This document shows positions 1 through 64,000 of a stretch of 64,000 nucleotides of DNA, one piece after another; position 1 is the stretch's first letter, and each line of letters starts with the position of its first letter. The notes under the pieces were generated by a model. It saw only the letters and a list, made by a program, of their open reading frames with translations, was not told where the DNA came from and did no database searches. Source of the stretch: Camelus ferus (taxonomy: Eukaryota). The stretch spans positions 60,700,001 to 60,764,000 of the forward strand of contig NC_045696.1 of NCBI RefSeq assembly GCF_009834535.1, read 5' to 3'. Position numbers and translations under genes: made by a program.

Positions 1-560
1 TGTGAAAAGAGAGTGAGAGTAAAGAGCGAGAGAGAAGGGACAAGGCAACACCCAGATTTCCAGCTGGTGTAACTGTGTAGATACTAATACCTTCTCTGAA
101 ATGGGGACCATAAAGGAACTTTTGGATTTATTCCAATTTAACATGTTGAATTGATGGGACCTGTGGGGCATACACAGGGAGATATCCAATAAGGTGACAT
201 GATCTGGATTAAACATACAGATTTGGTAGTAATCAGCATATACGCATGTAACTGGTAACTGCAGCCATCAGAGTAAATAAAATCACCCAGGAAGTATTAT
301 AAAATGACAATAGAAGGGACAGAGTAAGAGAGAACCCTAAGGAAAAGTTTTAAAGGCAAGAGGAGTACAGAAAGGAGGTAAGAAGCAGCAGAGTAGTAGA
401 ACGAAAACCAGGAGTATTTCAAGTAAGTCTGTGGTCAAGAATGTTTACTGCTACTGAGGGGTGAAGGAAGAAGAAGACTGAGAAATTTCTACTAGATTTA
501 ACAACCAAGAGATAACAGGTTGATGGAATGATGAAGACAGAAAGAGTGGGCAATAACCAA
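1..560. mobile_element. Old L2 fragment
   Basis: Purine-rich L2-like motifs (catgttgaattga..., gatttggtagtaatcagcata). Confidence 0.55.
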
Positions 561-1285
561 AGGGAGACTGGGAGAAAGAGGAGTGGTTAAGGGAGTGTGG
601 GCTTAATGCAGGGCAGTTCTAAGTGCCTAACAGGTAGGAAATAGTAAAAAGGCTCACAACTCAGAAAGAAGACAGACAGAAATGGGGGAGGTGGGCTCCA
701 GAGCCCAGGTAGAGGAATTAGTGTTGGACACCTTAAGGCATTTAATTACATGCAGGGATTTATGCAAGCTGTAGTAAGGGAGGTGCCAGTCACACCACAG
801 ACCAAAATTCCTACTTTCTACAAGGCAAGAACTGTCCTCCAAAAAGGCTTAGTTTTGGTTCATTCCCTTGATAACATAAATAGCATGAAGGGAGGGAGCA
901 GCCTGCTTAGCTGAGGAAAAAGCAACTGACAACAGATGGGGGTGATTGCAACACATGTACCTCCTGCTGCTGTAAAAAGATATTCTACAGAGCAGGGACT
1001 GCTTCCCACTCTCCTAGCACTCCTTGCAGCACATAGGGTGTGGACTGGGATATAAACAGGCGTTCTATAAAGAATGAATTAAGCAATGGGAAGATAGAGG
1101 CAGGATTTTTCTATAAAACCATAAGACAACTGAATAGCCTGCAAAAAAAAAAATAATAAATTCCCAGCCTGTATGCTCAAATAAATCCCAGATAAAACAA
1201 ATTCTAATTCCAACTGTGTCAATCTGTTTCAAAAAGTATAAAGTCAAGGGACACTCACTCCCTCCCTCCTTTCCAGTAGGTATTT

Positions 1286-1765
1286 TGTCAAGAACTATGA
1301 AAGGTCTGAGATGAAACCCTATTTGCAAGCTAATAAGTTGGCTTGCTGTAGTTTCCCGGATGCTGGCAGGAGACCTGAGACAAGTCAGAGATGAAAGACT
1401 TCAGTAGTCACAGCACTAGCAGTAGACAGATTATCAGTCCAAACACACGGGGCGATGCATAGAGGGCAGGAGATGCCTGCACACGCGGCAGGTTGTGGGA
1501 CAGACGAGGAACCTTGAGTGTAGGGAGCCCAAGACTTTTAAGGACAGTAAGTCTGCCTGACCTCCGTGGCAAGGAGACATTATCTCTATCATACTAGACA
1601 GTAAACAAATCTCACTTTTTCTCAGGAGGGAGACACTATCTCTATACTCTAAGACTGTTTGTTACAGTATTTTTGAGAAAACAGTAAAGAACAAAAGACA
1701 GTCAGTATCTTTGCTCACAAGACAGACAGAAACATAAGAGACCCATGAAGAATGGTCTCCCAACA
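1286..1765 (-). mobile_element. ERVL-class solo LTR (LTR40-like)
   Basis: Minus strand starts TGTTGGGAGACCATTCTTCATGGGTCTC and ends TTGACA. Subfamily from recall. Confidence 0.6.
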
Positions 1766-4094
1766 AGTATCATATGCATATCACAGTGAAAAGTCTTAGC
1801 CAACCTTGTCTGCCAGCCCCCAGTCCCCCTCCTCAGAGATAACCACTTCCCTCAACTTTCTGTGTTATCTCTTCAGAGATATTCTATGTTTCTACAAGTG
1901 TGCCTGTGCCGTGGACACATACACACTTTATTTTTTAAATAAATGGTTGCAATCACATTCCGTACCTTGCTTTTTCCACAGTTTTCTTAGACGGCTTCAT
2001 TTTGACACATATGGATCTAATTCATTCTTAACATCTACATAGTAATCCACTGCACTATAGTATTACTATATATTTAACTAGTGCCCCTACTAATAGACAT
2101 TTGCTTCCAGGCTTCTATTATTACAAACAATACTGTAATAAACCAAGTTATACATATCTTTGTGTACATTTGCTAAAAGTGAAATTGCTAGGTGAGAAGT
2201 ATATGTATTTTTAGTTTTTACAGATATTGCCAACCTGCTCTCCAAAGAGGCTGCAACCGGTATAACTCCCACCCTTCAACATAAAAAGGGGCTAGTTTCC
2301 TCATAGCAGCCGATGGCACCACTGTTTGCCAACAAAAATAGGGTAAAGCTTTTACGTATAAACAGGACTTTCAGACCTTACTAGTTGGCTTTTCAATACC
2401 CCTTATGCTCAAAATTAAGTTTCTAAAGCTTAAGTGCAGGGTAGTGCTGTACTGTGCAATGAACACTTAAAAGGGATACAGGATCTAGTTCTAACTTTCC
2501 CACTGACTAATGCCATGGGCGGCCTTGGTCAAATCACTTAATTTCTCTAGGCCTTAGTTTTTTCATGTATTAGTTAGATGACCCTTTCATCTAAAATTTC
2601 TAAAATGTGCGTACATCACTCATCACTCAAAATTCTATAGGTTTTTCTTAATGGAAAATTGTTATTGCAAAAGTAAAGTCTGCAAATAAAAGCAACATAA
2701 TATTTCAGATTAAAATTTTTTAGAGAAAAGTAGAAAAACATTTCTAGAACACTATCTTATTCACATAGTAGCATTTACTTACCCCTCACATACTCCCAAA
2801 AAGTCTTCACAGTAGCCATTTCAATGAGACACCACAGACCAAGAGAACAGCAGGGTACTAAAAGTCCCCTGCCATCCTCCCTATCTATATGACTATTTTC
2901 TCATTCTGTTTCTTATGTACCTCTGTCTGTCATAAACTATACTTAGTTCCAAAATACATTTTAATAACATTTAATTTTTGTCTATAATTGCACAATACAA
3001 GAAATGAGTATAAAGAATGCTTTCTTCCTTTGTGGTAATTCTTTCTAAATTGAAAGCAAAAAGAAAAAGCAGAAGAGCATTTCCCTTCTTTCATATCTGA
3101 ATAAGCAAGGAGGGGAAAAAAGGTGACAACCACACAAGAAGCACCAAGCAATGTTCATTTTCATATGTTTATTACCTGACTAAAGAGTTGATTCTTCTTT
3201 TGAAAATTTCCCATTTATTACTTAAGTAACAACAAATTCAAACACTCAAGTTTTTTTTCCCTTAAAGTACCTATAAATATTAATTATCCAAAAAATAAAC
3301 CCAAGGAAAATGTAAAAAGCTCATTCTATTATTTAAATAAAAGAAAAATCTTCTTTTTTGTAACAATTTCATCATAATTTTTGGTTGATATATATATCAT
3401 CTCTTCAAACTCCCTATTACTAGGAAGTGGATCACCTTCCAGTTACAAGTATCTGTATAATCAAATGATTCTGTATCTTATATAGCTATAAAATCACATG
3501 ATATTTTTAAAGTATGACTTTAAAATATGCAATGTATACTCTAAGATGAAACCATGTCTCTGAGCTACCAAGAGTATAATAAGAAAAAAAAATCTAAAGG
3601 CATAAGTATATTTTATACATAATTTTCCAACTGCTGGTTTAGATTGATTCACTCTTTACAATGGCAGCAAAGCACGATAAAATCCCACTCAAAATTTTAT
3701 GCTAAAACCTCACACATAATAAAAAAAAAAATCAAATTAAAACTATACCAAAACACCATTTTTTAACCTATTACTTTTAGATTTTTGCCAATCTAATAAC
3801 ACACTGATAAGGCTGATGGGAAATAAGTACTCAACCATTGGCAATGTACATCCTAATGAAGAGAAATCTGACAAAAACTAATATCAAAATTACAAACTGA
3901 CTCAGTAATTCCACTTCTGGGTATTTCTCCCACAGATATGTTCATATGCTTGCAAGATGACATGTCTGGAAGGTAATTCACTGCAGCATTATTTATAATA
4001 GCAAAATTTTGGAAACAAATTTAATGCCCATCAATAGGGAACTTATTAAAGGTGGAGAACAGGGTGGTGTTTTCTAATGATAGGGAACTTATTA

Positions 4095-4445
4095 AAGGTG
4101 GACTGAATTGTGTCTCTCCAAAACTCATATGTTGAAGTCCTAACCTCCCAATGTGACAGTATTCAGAGATGGGGCCTTTGGAAGATACTCAGGTACAGAC
4201 TGGGACTCTTGTGATGGGATTAGTGCCCTTAGAGAAACCTGAGAGCTCGCTCCCTCTCCCAGCTCATGCGCTCTGTCACATGAGCACACAGAAGGCCATC
4301 TGCAAACCTGAAGAGACCTCACCAGAACCTGACAATGCTGGCACTCTGATCTGAAACTTCCAGCCTCCAGAACTGTGAGAAAATAAATTTCTGTTGTGTA
4401 AGCCATCCAGCGTATAGTACTTTGTTATAGCAGACTGCACTGATA
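4095..4445 (+). mobile_element. MaLR solo LTR (MLT1-like) inserted in an old L1 fragment
   Basis: ggactgaattgtgtc...catatgttgaagtcctaac...cagcctccagaactgtgagaaaataaatttctgttg. Confidence 0.8.
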
Positions 4446-7400
4446 CTACATACATAAAATTTAAAATGGGGCAATGCATATTGTATTTACTTAATTCTTA
4501 AGAAAAAAAAAATCTCTAGAAGCACAGACAAGAAGCCAAGAATGTTTATCCTCCATTTTTAGATGGGAGGAGACCTGAGCAGGTGGAGGATGGGATGCAA
4601 GATTTTCATTGTACAACTTTTAATATTATTTTGGATCAAGTAAACATATTATTCTCCAAAATTAAATTAAAAATACTTTTCATTTACATTAGTTATAAAT
4701 ATTTGAAACAGCTACAAAATTGATAAACAAGTTATTCTTTATAGAATTTGAGGGTACAGGCTCAGGCAGCATATTAAAAAGGCTTCTTTTCAAGGACAGG
4801 AAACCTGTTCCAGAAGCAACAGTTGGTGGCATTTCATCTCACCATTTATCATTCTCATTTTGTCCCTTTCTTCCTCCCTTCTCTCCCACCCCTCCTGCAG
4901 TTTCCAGCTGCAGCCAGTAGCAACCACAGACTTCAGCCTACCTCTCTAGGGACCTTCCAGCCAACCTCAGGGATAGCAATGGAAGTAAACTGCAAAGGCA
5001 GCCAAACTCAAGCACAGGGAGACACTGAGTGGGAAATCATGCTTTGTTACAATACCTAATTAACCAAAAAGAAAATCCTTTCTTTCACCAGCAAACTAAA
5101 TTGCTCTATAAATTGTCCTAAAACTCAGACGGTAATGCCAAAACATTAATGTGACTATTTAATTAAGCAATTTAGTTTTAAGTCAAACCTGAACAAGTCT
5201 AGACACAAATCATTTTATTGAACAAAATCAGTACAGGGGAAGATTCTTAGCTAGGGAAGATGTTCCCTCTCTCAAAGTAGTATAATTTACGACAAGAATA
5301 TTCTCCATTATTTCCAGAGTCCAGAGTACCCTAATGACAACACCAAGGAGCCTGTTACCTCCACTATTTTCAAAAGCAAAAACAAAAGACATAATTTCCT
5401 ACAAGTCTATTAAATGGACAATTAACTCCGGGACCTAAATTAGGTGACTTATTTGGAAAGGACTAAAAAGACTAATTTGTGTGTTCTAACATTGTTCGTA
5501 TAGTTTTGATATAGTATAATTTCTAAGAAAATATGAATGCAAATGGACTACATTTAAACTAGCAAAGCAAAAATTTAAGAAATCACAGTATACCATAATA
5601 AACCAAATCTTGTTCCTCAAGGCTTGGTATATAGTTCTCACTACATTTTTGAAACAACATTTTAGTTTTCAGTTTCATGCCTATAAGTTGTTTTTCCCTT
5701 GTTTTTACTGGCATCTATAGCAGATTTCAGACAAGGAAAACAAAAACTAAGGTGCAGAAATAGCCATTCAACCTACCTTTAACCCCTATAGAAGAAAAAA
5801 GCAAACATTTATGACTTTTTTTTCAAATCGACTGCAAAAAAGTGGTAAGACCTCAAAAACAGCAAACATTAGGTTATATTTAGGCAGATGTTCTTTCCCC
5901 GTTTGCAAATAGGTACTTTTCCTTGTAACAGAGTATTTAGAGTGGAAGATACCAGGTCTGACCACAAAAATTATTTCTATACTATACATTTGCAGACTTC
6001 TACCCATTTACTGAAACACATACTATTTGTTAATAAGGAAATGAGATGTGCCTGTTTGTTAATGGTGTTTAGCCAGAACTGAGCCCAAAGTAAAAAAAAA
6101 GCAGGCCTGTCATATACTCCAATTCACTTTTCAGTTCCTCCTCTGGGTACTTCTGTCCATTTTAACAAACAAGTGGCAGATTTGCAATTTTTCTGAAAGC
6201 TGAAGAAAATAAAAATAATGGAAACATGCACATTTTATAAACTCTGAACATTTACTATGAAAAAGGAAGGAAGGGTCTAGAATTAAGAAATCAACTTTCC
6301 TTTTAAATGGTGAGCAAAGACCACATTATATAAGTTACTCCAGAAAGAAGAAAATTTAAGGCTAATCTAATAAATTCACTTCTCAGCTCTGGTTTTAAAA
6401 AAGTTTATCATTTTTGCAAATGTAGCTGAGGTTTTTCCCTTTTCTGATTCTTTTTCATAATCCTCCCAAAATAAGCTTTGGGGTCCCTACTTTCAATGCT
6501 CTGAGTGTACACATTAATTTGGAATTAACTAACAGAGAGCTTCACACACGGTGAAGGCTCAAAAATACTTGCTGCGTGCGTTAGAACACGAGTAAATGAC
6601 GAAACCACTCTCCCAAAACTAATTATTTATCAATAATTATTCATCCCTTTACAGAGCACATCTAAATCTTTATGCAAATAACTACCTAGGAATAAAAGTT
6701 CCTCCACTTACTAGCTTTATAACCTTGACCAACTCATTTTGACTTCAACTGTAAAACTGTTTTCCTCACTGTAAAATGAAGATAACGCCCTACCTTCCTC
6801 CAAGAGCTGTCGTGAGGGTTAAATGTTGTAACAGAAGTGAAAACATTCTGGACACTTATAAAGGCAATTATCTACATTTTCTAATGCCCCATATTTCTAA
6901 GGCCCAGCTGGAAAAGCCACTTAAACAACCTGGCAACTTACGGCCAACATACCTAAAACCAAATGCATCATTTGACTCTCAAAATCTGTTTCTCCTGTAG
7001 ACTTTTTAAAGTTTCATACCTGGATAACTGAAGTAAATTTTTCCTTTCTTCCCTCACTATTACCCTCCACTCAATCAGCCACCAAGGTCTGTCAATCTTC
7101 CTCTAACGATTTCCTTCTCTTCCAGCCTACAAACACCTTCCTTTTATTATTGTATGTCTTGGTCATGGCAACTTATCTCCAAATAGCTCCTCTTATTCCC
7201 CAATAATCAAATTCAGCCCCCAACTCTCAGCTTCAGAGACAAATTTCCAATTGTCTGCTCGTCAAATCTATCTCAACAGTAGATGACAATCTTGAGTCCA
7301 TCTATATTAATATCTATGATAGGCACCTTCTTGAACGGCTCCCAGTGATCCTCACCTGCTGGTATTCACAGTGTTGTGTGGGCCTAACCTTATCATTTGC

Positions 7401-7689
7401 TTAGTGAAAATACTGAAAGTGATGTGACTTCACTTCCATGCCTAGGTTACGAAAGACTGTGACTTCCTTCCTGCTAGCACTGTCTTCTCACTTCCTCACT
7501 CTGATAAAACAAGCTGCCAAATAGTAATATTACCAAGAAATAATATTAAAATAGTAATTATTATGGGATATTTAAAAAGAATTCAAGTATATTAATAAAA
7601 ATATTAAGAGAAAATATTAATAGAAAAATGAAAACATATAAGCAGATATTTCACATATGAAAAAATACAATTAACCATATAGAGTAATG

Positions 7690-8570
7690 AACTCAAAATG
7701 GACCAAAGACTTAAATGTAAATACTAAAATATAAAACTCTTAGACAAAAACATTTACACACAAATCTTTGTGACCTTGGACTTGGCAATGATTTCTTAGA
7801 TGTGACACCAAGTATAAGCAAAAGAAGAAAAAACAGATTGGGCTTCATGAAAATTAAAAGCTTTTGTGCTGCAAACAGTATCATCAAGAAAATGAAAAAA
7901 CACCCCACAGAATGGGAGAGAATATCTGTAAATCATGTATCTGATAAGGGAAATGTATCCAGAATACATAAAGAACTCTTACAACTCCATAATAAAAAAG
8001 ATAAATAACTTGATTTAAAAATGGCCAAAGGATCTGAACAAACGTCTTTCCAAAGAAGATACACAAATAATCAGTAAGTACATGAAAAGAGGTTCAACAT
8101 TATTAGTCATCAGGGAAATGCAATTCAAAACCACAATGGGAAACCATTTCATAACCATCAGGATAGCTAAAATTAAAAAGACAGACAATAACAAGTGTTC
8201 ATAAGGATGTGAAGAGATTAAAACCCTAATACACTGCTGCTAAGAAGGTAAAATGGTGCAGCAGCTTTGGAAAACTAGTCTGACAGTTCCTTAAAAAGTT
8301 AAACAGAGTTACCATATGACCCAACAATTTCACTCCTAAGTATGGACATAAGAAAAATAAAAACATATGTCCATACAAAACTTGAACACAAATGTTCAAA
8401 GCAGCATTATTTCATAATAGCCACAAAATCCAAACAACCCAAATGTTGATCAACTGATGAATGGATAAACAAAATGTGGTATATTTATAAGTGGAATATT
8501 ATTCAGCCACAAAAGGAATAAAATAATGATATATGCTACAACATTTATGAACCTTGAAAGCATTATGCTA
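7690..8570 (+). mobile_element. L1 (L1M) ORF2 3' part / 3'UTR
   Basis: ORF2-like IKSFCAANSIIKKMKKHPTEWERI and typical 3' motifs. Confidence 0.88.
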
Positions 8571-9076
8571 TTTAATTTTCTAAGTCTGCAAAGCCAAAGC
8601 TTAGGGTCTGAACCACATGGTCCTTTCTAAATTTCAACCACTCTCTAAGATATAACCTGAAATCTCCATTTTTTAAATGGAATAGTAGCAAATTATAGGT
8701 AAGCAGTTGGATATATGGCTCTCAAGTTCCAGAAAGAAGTGATGAGGCCATGGAAGAGAATGAGACAACAAACAGAAAACATGAGCTTAAGAAGAGAAGA
8801 TGATGGAGTACATACCAGCCTCTAAAGGAAAAAAGCCAATCAAAGAAATGAGAAAGGAAAAGTCAGAGCAATAAAGGAGAAACCAAGAGAAAGTAGTATC
8901 AAAAAAGTCAAGAAAATAATAAGGTACACTTATTAGAGATATCAACTGGAATAAGAATCTAAAAACATTCATCATTTTTTCACTCATATCCTTGGTAAGG
9001 ACAGAGCTAACTGTCATGGGCTGACCAACAAATGAGGGTTAAGAAAATGGAGGCAGTTGAGTATAAAGGATTTAGC

Positions 9077-9175
9077 GGGGTGGATATAGCTCAGTGGTAG
9101 GGCACATGCTTAGTTAGCATGCATAAGGTCCTGGGTTCAATCCCTGGTACCTCCGTTAAAAAAATAATAATAAAA
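9077..9175 (+). mobile_element. Camelid-type tRNA-derived SINE (vic-1-like)
   Basis: GGGGTGGATATAGCTCAGTGGTAG...GGTTCAATCCC (A/B boxes), A-rich tail, TSD ATAAAG(G/A)ATTTAG. Confidence 0.85.
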
Positions 9176-10334
9176 TAAAGAATTTAGGTTAGTTTTTACT
9201 ATTGTTGCTGTTTTTAAAGTCTAGAAACTTTAGGCCTCAGGGGAAGAAGCCAGGGAAGAGGGAGCTATATAGGACAATGGAGAAAATTGTTTGATCAGTG
9301 TCCTAGAGGACAAAGGGATAAATCTGATTGAGAGTTAGGTTGAAGGATTAGCCTTGAATAAGCCTCAGATAAAAACATGTCAGTATGTAAATGTGTTATA
9401 TATCTGCATCCTTGGGGAAGAGTTTCACATAACTGAATTTTCCAGATACTTCAGCATTTCTTAAAAATTTTAGCTATTTTCCTTGAAATTATTCACCACT
9501 GTATCATAGAGTTCTCTGACTTTTTAAACAGAGTGTGCTTTCTTGGATGACTTAGGTTATTGTAACTATGATTACTGTACTAGGAAGTAATATAGCTGAG
9601 TCTGCATGTTAATTTTTCAAATCTTTGTCCTACATTGCCAGTTGCATTTCCTGTTGCAATTCCCCTGATAACTTTTTTCATTTGTGCTTCCAAAAGATTC
9701 TAGTTTGACAATTATGTAACTATTAAAGAACACCCTAAATGAGGGATAACAGGATCCTGAGTCAAAGTACAGAAGAAAAGTGTATGGCTTTATGACAACT
9801 CTCCCCAGTGTTAAGAAACCTGTTTCACTTTTCAATTCAACTGAGACTGGGTTTCAAAGAGTTCAGAATGTCAGAAGATTGACTTCTGGCTACATAAGTA
9901 TTACTTTATCCTGCTTCCTTAAGTCATATCAAAATATCCCTGCCAAGTCACTGACAATTTTATAGGCTTAGCCTTAAACCACAAACAAAAGGAATAATGC
10001 ACTCTAAAAGTGAGCCTAGACATCTCACAGTAACTCAGTATACTTTCCTGTCTTATCATCATTTACCAATAAAAAGTTACAATCTACGCTGTTTCTGTAT
10101 GTTAATATAGTCATGCATGTTTCACACATATAGATAATATTCATGATAAATGTACATTCTTCATCAAATCTTGACTTTAACCCCTTTCAAATTTCACAAC
10201 TACAAACAGCACAAAGGCTAAAAAGGACCAGAGTTAAGCACACAGGCAGTCAGTTAACCAAAATTTAAAAAGTCATTCCTTTAGTTCCAATACTATGGGG
10301 TATCACTATTTCATCCATTCTTAAGATTCTGAAT

Positions 10335-11027
10335 AATCCAGCAATTCTACTTCTGGGAACTTATCCAAAGGAAAGAAAAACCTTAAGTCGAAAAGATATC
10401 TACACCCTCCCGTTCACTGTAGTAGTATTTACAATAGCCAAGACATGAAAACAACCTAGGTGTCCATCAAATGGACAAAGATGAATGGATAAAGAAAATG
10501 TGGTATATATACATAATGGAATATTATTCAGCCATAAAAAAGAAGGAAACCTTACCATTTGCAACAACATGGATGGACCTTCAGGGCATTATGCTAAGTG
10601 AAATACACCAGAGAAAAAACAAATACTGTACAATCACATTTATATGTGGAATCTAAAAAACAAAACAAACCAAACAAAACCCACTGATACAGAGAAAAGA
10701 TTGAGGGTAGTCAGAGGCAGCAGTGGATGAAATGGGTAAAGGTGATCAAAAGATACAAACTTCCAATTATAAAATAAATAAGTCCTGTAAATGTAATGTA
10801 CAGTATCATGGCTATAGTTGATAATACTGTATTATATATCTGAAAGTTGTTAAGAGAGTAGATCTTAAAAGTTCTTATTAAAAAAAAAAAACAGTATGTG
10901 TGGGTGATGGATGTTAGCCAGATTTACTGTGGTGATCATTTCACAATACATACAAATATCAAATCATTTTGTTGTACACCCGAATCTAACATCTAATATG
11001 TTAAATATATTTGTTTCAAAAAAAAAG
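10335..11027 (+). mobile_element. L1 3' end (L1MA-like) with A-tail
   Basis: DEWIKKMWYIYIMEYYSAIKK...FATTWMDL. Confidence 0.88.
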
Positions 11028-11699
11028 ATTCTGGATGGTCATATTCCTATCCTTTACATATCAAAACCAAAAAAAAAATTAAACTACCACTGCTTCTCCA
11101 GTACTCACTGCCTGTTTTTTCAGTTTTTCATTCAAATCAATGAAAATTAATAAATGTAGAATTTCTCAAAGACAGAGAGAGGTATAAGTGGTCTGATCAA
11201 TTCAAACTGAAACATCTCACTAGTTTAGAGTAACCGAGGCACTAGTCTTTGTACTTTTGCCTCTGTATTGAAATTATTTATGTACATTTCCCCTTCTAAA
11301 TCACAAACACCATGAGGGCAAGAATCTTTCTGATTGAATGGCTCCATTCACCACTGGACAAACATGTTTTAAGCACCTAGCATTTGCTATCTTCTGGAGA
11401 GAGCTGAGTTAAACAGTTCCTGCCCTCACAAGCAAGCAAGGGAGGCGGGCTTGTAAACAAATTACAATACAAGAAAAACAGAAGTGAGTACAGGATCAAA
11501 CCAGAGGAAAAATGAACTCTACAGCTGTAGAGGTACTTCGGGGATACACTTATGTGTTCTCCAAAGGGCTTTCAATAAATACCTGTCGAATAGACGAATG
11601 AATTAAATGTCGCTAATGAAAAGATGAGACCCCCAGGTCCAAATGAGACGTATTAGCTACTCCTGAAAGTGGATAAACTTCGCCCTTCAACAGCTGCTG

Positions 11700-12950
11700 G
11701 AATGCGGACTCCAGCATACTACCGCCGACCTCAGGAAATCACCTTGAAGAAGGGCCATACCTGTACTGCCAGCCTTTGGCACTGCCACCTCGGCTGCTGC
11801 TGCTGCTGCTGCTGCTGATTCCACCCCCACAGCTGCTGTTGCTGCTGTTCTTGTTCGGGGTCACCGCGGTGGCCAGGCCCTCCAGCCTTCCTTCGCTCTC
11901 TGAGACTTTCATTGCTGACACTGGTTCACCTCCCTGCATCTTAACTCCAAAGTCCATTTGCCCTTCTGGGGCAGGAGTGAATAACTCGGTAGAGTAGTTT
12001 TGTAAGTGATAAGATTTAAGATTTGATCTGAAGGTGATCCCAGGTGCCAAATCAGACGGCGGCCGGAGTAGGAACCATCAAATGGTCCAGGGAAGGAATA
12101 CAAGCATTCCCCTGAAGGAAAACTTTTAAGAGGAGAGGGGTAGCTTTGAGGACAAAGATCCTTTGAATATATATCTCCTTCCGTGCAAAAGCAAGGAGGA
12201 AAAAATCACCCTGCCAGAGGATCTGATGGCATGCTCAAAGGAGAAGCAGAAGCAGCGTGGGGAGGTCGCGGACTCTAGCCAAGAGGGCTGGCCGAAGGAC
12301 GGACCACGGACAGGGACCCGCGGCCTGACCTCTGGGCTGACGGACTGACCCGCCGCGCTCCCTCTTCTCCTCCAGCCGGTCCTCAGGGGGAGGGTCCCGT
12401 ACAGCCCGCTCGGCGGTTCCCGCCGCAGCCCCCGAGACAGAGCTGGAACCGCCCGCGCGCAGCCTGGGAGGAGGGCCGGGGAAGGAGGCCGCCGGGGGCG
12501 GGACGCCGGCTCCCAGGGCCGCCTCTCCTCCGGCCAGAGGCGAGCCGCTCGGGGCAACTTCCGCCTTGGGCCCTGGACGGGATTCGCAGGGGCGGATGAG
12601 TCCCTCGCCCTCTCTCCAGCCCAAACGGGAAAGCCACAGCTGCGACCGCCACCCCACCCACAGCCCCACGGCGGGTCACCCACCCGCCTGCTCTCTCCCC
12701 GCCTTCCCTTCCGGAGTAGGTGAGCTCACTTCCCCAGAGCAGAAGTCTCCGGCGCCATCTTGGAGCAGGGCATACGGCCCTCAAGGGGGCGGAGCCTCTG
12801 GGAGAGCCATGCTGGGGCGGCTGACTCCGGAGAAAGAGAGTGGGAGGGCGCCGGCGGGCGGAGGAGGTGGGACAGCCGAGGAAGGAGAAACAAAGGAGTT
12901 AGTGCCCTAGCGGAGGGTGACTTCCCGCCTTCCTAACCGGGTCCTTCCTG
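11700..12950. promoter_or_regulatory. OSBPL11: CpG island / promoter and 5'UTR of OSBPL11
   Basis: Abrupt GC- and CpG-rich block. Contains a YY1-type CGCCATCTT (12753-12761), an ETS-type CTTCCGG (~12708-12714), a GC box GGGGCGGAGC (~12786-12795) and an E2F-like TTCCCGCC (~12922-12929). Confidence 0.9.
11761..11939 (-). CDS. OSBPL11: Oxysterol-binding protein-related protein 11, first coding exon (59 codons + 2 nt); the gene continues beyond the left edge
   Basis: Translates MQGGEPVSAMKVSESEGRLEGLATAVTPNKNSSNSSCGGGISSSSSSSSRGGSAKGWQY, matching the ORP11 N-terminus as I recall it. Ends at donor AG|GTATGG (GT at 11760-11759) and lies in a CpG island. No exon 2 (DHMENVYGYL...) was seen in 1-11760, so that stretch is intron 1. 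Confidence 0.96.
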
Positions 12951-13759
12951 TTCTTCCACTTGAGGGCCCTTTACAGACATTTTAGGAAGAAAGCTTAGAA
13001 AGTTGTCATTTCTATAAGAAGTTACAAAAACAATCCCCCCACCCCACACACACAACCCACCTCTTTATTTTAGTAATTTTGCAAAAAAAACAAAAACAAA
13101 CAAACAAAAAAAACCAAGACACTGGAATAAGGCACACCAGTATTATACATGAGAAAGAAACTGTCATGGAAATTAGAGCTCTCAGAAACAAACCCAGGTA
13201 CTCCTTCTGACTCCTGACAACTCTTTCACCCTCTTTAGACCTGAGTTTTTGCATCTGTAAAATAAGAGTGTTTAGGTGATTTTTGAAGTCCCTTCTAATT
13301 GTAAATTCTAGTTTCCGGCAACATGAGTTGTGAATTGAATGTATACCGTATGCAAAATAGTATGGTGGTGCAAAGTAGTATTACTCAATGTAAAAATGTA
13401 AACAAAATAGTAAAATAAATACAGATATACAGATAAGACTATGAAGAAAATAAAAGGGGATGATATAGAAAATAAGTAGGATTAGATGGAGACTTACTTT
13501 AGAAAGAACAGTTGTGGAAAGTCATCTTTGAGGAGATGGCATTTAAAGTGAGAGACTGAAGAAAGATGAAGTTAAGGGAAAAGCAAACTATTTACTTTTG
13601 GGGAAATGAGAGACCTGGGAGCCTGGAGCTTAGCGAACAAGAGAGTGCTGTGAGGTGACAATGAAGACATAGGCAGAGAAATTTGGATTTTATTGTAAGC
13701 GCAATGGAAAGCCATTGAAAATTTTAATAGATGAGGGTTGTGATCTGATCTATGTTTTT

Positions 13760-14300
<541 letters not shown>

Positions 14301-14329
14301 TTAAAAGATCTCTCTAGTCTTTCCAAGAA

Positions 14330-15370
14330 ATGGTTCTAGGACCCTGGATATCCACATACAAAAGAATGAGATTGGACCCTTACCTCACACCAAGTACAAA
14401 AATTAACTCAAAATGTATCAAAGACATAAATGTAAGAGCTAAAAGTATAAAATTCTCAAAAAAAAAAAAAAAAGAGTAAATCTCCATGATTTGGGATTAA
14501 GCAAAGCCTTCTTAGCTATAACATCAAAGCATAAGTGACCAAAGGAAAAATTGATTGGGTTTCTCAAAAATTAAAAACATCTGTGCTGAAAACAGTATCA
14601 TCAAGGAAGTGAAAAGACAACCTATGAAATAGGAGGAAAATGTTTGCAAACCATATATCTGATAAGGGACATATATTCAGAATATGTAGAGTGCTCTTAC
14701 AGCTCATTAATAAAAAGAAAACCAAATTTTAAAATGGACAAAGGAACTGAATAGACATTTCTCCAAAGAGGATACACCATAGGTTAATAAATACATTAAG
14801 AGATCAACATCATTACTAATCAAGGAAACACAGGTCAAAACCACAAGGAGATAGCACTTCACACCCACTAGGATGGCTATAATCAAAAAGATAGGCAACC
14901 ACCATTGTTGATGAGGGATGTGGAGAGGTTGGAACCCACATACACTGCTGGTAGAAATGTAAAATGTGATATATTCATAGAATAGAATATTATTTGACCA
15001 TAAAAGGAATGAAGTGCTGATATATCCTATAACAAAAAGACTTTGAAAGCATTACGCTAAGTGAAAGAAGCAAGACAGCAAAAGCCACATGTTGTGTGAC
15101 TCCATTTCTACGGACTGTCCAGAATAGGGAAATTTATAGAGACAGACAGTTGATTAGTGGTTGCCAGATGCTGAGAGGAAGGAGGAATGAGGAGTGACTG
15201 CTAATGGGTATGGGGTGCCTTGAGGGGTAATGAAATGTTTTAAAATTAGATAGTGGTGATGGTTGCACAATCTTGTGAATATACTAAAACCCACTTAACT
15301 GTACACCTTAAATGAGGGAATTCATTGAAGGTGAATTATATCAAAATAAAAGTTCTTCAAAAAAAAACAA
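14330..15370 (+). mobile_element. L1MB-like 3' fragment nested in an L2 (L2 about 13350-15530)
   Basis: L1 ORF2 end/3'UTR with A-tail; L2-like sequence on both sides. Confidence 0.8.
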
Positions 15371-15722
15371 AAGTCTCTCACTGCCACATAGAGAATTGAT
15401 TTTTGTGGGAGAAAAAGAGGAAGCAGGGATACTAGTCAGGAGGCTATTTTAGGAAGTGGGGTGAGAAGTGATAATGGCTTAGGCTAGGGTGATGGCAGTG
15501 GGAATGGAGAGAAGTAAATTGATCTCAATTGTGTGGGGTTGGGAGTGGCTTCAGTGCTGCAAATAGACTGGATTTGCAATAGTAAAGCACTTTTCTTACA
15601 GGCCTTTCCACTTCCACAACTCTGATCATGCCACTTTGAAACTTAGAACCCTCCAAAGACCTTTCATTATGTTTGGAATAAATTCCAAACTCCTCTTTAT
15701 GGTGCGAGGTAAGGGTCCATAC

Positions 15723-15954
15723 CAAGAAAAAAAAATGGTATGAAGGCTATTGTAATCACTATAGGATTTAGAGTTATCCTTGTATAATCCAATAGTGCCT
15801 GGGATAAATGTCTCTAAATAACCAATGAGCTCAGCCAGCTGTAGAAGTAAGCCACCCTCATCATGATCATCCAGACTCCAGTCCAGGAAAGGCAGCCTTG
15901 TGAGTGGGTGCCTTCACTGGAGCAATGGCAGGTGTGAAGAAGGGACATGCCAAC
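15723..15954 (-). pseudogene. Fossil exon (phase 1 to 2)
   Basis: ttttcccttgtccttag| WHVPSSHLPLLQ*RHPLTRLPFLDWSLDDHDEGGLLLQLAELIGYLETFIPGTIGLYKDNSKSYSDYNSLHTIFFS TG|GTATGG. One stop in 76 codons. Confidence 0.8.
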
Positions 15955-16386
15955 CTAAGGACAAGGGAAAACATGGAGTCTGGAAAAGGCCTCAGCTTTA
16001 GAGACCCTGAAACTATTTTGTCATTACTCCCAGTGATGATGAGACTTGGGGACTAGCCCATGCTAACCAAATGCACGACAGACTGATGCGTAGCAACTGG
16101 AAAGATAAGTGTTATTTAATAATGAAAAATTCAGTCCAGAGTACTCAAATTGGGTGTCAGCATTTTCTATGCAAGACACTAAACAAGATGAGCTAATTTA
16201 TTACCAGAAGGTTACATGAGGCTCATGGAATCAGAACCAGGATTGATAGATGTTTTATCATTTTTTAAGTAAAACCTTTTTGTGGTTGTACAATAGGGTC
16301 TGAGTCTGTTTCATTCAATGCCTAAGGAGAAAAAAGGGCATATGATTTGAGAAAGGAAGATAAAGAAATGCACTTTTTTGGAATGC

Positions 16387-16469
16387 CTTCAAAGAAGGAT
16401 ATGTTTATCTCTGTGAAGAGTTTAGGGTGCATTCCTCAGCGTTCCAGCTGGATGATGATTTGGTGCATC
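16387..16469 (-). pseudogene. Fossil exon (phase 2 to 1)
   Basis: MHQIIIQLER*GMHPKLFTEINISFFE. Weak acceptor and GC donor; phases fit both neighbours. Confidence 0.55.
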
Positions 16470-16629
16470 CTTCCACATGGTAAGAAGCTGCATAGCATAG
16501 TGCTTGAGAACATGGGCTTATGTGTCAGATCAACAATAACTGGATACTGATTGCATGCATGTGACTTGGGCAAGTTACCTAAACTACTTGTATTTGTTTC
16601 CTGGCCTGAAAATGGGAGTAATAACATCT

Positions 16630-17020
16630 CTGATATGGATTGAATTGTGTCTCCTGAAAATTCATCTAATCCCCCAAGCTATGTGATGATATTTAGAGAT
16701 GGGTCCTTAGAGATAATTAGGTTTAGATGAGGTCATAAGCCTGGGGCCCCCATGATGCGATTAGTACCCTTGTAAGAAGAGACACTAGAGTGCTTTTGCA
16801 TTCTCTCTCTCTCAACCTTCCTCTTCCCCCAGCCTCCACCATGTGAGGACACAGGGAGAAGGAAGCCATCTACAAGCCAGGAAGAGAGTTCTCACCAGAA
16901 ACTAGTGAGTCTGATCTTGGACTTCTAGCCTTCAGAACTGTAAGAAAATAAATGTTTGTTCTTTAAGCCATCCAGTCTGTGGTATTTTGTTATGGCAGCC
17001 TGGCAGCCAAAGGTAAGACA
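16630..17020 (+). mobile_element. MaLR solo LTR (MLT1A-like)
   Basis: tgatatggattgaattgtgtc...gatcttggacttctagccttcagaactgtaagaaaataaa...taagaca. Confidence 0.8.
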
Positions 17021-17218
17021 GTCTTCCTTTTGAGTGGTTGTCAGCATAAAATGAAATGATATATGTAAAGTCTGACATATGACGTGGCAAGTACTTAGCA
17101 ACTCTTAGCCATTGTTATTAGAAGAATAGAGTTTACCTGCCAAGTAAAATGAATGTTTGTCTTTGGTGAGAGCACCTTTCCCCTGGACAGCTCTGAAGAC
17201 ATATCAACTAGGACACAC

Positions 17219-17310
17219 CTGAATACATCCAACATATTTCTATGGGAGAATGCCGGCTTTGTCTCCCAGATGACATGGAATTTTCCAGAAGTATCCCAAT
17301 CAAATAAGAC
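17219..17310 (-). pseudogene. Fossil exon (phase 0 to 2)
   Basis: ccttgacag| VLFDWDTSGKFHVIWETKPAFSHRNMLDVF AG|GTGTGT. Open. Confidence 0.65.
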
Positions 17311-17419
17311 CTGTCAAGGTATGTAAACATAGAGTCCTAAGAACATTATGTGGAATCACTAGCTTTTAGGTATCGTCTGGGTGAAAATGCCGGTGCACAG
17401 GGTGATGCCTGCTCCAGTG

Positions 17420-17880
17420 TCACCTCCTCACAGAGGCCTTCCCTGACCACTCACTCTGGACAGAGGAGCAGCCCCCACCCCAATACTCTCAATCTTTTTA
17501 CCCTGCTTTAGTTTCCTTTATAGTATCTGATATTATATGCTTTGTTGTGCGTTTTTTGTCTGCTCACTAGAATGTAAGCTTCATAAAGAAAGAGTCCATT
17601 CTTTTTTCCCCACCTCTGTCTCCCCAGTACTCGAACATTGCCTGGTACATTTGTTGAATGAATGAATGAATGAATTTACTACAGTAGTTAAGAATATGCA
17701 CTTTGGCATCAGCCTTCAGATCTTGGCTCTGTCACTTAGCACATGTGATCTTGGCCAAGTTACCTACCTTGGTGAGCCTGAGTTTTCTCATCTCTAAAAT
17801 GGAAGTAGGATGAAATGAGAAAATATATAGAAAGTGCTTAGCACAGTGCCTGGCACCTAGTAAGCAGTGAACAAATGCTG
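17420..17880. mobile_element. L2 3' end plus MIR (representative; further MIR/L2 pieces at about 20130-20660, 26090-26270, 27190-27500, 28000-28300, 29380-29900, 32680-32830, 46070-46590)
   Basis: (GAAT)n L2 tail; MIR core gtgatcttggccaagttacctacc...gttttctcatctctaaaatgg. Confidence 0.7.
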
Positions 17881-18235
17881 GCCGCATTTTCTCTTTCTAA
17901 CCCTGATATGCAGGGGATGGAAGGGAAACTTATTTCCCTGAAGCACAGGAGGCCTGATTTCTCTATGAGCCTACAGCTATGGCATCTGGAATGAAGAGGT
18001 GGACAGGCTGCAAAGAAACTGGGGACAGGAGGGGAGTGGGGAGCAGTACTAATCCCATGAGAGCCACTGTGAGAATAAGTTTGTGGAGACCCACAATTTC
18101 TATTTTTTTAAAAATGAAGGAAGGAAGGAAGAGAGAAAAAAAGAGAAATTCTGAGAAGACAGAATGTTCACATTCACAATAGATGTTACTAGTATTGTGG
18201 TGGATTCAATGAATCAGAAGCCCTGTCCTCCCCAC

Positions 18236-18688
18236 CTCCAGCTTAGACAGAAATCCTTTAGCAATTTCCCACTCCAAGCGGGTGATTCAGCTGACGGGCT
18301 CCGAGAGAGCCAGCATTTCACTGGAAACACTCCCCTGCCAAGCTCAAGGCTGGTTGTGGGAGTAAAAGGAACAGACACACTCAGTGCTTCTGTTTGAGAG
18401 GAGGAAGGAACGTGGTGGAAGAGAGAATGGAGTAGCTGCTGTGCTCAGAGTTTGATAATGTGAATTTTTTTCTCATTCTTTGCTTCTCCCAGCACATCTT
18501 CTCTGAATCCCTATTGAGCCTGAAAGTATTTTGCTTAAATAACCAGTAGACAGTAAAATTTACTCTTAAAACTGTGTTATAAAATGAGAACACATGTTCC
18601 TTTAGTGAGATGTGTTCAGCTTGTCCATTTTTAGACTCATTTGGCTCGTGCAGGCAATGTTTTGCTGACAGAAGCCCATAAAAATGCA
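18236..18688 (-). pseudogene. Two fossil exons (18600-18688; 18236-18519, needs one frameshift)
   Basis: HFYGLLSAKHCLHEPNESKNGQAEHISLK (donor decayed). AQ*GFREDVLGEAKNEKKIHIIKL*AQQLLHSLFHHVP...ITRLEWEIAKGFLSKLE|GTGGGG joins in phase to VLFDWD. Confidence 0.5.
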
Positions 18689-18762
18689 CTGTCAATGGAA
18701 GTCACATGACCTTTCCATCAAGTGGTGAATACCATGGGAAAGGAGAGAAAGAAAAGTCAAGT

Positions 18763-18900
18763 TGGGGGGAGGGTATAGCTCAGTGGCAGAGTGCATGCTT
18801 AACTTGCATGGGGTTCTAGGTTCAATCCCCAGTGCCTCCTCTAAATATAAGTAAACTTAATTACCTCCCCCAGCCCCCCCCCAAAATTAATTTAAAAAAA
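18763..18900 (+). mobile_element. Camelid-type tRNA-derived SINE
   Basis: GGGGAGGGTATAGCTCAGTGGCAGAG...GGTTCAATCCCCAG...AAGTAAACTTAATTACCTCCCC; TSD AAAAGTCAA. Confidence 0.88.
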
Positions 18901-19035
18901 AGTCAACTAATGCATTATCATGAAATCACATGGGTGTGAATTCTGGGGGTCAGCATGCAAATTTGTTATTCCCATCAAATAAGTCAGTTGACAAGAGAAC
19001 ACTGACTTACTTGATAGGATATGTGCCAATCTCTC

Positions 19036-19117
19036 TATTTTTTGGAGGTGGGGAGGTACTAGGGATTGAACCCAGGACGTCGTGCATGCTCTACCACTGA
19101 GCTGTATCCTCCCCCTC
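19036..19117 (-). mobile_element. Camelid-type tRNA-derived SINE (short)
   Basis: Reverse complement of the same head; flanked by CCAAT(C/A)TCTCT. Confidence 0.8.
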
Positions 19118-19450
19118 AACCAATATCTCTTTTGAAAACACTGCATCCCATCACCAAAAACAAAAAGGTAAATACTAGGATGTATTTTTCAATACGTGCT
19201 CCATATGATACTGCAGGATATTAATAGTTGTTACTTAATTAATTTTTCTTGCTGTGATTAGATACATTAAAAAATAGGTTTTAGAGTTGCATTGGTTCTT
19301 TTATTGCAGAACTTCTTGGAGGATTTAATATGCTAATGTACATCACATATCTTCATAAGGGAGATAGGAGGTGCAATATTTCTCATAATTATTTGACCAC
19401 AGAATGTCTTTTACATAGAACATCTCCCAGAAACAATGCTTACAAAGCAC

Positions 19451-20051
19451 CGTTCCCCTCCCTGGCCTGGCGTCTCCCCACTGCATTCAGGCCAGACTCT
19501 CGGCCCCCCGGTGGATGCTACTCTCTGGGCTGGCTCTGCAGGGAGCTTGCTCAAGCCACCCTTTTGTCTTCAGCCCCAGTAGCCTCAGTGCCAATTGTGA
19601 TGATGATATTTGCAACACTGTCACACAGGGCCTGAGGATCAATCCTCTAATCTTCCCTCACATCAGCCACCAGTGCTCTGCTGATAATTGCTTTTACTTT
19701 TCTAAATACCAGCCAATAGAGGAGAATGTCTAAACGAAAAGAAGCTGTTCATAGCCCAGGTGGAAGCAGAAAGATGGCCAAGTCTGTTAGAGCAGGGAAC
19801 AAAGAGGCAAAGTCAAGTAGTATGTGATTTAGAAAGTCACTTTCTATAGTAAGTTTATTGGCAAAGAACTAGAGGTTCTTTGCAGAGTCACAGTCATGAC
19901 ATGCAGAGTAAGGCAGAGGTAAGATTACGCAGAGAATGGAATTAAGTCAGGTTTATCCAAAGGTTGCCTACATGGAGCCCAAAGATGAAGTATCAAGAGG
20001 ACTATGATTTCTTCTTTCCCTCATCTTTGTGAAAACTGAAATGAGGTCTGC
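19451..20051 (-). pseudogene. Three fossil exons (19929-20051, 19710-19783, 19451-19631)
   Basis: Strong acceptors (tatttccttttctctag; tttgttccctgctctaacag). RPHFSFHKDEGKKKS*SS*YFIFGLHVGNLWINLT*FHSL / LAIFLLPPGL*TASFRLDILLYWL / ALCDSVANIIITIGTEA... Phases 1-1, 1-0 and 0-1 chain. Confidence 0.65.
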
Positions 20052-20789
20052 CTAGAGAAAAGGAAATAAGATGGTCTCAGATTTTTCAAAGCCAATGAAT
20101 ATTGTTTCTTATTTCTTCCATGAAAGCCTTTATTGTACTCATTAATTGAGTATTTATTGCACATGAATTATATGCCAGGGACTCTGATAGTTGCAAAGGT
20201 AACGACCATAAACAAGACACAGTTTCTGCCCCCAGTTTCTGTATGGAGCCAGGAAGGCAGATCTTAAGTAAGAAACTTAAAAAAAGTGTGAGAAGTCTCA
20301 AGATACGGGTTGTATTGGTGCCTGAGGAGAAATAGGTGGGCGGATAGGTGGGTGGTTTATTTTACCTCATGTAGCAATCGGAGAGGGCCTTCTTGAGAAA
20401 AGTGATGTTTGCACTTATAACTGGAAGGATGAGTTGAAGGCAGAGTGAGGTAATGTTCTGGGTAGAGGGAAGAACATGTTCTAAGATGACAGAGAAGAGA
20501 TAGAAGAGGAACTTCAAGAAGGCCAAGATGGCCAGATCTCAAAAGGAATATAACAGAAGATGAGTCCAGGGAGGCAGAGAAGGGTCAGATGCCAGGCCAA
20601 GGAATTTGGACTTTTTCCTAAACACAACGGGAGCCACTGAATGATCCTAAACAAAGGAGTCAATTACATGATAAGACTTAAATTGTCTAATACAGAATGA
20701 CATTCTTTCTAGACCTAGCTTCTCTACCTGGACCTAAGTACACCCTTGCCCTGAATTAGGTTCTTAGGAACACTTATATTCCCACTCAT

Positions 20790-21751
20790 TGTTGGATTTC
20801 AAGTAGAAATCCTGACCCCTGGTTCCACTGCCAGGTCCTGCCAGCCGTAAGACACAAACAGAAACCTCCAGCAAGGAAGTCTTCTTCCCCAGGTGACTGA
20901 GAGAGGTAAGCAATGGATCTTTACCACCTGGGTGCCTTTCTCAATTTCCTGACTCTCGTTTGACCAGAAAGAGGCTTGTGAATTCCCTCTTACTTGTTTC
21001 TGTCTTCTCTCCTGATGATCACTTACTTTCACATGGTACTTGGTAACCATACAACCTCATGAAAAGACGCTCACCAGCATAAAGGGACAGCTTGCTCCTC
21101 CTTTCCATCTTTCGGAGCAACTTTGGCTTCGTCATGAGCTGTGCTTTTTATGGCAGTTACAGCTGCTCGTGGCTCTTTCAGCTGCAACAAAACCCACTTT
21201 AGCTCTTCTAAACCATCCCGAATGTTTTAGAACTTAACTGACCAGATCTTAAACCAATTCCTCATTTGTTCCCAGGACATAACAGATGAAGGCATTTCAC
21301 ACAGACCATTGCCCAAAAGTATCGATTCATCTCAAAGAAGCATAGCAGAGAGACACTGTCCTCAGCCACCCAAGATGTCTGATTTGATGTGATTTCAACC
21401 AGGAGAGCTTGAGGCAACAATGTCCTTGTTCTTCTTGGCAATTTAAGAGACCCTTTACGAAAGCAGTACTGTTGGCAAGCCAAGCTGCTAATTATTCAGA
21501 GTGTCTGGTCAGGCTTCCAGAGGCCAAGGTCAGTGAGTTCTCTAATCTCCTGTCTTCAGCATTCCCCAAGCCTGAGCCCTTCAGGCTCCTATGATCCTTT
21601 CTCATGGCAGCAGGCTGTTTCATGCTCCGCTCTTAATCACGACCCAAAGAGCCAATGTAATATAGGCTTTGCAGGTTGGAAAAAAGTCAAAGAAAACATC
21701 ACCCTTATAATTGTATATATCTTGCTATGGAGGGGAAATTCGGTGATGACA
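20790..21751 (-). pseudogene. Four fossil exons (21644-21751, 21307-21468, 21075-21181, 20790-20896)
   Basis: CHHRISPP*QDIYNYKGDVFFDFFPTCKAYITLALW / YCFRKG...NQTSWVAEDSVSLLCFFEMNRYFWAM / LKEPRAAVTAIKSTAHDEAKVAPKDGKEEQAVPLC (TG|GTGAGC) / HLGKKTSLLEVSVCVLRLAGPGSGTRGQDFYLKSN. One stop in about 160 codons; the last donor is decayed (atgagt). Confidence 0.7.
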
Positions 21752-22127
21752 CTGCAGAGTGGAGAATAACTTTTTTTTTTTTTTTTGTCCTTTTTAGTAG
21801 AGTCATAGACACAAATGCCAAACAGGGTCCAGTAAACAAAGGCAGTAGGCCAGGTGGGGGCTATAGTCAGTGGAGAGTAAAGAGAGGGCCGCTTCTTCAT
21901 TCCAACAGACTGTTGTCAGGAAGGCCCAGTGAAGCCAAATCTGATTTTCTAAGAGAAGCCAGAAATATGAGCTTTAATGTCAAAGCCCCTCAAGTGTTAA
22001 ATGTTCACCACTATTTCAAAAAATTGTTTACTATGTAGGAACCAAAACAAAATGCATTTGTAACCAGATTCAACCCAGAGGACACCAGTTTGGATTCATG
22101 TCCACTGCAGATTCATCAGGTTGTCAC

Positions 22128-22896
22128 CTGTACTCATCCAAGTCATGGGCAAAATTTTGACCAGGACAGAGTCTGAGTAGGATCTTCCCTCTGGATTCAC
22201 ATGGATCCAATCAATCAGAACTCTTTGGTGTGGTGGAGTGCCTCCATTCCCACCCAGCTTTCTCCACCTATTTTGAAAGGCTGTTATGAGAGATTTGGCT
22301 GAAATCCTGTGGCTACAGCATTTCCCTACCCTGCGTTTTGGCAGCCTTAATTTTAAAGAATCACCCAACAAGTTAGTGGCTGAGCTGAAACAGTATGGTC
22401 TCCGCTATCCCAAATCTCCCCATCTGTTTGGAGACATGAGAACACACAACTGAAACACAGCAAGAGGGCAGGGCTCTTCTCTTCTCCATCATTTGAGAGA
22501 AAATAGGGATATAAGAAGGAAGGGCTTTAGAGTGACTGGTTCATGATCTAAACTTAAGAAAAGAACTGCAAATAGATCAAAACCTCTTTGGCTGAATCTA
22601 CTTTAAGCATGCCATGTCCTTTCCCGTGATTTTTCTCTTCTGCAAATTGGAGGAAATGATATATTTTTAAAATATGGGCTTTTAGTCATTCGAAACAGTT
22701 TTCCTCAGCCCCTATGGAATCTCCTTCCTAGAAAGGTTGTTATAGTTGGCATAGACTGGCTTCAGGAATACCTGGCAGGAGATCTGGGCCAGATGGTTAT
22801 CATAGTCCTCATAGCCATGATCCTTTAGCAATGAGGGCCAAGAAGGAAGGTATTTGTTTCAAGCATCCTTGACAAGGAAGGTTTCATACTTAAGTG
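22128..22896 (-). pseudogene. Four fossil exons (22711-22896, 22537-22639, 22365-22423, 22128-22267)
   Basis: LKYETFLVKDA*NKYLPSWPSLLKDHGYEDYDNHLAQISCQVFLKPVYANYNNLSRKEIP* / EKNHGKGHGMLKVDSAKEVLIYLQFFS*V*IMN / WGDLG*RRPYCFSSATNLL / GESWVGMEALHH... (frame ambiguous). Short 70-115 nt introns. Confidence 0.6.
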
Positions 22897-23100
22897 CTGC
22901 TTGGCCACAGGTCACTAGCCACATTCCCCCTGACCTGTGCCTGGGTCATGCTTTCACATCACTTGTGTATCGCCTAAGAAGGGAGGAAAACAGAAGTCAG
23001 AAATAGATCCACCTCTATGGTTTTAAGACACTCCTTAGGAATCCTTTGTTCTCTCAAGTAAGAGAATTTTTTTAACTATGTGACTAGTTAAGAGTACTAG

Positions 23101-24337
23101 CCATTACTAAATCTGCACAAGCTTCAGGCAGTTCTAGTCTAGATCAGTGCTCAAAATCTTCTAAGCCTATCTTGAATTCCATCATCCTGTGATGTCGTAA
23201 CTCTAATACCACAACTGACTTCCTGCCCTCATCCTTGTCTTTAAAATCTGAACAAAGAATACTGAGCTAGCTTTAGGTGGGAGACATAAGGCGTCTTCCT
23301 GACTGTGAAAGTACGGGAGACCCTGAGATGAGTCTACAAGGAAGAGACAGGGAATTCTTGATTCCTGCAGGGTTTTAGGCAAAGAATTAGCACGAAGTTG
23401 TCAGAGATAGAGTTGGTACAGAACCTAAAGAAGATGTGACCCCCAAACCAGATCCAGACTTTGGAAGGGTTTCCATTGTTTCAAGGGCTAACAAGCCACT
23501 AGGAAGAGAGATGGCATAGACAGGGAAAGGTAGAGGGCACTTGTTTTAAGCCTCAAATGTCCAAATGACCTTCCAGGACCCACAATGACAGCCAACCAAC
23601 AGCAGCAATGGTGGTCATTCGGTGGGACACCACCTCCTGGATGCCGCCTGGTCTATCAGCTTCATGTGTGGCATTGCTCTGAAAGGCTCTTCCATTCAGT
23701 GCAGTTTCCTCCTTTGTCACCAACTTCTTTAGGTCCAGGCCTTCATGGGAAAAATAAATCACATTTTCATCCTGTTCACCTTTGCTTCCCAAGCATATCT
23801 GTGAGAGCTGTCTATCTGGGCTGCCAGAACAAAAATATCATAGTCCAGGTGGCTTAAGCAACAACCGTTCATTTCTCACACTTTTGGAGGCTGGAAGTCC
23901 AAGATCGCTGAGGCACTGGCAGATCCAGCGTCTGGTGAGAGTTCTCCTCCTGATTTGTAGATGACCGGCTTCTTGCTGTGCCTTCTTCACATGGTGGAAA
24001 GGGTAAGGGAGGCTCTGGGGTCCCTTTTATAAGGACATTAATCACATTCATGAGGGCTCACACTCATGACCTAATCACCTCCCAAGGGCCCCACTTCCTA
24101 GTATCATCACATTGCAGGTTAGGATTTAAATATATGAATTTGAGAGACCAGAACAAAAGCTGTGAGAGTTCTTCCCCACCTCAGACTGGATTCTGATGGA
24201 CAGAGTACTGTTCTCTGCAACCCTCGTCTCAGTCATGTTTTGGCTGATATTAATTGGGTCTGATGTAATCTTACCATCTTATACATTCCTTAACTCCTGG
24301 AAAAAAATCTATTTAGCCATGCCAAGAAAATGATCAT
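23101..24337 (-). pseudogene. Four fossil exons (24275-24337, 23570-23740, 23425-23498, ~23101-23333)
   Basis: Donor TG|GTAAGA at 24274; acceptors ctctcttcctag and tctcttccttgtag. LDLKKLVTKEETALNGRAFQ...GWLSLWVLE is open (ORF track 23553-23792). Frames of the two downstream exons are ambiguous. Confidence 0.55.
23810..24150 (-). mobile_element. MaLR solo LTR (MLT1-like)
   Basis: ggtggcttaagcaac...ggaggctggaagtccaagatc...catgacctaatcacctcccaa. Confidence 0.8.
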
Positions 24338-25321
24338 CTAGTTTTTTAAAGATTATTTTAAGAAGCAGTCTTTCTCATAAGCAATTTATTGAAGAACTGT
24401 ACAAGCATGTTCATAGTTTATAATAAGAAAATTAAAAACAACCTAAATACCCATTAATAGGATAATGTGTGGTTCCTGGGATAGCTGATGTATTCCTTAA
24501 ATTTTTAAGAATGAAAATGCTTTCATTTTACTTGTGTCAAGTCGTGGTTGTAGCCGGCTAAGTAGCCCCTGCCTTGTTCTTGCCCTTTATAATTGTTCTC
24601 ACTGCTTTCTTATTGCTCTATTAAAATGCAAGGATGATTGTGCTACTTCTGAGCTTAAAGCTTTCTTATGGTTGGTACCTCACTGTCTACCTATCACGTT
24701 CTGAGCTTCTCGGTGTGTGTGTGAGAGCCCACGTGACCTGCCCCTGCTCTCGCACAGCCTCAGCTGCGGTGCCTGTGCTCTGCTCTCCAACCACACGTGA
24801 CGTGTCTCCACCCTCTGGACCCAGCAGTTTCTTTCACAGCTATGGGGCTTTGCACTTAACTGCTCTCTGCTTTCAGTACCTTCCTCTTTCTCCAGAATCA
24901 AATTTTAACATACTGTCCTTCTCTACCCTTAGAAAAGGTAAGCCTACCTGTTCCAACAGCCACTACGGACTCTTAGGACGCTCTGCACAAAGTGTTTGTG
25001 TGTACTCCTTGTCTGCTCCTCCAGAGTGTGTGCTCTTGAGGCTGAGAGGTGTGTTCATCTCATATTCCCCACTGAAGCACAGGCCCTGTTGGTTGCTAAA
25101 TATTGAATGCATGAATAAAGTAATGAATGAACAAGTGTATGATTCTTCTAATGCTTGCATCTGTTAGTTCCTGGTGTTTGTTTCAGGCTATACTCAATCA
25201 TTTAAACTGTGTTCACATATATAAAAACATGGGGCTTGGGGAAGAGAGGTCCCATGCAACAAGTTCAGTCTCAGCCTCAAATCCTCCCAATGATAGCTCT
25301 GCTCACAACAGAAAGGCCCAC

Positions 25322-27003
25322 TTGTGGTCCTTAGCTCCACAAATTCTTCTGTGACACTTGGAATATATTTGGGGGCTTCAGGTGGGATATCCTATATCTT
25401 TGGAGGATCAGAATCATCATAGCCCAAACTCAGCCTACCCCACTCTTCTCACTTGGTTTTGCACGAGGATGGCACAGGTATGGGGGTCTTTATTATATAA
25501 GCACGTTGCCGAAACAATTTTGAAGTCTGAAAATATTCCAAAGATGGTTAAAATGAATCCCCCAAGTTGCCTTATCTGCATATGTGTGTGAATTTCCCTT
25601 AGGAATAATTGCGGATACTGACAAAAGCGCTGATCCTCAAAGCCCCCCATGCTTCTAGTACAGCACGGATAGTGTACTTACAGTTGGTCCCCTACAGCCT
25701 CACTGGAAAGTGAGCCCCACAGGGCAGGTAGGCTCCTTTTCTCCTATAATATTTGAAACACAGAAAAGAATATAACATATATGTAAGTTATGGAGCATAG
25801 CACTATTTCTTGTCTTTCTATCCCTACTGCCTAGAAAAATGCATGGTAACATGAATGTATGTTGAATAAACAAATGATTCTTCTATGAATAAGTGAACTA
25901 GAGAGAACAGCATCTCCCAGATAAAGTACCCATCAGTTGTCAGGCAGTTAAAGGTATCATTCCAAGATGAACTGAACTCCCTACTACATGTATGAGAAAC
26001 AAATTTTATTCTACTTTCCAGACTGATTTTCCTCCTGTCTACCTTTTGAAAGTTCAGTAGTGTGGCCCTACCATGATGGAGACCACATGGTGTGGTTGAA
26101 AGACCATGGACTAAAGGCAGACAATTCTTTAGCCAGGGCTCCACCATTTTCTAGTTGCATGACCTTGGGCAAACTCCACACCATCTCTAGGAATCAGTTC
26201 TCTAACCTATTAAAAGTGGGTTATTAATACTTACCTGTTGGAGTGTTAGGGACTGTAAATGGAATAACATCTGATGTGAGTTACCTTCTCACATTATTTC
26301 AGGTAAAGAAACGAAATATCTAAATACTTCTAGACACAAATCATCCAATCTCTGCTCCTGATGGCATACTGGAAAGTTGCTTAAAAGCTGTATTTACAAA
26401 GGGCTCCCATCAGCCTGTGTGTTCCGGCTTCCCTCTTGAATTCATGTGCAACATAAAACTTCCTCCTGATTGCCTTTCAGTTGCAGCTTTCCTTGGTGGC
26501 TTTATGTTGCTTTTTACCCTTGGTGGCAGCTAAATCCTGTACATGGCATACGTGGAGTCTTGTCTATTCTCGTGGAGGCACTGTTTTTTCCCCCTTGATT
26601 TAATCCTAGAGACCAATCAATAGGTAACTATAGCTCTCTCCTGAAGAGTGAAAGAAAATGAAAAAAAGAAAAAAAAAGGGAAAGGTACATTATCCTGTAG
26701 GGTAATAGCTCATAGTTTACAGTAACGCCATGGCTTTGTATTCTTTTCTGGAGTACACACCACAGTTCAAGCAGTTTGATTTGGTTCTGCACAAGCAGTC
26801 CCCACTTCTAGAATAGGTTATGCATTCCAGAGAGTAATTACAAAGCCAGTCATTTAAAACTCAGAATGCCAGTGCCCACAGGAGTGAGGTTACCCGGGTC
26901 ACTGGGCTCTCAGGGCAGTCCACAAAAGTCTATCTAATTCTGAATGTGGCCGACCTGGCTCACTAGATGCAGCTACTCTCCATGACTCCGTACAGCCTTG
27001 ATT
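25322..27003 (-). pseudogene. Six fossil exons (26894-27003, 26689-26807, 26398-26605, 25930-26042, 25453-25654, 25322-25397)
   Basis: Phase chain 1-0, 0-2, 2-0, 0-2, 2-0, 0-1. KWGLLVQNQIKLLELWCVLQKRIQSHGVTVNYELLPYRI, VDRRKISLESRIKF...CLTTD and SMGGFEDQRFCQYPQLFLREIH...AILVQNQ|GTGAGA are fully open. One intron is only 55 nt. Confidence 0.65.
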
Positions 27004-27589
27004 CTGCAAGAGAGGGAGAGAGGGCACTCTGTGTTCCAACCCTGGGTGCCAGGGACACAGCTCTCCCCTACTCCCTACTTGGCTGGGCCAGCAGCTAGGG
27101 GAGGGCCACGCCAGGGAGGGGGCTGGGGAGAAGGGCAGATAAATCCTGGGCACCAGAAATTGATTCTCTGCCTCAAGACCTCTTTCTAGTCCTTCAATAA
27201 TAATAATGACATTTGTATAGTGCTTCATGGTTTACAAATGACGTATTTTCATCCTTCTATCTCACTGGTCTCATTTGGTTCTTACAACTCTCTTGAGTTA
27301 TTGCTGTAATTTCATTTAACAAGCAAGAAAACTGAGGTTCAGAAATGAAGTGATTTTTCTAAGGCCAGTGGGGGAACAGTGTGAAAAAAAGATCAGTTGC
27401 CATCCAAGCATGGGTGCTTCTGACTGGGTCTTCCCCCAGGCCCAATTGTCTATTTCATTTACCAAATACTTACAAAACACTTAGTGTTTACTGGGTGCCA
27501 GGCACTGTTCTCAGATATTAGCCCACAAATATTAGCCCACTTAACGTGGCTCAGTCCTGAGTTAGGGTTTGCTTTATTTTCTTTTTTAC

Positions 27590-27954
27590 TTTTAAAGCCG
27601 TGCTTGATCACAGTCGAATCGTCTTGGAAATGGAAAGTGACTTTAACAATGTTCCCGCAGGCGCATTTTTCAGTCAGATGGGCTTGGACTACTGTGTCAA
27701 GTGATCCCTGACTCTCATATTTCTTTTTATCAGATGAGTTGCTTTCAAGAGTCAGACTCTGCCAAATAGTTTCACTATGACATGAGCCTTTATATTTGCA
27801 AATCCAGCAGGTCTCTCCACCATAGCCTTTCTTACTTTAAGACAAAATAAACTGTCTCCAACCAAAGATAATGTCTCAGCCAATGGAATACGTCCCTAAT
27901 GAACCCTCTATTAAATGTCTCACTCGAGTCTGGCAGTTTTGTGCTTCCTGGTAC
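27590..27954 (-). pseudogene. Large fossil exon (365 nt, phase 2 to 1)
   Basis: gttctctag| YQEAQNCQTRVRHLIEGSLGTYSIG*DIIFGWRQFILS*SKKGYGGETCWICKYKGSCHSETIWQSLTLESNSSDKKKYESQGSLDTVVQAHLTEKCACGNIVKVTFHFQDDSTVIKHGFK A|GTAAAA. Two stops in 121 codons. Confidence 0.75.
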
Positions 27955-30579
27955 CTAGAGAACATCTGACCAGCCTAAGAGAAGAGTAGCCCAGCAGTGA
28001 CCAGAACGGGCTCCAAAATAGACTTCTGGCTTTGAATTCTGGCTCTCCTTCCTATTTTTGATCTTAGGCAAGTTACTTACCCTATCTGTGCCTCAGTGTT
28101 CCCACCTTTCAAATGGGGACAACAATAGTGCCAACCTTCCAGTATTGTGGTGAAGACTGTCCCATTCTGCAGAGGAGGAAACTGAAGCTCAAGAAGTGAT
28201 AAGGGATTTTTCTCAAGACCACACAATTAGTTACGTGCTGGAGCTGGCATTTGGATTTAGAATTGCCCGTTCCCAAAGCCCATACTCTACCAACTGTAGT
28301 GATAGATTCAACTCAGCCAGGTGGTCAGTCAGATGTGCTATGTTGAGAACAATTCTGAGACTGCATCAGGGCTGAGTGGGAATGAGTGTGGGCACAGGAG
28401 GGGAGCTGCCACATATGTCATCCCCACTCGGCACATCCATAGAACTGGACATCATTTAGGAAGGGGTCCCCCAGCCTAGGAGAGCCTTCTGGACAAGCAC
28501 TGTGGCTTATTCATATGTCTTCCCAGCTCTTAGTACAGTGCCTGGACCAAAAAAGTAGGCAGTAAATACATGTTGAAGTAGATTGAATCAAGAGGTCCAC
28601 AGACTTTCCCCCTGAGGATGGGTCCTCTACCCTCTGGGTTTGTGCAGCTTCCTTTGGTTTGCCTTTAAAAAGGCAAACTTCTAGTCTTAAATGAGACTTG
28701 GGGAAGCTCATATATCCATATATTAAGACCTTCCATAGCTTTTACCCTTATTTCAAGGGCTAATATAAGTGTATAAAAGACACAGGATATGTTGATTTTA
28801 TTTTACTTCAGTCATTACAATGAAACAACAGCCAGTTTATCCAGCTTGCCTTCTTCCTCTCTGCTATGCCTGTTCACTCTTTCTTTACTCCTAATTACAA
28901 AGGCAAATGGATGGTTTTCTTAAAGGTGGGAAGTAAAACAGATCGATGAGTGAGAGTTTACAAATAACATCCTATCTTTGGAACATAGTCAGTCTGGGAC
29001 CATTGATTGTTTCATTTTCCCTCCTGATTTAGAGAGTAGTGGAAGTCTGGGGTGTTTACTGTTTCACAAGAGTCTCGGTAAAAGGAGTACTTGACTTGGT
29101 TTCATATGCAAAATCTGCTCACCTACTTAGGTGTGGCCCAAGCAGAGCGCACTCAGGAGAACTGGCCCTTGAGAGGGTTGTTCTTGGACTGAAACCCAAT
29201 CTAGTGCATATTTCCATCTTCTTCCTTTAATGTAAAAGGGTATTTAGATCCTGCAGCATGAGGAGACTAGTTTCATGGTTTTTTATGATGATAAAAGCAG
29301 GAGGCTGGAACAGATAACTACTCGAATCTTCTTTTAGCTTAAAAAATTATTGGCCACTTCCTAACAGCCATGTGTTGCTAAACGCTTTCATGTATATTAT
29401 CTCATTTAATTCTCATAACAGCTGTAGGGATGAGGTTTCATTACGTTATTGTGCAGATAAAATCTTAGACACCAGAAGGCTATGTGACTTGCCAAGGCTA
29501 TTCAGCTTCCAAGTGGTTAAACCTCATTTATTCAATAAATGTTTACTGAGCTTCTGCTTTGTGCCAGGCACTGGAATAAACTCTAGAAACACTGAAATGA
29601 ATAAGAGGTAGCCCTGCACTCAAGAGCTCCAGTCCAAAGACAAGGATGATCTCTAAATGAATTATATAATCCAGTGTGGTTAAGGAGTGATACCTGTGTG
29701 GAAAGGGCATCGTGGGAGCACAGATAGTGGAACTTGACCAGCCTGGGAGTCAGGAGGATTTTAGTTGATGAACCAGTAAGCACTGAGCTGATAAAGGAGG
29801 GTTGAAAAGGGATAGACTGCATCCCAGGCACTGGGAAGGGGCAGCACAAGCAAAGGCATGGAGAAAGGAAACAGCACTGAGTGTAAGATCCACAAAGTCA
29901 GGATTTCTGGGTGGTAGGTGTGGAGGGGGCTGGCGTGGTATGCAGGGGCTTTTCAAATGACCTACACTCTTCCCCTTGAAGCCTATGCCCTGCAAAGAAG
30001 CAGCATGTGCCCTTGAAGCCTGTGCCCTGCTGAGACTCCAAAATGGCCCCAATCAGCTACTCTTAGGTGAAAGTTTAAATCAGATAGTCTACAGGGTGGG
30101 AGGAAGATGTGTTGCTGCAACCCAGAAAATCACTTTTCCTCTAATAGGCTCCTGAGCCATCTCCTAGTAGAGCAAGTGTCTAATTAGATAAACAATTAAA
30201 GAGCTAGGAACAGGGATTGTAGTCAGTGTGTAATAGAGGGTGATTCTTCTGATGACCACAGCCCCAGCGAATGGTTGTGATGCAGCAGTTAAGTTCAACC
30301 TCCTGAGTTCTTCTTCCCCATCCTACCCTGGCTTTCTCTCTGTCTCCATCCTCCTGCAAACTATCTATACACCTCTGCCCTTTTCCTGTGTTTGTCTCTA
30401 CTGTTCTTTGAGTTTGCATGGGATGCTTGCCATCACTGAAATGGACTGAACGTGTGAGGCTTGGCCTCCAGAACAGTGTTTCCAAACTAAACTACAGTGC
30501 AGTCGAATCAGCTGCATGAATCCTCTGGGACCCAAGATTAAGCGAGGATGAGATGAAAGCTTCTAAGTAGGAAACACGA

Positions 30580-30740
30580 CAGCTAGATCAGGGGTCCCAA
30601 AGTGTGATCTGTGGACCAATTGCACTGGAGGTGTTTCTGTTAAGCAGAGATTAAAGGGCCCCAACCCAGGCCTATTGCTTCCAGATATCTTGAGATGTAG
30701 CCAAGAATTTTGTATTTTTAACAAGGCCACTGGAGGATCA
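30580..30740. mobile_element. MER5-like hAT element
   Basis: caggggtcccaaagtgtgatc...gaattttgtatttttaacaag. Confidence 0.55.
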
Positions 30741-30745
30741 TATAT

Positions 30746-30791
<46 letters not shown>
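30740..30791. repeat. (AT)n microsatellite
   Basis: About 21 uninterrupted AT units. Confidence 0.95.
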
Positions 30792-30794
<3 letters not shown>

Positions 30795-31906
30795 ATTACC
30801 TAGAACAGGAGTCACAAAATGGCAGCAGCAGGTCAAGCTAATCTGCAGATACATGTTGTTTGTCCCTTATAGTGCTTTAAAAATCAGAACATTTTACTCA
30901 AAAATCTCAATTCCTGGCCTCTCTCTAGATAGGCAACCTGAAGCCCATATTTACACAATGATCATCTGAAACTAGCTATGTAAGGACCATTCTGTTTCAG
31001 CCAGCATACCGTCAGTCCCCGGAGCCACCAGGGCCTCCCCTGGCCTAATAGCCTCACCTTTGACTTGGGCTCCTCCAGAACAAGGACCAGGTATTTGTCA
31101 TCCATGAATCCTCAGTCTCTAAAACCAAGTTTACAGGAGAGAGTGAATAAATGGGTTGAATCAACAGGCACAAGCTTGATGATAAGCTCCTCTTGGCTTG
31201 GATAACTTAACTGCAGTCAAAAATAACCCTTGGTTTTAGGTGTAGGACGCATGCGGTCTCATCCTGGTTCTACTGCTGATACCTTTGGGTATATCACCTC
31301 ACTCCTCAGAGTCTAAGTTATCTTAACTTTATGAGGATGGATTTGACACTAAATTCTTCCATCTCGAAAAGTGTAGCTTCTGGAGGCTGTGGGTAGCTTC
31401 CATTTTTAAATTTTATGTGGCAGAAAAGGCTATGGTGAAACTTGGTCCCAGCCACCCTCACTCTCTGAGGCCCCACACTCACAATGCCGTCTGTTGACAC
31501 AGCAATTTGGAATCTTAGTCTGACCTGAGGGGGTAGCTGACCCTCCACAGAATGGTTGGTATTTATGGAGTGAGACCGGGCTAACTCCTTTCACTATTCA
31601 CAGATAAAGTCCAAACACTTCAACATAGTGCAGAGGGCTCTTCATACCCAGCTCCCGGCCAGATAACCCCGTAACGCTCCTCCTTTCCACCCACAATACT
31701 CAGTTACCCGCGCTGTCCCACACCCACGTTCCTCCCCTCTCTGCCTTTGTACATACTGTCTTCTGTTCCTCACCGCATTCAGCCATCCAGTGAGCTCCTA
31801 CTTGGCCTTCAACAATCTGTGGAAGGATCCCTCTGGGAAGTTGTTTCAGCCCCTGCCCCTGCCACTTTCTCCAGGCCTAACTTCACTCTCTCCCTCCTCA
31901 GTACTC

Positions 31907-32046
31907 TTTTTTTTTTTTTTCCCCTTTGGTGGGAGAGGTAATTAGGTTTACTTATTTATTTATTCTTAGAGGAAGTACTGGAGATTGAACCCAGGATCTC
32001 ATGCATGCTAAGAACGCATTCTACCACTTGAGCCATACCCTCCCCA
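31907..32046 (-). mobile_element. Camelid-type tRNA-derived SINE
   Basis: T-tail, GGTAATTAGGTTTACTTATTT, GATTGAACCCAGG, CTACCACTTGAGC. Confidence 0.85.
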
Positions 32047-32959
32047 CGCCTCCGTATTTTAACTTTGTCTCGTACATGTCCGTGTCATCACATTATCACA
32101 GTTCTCACTCCTTTATGTGTTGGCTCCCCCACTAGACTGTGATCCCCTTGAGGGCAAGGATCTAGGACACATCTCAGAAGCACAACCCATGCATGTTGGA
32201 TGAAGACTGACCAGCCCAAAATCTGATATGCTGGAGGGACTGCACGTCAGAGAAGAGCTGACCATTAGCCCTTGCCCTGCCCACGTTCCCCTCCCCCACC
32301 ACACATTCTTCAGCATTTTGAGATGCAGAGCTCATGGCTGATCTTTAGAATGACTGATGATGTTTACCATTGGTTGATTATCCTGTGTTTCAGCATCAGC
32401 GCTGCATAACATGGATCGAAGGGATTGTATGTAAATAATTATTTGGTGTGGCTCTTAACAGTAACGGCATGGTGTAGTGCAGCACTTCCTGAGCCATTAT
32501 GAGGAATCCTCTAATCTTCTTTTGGAGAATGTAAATAGACACTGCATTAAAAAAGTAATCTGATCAAAAAAAGTCTGGGAAAGTCCGAAAACTTCCAGCA
32601 TATTAAAGGTTCCTAAGTCTGGTGATAAAAAACAAGGTTTAATTTTAGTTCCCCCAATGTTTCCAAAGCACAATGTTGAGGAACAAACACTGAATTAGAA
32701 GTCAGAAGACCTGAGTTCTCATTCCCCCTCTGCCACTAATATGAATGTGTGATCCTAAACCAACACTTCCCCTTTTGGAGCCTCAAATTCCTCATTTGTA
32801 AATTGAATGGATTGGAAAAAAATCTAAAATGACATGACTGGATTAGATTATTTCTAGTTGCACTTCTAATCCCCATTTTCTATCCTGCTCAGAAGGGATG
32901 AACAACTCTCGTTTTGATGCCCTTGCTGGACTTAAAAGGCTTATACAATGGGTACTTAC

Positions 32960-35077
32960 CTATATGGTCTGAGCTCTGCTCTGCCCGTCCCAGGAACAGC
33001 TGGGCAGGAGCTAGGATGTTCCCTTAATGCAGCTGTTTCCTGCGGAAGGCTGGATCTGATGGGGAATTATCTGGCAGTTCTGAGCTGGTTGTGCCAACTC
33101 TGGGACAACCTTTTTATTTTTATTTTTTCCAGGACAATCTTTAACATCATAAGAATCAGCCATCCACTTTTCCTCTTCTCCTTTGCAATGAATTCCCATT
33201 GCAGAGATCATTGCCCTGAATATCCAAAAAACAATAAATCTGACAGTAAAGTAAAACTCTGGGTTAAGGAAGAGCAATGGGTAGGAGAGATTTGATAGCA
33301 ACTATCAACCAGGGCCCTGAAAACCTGAAGTGCCTGCCAGGAGACCAGATCTCCAAGAGTGTCATGAGGGAAGCAAGACCCAGAGTTCCCCTGGTCTTGA
33401 GAAGAAATACAGCCAAGCTGGTTCCCTTCAAAGTCCATCTATGGAAAGGAAAGTACATTTTGAAATCACGGAATTCACACAGACAGCCCACAGGTATTTC
33501 CTGCTGATGGAGGCACTATTAGCATGGTGCTATGTTCAGAACCAAAAACTCACACTTCCTGCTCTGAAGGATAGACCCCAAACGGCCACCGTTTAAGACT
33601 CACATCACACATAAGCAGAGTGGTGGTTCCTTCCAAATACCATCTCAGCAAAGTCAGAAATACCATGACCCAGAATAATCTCTAGCCAGAATTTTCTTCT
33701 TTTGTAAGGTACCACCATCCCAGGATCCTTCCTTCTTTCCTTTCCTTTATCCTGAAATATTACAGGGTATTCATCCCTATTGTTAAATGACAAATCTAAA
33801 ACAAGTTGGTTTGATGTCCTTCCTTTATTCAAGGGAAAGTGATCCACAGACTGGGGAAATACAGTGCCTCCCAGGCAGTGGACCCTCTTCCCCGGGATTT
33901 TGGGCCTGAGTGATTTTTGCATTAGACGCTGGCAATGCAGAAACAGGGCGTAGCTGGCTAGGAGGTCCTATTTCTCTAGGGTCAGGTAAACCAGCTACAG
34001 CTGAGATGGAGGGTTGAGCTGGGTGTTAGGTTTCCTTGGACAGTGAGGCGTTTCCGTAAGTGCTGCTGACTTGGGTGTAGCACGGGGCAGCCTCCATCTT
34101 GTGGGTCTTAATTGAGGAGTGAACTTTATCACTGCATTTCAGGTCTTGCATTTCATAGCATGGTGTGTCATGGAGCCTAAGTGAGTGCACATAGTGCAAC
34201 CGTTACAGGGATTGGGTCCAAAAGTTAATGTCTAAGGCAAAAATCAAGTATTATTGGAAATATCCTTGAAAATATTTAAAACCATCCCTAAAGGTGGTGA
34301 AATGATCACAGTATGAGAAGCACCCAGACAGCAGAGGGACCTGGGTTTAACTGAGGGGTTCTGTCATTCATCCCACACTTCTCCAGGCCGTTGACTTTCT
34401 GCGGAATGGTCCTAGTTAAACTGCAATTTCTCTCTCAGAGTTTTGCTTGTTTTGTTCTGTTTTGGCTAAAATTGAATTTGTGTAAGCTAAGTATGTATAT
34501 GACACCCATTCAGTGAAATAAATAGAAAAAATATCTACCTTCATCCTGCTAACTAAGGTTACCCCCTGGGTGAGAACTGGGATTGGGGTGCTAAACAAAA
34601 AGAGGGTCAGAGAAGACCTCAGCCTTCTCTGTCATGTTTTTATTTTTATCTAACACAGAAAATGTATTCATATTTTTCTTGTGTTACATAAAAAGCTCCC
34701 CGACTACAAGTTGCTCACTATCGGGAAAGACAGGCATAGAAAGAAACAACAACAAGACAGTATCATGAGTGCTATAATAGCATTTATAAGCAAACATAGG
34801 GGAGGGGAGCAATTAACTTTTCCCTGCTGGTTAATCTCATCCCTGCCCTTTTGTTCTGTACTCAGGGAAACACAGTTGAAGCCTTGCTTATCTTGCTTCA
34901 AGGTGACCTAGACATGGCTTGGGCAGTTTGGCTTGTCTTGCCAGGTCCCTCCTCTGCCCCAGGGAAGGGCAGCTCTTATAGTATGCAGGGTTAGGGCAGG
35001 CATGTAGACATTAAGAGGAGGCATCTACCTGAGTTTGATAATCTGCTACATTTTTTTCTGCTATTACAGTGATCTTG
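32960..35077 (-). pseudogene. Fossil exons 35029-35077, ~34817-34907, 33992-34176, 33604-33822, ~33325-33438, 32960-33215
   Basis: Consensus donors AG|GTAAGT (32959) and T|GTGAGT (33603); acceptors cccctctcacccctag and ctttcctttccatag. RTSNQLVLDLSFNNRDEYPVIFQDKGKERRKDPGMVVPYKRRKFWLEIILGHGISDFAEMVFGRNHHSAYV* is 72 codons with only a terminal TGA. LHDTPCYEMQDLKC... has one stop in 61. Confidence 0.65.
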
Positions 35078-35179
35078 CTAGGGGTGAGAGGGGACCTTGG
35101 ATTCCTATGGTGTGTTGACCAGTGGACTCACTCTTGGTGACACCTTCTCCTCCTCTTTGTCTTCTGTGAGGCAGAATGG

Positions 35180-36495
35180 ACATACATATATTTGTTTTCA
35201 TATTCTTTTTCACTACAGGTTATTACAAGATATTGAATATAGTTCCCTGTGCGATACAATAGAAACTTGCTGTTTATCTATTTTATGCATAGTAGTATCT
35301 GCAAATCTCAAACTCTCTTCTCACCCCCTTCCCACCCTGGTAACCATAAGTTTGTTTTCTATGTCTGGGAGTCTGTTTCTGTTTTGTAAATAAGTTCATT
35401 TTCTTTTCTTTTCTTTTTTTTTTTAAGATCCACATATAAGTGACATCATATGGTATTTTTCTTTCTCTTTCTGGCTTACTTCACTTAGAATGACAATCTT
35501 CAGGTCCATCCATGTTGCTGCAAATGGCATTATTTTATTCTTTTTAAGGGCTGAGTAGTATTCCACTGCATAAATATACCACAGTTTCTTTATCCAGTCA
35601 TCTGTTGATGGACATTTAGGTTGTTTCCATGTCTTGATTATTGTAAATAGTGCTGCTATGAACATTGAGGTGCATGTGTCTTTTTGAAATAAGGTTCCTT
35701 CTGTACATATGCACAGGGGTGGGATTGCTGGATCGTATGTTAAGTCTATTGTTAGTTTCTTAAGGAATCTCCATACTGTTTTCCATAATGGTTGCATTTC
35801 CACCAGCAGTGTAGGAGGGTCCCCTTTTCTCCATACCCTCTCCAGCATTTATCGTTTGTGGACTTTTGAATGACAGCCATTCTGACTGGTGTGAGGTGAT
35901 ACCTCATGTAGCTTTGATTTGCATTTCTCTGATAATTAGCAATATTGAGCATTTTTTCGTGTGTCTTTGTTGAAGAATTGCTTGTTTAGGTCTTTTGCCC
36001 ATTTTTAGATTGGGTTTTTTTTTCTTATTAAGTTGTATGAGCTATTTACATATTCTGGAAATTAAGCCCTTGTCAGTCTCATCTTTTGCAAATATTTTCT
36101 CCCATTCCATAAGCTGTCTTTTTGTTTTGCTTATGGTTTCCTTTGCTGTGCAAAAGCTTATGAGTTTAATTAGGTCCCATTTGTTTATTTTTGCTTTTAT
36201 TCCTATTGCCTAGGTAGACTGCCCTAGGGGAACATTGCTGAGATTTATGTCAGATAATGTTTTGCCTATGTTTTCTTCTAAGAGGTTTATAGTATCTTGT
36301 CTTAGGTTTAAGTCTTTAAGCCATTTTGAGTTTATTTTTGTGTATGGTGTGAGGGAGTATTCTAACTTCATTGATTTACATGCAGCTGTCCAGTTTTCCC
36401 AACACCATTTGCTGAAGAGACTGTCCTTACTCCATTGTATGTTCTTGCCTCCTTTGTCAAAGATTAATTGACCACAAGTTTGTGGGTTTATTTCT
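35180..36495 (-). mobile_element. Young 5'-truncated L1 body; its 3' tail lies at 37328-37441 on +
   Basis: Well-preserved ORF2 C-terminus (ORFs 35423-35848, 36210-36521); lacks its own polyA end. Confidence 0.9.
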
Positions 36496-37309
36496 ATTTG
36501 TAGACTTTTTGATGATAGCAATTCTGACAGGTGTGAGGTGATATCTCATTGTGGTTTTGATTTGCATTTCTCTGATCATTAGCGATGCTGAGCATCTTTT
36601 CATGTGCTTGTTAGCCATCTGAATGTCTTCTTTGGAAAAAAGTCTATTTAATTCTTCTGCCCATTTTTAATTGAGTTGTTTGTTTTTTGATATTGAGTTA
36701 TATGAGCAGTTTATATATTTTGGGTATTAACCCCTAATAGGTCATATCATTTGCAAATATTTTCTCCCATTCAGTAGGTTGTCTTTTCATTTTGTTGATG
36801 ATTTCCTTTGTTGTGCAAACACTTTTAAGTTTAATTAGGTCTCATTTTCACAGAATTAGAACAATAATTCCTAAAATTTATGTGCAGCCACAAAAGAACT
36901 GCCAAAGCAATCTTGAGAAAAAAGAAGAAAAAATATCTGGAAGGTATCACAGATACCTGACTTCAGAGTATATTACAAAGCTACCGTAATCAAGACAGCA
37001 TGATACTGGCACAAAAACAGACACATAGATCAATGGAACAGAATAGAGAGCCCAGAAATAAACCCACACACCTATGACAAAGGCATCAATTAATGTACGA
37101 CAAAGGAGTCAAGAATATACATGGAGAAAAGACAGTCTCTTCAATAAGTAGTGCTGGAAAAACGAAAATGAAATTAGAACATTTCCTCACATCATATGCA
37201 AAAAATAAACTCATAATGGGTTAAAGACCTAAATGTAAGACTTGAAACCATAAAACTCCTAGAAGAAAACATAGGCAGAATAGTCTATGACATAAATCGT
37301 AGCAACATT
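36495..37309. mobile_element. Older L1 with internal inversion (minus 36495-36845, plus 36847-37309)
   Basis: Strand switch at about 36846, typical of twin priming. Confidence 0.8.
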
Positions 37310-38654
37310 GTGAATATTCTTAATTCTTATGAAAACAAATATATGTTCATTTATGACTGAAGAATTATGCTGTACACCAGAAATTGACACAATATTGTAA
37401 ACTGACTATACTTCAATAAAATATATATATACCAAAAAAAAGTATATTAGTGCAGTTGAAAACCAATTTAAGTGATTTATAATTACCAGGAGAGTCCCCA
37501 GAAGTGGCCCTGAAATTGTGATTGCTTTGTATTTAAAGTAACCACCTTCAGCCATGGCTTTTTCTAAGTGGGACTTCCTTAAGAGTAATACTTTGACTTA
37601 ATTACTGAGACAGTTCATGTTTATCATCCTGTGATTCTTTTTTCTTATGAGGTACAAAAGCAGTGAAGCAATCAATGTAAGACATGAAGAAAATCCTAAA
37701 AATAGTAACACTTGTCAACAGAAACTAGGACATTAAACTTAATGCCTATGATACAGATTACAACACTCTGCAAAACCATGTGTGGAATTCACAGACGCTT
37801 GACTTCAGTTTTATGCTGATGAGCATTGATGACTTTTGACAGTAGCATCTAAATAGGTAAATAGCAATAAAAATGATTTGATCACAAGGCATTTTCCTAT
37901 GTATGTCTTCTCAAATAGAAAATATTTACTAGTAATTTATTTAATAAGGTCAAAGAAAACTCTAAGTTCCTACAATTCTTCAATTAAGGGAAAAGAGCCA
38001 TAAAATCAGAGCCAGGGGAATGATGTTCATTCTCAACCCCTATATCTAGGTTACTGTGAAACTAAAAGCAAATTATTACCTTTTAGCCGTTGTTTCTTAA
38101 GTGCCAAATGGTTTAAAAATGCCTACACCGTAGGCGGATCAAATGAGATAATACACACAAAACATGTACACTACCAACCAAAACCTTAATGTTATCCACA
38201 TTAAGAGAAAATAAATTATACACCTTTGACAATAGCAAAATCCAGGTAGATTGTTCCAGTAATGTAGCAGGTGCATTTTTCTGGTTTCATGTACACACAC
38301 TGTTTTTAGATTTTTAAAAATTTTACTGAATGCTGTAATGTATTTTGTTTTCTGTTTATGATTGAATATAAAAAGCCCATCAGAAAATCTGGCAAATTGA
38401 GATATTAAATTGATACAATTGAGACAATGAGAGTTCAGAAGTTTCCAGTCAATAGTCACCAATTAATGACTGAATTAGGAATATTTGGTGACTATTTCAA
38501 AACAGTCATTTATACTAATAACAAAGTTGTTAATAATTAAATTATGATCTCTTAGATTAACATTCACTGATTATGGAAACTAGAGTCAGTATTTCTAATA
38601 CTGAACTGCCAAAAGAAAAATAAATGTTAATATTAAAGCTGTACCCAAGTGGAA

Positions 38655-39438
38655 AAAAATAACAAATGTTGGTGAGGAATGTGGAGAAAAGTGAATATTT
38701 GTGCACTGTTGGTGGAACATAAATTGGTACAGCCAATATGGAAAATAGTATGGAGGTTCCTCAAAAAACTAGGAATAGAACCATATGATCCAGCAATTCC
38801 ACTCCTGAGTATATATCCAAAAAAAATGAAAACACTAATTCAGAAAGATATATCCACCACAATGTTCATAGCAGTATTATTTATAATAGCGAAGATATGG
38901 AAGCAACCCAAGTGTCCACCAACAGATAAATGGAGATATATATATATATATATGACATCTTCTTTATATATATACATATATATATGGAATGGGATATATA
39001 TAAATGGAATACTACTCAGCCACAAAAAAGAATTAAATTCTGCCATTTGCAACAATGTGGATGGACCTAGAGAGTATTATGCTTAGTGAAATAAGTCAGA
39101 CAAAGACAAATACTGTGTGTTATCACTTATACATGGAATCTAAAAAATAAAACAAACTAATGTATATAGTAACACAGGAACAGACTCACAGATATGGAAA
39201 ACAAATTAGTGGTTACCAGTGGGGAGAGAGGAGAGGGGGAGGCAAGATAGGGGTAGAGGATTAAGAGATATAAACTACTATGTATAAAATAGATAAGGAA
39301 CAAGGAAATGTTGTACAGCACAGAAAATTATTTTGTAATAACTTTAATGGAGTATAATCTATAAAATATTGAATCACTATGCTGTATACCTAAAATTAGT
39401 ATAATATTGTAAATCAACTATATTTCAATTTAAAAAAG
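38655..39438 (+). mobile_element. L1 3' end; continuation of the older L1 broken at 36495
   Basis: Starts aaataacaaatgttggtgagg, the expected continuation of ...aaaaagtctacaaata. Confidence 0.85.
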
Positions 39439-41250
39439 AAAAAGGGAAACTATTTGGTGGGTGAACACATTTTCTCTGACCTTGTGTAAGAAAAATATGT
39501 TTAATAACTTTAAATTTTGGTGAACTGTATTTTTGTAAAAAATTAAGACAAAATAGGGGAAGGACTGTAAGCTTTGAGAGGGCAGGAGCTGTGTCTGCTT
39601 CTTTACAGCTGAGTCCCCAAGCCTGGACCATCACTGATGCCCATAAATACAGGAGGGAATGAATGTATCATGTGGCATGCACTGACTAACCAAAACTCAT
39701 AGGGAAAGGAGAGAAAGCTTGCCTTGAGGGGACAGTGTATGAAGAAAGGAAAATTCAGAAGCACTGGACTTTCTGACAAATGCCACTGATTTGGGGGCAG
39801 GAGCACACAGAGATGAGAGAATTGGGCAGCAGTCATGATAGAAAACACGTGGGACAAAGAGGTGAACTTTTGTCTGAGCTTCTCAGTGAGATCAGAGGGA
39901 GAAATTCCAACGAGAAATCAAAAGACTCTTGGTGAAGTGAAAGTGTTCTTGGGCAGCTGGGGTGAAACTTCACACCGCCACGTGGGTGCCTTGCCCCTAT
40001 TCCAAGCCGGTTTATCAAACCTGGAACTGCTATTGCAGACCTCAAAACCCAGCCTCCCATGGCTAACAGAAGATTAAAGAGCTGCTCTAGGGGTTAAGGT
40101 CTTGGGCACCAGACTCAGACACAAACAGAATCCGAGGTTCACAATGGAGTCTTTTCTAGGATGCTCTCACAGACTGGAGGTAGATCATTTCTAGAAGGTA
40201 TTGGCCTTTGAGAACTGGCATCATAAAACATGAGTGTCTTGCTCATTTTTTCAGGCATTCAAGAAATATTTATGGAGCATCTACCACGTGGCAGGAAATG
40301 TTTTCAGCTCTTGGACATGTCAATGAACTAAATAAGCAGAAATCTGTGCCCCAGAGAGCTTACATTCTAATAGGGATGGGTGAATCCCCATGACATTTTT
40401 CACAATGTCTTTGTCTCTGCCTGTCCTTCTGCAGAGGTAGAGTGGGAAAAAACAGATGAGACTTGTCATACATTCATTTTGAGCTACCTTGCAGAGCAGT
40501 CATATGAGGGGGGAAGGGCTACTGTAGGTTTGAAATTATCCACAATTGTCTAGCATCTTTTTTTTTTAATTCCTTGCTGTTCTCACTTGTTTGAATGGCA
40601 GTCTCTCATCAAGACTATGACCCAAGTTTCACTTTGACTGATGAGCTTAGGGTTTGAGGCATAATATGGTCAACCTTTTACAAGCCTATGTGCCAACTAA
40701 TACAAAGCTGAACCAGGAAATCAGCTCTGAATGGGGGCCTTCCTTTCCATACCCGCAAGACTCACCCTTGTCATGTAAACAGTTGCCAGAGTCCACACTG
40801 AGAGTCTGGCTGCTCAGTCCAGAGTGAAGACACAGACCTTAGGGAGTAGTTTGGTTAATTTCTAAACTCTTTCTTGAATAATTATTTATTAAGCACCCAC
40901 TCTGTGCCAAATACTCTCTAGGTTCTAGGGATGTAAGGGTGAATGTAAATGGATAAAGGGTCTGTCCTCAAAGAGCTGATAATGCTATTGAGGGTAGAGA
41001 GAGGGACTGAAAATAAACCATGTTGGTCAATGTCATCTACACATAGGACTTCCCAAATTCTAATGTGCACTTCCTAAAGGGGAGTTCCTCTGCTAATAGG
41101 AATAAAAAGGCATTAACCAATACAAAAGCGAAAAGAACACAAGAACCCTTAATTAAATATGGAGAAATGAGTCTGTTGCTATTTTAAAACCTTGAGGGAA
41201 TTAAATAATGATGAGCAATAATTTTGTGATTGGGTTAAAGGGTATTTTTA

Positions 41251-41397
41251 TTTTCATTTTTAAAGAATCCTGGATTTTATTTTTTTTGAGGTATAGTTGA
41301 TTTGCAATATTGTGTTAATTTCTGGTGTACAGTACAGTGTTAGTCTATTTTTTTATTGAAGTATAGTCAATATATAAAGTTGTGTTAATTTCTGGTG
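41251..41397 (-). mobile_element. Short L1 insertion made of two tandem 3' tails
   Basis: 15-bp TSD TAAAGGGTATTTTTA at 41236-41250 and 41398-41412. Confidence 0.8.
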
Positions 41398-41619
41398 TAA
41401 AGGGTATTTTTAGTAATAAGATTTAATGTTATGGGTAGAGTTCTTATACAATTGGCAGGAGCGTAAATGCTAAGTTTTTTCTGGAGTGTAATATGTATCA
41501 AACAATATGTATCAAATGCTTTAAAATAGGGCTTTTAACTTAGTTATTTCTCATTTAAAATTTATTTTAATAAACTAATTGTGGATGTGCATACTTTTTT
41601 CACTTTTAGAGAAATTAAG

Positions 41620-42585
41620 CCTTTTATTTTGGGATAATTGTAGATTCACACGCAGTTATAAGGAATAATAGAGAAATCCAGTGTACCCTTTACCTGTTTC
41701 CCCCAAAGGTAACATCTTGTAAAACTGCATAGTACAATATCACAGCCAGGACACAGACATCAATACAGTCCACAGCTCTTGTGCAGACACCCCCAGTGTT
41801 ACTTGTACTCATTGGTGTCTGTGTGTGTGTATGTGTGTGTGTGTGTGTATACCTAGTTCTATGCAGTTTTATCACACATGTATGTTTGCATATCCACTAC
41901 CACAGTCAAGAGACAGAACAGTTTCATCACCACAAAAATACATGATTTTGTCCTTTACAACCACACCTAACTCCCAATGTCATAATGATTTAACTATAAT
42001 GATGTTTCTTGCAGTAATCCTTTTAATAGTTAAAAAAATAAAATTACCTCAATACTCTCTAATAGAATATTGATTATATTAGTTAATGTATATCCATAAA
42101 ATAAACTAAATACCATGCAGCCTTTAAATAAGTTGTGCAGAAGATTACCCTTGTACTGGGAAGATGTTTATAATATATTAAGTGGAAATAATCTTTTAAA
42201 TATATTTTTATTTTCTTCTTTTTACTTACTCATATTTTCTGAAAGTCCTATAATCACCAGGTATTACTTAAAATTTTTTTTTAAATTGTGGTGAAATATA
42301 CATAATATAAACTTTACCAGTTTTAAGTGTACAGCTTAGTGGCATTAAGTACATTCACACTGTTGTGCAACCATCACCACCATCCATCTCCACCATCTTC
42401 CCAAACTGAAACTCTGTATCCATCACAAAATAATTCGCCATTCCTCCCTCCCCCTAGACCCTGGTCACCACTGTTTAACTTTCTGTTTCTTCGAATTGGA
42501 CTTCTCTAGGTATTTCATGCAAGTGAAATCATACTATATTGTTCTTTTATGGCTGGCTTAGTTCACTTAGTATAATGTCCTCGTG
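41620..42585 (-). mobile_element. Old L1 3' fragments (L1MC/L1MB-like) with a (TG)n tract at about 41820-41848
   Basis: Typical reversed L1 3' ends at about 41620-41975 and 42275-42585. Confidence 0.7.
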
Positions 42586-42937
42586 GTTAAAGCTGCGATG
42601 TTGGCGCATGTGTGTGATGCTACTTTGATTGGTAATTCACAGGCTATATCTAAGCACAAAGTCACTTATAACAAGCCTCATCTTTATGAGCTGTTTGCAC
42701 ATTTGTAACCATGAATTGCAAAGCCAAAGGTGAGCCTGGAGCATCAACACTGAATCAAGTCTTGGGCTGTTTGGTGGGGGTGACATGGCAGAGGGCAGGT
42801 TAGTTTAGGCTGGGGACATGATATATGTGAGGACAGAAAAGTGGAAACCCACTCAACTCATGTACTGACAAGAAGCCAAATCACCTTGGCTATCCTCAGG
42901 AGTCTGAGCACAGCATTAATGAGGAAAACATAGATGA

Positions 42938-43292
42938 CACTATGATTTGAATGTTCATGTACCCCCAAAATTCATATGTTGACATCCTAAAGCCCAATGT
43001 GATGGTATGAGGAGGTGGGGTCTTTGGGAGGTGCTTAGGTCTTGAGGGTGGAGCCCTCATGAATGGATTAGTGATCTGAAAAGAGAGGCTCCAGAGAGCT
43101 CCCAAGCCCTTTCCACCACATCAGGACACTAGGGAAGACACCAGCCATGAACTAGGAAGAGCATCCTCACCCACCCAAGCTGGCACCCTGATCTCAGACG
43201 TCCAGCTTCAAAACCATGAGAAATAAATTTCTGTTGTTTATAAGCCACCCAGCCTGTGGTATTTTGTTACAGTAGCATGAACCAACTAAGAC
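42938..43292 (+). mobile_element. MaLR solo LTR (MLT1A-like)
   Basis: ctatgatttgaatgtt...aaattcatatgttgac...aaataaatttctgttgtttataagccaccc...ctaagac. Confidence 0.8.
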
Positions 43293-45489
43293 GAGTTAAG
43301 GGCAAAGCCTGAGAGGCAAAAAGTACATATAAATAATTTCAGCAGAAGAGATGCAAATTCAAGCCAGAGGGAATTGAGGCTGAGATGGGACATGTTCATA
43401 CTGATGTTTAGAGAAAGAGGGACTACTAATTTGTGTAGTTTGGATGGCAGGAGTCTGGGATAGGGGACGCACAACCTTTCAGGTTTAGTTCAGATGTGCT
43501 TGAACTTGCCTGTGAGGCTCCTTGAGGCACCTGCCAGTCAGGATTTGCTGTGTAAAGAGTGTGGTTGTTTGAGAGGAGGACACTGAATGCAAAAAAAGGA
43601 AACTGTCCAAAAAAAGGACCCATCAGCAGAGGTTAAGGTGAAGCATGGTTTTGGGGACTGACCTGGATGCAGGGTAGAAAGATCCCTTTCTTAGCATGTT
43701 TGTCTGGAGTTCAGTGGCCCCTGGGTTTCACTCTAGCCTGAACCAAAAGATAAAGCCTGGAGAACTCAGAAGAACCTTGCTTCCTGGTGGCCAGGCTGCT
43801 GGGGGTGAGAGCAAAGGCAAATGCAGAGCAGATGCTACAGCCGCCCCAGCTTACCTGATGAGTCACACTGTGAGCACTGACTTGAGTCACGAGGCTGGGT
43901 GGAACTTACATGCCTCATCTTGTTTTGGTTTCTTGATATTTTTTCTTCATTGTTGTGCAGAAGCACACAGTAAGGAAATTGAAGGAGCTGAAAGAAGACT
44001 GCAAGAGAAATGACTGGTATTTCAGAGACCCATGTGGGGACAATGAGAAGCTGTCCTTTTGTTTCATCCTAAGCACAAAGATAAAATCCTGGATCAGGAG
44101 AACAGCTATGGAAATGGATAGTAAAAGGCATATCCAGGAAGCAAGGTAAAGGGGAAAAATAAATCACAAGATTAACAAAACATTTCAGAGGGTGAAGAAT
44201 TTTGGAATCCACTGAAGGCCAATTTCCCATCTAAAGAAAACGACTGCTAACATTTTTGAGGGCTTTCTTCACACCAGGCTGTCCTAATTGCTTTGAATTT
44301 AAGCCCTTTAATCCCCTCCAGAGTCCCCTGGACATTATGGCCCTGGTTAGAGATGAGGCAGCAGAGGCTAAGCAGCCTGCCTGGTCAGGGAGTGAGTGGT
44401 GGGATCCGGATCAGAACCCAGGCACCTGCTCCGACCCCTGTAGGTCAGCCATCAGTTCTACTTTCTCTTTGGTCTGAGCACATCCAGAGCCCAATAGAGC
44501 CCCTTGGTACTTCTGTTCTCATATTCCACCATTTGTGGACCATAGTGAACATTTTCAGTCTGGAGGATGGAGCAAAATATTTCTTTTCTGTTTCTATGCA
44601 ATCTCCTTTTGGATGGGTAGGCACCTCTTCTTGTCCTCTGTCCTATTTCCACCCTTCTCCCCATGCCCACCCTCAAGAGTCTGCCTGGCATCATCCTACC
44701 ACCACCTTCTGTATTCAGGCCACTGGGGCCTATCTGCCAAGTCCCTTTGCTCTGATCCTCATTCCCCTAAAAGCAGAAGGGTCGTGTAAAAGAAAAGCCT
44801 GTCTTCCTAATATTGACTACCTTGGTCTGAAGGCAGACAAATAAAGACCCAAACAACAGTCTGAAACTGGGGCTCTCCAAGCTGAAAATGAATGCGTTAG
44901 ACATACCAAAGACGTATACTATTTATTATTCAAGGTAATATTATGAGCTGAGATGTCTAGTTGGCTCTGAAGGGGATTATGAACTCTTCTTTGCCATTAG
45001 CAGCCTTTAAGGGTCCATGTCACTGGTGCTGGGTAGCCAGGTTTCAAACAAAATAGGTTGCATATGATTCCAGCGGGTCTAGGGTCATTCAACAGAGGTG
45101 CTGGTGTGCACATATTTGAAACTCAGCAAGCTGTTTCCTTAAGATTCTTACAGCAGAAGGTGAGCATGTCTGTGCTAAAGTCCTCCTCCTCCCCTCAGAC
45201 ATGAGAATGGAAGGAGCAAGCAGACGAGATGGAGACAGAGAAGACGCAAGTCCTCAAAATTTCCTTTTGTTGGCAGAAATCACTTCCTAGGGGTCAGGTC
45301 TGCATTTTGAAGCCCACAGAGAAAGGACTTTTTCTTCCCAATGACAACAACTCTGAGGCTTCTGTTCTAAAGGAGGAAAATCCATATTTCCTTGATATAC
45401 ATATGTTTGTTCATCCTGGTATGCCAGTTTCCAGTCCCCCATCATCCAGATCATTGTTCTGATTTACTCAAGTTTGCCAATATACTTTT

Positions 45490-45700
45490 TTTTACAGTAT
45501 GATTTTTATTGAGGTATAATTGACATATCATATTATATTAGTTTCAGATGACAAGATAATGATTTGATATATGTATATATTGTGAAATGATCACCACAAT
45601 AAGTCTAGTTAACATCTGTCACATTACATTTAGTTATGAAAATATTTTTCTTATGATGAGAATTTTGAAGATCTACTCTCTTGGCAACTTTCAAACGTAG
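45490..45700 (-). mobile_element. 5'-truncated L1 tail
   Basis: 16-bp TSD TTGCCAATATACTTTT at 45474-45489 and 45701-45716. Confidence 0.85.
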
Positions 45701-46644
45701 TTGCCAATATACTTTTCAAAACATGGAGTTGAAATATTTTTTCTCAGGAAAGAGTAGTTATGCTGCACATACAATGTCTGAGCAAGGGAGGAGGAGAGAG
45801 AGATGGAAGTGATTTTAAGGACGTGAGCTCAAGGACCAAAAAGGTGGTATTGAAGATGGCACTGACGCTACTGAAAAACTAGGAATAGTGGTTCAGGTGT
45901 AATATAATTTGGGGTGGGTTATGCTTCCTGGTAGGAAACAGGAAATACAGATCTAGAGGAAGAATAAGAGATAAGGACTGAAGATGTAGTTTAAAGGGTC
46001 TTCAGCCCAGACAGACAGTGGTAGCTAATCCACTAAGGAAGGGAGAAAACGCCCTTTTGGGGAGTGTCTAGGATGAACAGACTGTGCCAGATGTTTTCAT
46101 GGTATTAGTTATCACCTAATCTTTACAGTTTTGTAAGGTAGGAATTGCTGCCCTCATGAGGCAGGTGAGGCTGATAAAGGTTAAATAACTTGCCCAAGGC
46201 CACTCAATTACTAAGTGAAAGGGCTGGGACTCCAACTCAGGTGAGTTCTCAGTGAGAGTGGTGAGACCTCAGGAACTTGTTCTCAAACCATTGGTGTCAA
46301 GGATGAATCACTGAGCACTACTGCAAGAAGGCTTCCCAGATGATCTGTAAACTGAAGGCAGATTTAGTGTTTATGAAATAGCAAAGTCTACAGTTTGTTG
46401 AGAGGTTAGGTGACACAGAGCTTAATGATTAGCAACACAGATTTTAGAGACCTGGCTTCAAATCATAGCTCTGTCCTTGCTTGTTGTATGTTCATGGGAA
46501 ATCGTCTCCACTCTTAGTTTCTTCATCTATGAAATGGTATTAGTAATATCAGTTTTTTTAGCATTGTTACAAGTATTAAATGAGATTATGTTTGGAACAG
46601 ATGTGTTCATATAACCATGTAAATAAAATATATATAAACAGGAT

Positions 46645-46955
46645 TTATAGTGGAATCTAAAAAAATTTTTTTAAATGAATATAACATAACAGAAGCAGAC
46701 TCACAGATGTAGACAATGAACTATGGTCACCATTGGGGAGAAGGATAGTGGGAAGGGCAAGCTAGGGGTAGGAGAGATTAAGAGGTACAAATTATTAGGT
46801 ATAGCATAAACAAGATACAAGGATGTATTGTACTATGCAGAGAATATAGCCAATATTTTAGAATAACTTTAAATGGAATATAACCTATAAAAATATTGAA
46901 TCACTATGTTGTACATCTGAAACTAATATTGTATCAACTATATTTTAATTAAAAG
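46645..46955 (+). mobile_element. L1 3' tail inserted in a MIR
   Basis: gtggaatctaaaaa...gaatcactatgttgtacatctgaaactaat; MIR sequence on both sides. Confidence 0.75.
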
Positions 46956-47044
46956 AGTTTATATGAGAAGTGCTTAAGTAGTAAGCACTCAACAAAAAGT
47001 AGCTATTTCTTTGCCTTTTATACTTTATTATATGTCCTTTCTTG

Positions 47045-50000
47045 ATTTTTTAAAAATTTATTTTTTACTGAGGTAACACTGGTATATAACATTATGTATG
47101 TTTCATGTATATAATAACATTACATTTCTACTTTTGTATACACTACAGTGTGCTCACCACCAAAAATTTAGTTTCCATCTGTCACCATGCAGTTGATTCC
47201 CTTTGTCCATTTCATACTTGCCCCCAACCCCCACCATCTATTCCCCTCTGGCAGCCACTACCCTGTTCTCTACCTACATGTTTGTTTTTGCTTGGTTTAT
47301 TTATTTTGATTTTTTGTTTGTTTGTATGTTTTTTACATTCCACATATGAGTGAAATCATATATTTGTCTTCAACATTTCACTTAGCATAATGCCCTCAAC
47401 ATCTATCCATGTTGCTGCAAATGGCAAAATTTCATCTTTTTATGGCTGGGTAATATTCCATTACCCGTCCCCCCCGAAATACGTCACATCTTTATCCATT
47501 CATCTGTTGATGGGCACTTAGGTTGTTTCCAATCTTGGCTATTATAAATAATGCTGTAATGAACAATAGGGTGTATATATCTTTTCAAATTAGTGTTTTC
47601 ATATTTTTTAAATACCCAGAAGTGTGATAGCTGGATCATATGGTAGTTCTGTTCTTAATATTTTGATAAGCTTAGTACTGTTTTTCATAGTGGCTGTGCC
47701 AATTTACATTCCAACAGTGCATGAGAGACATCCTCACCAACATTTGTTATTTGTGCTCTTTTTGATGATAGCCATTCTGACAGGTGTGAGGTAATATCTT
47801 ATTCTGGTTTTGATTTGCTCTTCCCTAATAATTAGTGATGTTAAACATCTTTTCATGTGCCTGTTGGCCATTTGTATGTCTTCTTTGGAAAAATGACTAT
47901 TCAGCTCCTCTGCCCATTTTTTAATCGGATTGTTTATTATTGTTGAGTTGTATGAGGTTTTTTTTAATATATTTTGGATATTAAACTCTTATTAGATATA
48001 TAATTTGCAAATATCATCTTTCATTCAGTAGGCAGTCGTCTTGCTTTGCTGATGGTTTTCTTTGCTGTGCAGGAGTTTTTAGTTTGATGTTGTTCCATTT
48101 GCTTATTTTTGCTTTTGTTTTCCTTGCCTGAGGAGACATATCTAGAAAGATATTGCTAAGACTGATGTCAAAGAGCCTATTGTCTATGTTTTATTCTAGG
48201 AGTTTAATGGCTTCAGGTTTTACAATTTAGGCCTTTAAACCACTTTGAGTGGATTTTTGTATGAGATAGTGATCTAGTTTCATTTTTTTTGCATGTGACT
48301 ATTCAGTGTTCTCAACACCATATACTGAAGAGACTATCCTTTCTCCATTGTATGTTCTTTGCTCCTTTGTTGTAAATTAATTGTCCATATGTGTGTGGGT
48401 TTATTTCTGCACTCTCAGATCTGTTCCATTCATCTATGTATCTGTTCTTCTGCCAGTATCATGCTGCTTTGATTACTGTATCTTTGTAATATTTGAAATC
48501 AGGGATTACAAGTATCTCCAGCTTGCTTCTTCTTCTTTTTTTAACCTCAGGATTTCTTTGGCTATTTGATTTCTTTTTTGGTTCCATATAGATAGTTATC
48601 ATTTTTTGCTCTATTTCTGTGATAAATGTCCTTGGGATTTTGATAGGGATTTCATTAAATCTGTAGATTGCTTTAAGTAATATGGACATTTTAACAGTGT
48701 TAATTCTTCCAGTCCACGAGCACGAAATATCTTTCCACTTATTTGTGTCTTCTTCAATTTCTGTTAAGAATATCTTACAGTTTTCAGTGTATAAGTCTTT
48801 TGTCTCCTTGGTTAAATTTACTCCTACATATTTTAGCAACTTGGATGGACCTAGAGATTATTATATTGAGTGAGGTAAGTCAGACAAAGACAAATATCAT
48901 ATGATATCACTTATATGTGCAATCTAAAAAAAAGATACAAATTCTATTTACAAGCCAAAAACAGACTCACAGACATGGAAAACAAAATATAGTTATCAAA
49001 GGGGAAAGGGCAAGGAGGGATGAATTAGAGGCTGGGGATTAACAGACACATATTACTATACATAAAATAGATAAACAACAAGGACCTACTGCATGGCACA
49101 GGGAACTACATTTAATTTCTTGTAATAACATATAATGGAAAAGAATCTGAAAAGAAAAAAATATGTATGTATGTATATTTATAGCTGAATCACTTTGCTG
49201 TATACCTGAAACTAACTTTGTAAATCAACTACACTTCAAGAAAATTTTTAAAATTTTATTTATTTATTTATTTATTTAGTGGGGGGATTAGGTTTATTTA
49301 TTTATTTATATTTTGAGGAGGTACTGGGGATAGAACCCAGGACCTTGTGCCTGCTAAGCATGTGCTCTAGCACTCGCACTATACCCTACCACCCTAAAAA
49401 TTTTTTTTTAAAGAAAAAAATTATTCCCAGATATTTTATTCTTTCTGTTGAAATTGCAAGTGTACAATATACTTTTGCCTTTTTGTTTTTGGTAGAAGAG
49501 CTCCTTTCAACAATTCTTACAAGGTAGGCCTAGTGCTGATTAACTCCCTCAGCTTTTATTTGTCTGAGGGTCTTTGATTCTCCTTCATATCTGAATCATA
49601 ACTTTTCTGGGTAGAGTATTCTTGGCTGACAGTTTTTACCTTTCAGTATTTTAAAAATGCCATTGCCCTCCCTCCTGGCCTACAGAGTTTCTGCTGAGAA
49701 ATCTGCTGATAGTCTAATTGGGGGTAGGGGGCTTTTTCGTAGGTTACCATCCTTTTTCCCCTGGCTTTAAAATCATCACTGACTTTTGACAGTTTTAATA
49801 TGTGTCTTTGAGAAGGTCTTTTGCTTTGAGGTGTTCTTTTAGCTTCCTGGACATGTATCCAGTTCCTTCCACAGGATTGGGAGGTTCTCAGCCTTTATTT
49901 CTTTAAATACACTTTCTGCTCCTTCTTCCTTGCTTCTCCTTCAGGGATACCTATTACCCGAATGTTGTCCTTCCTAAAGGAGTCAGATAGCTCTCACAGA

Positions 50001-51230
50001 ATTTACTCATTAAAAAAAAAACTTAATTCCCTTTCCTCTTCTTCTTGTATCATTTCTAGATTTCTATCTTCTATGTTGCTAATTCTCTCTCCCGTATTGC
50101 CTGGTCTATTTCCAGTGCTTTTTAATATGTTCTTGTTTATTGAGATCTTCAGTCCAGACTTTGATTCTTTTTTGACATCGTTTTCAATATGTTTGGTAAA
50201 GTGTACCTTCTGTTCAGTCACTCAGGAATGATTTTATTCCTGAGCTCACCGAACTGCCTGAGTTTTCTTGTCGCTCATTGAGTTTGTTCATGACAGCTAC
50301 TTTGAATTCTCTATCACTTGGAATGCAATATTCCATGACTTTAAGCTCGGTTTCTAGAGAACTGTCATTTTCTTTTGTGGTACAGTGTTACTGTGGTTCT
50401 TCATGATGTTTGCTGAGTTCTGCCCATGCATTTGAACCAGAGAGCACCTTTCTACTTGATTCTAACAATCGAACAGATTAGAAATAGGCCTTTCTTTTGT
50501 TTTCCAGTAGGTGGCACACTAGCACAAGTTTTTGGTTTCTCTTACCTGAGCTGCTTCACTTTCCACCCTCACTGCTTCCATCAAAAGGCCACCCATACGG
50601 TCCTTAAGTTCACTGCTTGTGCCTCCAGGGCTGTTGGTGCCTTGCTGCTGCCAGTGTCACTAGTGTCACCACCTGAGGGAGGTGCTTCTAGAACATCTGG
50701 GATCTGCCACTGTGGGGGGAGAGGAAAGGAGGGTTAGAGTAGGGGTGGGAAGACCAGGGTTGGGAAGGCAACTTTGCTTTGTCTGCTGTTTTCAGATTCG
50801 TGGGCTCTGTCACTGTTGGGGGGGGGGGGCCTCTGGAGTCATGGATGCCTCCACAGCTGGAGGAACAGGGTCCCAGGCCCCACTGTGACTGCTGCCCAGT
50901 TACCTGTGGCCGCGAGTGCCACTGTGGCTGACAGGATGGAGTGCTGAGTGCTGCCTCCCCTGCTGCTACTGGATTCTCTGGGGCTGTAGGCTCAGTTGCG
51001 ACAGCTGGAGGGCAGCGTTGCAGGCACTGTCTCTGCTGTTTCCCTAGTTCCACCTCCCCTGTGTGTTCCAGTCCACCAACTGTTAGATATACAGATGTGT
51101 GGAATTCTCTGGCGTCCTGGTGTGCTGGGCAGAGGCACCTTTGTTGAGTTGTGGATATTTTACTGGTTGTAGATTGAAGGGAGAGACAGTCTCTCATTCC
51201 TTCATGCTACTGATGACACTCTCCTGAAGG
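47045..51230 (-). mobile_element. Internally deleted L1 (5' region + ORF1 remnant at 49480-51230; ORF2 3' part and 3'UTR at 47045-48835), interrupted by a + strand L1 tail (48836-49420)
   Basis: ORF2-like KYVGVNLTKETKDLYTEN...WKDISCSWTGRINTVKM; ORF1-like ERISNIEDRNLEMIQEEEERE. Confidence 0.85.
49255..49394 (-). mobile_element. Camelid-type SINE inserted in an L1 A-tail
   Basis: (TTTA)n tail and SINE head reversed; AAAATTTTT on both flanks. Confidence 0.8.
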
Positions 51231-51324
51231 GTATCTATTTCTTCCTGTGTAAATTTTCATCTGTACCTGGCACTTAATATCAAGCCTCTTTCTAAAATGG
51301 AAAATAGGAGTGGTAAATTGTAAT

Positions 51325-51730
51325 GTGTTACCTTGGATAGACTGAGCTACTTTCCCCCAAATCCTCTTCCTTGTGTGTTTCTAGTTAGGATGGTCCACGG
51401 AGACATCCTTGTGGAAGAGTGAGGACAGATGTGAAGAAACAGCCATTTTGCAGTTCACACATAGTATTATTTATTTGCTGGCTCACCTTGCTGGTGTGAG
51501 GCACCAGCCAGGCCTACAACTGCCCCATCTTCCTTTGGATCCTCCTATAGCATCTCTGGCTTTTGTGTGTAGTCCTGCGATGAAGGACAGCTTCTACAGG
51601 ACACCTGTACTATCAAGGTCAGAGGCAATAAGGACTGACACGGTTTCACTTCATCCTTGTGGGCTCCATCTTATGCTTGCTCTCTTCCACTTTACATCCA
51701 GGCTCTCTTCCCAACTGCCTGCCTGCTGAC
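51325..51730. mobile_element. ERVL LTR (LTR16-like)
   Basis: actgagctactttcccccaaatcctcttcc...gttaggatggtccacggagaca; subfamily from recall. Confidence 0.5.
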
Positions 51731-51747
51731 TCTATGTATTTCCTAGT

Positions 51748-51905
51748 TAGCGTTGCCAGATTTAGCAAATAAAAATACAGGTTGCTCAGTCAAATGTGAA
51801 TTTCAGATAAAGAACGAATAGTTTTTCAGTTTATGATTACCTGAAATTAATATTTAACTGTGTGTCCTTTCTTTTGGTTTTTCTTTGCTAATTCTGGCAA
51901 CCCTA
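51748..51905. mobile_element. MER53-like non-autonomous DNA transposon (MITE)
   Basis: Terminal inverted repeats TAGCGTTGCCAGATTTAGCAAA / TTTGCTAATTCTGGCAACCCTA. Confidence 0.8.
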
Positions 51906-52069
51906 ACAGTGGGAGAGAAAATAACTTCAAAATGACAAGATTGCTGGGCAGAACCCAGATGAGTATAAATATACTCAGCTGAGTGCTTTTCCCTAGCAGG
52001 GCTCAGCTGCCCAAGTACAAGAAAGGCCAAGGCAAATAACTGGGTTCATCCAGTTAACTACTGCTGAGG

Positions 52070-52245
52070 GCAGTAGTTTGCAAACTTGAGTTGGCAACAG
52101 CATCACTTAGAGGACTTGTTAGAAGACAGATTTGTAAGGCCCCACCTCTGGAGTGTTAGATTCAGTAGGTCTGGGGTGGGGCCCAGGAATTTGCATTTCT
52201 GATGAATGCAGCTGGGTCCAGTGACCACAGTTTAAGATCCCCTGG
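52070..52245. mobile_element. MER5A-like hAT element
   Basis: gattcagtaggtctggggtggggcccaggaatttgcatttct. Confidence 0.8.
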
Positions 52246-55200
52246 GGTAGACTGGAGATCTGAAGTAGATAAGGGGAGGGAGTAAGGTTGGAGGAGGCCA
52301 AAGGTATAAGAAAGCAAGTTTATATTCCTCTTCTTCACAGTGAGCAGAAGACTGTGACGGCACCTTACAAGGGGTTGGCTGTTCTACTGCCTTCTATCTT
52401 TTCTTTCCCCTAATTTTGGACTGTGTACAATCCCTGTTCTTCCTCTAATACTGGCATCTGCCTCCTTTTAACCAGGGAATTTTGGAGAACTCTGGTGTCC
52501 AGTCTGATCTATGGAAAGTGGCGCATGAAAACAAATGTATGAAGAGGACAGCACTGCTGCAGAGGTGCAGAAATGAAGGTAACGACTGTGACTGGTAATA
52601 AGTGCTCCAGGAGAGCATCCAAATTAACTAACTTTTTTTTTCCCTCTGAGAAGGAAGTTAGGAGTTGGGAAAAACCATCAAAGGAAAGCTGGGGGAAAGG
52701 AGGAAAGTAGCCAAGATTTTGTTTCCAGGTGAAGCTGTTTAAGACCCAAAATATTCCCTACAGGAATTTTCGTTGCCAAGTCTTCTCTAAATCCTTAGCT
52801 ATGTCATAGAATAACACTCTTATCCAACACTCTGAAGAACAAATGGAAAAGATCTAGATTTTACTAAGTACATACATATACATGTAAGATGCTGGACTGG
52901 GGATTTTACATGTGAAATAGACATGCAAAAATGCTAAATGTTCCATTTGTTTATATGTGTTTTCGTTTCTTTATACTTTTATCTATCTTCCAAATTTTCT
53001 ACAAGCATAATTTTATTTTTAACTTTATTTTGAAACAATCCCAGATTTCGGAAGAGTTGCAAAGACAGTACAGACAATTCCCATATATACACTTTACTCA
53101 GACATCTCACATAACCATATTTATCAAAACTAAGAAATTAGTATTGGTCAACTGACTAAATTACTAGTAACTAACCTACAGATTTTATTCATTAAGCTGA
53201 CATCTAGACTGTGTGTTCTGGGAGTGTTTGTGACTCATTCAATATCCTACGTAACACTGCACTATGGAGAACAAAACCCCCAGTTGAGGGGTGTGAGTGT
53301 GTGTGCATGCATGTGGGTGATTTTTGATTGTATGCTTTACTACTCATGCTGCTTTTCTTCTTGCATTTGTCTCATTTTCAATGGCCTGGCAAGATAGTAG
53401 AGGCCATCACCAACGTCGACATCATCAACATCCTCAGCATTATCACTATCGTGGGGGTGACAGTAATAGTCACCTCATGCCAGACGCTGTGCCAGTTGTT
53501 TTACACATATTATCTCAGTCAGTCCTTTCCTCCTTCCACTTCCCTGAGATTGATGCATCCTCCTCCTTTTTCAGATGAGAGTCTTTGCCAGTAATGGGAT
53601 GTGAAGCAAAGTCTCTTTCCCACCCCTCCCACTTACCCAGCACCAACAGCCTAAGCTCTGTACTTGTTACTTTTACAGTTATATTTGTAAAATCAGGAAG
53701 GGATATTTTCACCTGGAGGCGTAAGTGAAGGCTGTTTTGGAAAGCCAGGCAGTGTGAGGCTGGGGAGTTGGGGGAAGGAGAAGTGGAGATTATTCGTGTC
53801 ACCTCAAATATACTTTGATTTTCCACATTCTTCTGCAGGGTGTACAAACAAAAAACAAGGGGGGGATCTTTAAGGAACTGTTCCAAACCCCCTACTTTGA
53901 AATCACTGTGGTAAAAGACTGTGGTGCAGTGGAGCTCTGAGAGCACTGAAGGTAAAGCAGGGAGAAGGTGGGGGGACTGGAGCCAGGGCTGAGGAAGTTC
54001 CAAAGGCAAACATCAATGACAGGGTTCCTATTCCTAACACACATAATGCACTTGCAAAGCTGTAAGAAAAAGACAGATACCTCTCCCAGGAAAATGGTCA
54101 AAGGAGTTGAATATGCAAGTGTCAAAAGAAGATATACAGGAGACTAATAAACATAAGAAAAGAAGGTCAACCTTATAGGCAATCAAAGAAAAGCAAATCA
54201 ACAGAGCAAATCACCTATTATTTGGCAAAAGTTAAAAAAATAACATCCAGCATTGGTGATTGTGTGGAGAAAATTAGTAATCTACTCCACTAGAAGGCCA
54301 TTTGCCTGTAATGTATTCATATTTAATTTTATTTTTTATTTTTTATGGTGATAAAATATACAAACATAAAACTTACCATTTAACCATTGAAAGCATGCAG
54401 TTCAGTGGCATTAAGTACATTCACGTTGTTGTGCAACCATCATCACTATCTCTAGAACGTGTTTATTATCTCAAACTGAAACTCTGTACCCATTAAACAA
54501 TAACTCTCCATGCCCCCCTGTATTAATATTTTAATATGATTTATGATTTTAAGTAGTAGCACTTCTAAGGATTTATCCTGAGATAATCAGAGAAATGTGA
54601 AAAACATGTATGTATAAGGGTATTCCCAGTAGAAAGAACCTACATATCCATCAATGAGGAATTAGTTAAATTACATTAATCTGTGCGATGGAACTTTATG
54701 CAATCATTAAAAATGATGATTATGTACACTATTAATAAAACATGTCCATGCTATATTTAATGAAGGATAAAGTAGATGATTAAAAAAAACAGGATATCTT
54801 GACTCCATTATATGTAACACCGTATCTTTGTGGGTGTTTGTGCGTGTGTGTTGTACTTCATCTCTAGCCCTCTCCCCCATCCTTTCCAAGTGTGTTGTAA
54901 ACACCTCATTTCTATGTTAAATCACTCGAGCTTAAAAAAGGTGGAATCTACTTCCTGTAACTAAACCTGGACTGATCACTCTTTAGTGAACATTCCCCCT
55001 ATTTTGGAATGAAGGCTGTTATCTCCATTGAGAGGCAGATAATGTTCTTGGAGCTACAATTTATTGAGCACTTATCATTTTCATTTTATAGACAAGGACT
55101 CCAAGTCACAGATTAAATAACTTACCCAAGTCTCAAAGCCAGCAGTGTTGGAACCCAGATCTCTTTGCTGCCAAAGCCTTTGCTGTTATTTACCACCACC

Positions 55201-56229
55201 TTATATTGACTCCTCAAATTCACACAAACACTGCTTCGCACACAAAGTCTTCTCTTCACTGGTGGATGGTGTGTTCAAATTGTCTTCCTTCTTTTTCAAG
55301 TTTCCTTTGTTTGTCTCTGTCTACCGAATATGCTATGAAGGGAAGCCAGTGAGGCATTCAGAGCGTGCCTGAAGAACCAATGGTACTTAGCAGTGGAGAA
55401 TTGGCATGGTCAGTCCTTTAACCCAGCTTAAGCACTAACCAAGGGAGCCAGGGCAGTGCTGAAGCACACAGTCCATTAGGATGAGGCCAACCTTAAAGCC
55501 ACACTGCCTGTTTAGTGATGAGAAAGGTACATGTGAACCTGAGAATTTTTTTTGGCACTGAGCCAGTCTGCTTTCTTTTCCAGGGAAATGTCTTCCCTGG
55601 CTATTGAAGTATCTGTTCCCACTGGTTTAACAAATGATACTAGAATTTTACTACTTGGAAAAAATGAAGTTAGGATACTTAGGTCAAATGTCAAAATTAA
55701 TCCCTGTTGTATTAAAGAATAAAATGTAAAAATTAAAAGAACCAGAATAAAATATAGGTGAGTAATTAAACTGGAAATAACATAAATGTCCACTGGCAGG
55801 GGAGGGGCTAAATAAAAGATTCCATATCCATAATGAAGTACCATGAAATCATTACAAACTATGAGGTAAATCTCAGTTTACTGACCTGGAAAGATGATTG
55901 TGCTAAACCTGTGAGTAATAAATATAAGATACCAAATATGTGTAGTGTGATACAGTTTTATTTTTAATATCTTATATGTATGCATGTTTATAGTAAACTC
56001 TGAAAGGATAGGTATCAAACTGAGCCCCTCTGAGGGGATGGAAATGGAGGAGCCAGAGGAAGTGAGAGCATCTTGCTTCTTTAAGAGTGGTAAAATTATG
56101 AATTAGTTCTATTATTAGTGTTCAGTATTTTCCAAACGAAAAAACCACTAAGGAAATTATTTAAAAATTTAAAACTTCTATATAACAAATGACAAGCTTG
56201 TAAAAAGTATTTGCAACATAGAAGCTGGC

Positions 56230-56550
56230 AGGAGATACTATGGGTTAGCTCACTCACCCTCCATTCCTCCATCCTTCTGTTTGTAGAGTGTATAAAGCTT
56301 AAAACTACATTTCTGAGATTCCCTTGCACCTAGGATTCTACATGTAAATTTGGTTCTGCCAATCAGATGCACTCTCACAATACTTTGAAGGCAGATGTGA
56401 AGCAGAGCCCACCTTTCTGCTGCTGTTGCTGTTAGCAACCAAGATTATGGAGACCTAAGTGAGAAGCGGCAGCTACAGCCACACCCAGAGTTCCAGAGTC
56501 CAGTCATTGGCTTTGTGGATGTTATGAGGCAGCTGTGTCCTCAGAAAATA
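56230..56550. mobile_element. ERVL LTR (LTR33-like) fragment
   Basis: aaaactacatttctgagattcccttgca...ttctgccaatcagatgcac. Confidence 0.55.
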
Positions 56551-56904
56551 TACACCATGGAGAAGTAAAATCACAGGAAAGAGAGCAAAAATGAAAGTAG
56601 CATAAGGCAGGCATTGTTGAAAACACCATAAAGGAAACAGTGAGCAGGAATGTGAAAAAGACAATGAAATAAAGAATAAAAGAATAGAGAAAAAGTGATA
56701 GTAATTGATAAGATATACATAGTTGTCATTCCTAAAGAAAAAAACCTGAAAACAGTAAAGTGAAGATGAACTTTTAAGAAATTATTTGAAATAAAGGAAG
56801 ACTTGAATACACGGACTGAAAAGGTACACACTGTCTTCCAGGAAAAATGGACCCAGAGCAGTCACCACCAAAACCTCTCTCTTTACAGAAGCTTAAACCT
56901 TCAA

Positions 56905-57092
56905 TACATTCATCCCTTGATATCCACCCAAGGTTCCAGGACCACCCCTGCCCCCTGGAGATACCAAGTCCTTCATATAAAATGGCAGAATACAGAGTAC
57001 AGTGGGCCATCTGTGTCTGTGGTTCCACAGCCATGGATTCAACCAACTGTGGATCGAATTTCCATGGATACGGAGGGCCAGGGCCAACTGTG
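56905..57092. mobile_element. Tigger-family element (MER2/MER8-like)
   Basis: ggttccaggacc...catggattcaaccaactgtggatcgaa...gatacggagggcc. Confidence 0.65.
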
Positions 57093-58639
57093 CTCTTCAG
57101 ATCTCAGACCCCATTCACCTCATGCAATGATGACTTCCTTTCCAGGGTGGGGAACTCAGCCCAGACACCAAACCTAACAGAAGTGCTCCCCCGTCCCTCC
57201 AAGTCCTAGCTCACAGTGTAAAGTGTGGTCCATCCCTCATGCTCGGCTTCCAGCTTCTATTCCCTCAGAGCGTGACTTGATTGGGCATCTCAGTCTTTTA
57301 TCTTCAGCCTGCTATACATATTATCCCAACAATTTTAAGTCTAAACTTTACAGCAAATAATCGCTTAATTGTCCCCCTCCATCACCGGCTCTAGGACAAG
57401 GATCATGTCTATTGGTTTCTTGTCTTCCCATTGCCCAGGGGAATGCCTGCCAGAGTTGGTGCTAAATACACATTGAATGTAGTAAGTACCCAACAAATAC
57501 TTCATTGTTAAATCACTAGATTCAGGACCTCCACTGTGCTAAGTGTCAGAAGGCACTCTCAAGTGCACTTACTCCTGGGAGTCAGGAACAAAAGGCAGCC
57601 CCTCCCCATCCAGCAGCACGTGGCCCGGTCATTCTGCACACACTTGCTTCTCTGGCCCTTTCTGTTGCCCTCATCTTTCACTCCTTTCTTAGTACCCAGT
57701 TCCTAGGCCTTTATTCTCCCCTTCATATAGACTTACCTTCACTATCTGTTTCTTCCTCTGGAAAATAATAATCTCTCCATCTATGCTTTTGGCTTACTTT
57801 TAGCATCTGAATAACATATCCAGACCAGTGCCTGCCCACTCTGGAGCTGACCTGCCGTGGCTCCTCAACTCGGTAGATTCCAGCCTGCTCATTTTCACCA
57901 CCATGCCTCCTGGGCCACACCAGGCACTGTCATTCCTGACCTGGAACTGAATGATGGTATGAAAATTATAAAACAGCAGGAGCAAACTGCAGGGGGAGAG
58001 GAGCTTCTGTTTTCTGACAAATTAGTAAATTAGTGAGAGCTGCTGGTTCCCTCCCTCCAAATCAATCCTTGAGAAATGATGCAGGGATAAGACCCCTTCA
58101 CCACCACCCCTAGGCAATAATACCACCGAACAGTTATGTATACGTACTTGAGGAAGCTGTGCTGTTCTGAAATGATAATGCGGAGACAGGAGGAACGCCC
58201 ACAGTCTGGGGTGAAGGGCAGCTGAAAGAGGATACGTTAGGGGAAAATGGAGGGGAAAAAACCCCATCTGTGGAGATCTGGCCTGGGGCACACAGCTGGT
58301 GCAGGTGTTCTGATGCAAAATCCGAGAGTGACAAAGCCACTGACTCACCTCAGTCAGGCTGAGGACTGACTGGCCTCAGCTATTTTGCTGCTTCGTTTTT
58401 CTCTCGATTACGATACTTGTCCCTAAGGATTTAACTTCTGTATAGCACTTACTGGCTCCCTCTTTACTCCTTTGTCAAACCAATTGTTAGAAAAGCAGAT
58501 TTTACACAATTTCTTTACTTACTAACAAGCATAAAGCTTCCCAGCTAACCAAATCATTTTAGAACAGTGGCATAACCTGTTTTATCTGACCTCTATTAAG
58601 ATTCAAGGCTCTGGCAGCTGGGCTGGCAACCTGTGCTAA

Positions 58640-61600
58640 GGCTTGTGACATTTGCTTTATTCTTTGTAGTTACTTCACTTTACATTTAATTTTCATATCC
58701 TCAACCAAATACATCAAAGCCTTCACTATATACACACTGATGAATGCCCATGTGTATAAACACATGCGAAATCTATTCCAGTCAACCTGTAGCCCTCTTG
58801 AAATGTCATCAGGAGACCTAATGGGGTGGCGTGGGGGAGAAGCCAGGAGGTGTTCAGATATTGTGATTTGAATATTTTCAAATAAGACAATTTCAGAAAG
58901 TCGAGTCACTAATATTTCTGAAATTGAAAAAAGACTGTTAGTGGCATTGAGTGTTAAAATGGCATTGAGTCTAAGATACACTAATTTCTAAAGGCAGAGA
59001 AAACCATTTCCAGACATATAAAATGAGTAAGGTATTGGTCATTTGTTAGAATATTAGATCATGTATTTGGACTACTATCTCCAAATACATTCAATTTATT
59101 TTAAATATTAAAGAATGAACTTCTGATGGAATACTAACAAAGCTGATTTAAATAAACCTCTCCATTTCAGCAAATCTACCAGAGTGGTGTGGAAAAAAGA
59201 CTCATTTATGTAATAACGCCTACTAAATAAGCTATGAACATACAAGGTGGTGTATAAGATGTAGACAGCTTTATCTTCAGTACACTGTGCAAATAATATT
59301 GGATTTATTCAACTACCTGAAGTAATTCATTGTATACAGTTTCAGCTACTTAAAACATTTAAAATTTTAAAAAATCTAAATAGTATCATTAAAATTTCCC
59401 ACAAAGATCTCAGCTCAGTAAATAGGTCACAGAGGCTACGTTCAGTCAATTTCACAAAGTGCCAGGCTCCTTGCCACAGGGCAGAACGGCTCTGAGTGCG
59501 CATGGTGAAGGCATGTCCTGGGTACACTCTCTCAAACTACATTCAGGTTATGAGGAAGAATCACACTCTACAACTACAGCCACAATCTGCTCGTCGCCAC
59601 TGAATAGAGTGTGGTATCTGAATGTGCAGGGTGGACCTGCAGTGAGACTCCTGGCCCACAGCATAGAACAAATGGGACTAAATAATCTTCAGCCAGAGGC
59701 GGCTGCCCTGAATTGTCTTAGTCTACTCTCTCTCCTGCTTAACTATTTGAGGAGGGTTACTCTCTGCAGCTTTACATAAGACCTGTCCCCTTTCTTGAAG
59801 TAGGACAATTTTACTCCAGTTAAAATACAAATTGAATTATGTTTCACAATAAACACCTTGTCTTCCTCATATAGAGTGTGTGGCTGTGTTTGTAGTCCTC
59901 AACCAGGTTTTAAAAATTGATAGTGTTAAGTAAAGACAAGATGCAGATTAGTTTCCATTTTTATTAAAGCTGTGTTTTTTTTCCTAAGGAATATATTACA
60001 CTTAAATACCATAAATAAAGATTAGTTCTTAAATCTATTATATTTAATAAAAATGTAAACAAAAGAAAATAATTCACCATTCCCTCCCCAAACCTGTCGA
60101 AATGTATCAAAAAAAAAAAAAAAAAAAGTCATCCTTTCAGGTTCAAGTTCTTTTGTTGGGACGAGTAGCACAGATTTTATTAAAATATGTTAGTCCTCCT
60201 GAGCTGCAAGGACCTCATACGGTTAACTGGTGCCCACTACAAAATGGGCCTGTGGCGCAGTGACTGAAGTCCACCTCTTCTGCCAGGACTGCTCCAATGC
60301 CCTCAGAAAAGGGCTTGTCTCTCTCCATTCAGTGTCTAAGGACATAGACAGTGCTAAGGCATTGAGCACAGGACACCGTGATGAATGTGATGTGTGAGCT
60401 GTCATACGCCAGGAGGTGGGTCAGAGCCAGCAGTGGCCAAGCAATTCTAGTTGGAGTATTACTCACAGAATATTAGAGCTGGAGAGATTCTGATAAAGCA
60501 TCTAGTCATTTTTCAGACAGTGAGTCTTCTAATATTAAAGAGGATATTGATAAAATTTTATGCAATACTCTGGTATACTTATTTTTGTATCTTCCTAAAA
60601 CTATTTAAACTTCATTAACTTGTTTCATTTTCAAATACTGATAAACTCTAAGCCAACATATTAGGCTAAAACTAATTTTAAGCATAATTTATAACATTTT
60701 TAGAACGCCTAGTTGATCTTAATAAAAATAAGTATCCTTAAGAAATAAGTAAGGGAAAAAGCTTTTTTCAGGAGAATATAGAGGGATCTACATTACCTAC
60801 TTGCTTGCCAGATTCTTTAAAGCTGTCAGCTCAAGTCTAGCGACATGGCTTTTGCTTCCTTCTTGTAAATTCTGTTCTTGAAAACCTGAGAGACAAATTC
60901 ACTTGATAATTTTGACACTGGGACCTTAATACTATCAAAGTGAACCTATATCTGAACTGAAAACTGAGGTAGTCAGTTTTTATAAGCACTTGACCCTTTC
61001 TGAGTCAGAAAGGGGCTTCAGTCTACCGTCCTCAAGTCAGCTGCTCCCCTTTCTCCTACCCCACCTCACCTCACTCCCGCTGTGGCTGCTGCCTGCTCAG
61101 TCTTTCTCAGTGAACTGGTTCTGTGAACATAAAGGGTTACCTGCCACAGGATATCAACATTTGGGTTATTTCAAATTCTTCAGTTTAAAGGTGAATTCTA
61201 GCCCGCTAATTCTGCACTGAAATTTCAGATTTTAAAAAGTCATTTTCAGAATATTGTTGTATTCTAAGTGACTAAACCGTGCCTCTTAAAACTTCTTACA
61301 GGTCCAGTGGCCTTCTAAATCTTCACTGAGTATACTATGCAGAAACAGAGATAAGCAACCACTTTTAAGACTTGTTGAAGAGGAAGGAAGAAACCAGCAC
61401 AGTTAGTTACCCTCAAAAACTCAAGATTTCTTAACAACATACTTTATCAGATTCTACATTTGTGCAGAGAAAAAGTCTGGGCTACTAGATTCCAAGCTTA
61501 ACAAATATATATAGAAAAAAATGTCATCTATAGTATTTTCTTCAGAAAGTCATTAGTGCAAATATAATTATATCAATAAAAAATAAAGCAAAAATATATT

Positions 61601-63470
61601 TCAAGTATAAAAAGCACCATGCTCAGAAACAATACTACCTAAATGGCATTACTGCACAACAGTTAAAACATAACTGAACCTATCACTGTGAATCTCAAAT
61701 ATATTATTAATCCATGGTGTTTTTGGTGAAATTCTTTATACAACTTTGCAGGATGACTCATAATCACAATAGATATGTAAGTTTAGATTTTTATAACTTT
61801 CTTTAAAAATATACTCTACACTTTTCTCTGACTTTCCATGATGTAAAGTATGCAGGACATAGGCAGAAACGCCACTGCTGTTAGCTTCTCTTCAGCTGAG
61901 GCTGGCAATGCTAGAGACCACCAGCTTTTCACAAGGACAAATACCTCCAATTCAAAACTGTATGCTACTAAATATTTTAAATTTATGTATTAAAAAAAGG
62001 TGACTTTCCTTTACGCTGGGGCTGCTGTTTGGTTCCAGCGTCAAATAGTCAGCTGGAATTACTCCTTAGTTATTATGCTGTTTGTTCACTTAGCAAATTT
62101 CTTAAATTAGTGCTCAAAAACCTTATGCTGAATTAAAGGGCCAACCAATGAATGAATGAATAAATGCATGCTTGTCCAAGGGCTGTGTTTATGCTGCCAC
62201 AGGACTTCATTAGCCTTAGAGAGAAAAACCAGGCATCATTCATCATTGAAGAATTTCAAATTGGGATTATTAAGTAGGGTTGGTCAGCTCTGGTACCAGA
62301 GCAGAATTGCTTCTGGGGACCAGAATCTACGTGGTGACAGAAAGAATGTCAAATGCAGGAGGTAAAGGATATTATCTCCTCCGTTTAAAGCAAAGGCAAT
62401 CTTCTGACTTCTATGGACCCTACTGGATAGGCCCTACACCAAACCTACACTTTGTAAACAATTCAGACCCTCTTGTTTTGACTTACACTTTGCATTTTAT
62501 ACATAAAATAATTTTCAGATAGCAGAAATTCTTCTGTAACAATTTCTAAGCCCACCTGAATATAACTGCATACCTGTCTATACCAGATTTCTTTTTATCT
62601 TCATTGATCAAAAAGGAACACTTCTATTTTTGTTGGATTGCGGTTGTCATAACTATTATCTGAAAAATATACAAATGTTTTCTTCCATTTGCATGTCTTC
62701 AATATTTTCACAAGGCAGAGTATTCTTCTCTCTCTGCCTCCCGGCTTTTCAAGTTATTATTAAACTAATGGAGAATACAGCTGGAAGCTGATCTCTGAGG
62801 ATCAAGGAGTATGGATATAGCTGGAAGAGGGCTACCAGCACATAATGGCTCAGCAGGAAACTGCCACACAGCACTGTGAAATCATAAAATTTAGCGAAAC
62901 ATAATTTAAAAAAACACTCTTTAGAACAATGAGAACAATCATTTAGGTATACCATATACAGTTATTAAATTTAAAACAGGTATAATAGTGATGCAGAAAT
63001 CCCAATTCAAATTATTTTCTGTAAGTCAAAGGACAATTTATACTTTTGAAGACAGGGTCCACAACTTATGATCTTGCAATAATTAGCTGTTCTTTAAATT
63101 ATTGCAGCATTGATGAAATTTCCCATTGTTTTAGGATAATGAAAATGCTGAGGTATGTAATCACTGAAATTTTCACCAATTATCCCATTTTCAAAGGAAA
63201 ACTTCAAGAAGGTTATGCATCCTGAAAAATAAAGAGACTTCGGTGATTTGGAATTCCTTCTCATTCTCCAAACTCTGAGGCTGTTGAGTTGCTGATGAGG
63301 AGTGACGGCTGTGAAGCTCTCCTTCAAGGTCTGATCTTGGTCAACACTTCCAAGCCAAACTCTGGAATGCCACTTCTGCCATCTGCATTGGCTAGCACTT
63401 GCCCAGATTTTGTGCTTTGTTCAGAGGAACATGACACAAAGGAATGTCTTGAGAATTCACTTATCCATTC
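58640..63470 (-). other. LMLN: Probable long 3'UTR of LMLN; candidate AATAAA signals at 59960-59965 and 58656-58661 (minus strand)
   Basis: Repeat-poor, AT-rich DNA directly downstream of the stop. The 59960 signal is followed by a U-rich tract. The exact 3' end cannot be determined. Confidence 0.6.
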
Positions 63471-63571
63471 TTAATGCCATACACACAGAAGAAATCCAGC
63501 CAGCAGAGGAAATAGATTGCCTAGTAGAAGCCAGAGGGTGACCACCAGGCTAGAGGAACGGGAACAGAGAT
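63471..63571 (-). CDS. LMLN: Leishmanolysin-like peptidase (invadolysin), last coding exon
   Basis: Acceptor ttttcaactctag|AT is followed by (D)[35 protein letters not shown]. This matches the LMLN hydrophobic, GPI-signal-like C-terminus as I recall it. Too short for the ORF track. Confidence 0.93.
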
Positions 63572-64000
63572 CTAGAGTTGAAAACAAAAAATTTACTTTC
63601 TATAGACATTTTTGGAATAGATCCTACCAACTAAAACACTGACAGATGAGTAGAGGTGATTATTAAAAGGTGAACAAGGACACCTTGGAGAGCAGAATCA
63701 AGTGTGACTTCTTGAGACCTAGATATCCAAAGTCTTTTTTTATATTTATAGAAAAAGAACAAAAAAATTTATGCAGGAGGAAAGATGTATCTACCATACC
63801 AAGGTTCAAAAAAGGAACCCAGGAAAAGAGAGAGTGTCTCTGGGTAGTATCCTGGCAAAGCAAGATGCTATACAGGAAAGTAAATGAAAATCTTGGCTAT
63901 TCTGACAGGGGATGCAGGACTTTCTTCTACCCTTTCTTGTCCCTTCTAGGTAGGATGACCATATAATTTATCAACCAACATCAGGACATTTTGAGATAAG

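Follow-up and report, generated by a model that had tools for sequence, protein, structure and literature searches.

Two nested L1 insertions divided by a local inversion between LMLN and OSBPL11 in Camelus ferus

The rearranged block described here, which forms part of a 64,000-nucleotide window of the Camelus ferus genome, consists of two old L1 insertions, the younger (L1B) inside the older (L1A), both cut in two by an inversion (Table 1). It lies between LMLN and OSBPL11, in what is non-coding DNA in the favoured reading. The initial annotation had rebuilt at this site a fossil exon in three pieces, parted by a single L1 insertion and an inversion. The inversion is real, as un-flipping 35180-37327 makes both split L1s whole again, but one L1 became two, and a block thought to be all L1 apart from the 18-nt piece p2 proved to hold 1.2 kb of unique DNA from another contig. 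The younger insertion and the inversion are best viewed as one event, with some reserve, and chance is the likeliest source of the 108-nt "exon", an AG...GT interval in the flanks.

Table 1. Features of the rearranged block, in window coordinates
Feature	Position	Strand	Remark
p3	35132..35179	(-)	left flank X, then donor-like GT at 35131; exon end in the initial annotation
junction J1	35174..35180	(+)	end of X against L1B letters 37346-37352; primer-like microhomology
L1B, 5'-truncated ORF2 end and most of 3' UTR	35180..36496	(-)	1317 nt, orientation opposite to that of the L1B tail
L1A sense piece, first part	36497..36846	(-)	flipped target DNA; stops at L1B insertion point
L1A twin-primed 5' inversion	36846..37309	(+)	flipped target DNA
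p2	37310..37327	(+)	18 nt, non-L1; probable origin discussed in text
L1B 3' tail, short A-run	37328..37440	(+)	blunt join to p2 (J3)
3' transduction from G000:C3:16029645-16031157	37441..38648	(+)	matched to C3, K2P 0.098
L1B transcript poly(A) remnant, 7 A	38652..38658	(+)	primary insertion junction
L1A 3' part and A-rich tail	38659..39438	(+)	orientation original
p1	39439..39480	(-)	right flank, acceptor-like AG at 39481; exon start in the initial annotation

The two L1 elements and the transduced DNA

L1A is a twin-primed element in which an inverted 5' piece lies next to the sense piece with a small gap, the type of 5'-inverted L1 that Ostertag and Kazazian are said to have described in 2001. 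Parts 1-465 and 463-813 of the L1A query adjoin in opposite relative orientation in other copies, by comparison with which about 45-55 nt are missing between the inverted and the sense part. Positions 36497 and 38659 are consecutive in the family, 13 of 14 loci being continuous across the window's cut. The target duplication is 2 nt at most, below the typical length. As a first step, L1A inserted between p2 and p1 with an ordinary twin-primed 5' inversion.

L1B, whose best genome copies are 82-88% identical, belongs to a family that continues into the tail in 24 alignments (22 of 24 loci). The tail begins 19-23 nt upstream of the inverted piece's end, i.e., the two L1B pieces overlap. Beyond it, the 1.2-kb stretch has one other genome match only, on another chromosome (contig C3), in two pieces of 83% and 88% identity (two of two candidates scored, one being the window itself). 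Judged by this match, the stretch is an L1 3' transduction of the "parentless" subtype. An AATAAA at 38619 stands about 24 nt ahead of the last base common to source and copy, and the 7 A that follow the transduced DNA are missing from the source. No parent L1 lies directly upstream at the C3 source in this genome, and in the 7.6 kb upstream L1 sequence occurs only as a 3' fragment on the reverse strand, 6.3 kb off. The parental L1B at C3 was probably never fixed. The source also carries a T-run/A-run site resembling an L1 endonuclease target, and the source locus later gained a separate insertion. For L1B, the target duplication amounts to about 5 nt, A-rich, at either side (the end of 36497-36846 against 38655-38660), too short to be distinctive. 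Within the block the transduction acts as a clock, and it also points to an L1 allele that has gone from its source; the divergence of the transduction (K2P 0.098 over 1189 columns) corresponds to an age of about 22-35 Myr. That the 1.2 kb might be an intron native to the supposed gene was ruled out by its derivation from C3. A template switch from the L1 mRNA is less likely, as about 9 kb around the C3 source, inspected by eye, held no obvious exon; in the chimeras described in PMC13174262 the other RNA sits 5' of the L1. In a second step, L1B on C3 read through its weak end and was polyadenylated 1.2 kb downstream, its transcript being reverse transcribed into the middle of L1A.

Timing of the inversion and origin of the 18-nt piece

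The inversion covers 2148 bp, made up of 831 bp of target DNA and the 1317-nt 5' part of L1B. At the primary insertion breakpoint there is an overlap of about 5 nt, and one end of the inverted genomic DNA lies at the primary insertion site. At J1, the last bases of X pair over 6-7 nt, with two G-T/U wobbles, with the L1 letters at 37346-37352, which are the bases just 3' of the start of the inverted L1B piece; 0.7% of 86,800 random 3' ends give a 6-nt pairing at the same site. When the commonest family letters are used the pairing is 4 nt, and it reaches 6 nt in only 1 of 21 copies. J3, the cDNA-genomic join, is blunt, with 0 nt of microhomology. These junctions allow a third step in which the second DNA end would be remodelled within the insertion of L1B: the flank 831 bp off may pair over those 6-7 nt with L1 sequence, the 831 bp of target and the 1317-nt 5' part would be flipped together, and the poly(A)-primed cDNA would meet the flipped DNA at its far end in a blunt join. 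On this ground we infer that insertion and inversion were simultaneous, and we incline to a single event over a later inversion, to which we give a lesser though appreciable probability. The entire three-step account, with the 108-nt "exon" as a chance interval, is evenly balanced in our estimation.

The later inversion could take the form of two plain insertions followed by an independent 2148-bp inversion of 35180-37327 through microhomology-mediated repair, in which a staggered break duplicated about 20 nt of L1B; this comes nearest to the picture first drawn of the site, yields the same final structure, and is rather doubtful in our view. It draws on the 19-nt L1B overlap, where no substitution separates the copies (though one 4-nt unit differs) and about 2 differences would be expected at a divergence of 0.098. 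The CpG-decay letters are identical in the two copies and recur in 5 of 21 family copies, and this identity leans mildly towards a later duplication. In the human germ line, moreover, balanced inversions of such size occur often (257, with a median of 1,565 bp), and inverted repeats border only 45 of them (PMC12350158). However, a second rare event with a breakpoint inside the same L1 would be needed, and it would have to mimic twin priming, with an overlap confined to the L1 side, a primer-like pairing in exactly the right register and a blunt second join. Nor does any inverted repeat pair flank both breakpoints in self-BLAST, a result by which inversion through recombination between opposite L1 copies was also rejected. 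On the other side, some features of the block sit less easily with a single event: the L1B overlap exceeds the upper quartile of 17 nt given in PMC12016303, the target duplications, of about 5 and 2 nt, are very short in both insertions, and J1 falls to the 4 nt mentioned above with the commonest family letters.

The piece p2 is non-L1, as first annotated, being the sense continuation of neither element. Copies of the L1A family read after 37309 as a T-run and then GGATC-like letters, and those of the L1B family have an A-rich stretch before 37328, both unlike p2. It is probably original DNA that stood beside the 5' end of L1A and was carried inside the inversion. With p2 in place, the L1A target reads as a T-run then G, a listed endonuclease site (TTTT/G; site list of PMC12016303), and as a T-run then C when p2 is left out; the first base of flipped p2 also lengthens the J1 pairing by one. 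Both points speak against p2 being filler, either extra 5' bases of L1A or bases templated at the blunt join. Filler, or a loss of bases at X/p2 or p2/p1, is rather unlikely, and would make the original site something other than the 108-nt sequence. This reading does accord with the L1A target duplication of 2 nt or less, which also fits a small target deletion, with an 8-nt AT-rich word common to p2 and the adjoining L1B 3' UTR (possibly by chance), and with the deletions found at the proximal breakpoint in a published class of L1 local inversions (cases set out in bioRxiv 10.1101/2024.12.14.628481). Since bases can be lost there in that class, a non-contiguous empty site would be compatible with the inversion.

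The 108-nt interval and the lost-gene model

The coordinates and translations first given for p1 (42 nt, after AG), p2 and p3 (48 nt, before AGA|GTGAGT) are correct, and joined by coordinates the three pieces make up 108 nt, in which frame 0 alone is open. This interval had been offered in support of both the inversion and a lost gene; the former stands and the latter is not supported. The splice sites are likewise present and of middling strength, the donor ranking 144 among 3319 GT and the acceptor 344 among 4495 AG on the minus strand (ranks from a frequency matrix; donor score 6.5). Among 12,400 sampled intergenic points, 0.6-2.7% fall within an AG..GT interval that is phase-0, free of stops and a multiple of three in length, and 2.8-9.7% do when any frame is allowed; the ranges cover four settings of the threshold, each equal to the splice scores of the site or somewhat lower. 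The window holds at least 14 repeat blocks from which to choose, one of them a microsatellite. Joining p1 to p3 leaves the frame open when p2 is omitted, as does p1 with p2 reversed, and 62% of p2 shuffles do the same, so p2 adds nothing to the case for an exon. The inner end of p1 is itself ambiguous, an A-run being common to p1 and the L1 tail: of 13 end positions tried, an open multiple of three results at 4, and inside the five-A run at 39439 and 39442 alone.

Whether p1-p2-p3 once served as an exon in a lost protein-coding gene or non-coding transcript that L1A then hit is a question apart from how the inversion arose, and we consider such an exon improbable. The AG and GT ends are correct, the phase is 0-0 over 108 open nucleotides, the strict chance per point is just the 0.6-2.7% given above, and phase-compatible exon-like neighbours exist at 44068-43910 and at 33438-32960 or 33039-32960. 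In pig, the interval contains an Ensembl gene without a name, about 5 kb in size as computed from the distances tabulated in PMC9100799; in a literature search its identifier, ENSSSCG00000050583, occurred in one paper only. However, many breakpoints, registers and frames were there to pick from, the matches of the downstream candidate exon 33438-32960 are at neutral-level identity, and in the gene lists of one chicken and one cattle paper no named gene stands between OSBPL11 and LMLN. The read-through of 33438-32962, 159 residues long, had two matches among 1.84 billion proteins (phmmer), both unnamed Logan ORFs that run through the supposed acceptor. In the alignment with one of them, identical residues number 43 of 75 on the upstream side of that acceptor and 40 of 75 within the candidate exon (Fisher p 0.74), which is what DNA diverging neutrally by about 25% would give; the candidate exon is not better conserved than its upstream intron side. 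Both ORFs terminate at one or other of the two stops that the window has in this frame, so the frame is closed in other genomes too.

Other searches gave nothing further. Pfam matched 0 of 21 ORFs, in a set that held L1 and OSBPL11 fragments, so that short pieces are easily missed. A weak protein word search gave 27 candidates for 33438-33211, none scored, having missed the two real matches found by phmmer; 9 for the upstream candidate exon 44068-43910, none scored; and none for the p1-containing frame 39630-39433. A search of PDB sequences gave 0 matches. Three paralogue searches of the camel's own genome returned self and one match of E 0.9, self and short repeat-like matches, and self only. 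For orthologous DNA, 59 and 293 pattern matches in viral and metagenome contigs included none that was confirmed, and a literature search on gene loss or pseudogenes upstream of OSBPL11 in camel had no mention of OSBPL11 among the matches listed. Words of 31900-35200 occurred in sequencing runs from near-identical genomes only, at 0.99 in 14 DNA or unlabelled runs with two organism labels. RNA-labelled runs gave 0.91 and 0.78 (one study) and 0.24 and 0.10 (one study), unaligned values that say nothing on expression, and runs guessed to be RNA 0.38 and 0.36, unaligned and silent on splicing. A further candidate "exon" at 31210-31058 resembles an L2 remnant, which it presumably is, and was rejected.

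The lost-gene model is not supported, given the frequency of chance intervals and the lack of a protein relative in the searches run and of a named gene in the lists, and the suggestion that the L1 helped kill the gene has at present no gene to refer to. With no gene shown, the site carries little weight at present as a case of gene loss. There is only a very small chance that p1-p2-p3 represents a genuine exon, belonging to a mammalian gene that has escaped annotation or to a conserved non-coding transcript, which L1A broke in the camelid line and which one L1B insertion, twin-primed, transducing 1.2 kb and flipping its target, then scrambled. Were it so, the site would be a germ-line fossil of a mechanism for which we found descriptions from tumours and cell lines alone; such a gene or transcript could perhaps be the unnamed pig locus.

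Relation to known systems

Exons of unitary pseudogenes disrupted by retrotransposons form a general class, which the 108-nt interval resembles in its AG...GT limits and in a frame that opens once the insertions are removed. It differs in that the searches run, weak as they are, yielded no intact orthologue, paralogue or conservation signal. L1A is a plain example of a twin-primed 5'-inverted L1 (PMC12016303), and L1B has the overlap, which occurs in 42% of germline cases with a median of 12 nt in that source, along with primer-like pairing. Unlike in such elements, the L1B cDNA halves are not joined together but parted by 831 bp of flipped target. The transduction is comparable to those of dog, where parentless 3' transductions are the rule (source with no adjacent L1 in 24 of 27, in one comparison; PMC13141329): there is an L1 tail, unique downstream DNA, a poly(A) and no adjacent L1 at the source. 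The dog examples are young and dimorphic, whereas the copy here has diverged by 0.098 and the source gained an insertion. L1B is also akin to the two L1 bridges that arise from one twin-primed L1 (bioRxiv 10.1101/2024.08.27.596794), with halves at two junctions, a common inversion breakpoint and one terminal poly(A), although the worked examples there are tumour translocations and megabase-scale rearrangements and the bridges here stand 831 bp apart.

A further close system is the class of L1 insertions with local inversion (bioRxiv 10.1101/2024.12.14.628481), of which tumours and induced cell lines supplied all the cases that we found; germ-line cases may exist in older literature. If insertion and inversion were one event, the block would be a germ-line, L1-made local inversion tens of millions of years old. 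It suggests the idea that some small inversions beside mammalian L1s are insertion by-products, recognisable by four junction features, namely a target overlap of about 5 nt, primer-like pairing of 6-7 nt, a blunt join and an L1 overlap of 19-23 nt. The published cases are somatic or experimental human ones with the states before and after known, whereas the present one is a germ-line event of about 22-35 Myr whose simultaneity is deduced, nested in an older L1 and accompanied by a 1.2-kb transduction. In those cases, the breakpoint lies at the primary site with an overlap of 4-15 bp, there is homology at the inversion junction and 0 bp at the cDNA-genomic join, one clone has a 917-bp inversion and one tumour case inverts genomic DNA together with L1 over 3,275 bp (bioRxiv 10.1101/2024.12.14.628481). 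The camel block resembles them in its flipped sub-kilobase target, its overlap of about 5 nt, its microhomology at J1 and its blunt J3.

Two L1 elements divided by one inversion

The rearranged block (see table) holds an older L1 (L1A) and a younger one inserted inside it (L1B), both split, and un-flipping the 2148 bp from 35180 to 37327 makes both whole, which shows the inversion to be real. In family copies of L1B the letters at 35180 continue directly into those of the tail (24 alignments, 22/24 loci), and in those of L1A the letters at 36497 continue into those at 38659 in 13 of 14 loci. Some 19-23 nt of L1B are duplicated, one copy in each of its two pieces, and L1A carries a separate, ordinary 5' inversion at 36846, where ~45-55 nt are absent. 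Judged by its larger divergence from the best family copies (an identity gap of 12-17% for its pieces, 8-13% for L1B) and by the nesting of L1B within it, L1A is the older element. The initial annotation, which had read the block as one exon of a lost gene split by L1 insertion and inversion, was right about the inversion, in that both split L1s rejoin, and right that the block is rearranged, but its account was simpler than the fact, a second L1 and 1.2 kb of unique DNA having been overlooked.

Order of features in the rearranged block; p1 to p3 are the pieces of the proposed exon
Feature	Position	Remark
Left flank (X)	to 35179	leftmost on plus strand
p3	35179-35132 (-)	within X
L1B, antisense	35180-36496	
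L1A 5' part, flipped	36497-37309	
p2	37310-37327 (+)	
L1B tail	37328-37440	
Unique DNA, 1.2 kb	37441-38648	
Seven A		between unique DNA and L1A 3' part
L1A 3' part	38659-39438	then p1
p1	39480-39439 (-)	

A parentless 3' transduction and its age

The unique DNA has one other genomic match, C3:16029645-16031157 on another contig, where the matching DNA begins at a T-run/A-run resembling an L1 endonuclease site, has no L1 directly upstream and runs on as ordinary DNA beyond the end of the window copy, which itself ends ~24 nt past an AATAAA. On this sequence evidence it is a parentless L1 3' transduction from C3, a type that is the dominant kind in dogs (PMC13141329). The source also holds a reverse-oriented L1 3'-end insertion of ~255 nt (C3:16030364-16030618), absent from the window copy, which was gained after the transduction and is a second dating marker. 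The two camelid tribes split 16-25 Myr ago. The K2P distance between window copy and source is 0.098 (1189 columns), or 0.049 per copy, which gives 22 Myr if the rate is 1.1e-8 per generation of 5 years (PMC7305198) and 35 Myr if it is 7e-9 (PMC7331169), and the transduction would be roughly contemporary with, or older than, that split.

The proposed exon and its setting

The three pieces lie and translate in the window as initially annotated and, joined by their coordinates, give 108 nt open in frame 0. Scored with a matrix built from base frequencies, the splice sites are middling: the donor-like GT at 35131 ranks 144/3319 and the acceptor-like AG at 39481 ranks 344/4495. Under strict rules a comparable interval covers 0.6-2.7% of intergenic points sampled at random (2.8-9.7% in any frame). 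As the window holds 14 repeat blocks or more, 0.1-0.4 strict chance hits are expected per strand. Nor is p2 diagnostic of an exon: the frame stays open when p2 is left out or reversed, and 62% of its shuffles are open too. The target duplication of L1A is 2 nt at most, so that it is arbitrary how many A's are counted as part of p1; the end of p1 gives an open multiple of three at only 4 of 13 positions. Published insertions of the L1-inversion class may lose bases at the proximal breakpoint (bioRxiv 2024.12.14.628481), and contiguity of X and p2 is therefore not guaranteed. It is nevertheless probable that p2 is native DNA, because the L1A target that includes it is a listed endonuclease site (PMC12016303).

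The most exon-like phase-0 downstream neighbour, 33438-32960, which was chosen here and may not belong to the originally proposed gene, is interrupted by just two stops over its 159 codons; ~40 similar nearly open stretches occur in the intergenic DNA, both strands counted. Read with the letter X at its stops, it finds two matches among 1.84 billion proteins. Each is an unnamed ORF from a Logan contig of 2-3 kb, and these contigs presumably represent orthologous DNA of other mammals. One aligns in frame across the supposed acceptor with 43/75 identities upstream and 40/75 inside (p 0.74), the level expected of ~25% neutral DNA divergence, and each ORF terminates where the window has one or other of its two stops. 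The stretch therefore shows no coding constraint, and its frame is closed in other genomes too. The two proteins (P0002 and P0003; window 33681-33070, minus strand) appear to be spurious ORF calls from orthologous DNA that does not code for protein, and could mislead searches into calling a gene there. Weak protein searches gave no match for the p1 frame or for the upstream candidate 44068-43910 (-), which has no Pfam match either, and genome searches found no paralogue in the animal's own genome. A lost-gene exon is possible but unsupported, and we consider it improbable that the three pieces ever formed one. Both 44068-43910 and 21181-21075 (-) run without a stop from an AG to a GT, and their splice sites score fairly well; the latter has no Pfam match.

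The window is 60700001-60764000 of contig C1 in a 2.09-Gb genome whose L1 letters suggest a camelid. It covers the interval between genes that we take to be OSBPL11, with its first exon near 12,000, and LMLN, with its last exon near 63,470. The sole genome match to Peptidase_M8, 27 kb past the window's end, and the Oxysterol_BP matches 39-55 kb ahead of its start, all on the minus strand, are consistent with these names. The antisense of an ORF at 13749-14174 resembles a retrocopy of a ribosomal-protein gene, presumably RPL32. Elsewhere, a short L1 3' tail stands in two copies of the same orientation ~70 nt apart (41281-41402), and a long minus-strand L1 (~46,670-51,200) has other elements nested in it, including the 3' end of an L1 on the opposite strand (48835-49240) and a piece resembling a SINE; a further opposite-strand L1 tail lies at 46674-46954. 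LMLN and OSBPL11 are adjacent, with no named gene between them, in the gene lists of chicken and cattle papers, and a pig table places one unnamed Ensembl gene of ~5 kb, ENSSSCG00000050583, between them (PMC9100799), a possible counterpart, by roughly estimated position, of ~30,000-39,000.

Junctions of L1B and the mechanism of insertion

L1B takes part in four junctions. The primary one (38652-38659) carries the A-tail and shares ~5 nt with the 5' junction at 36497, and junction 37327/37328 has zero homology. At 35179/35180, a pairing of 6-7 nt (two wobbles) joins the end of X to L1 letters just 3' of the start of the inverted piece, as 0.7% of random ends do by chance; the pairing falls to 4 nt with the commonest family letters and reaches 6 nt in only 1/21 copies. 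We lean towards L1B insertion and the 2148-bp inversion having been one event, although a later, independent inversion, which we hold possible if less probable, would yield an identical structure. In favour of the later inversion, independent inversions of this kind are common (PMC12350158), and the duplicated 19 nt of L1B, both copies of which carry a variant present in 5/21 family copies, have no substitution between them, although a 4-nt unit differs between the two copies. Among germ-line twin-primed L1s, cDNA overlap is reported in 42%, with a median of 12 nt and an upper quartile of 17 (PMC12016303).

Every ingredient of the structure is of an already known kind; what is new is the combination, at a germ-line locus more than 20 Myr old, and a literature search of limited coverage found no germ-line report of it. 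Among published L1 insertions accompanied by inversion of local genomic DNA, one inverted 917 bp and another flipped L1 sequence jointly with genomic DNA (bioRxiv 2024.12.14.628481). The junction pattern in the window is that of these insertions, and also that of one twin-primed L1 making two bridges (bioRxiv 2024.08.27.596794).
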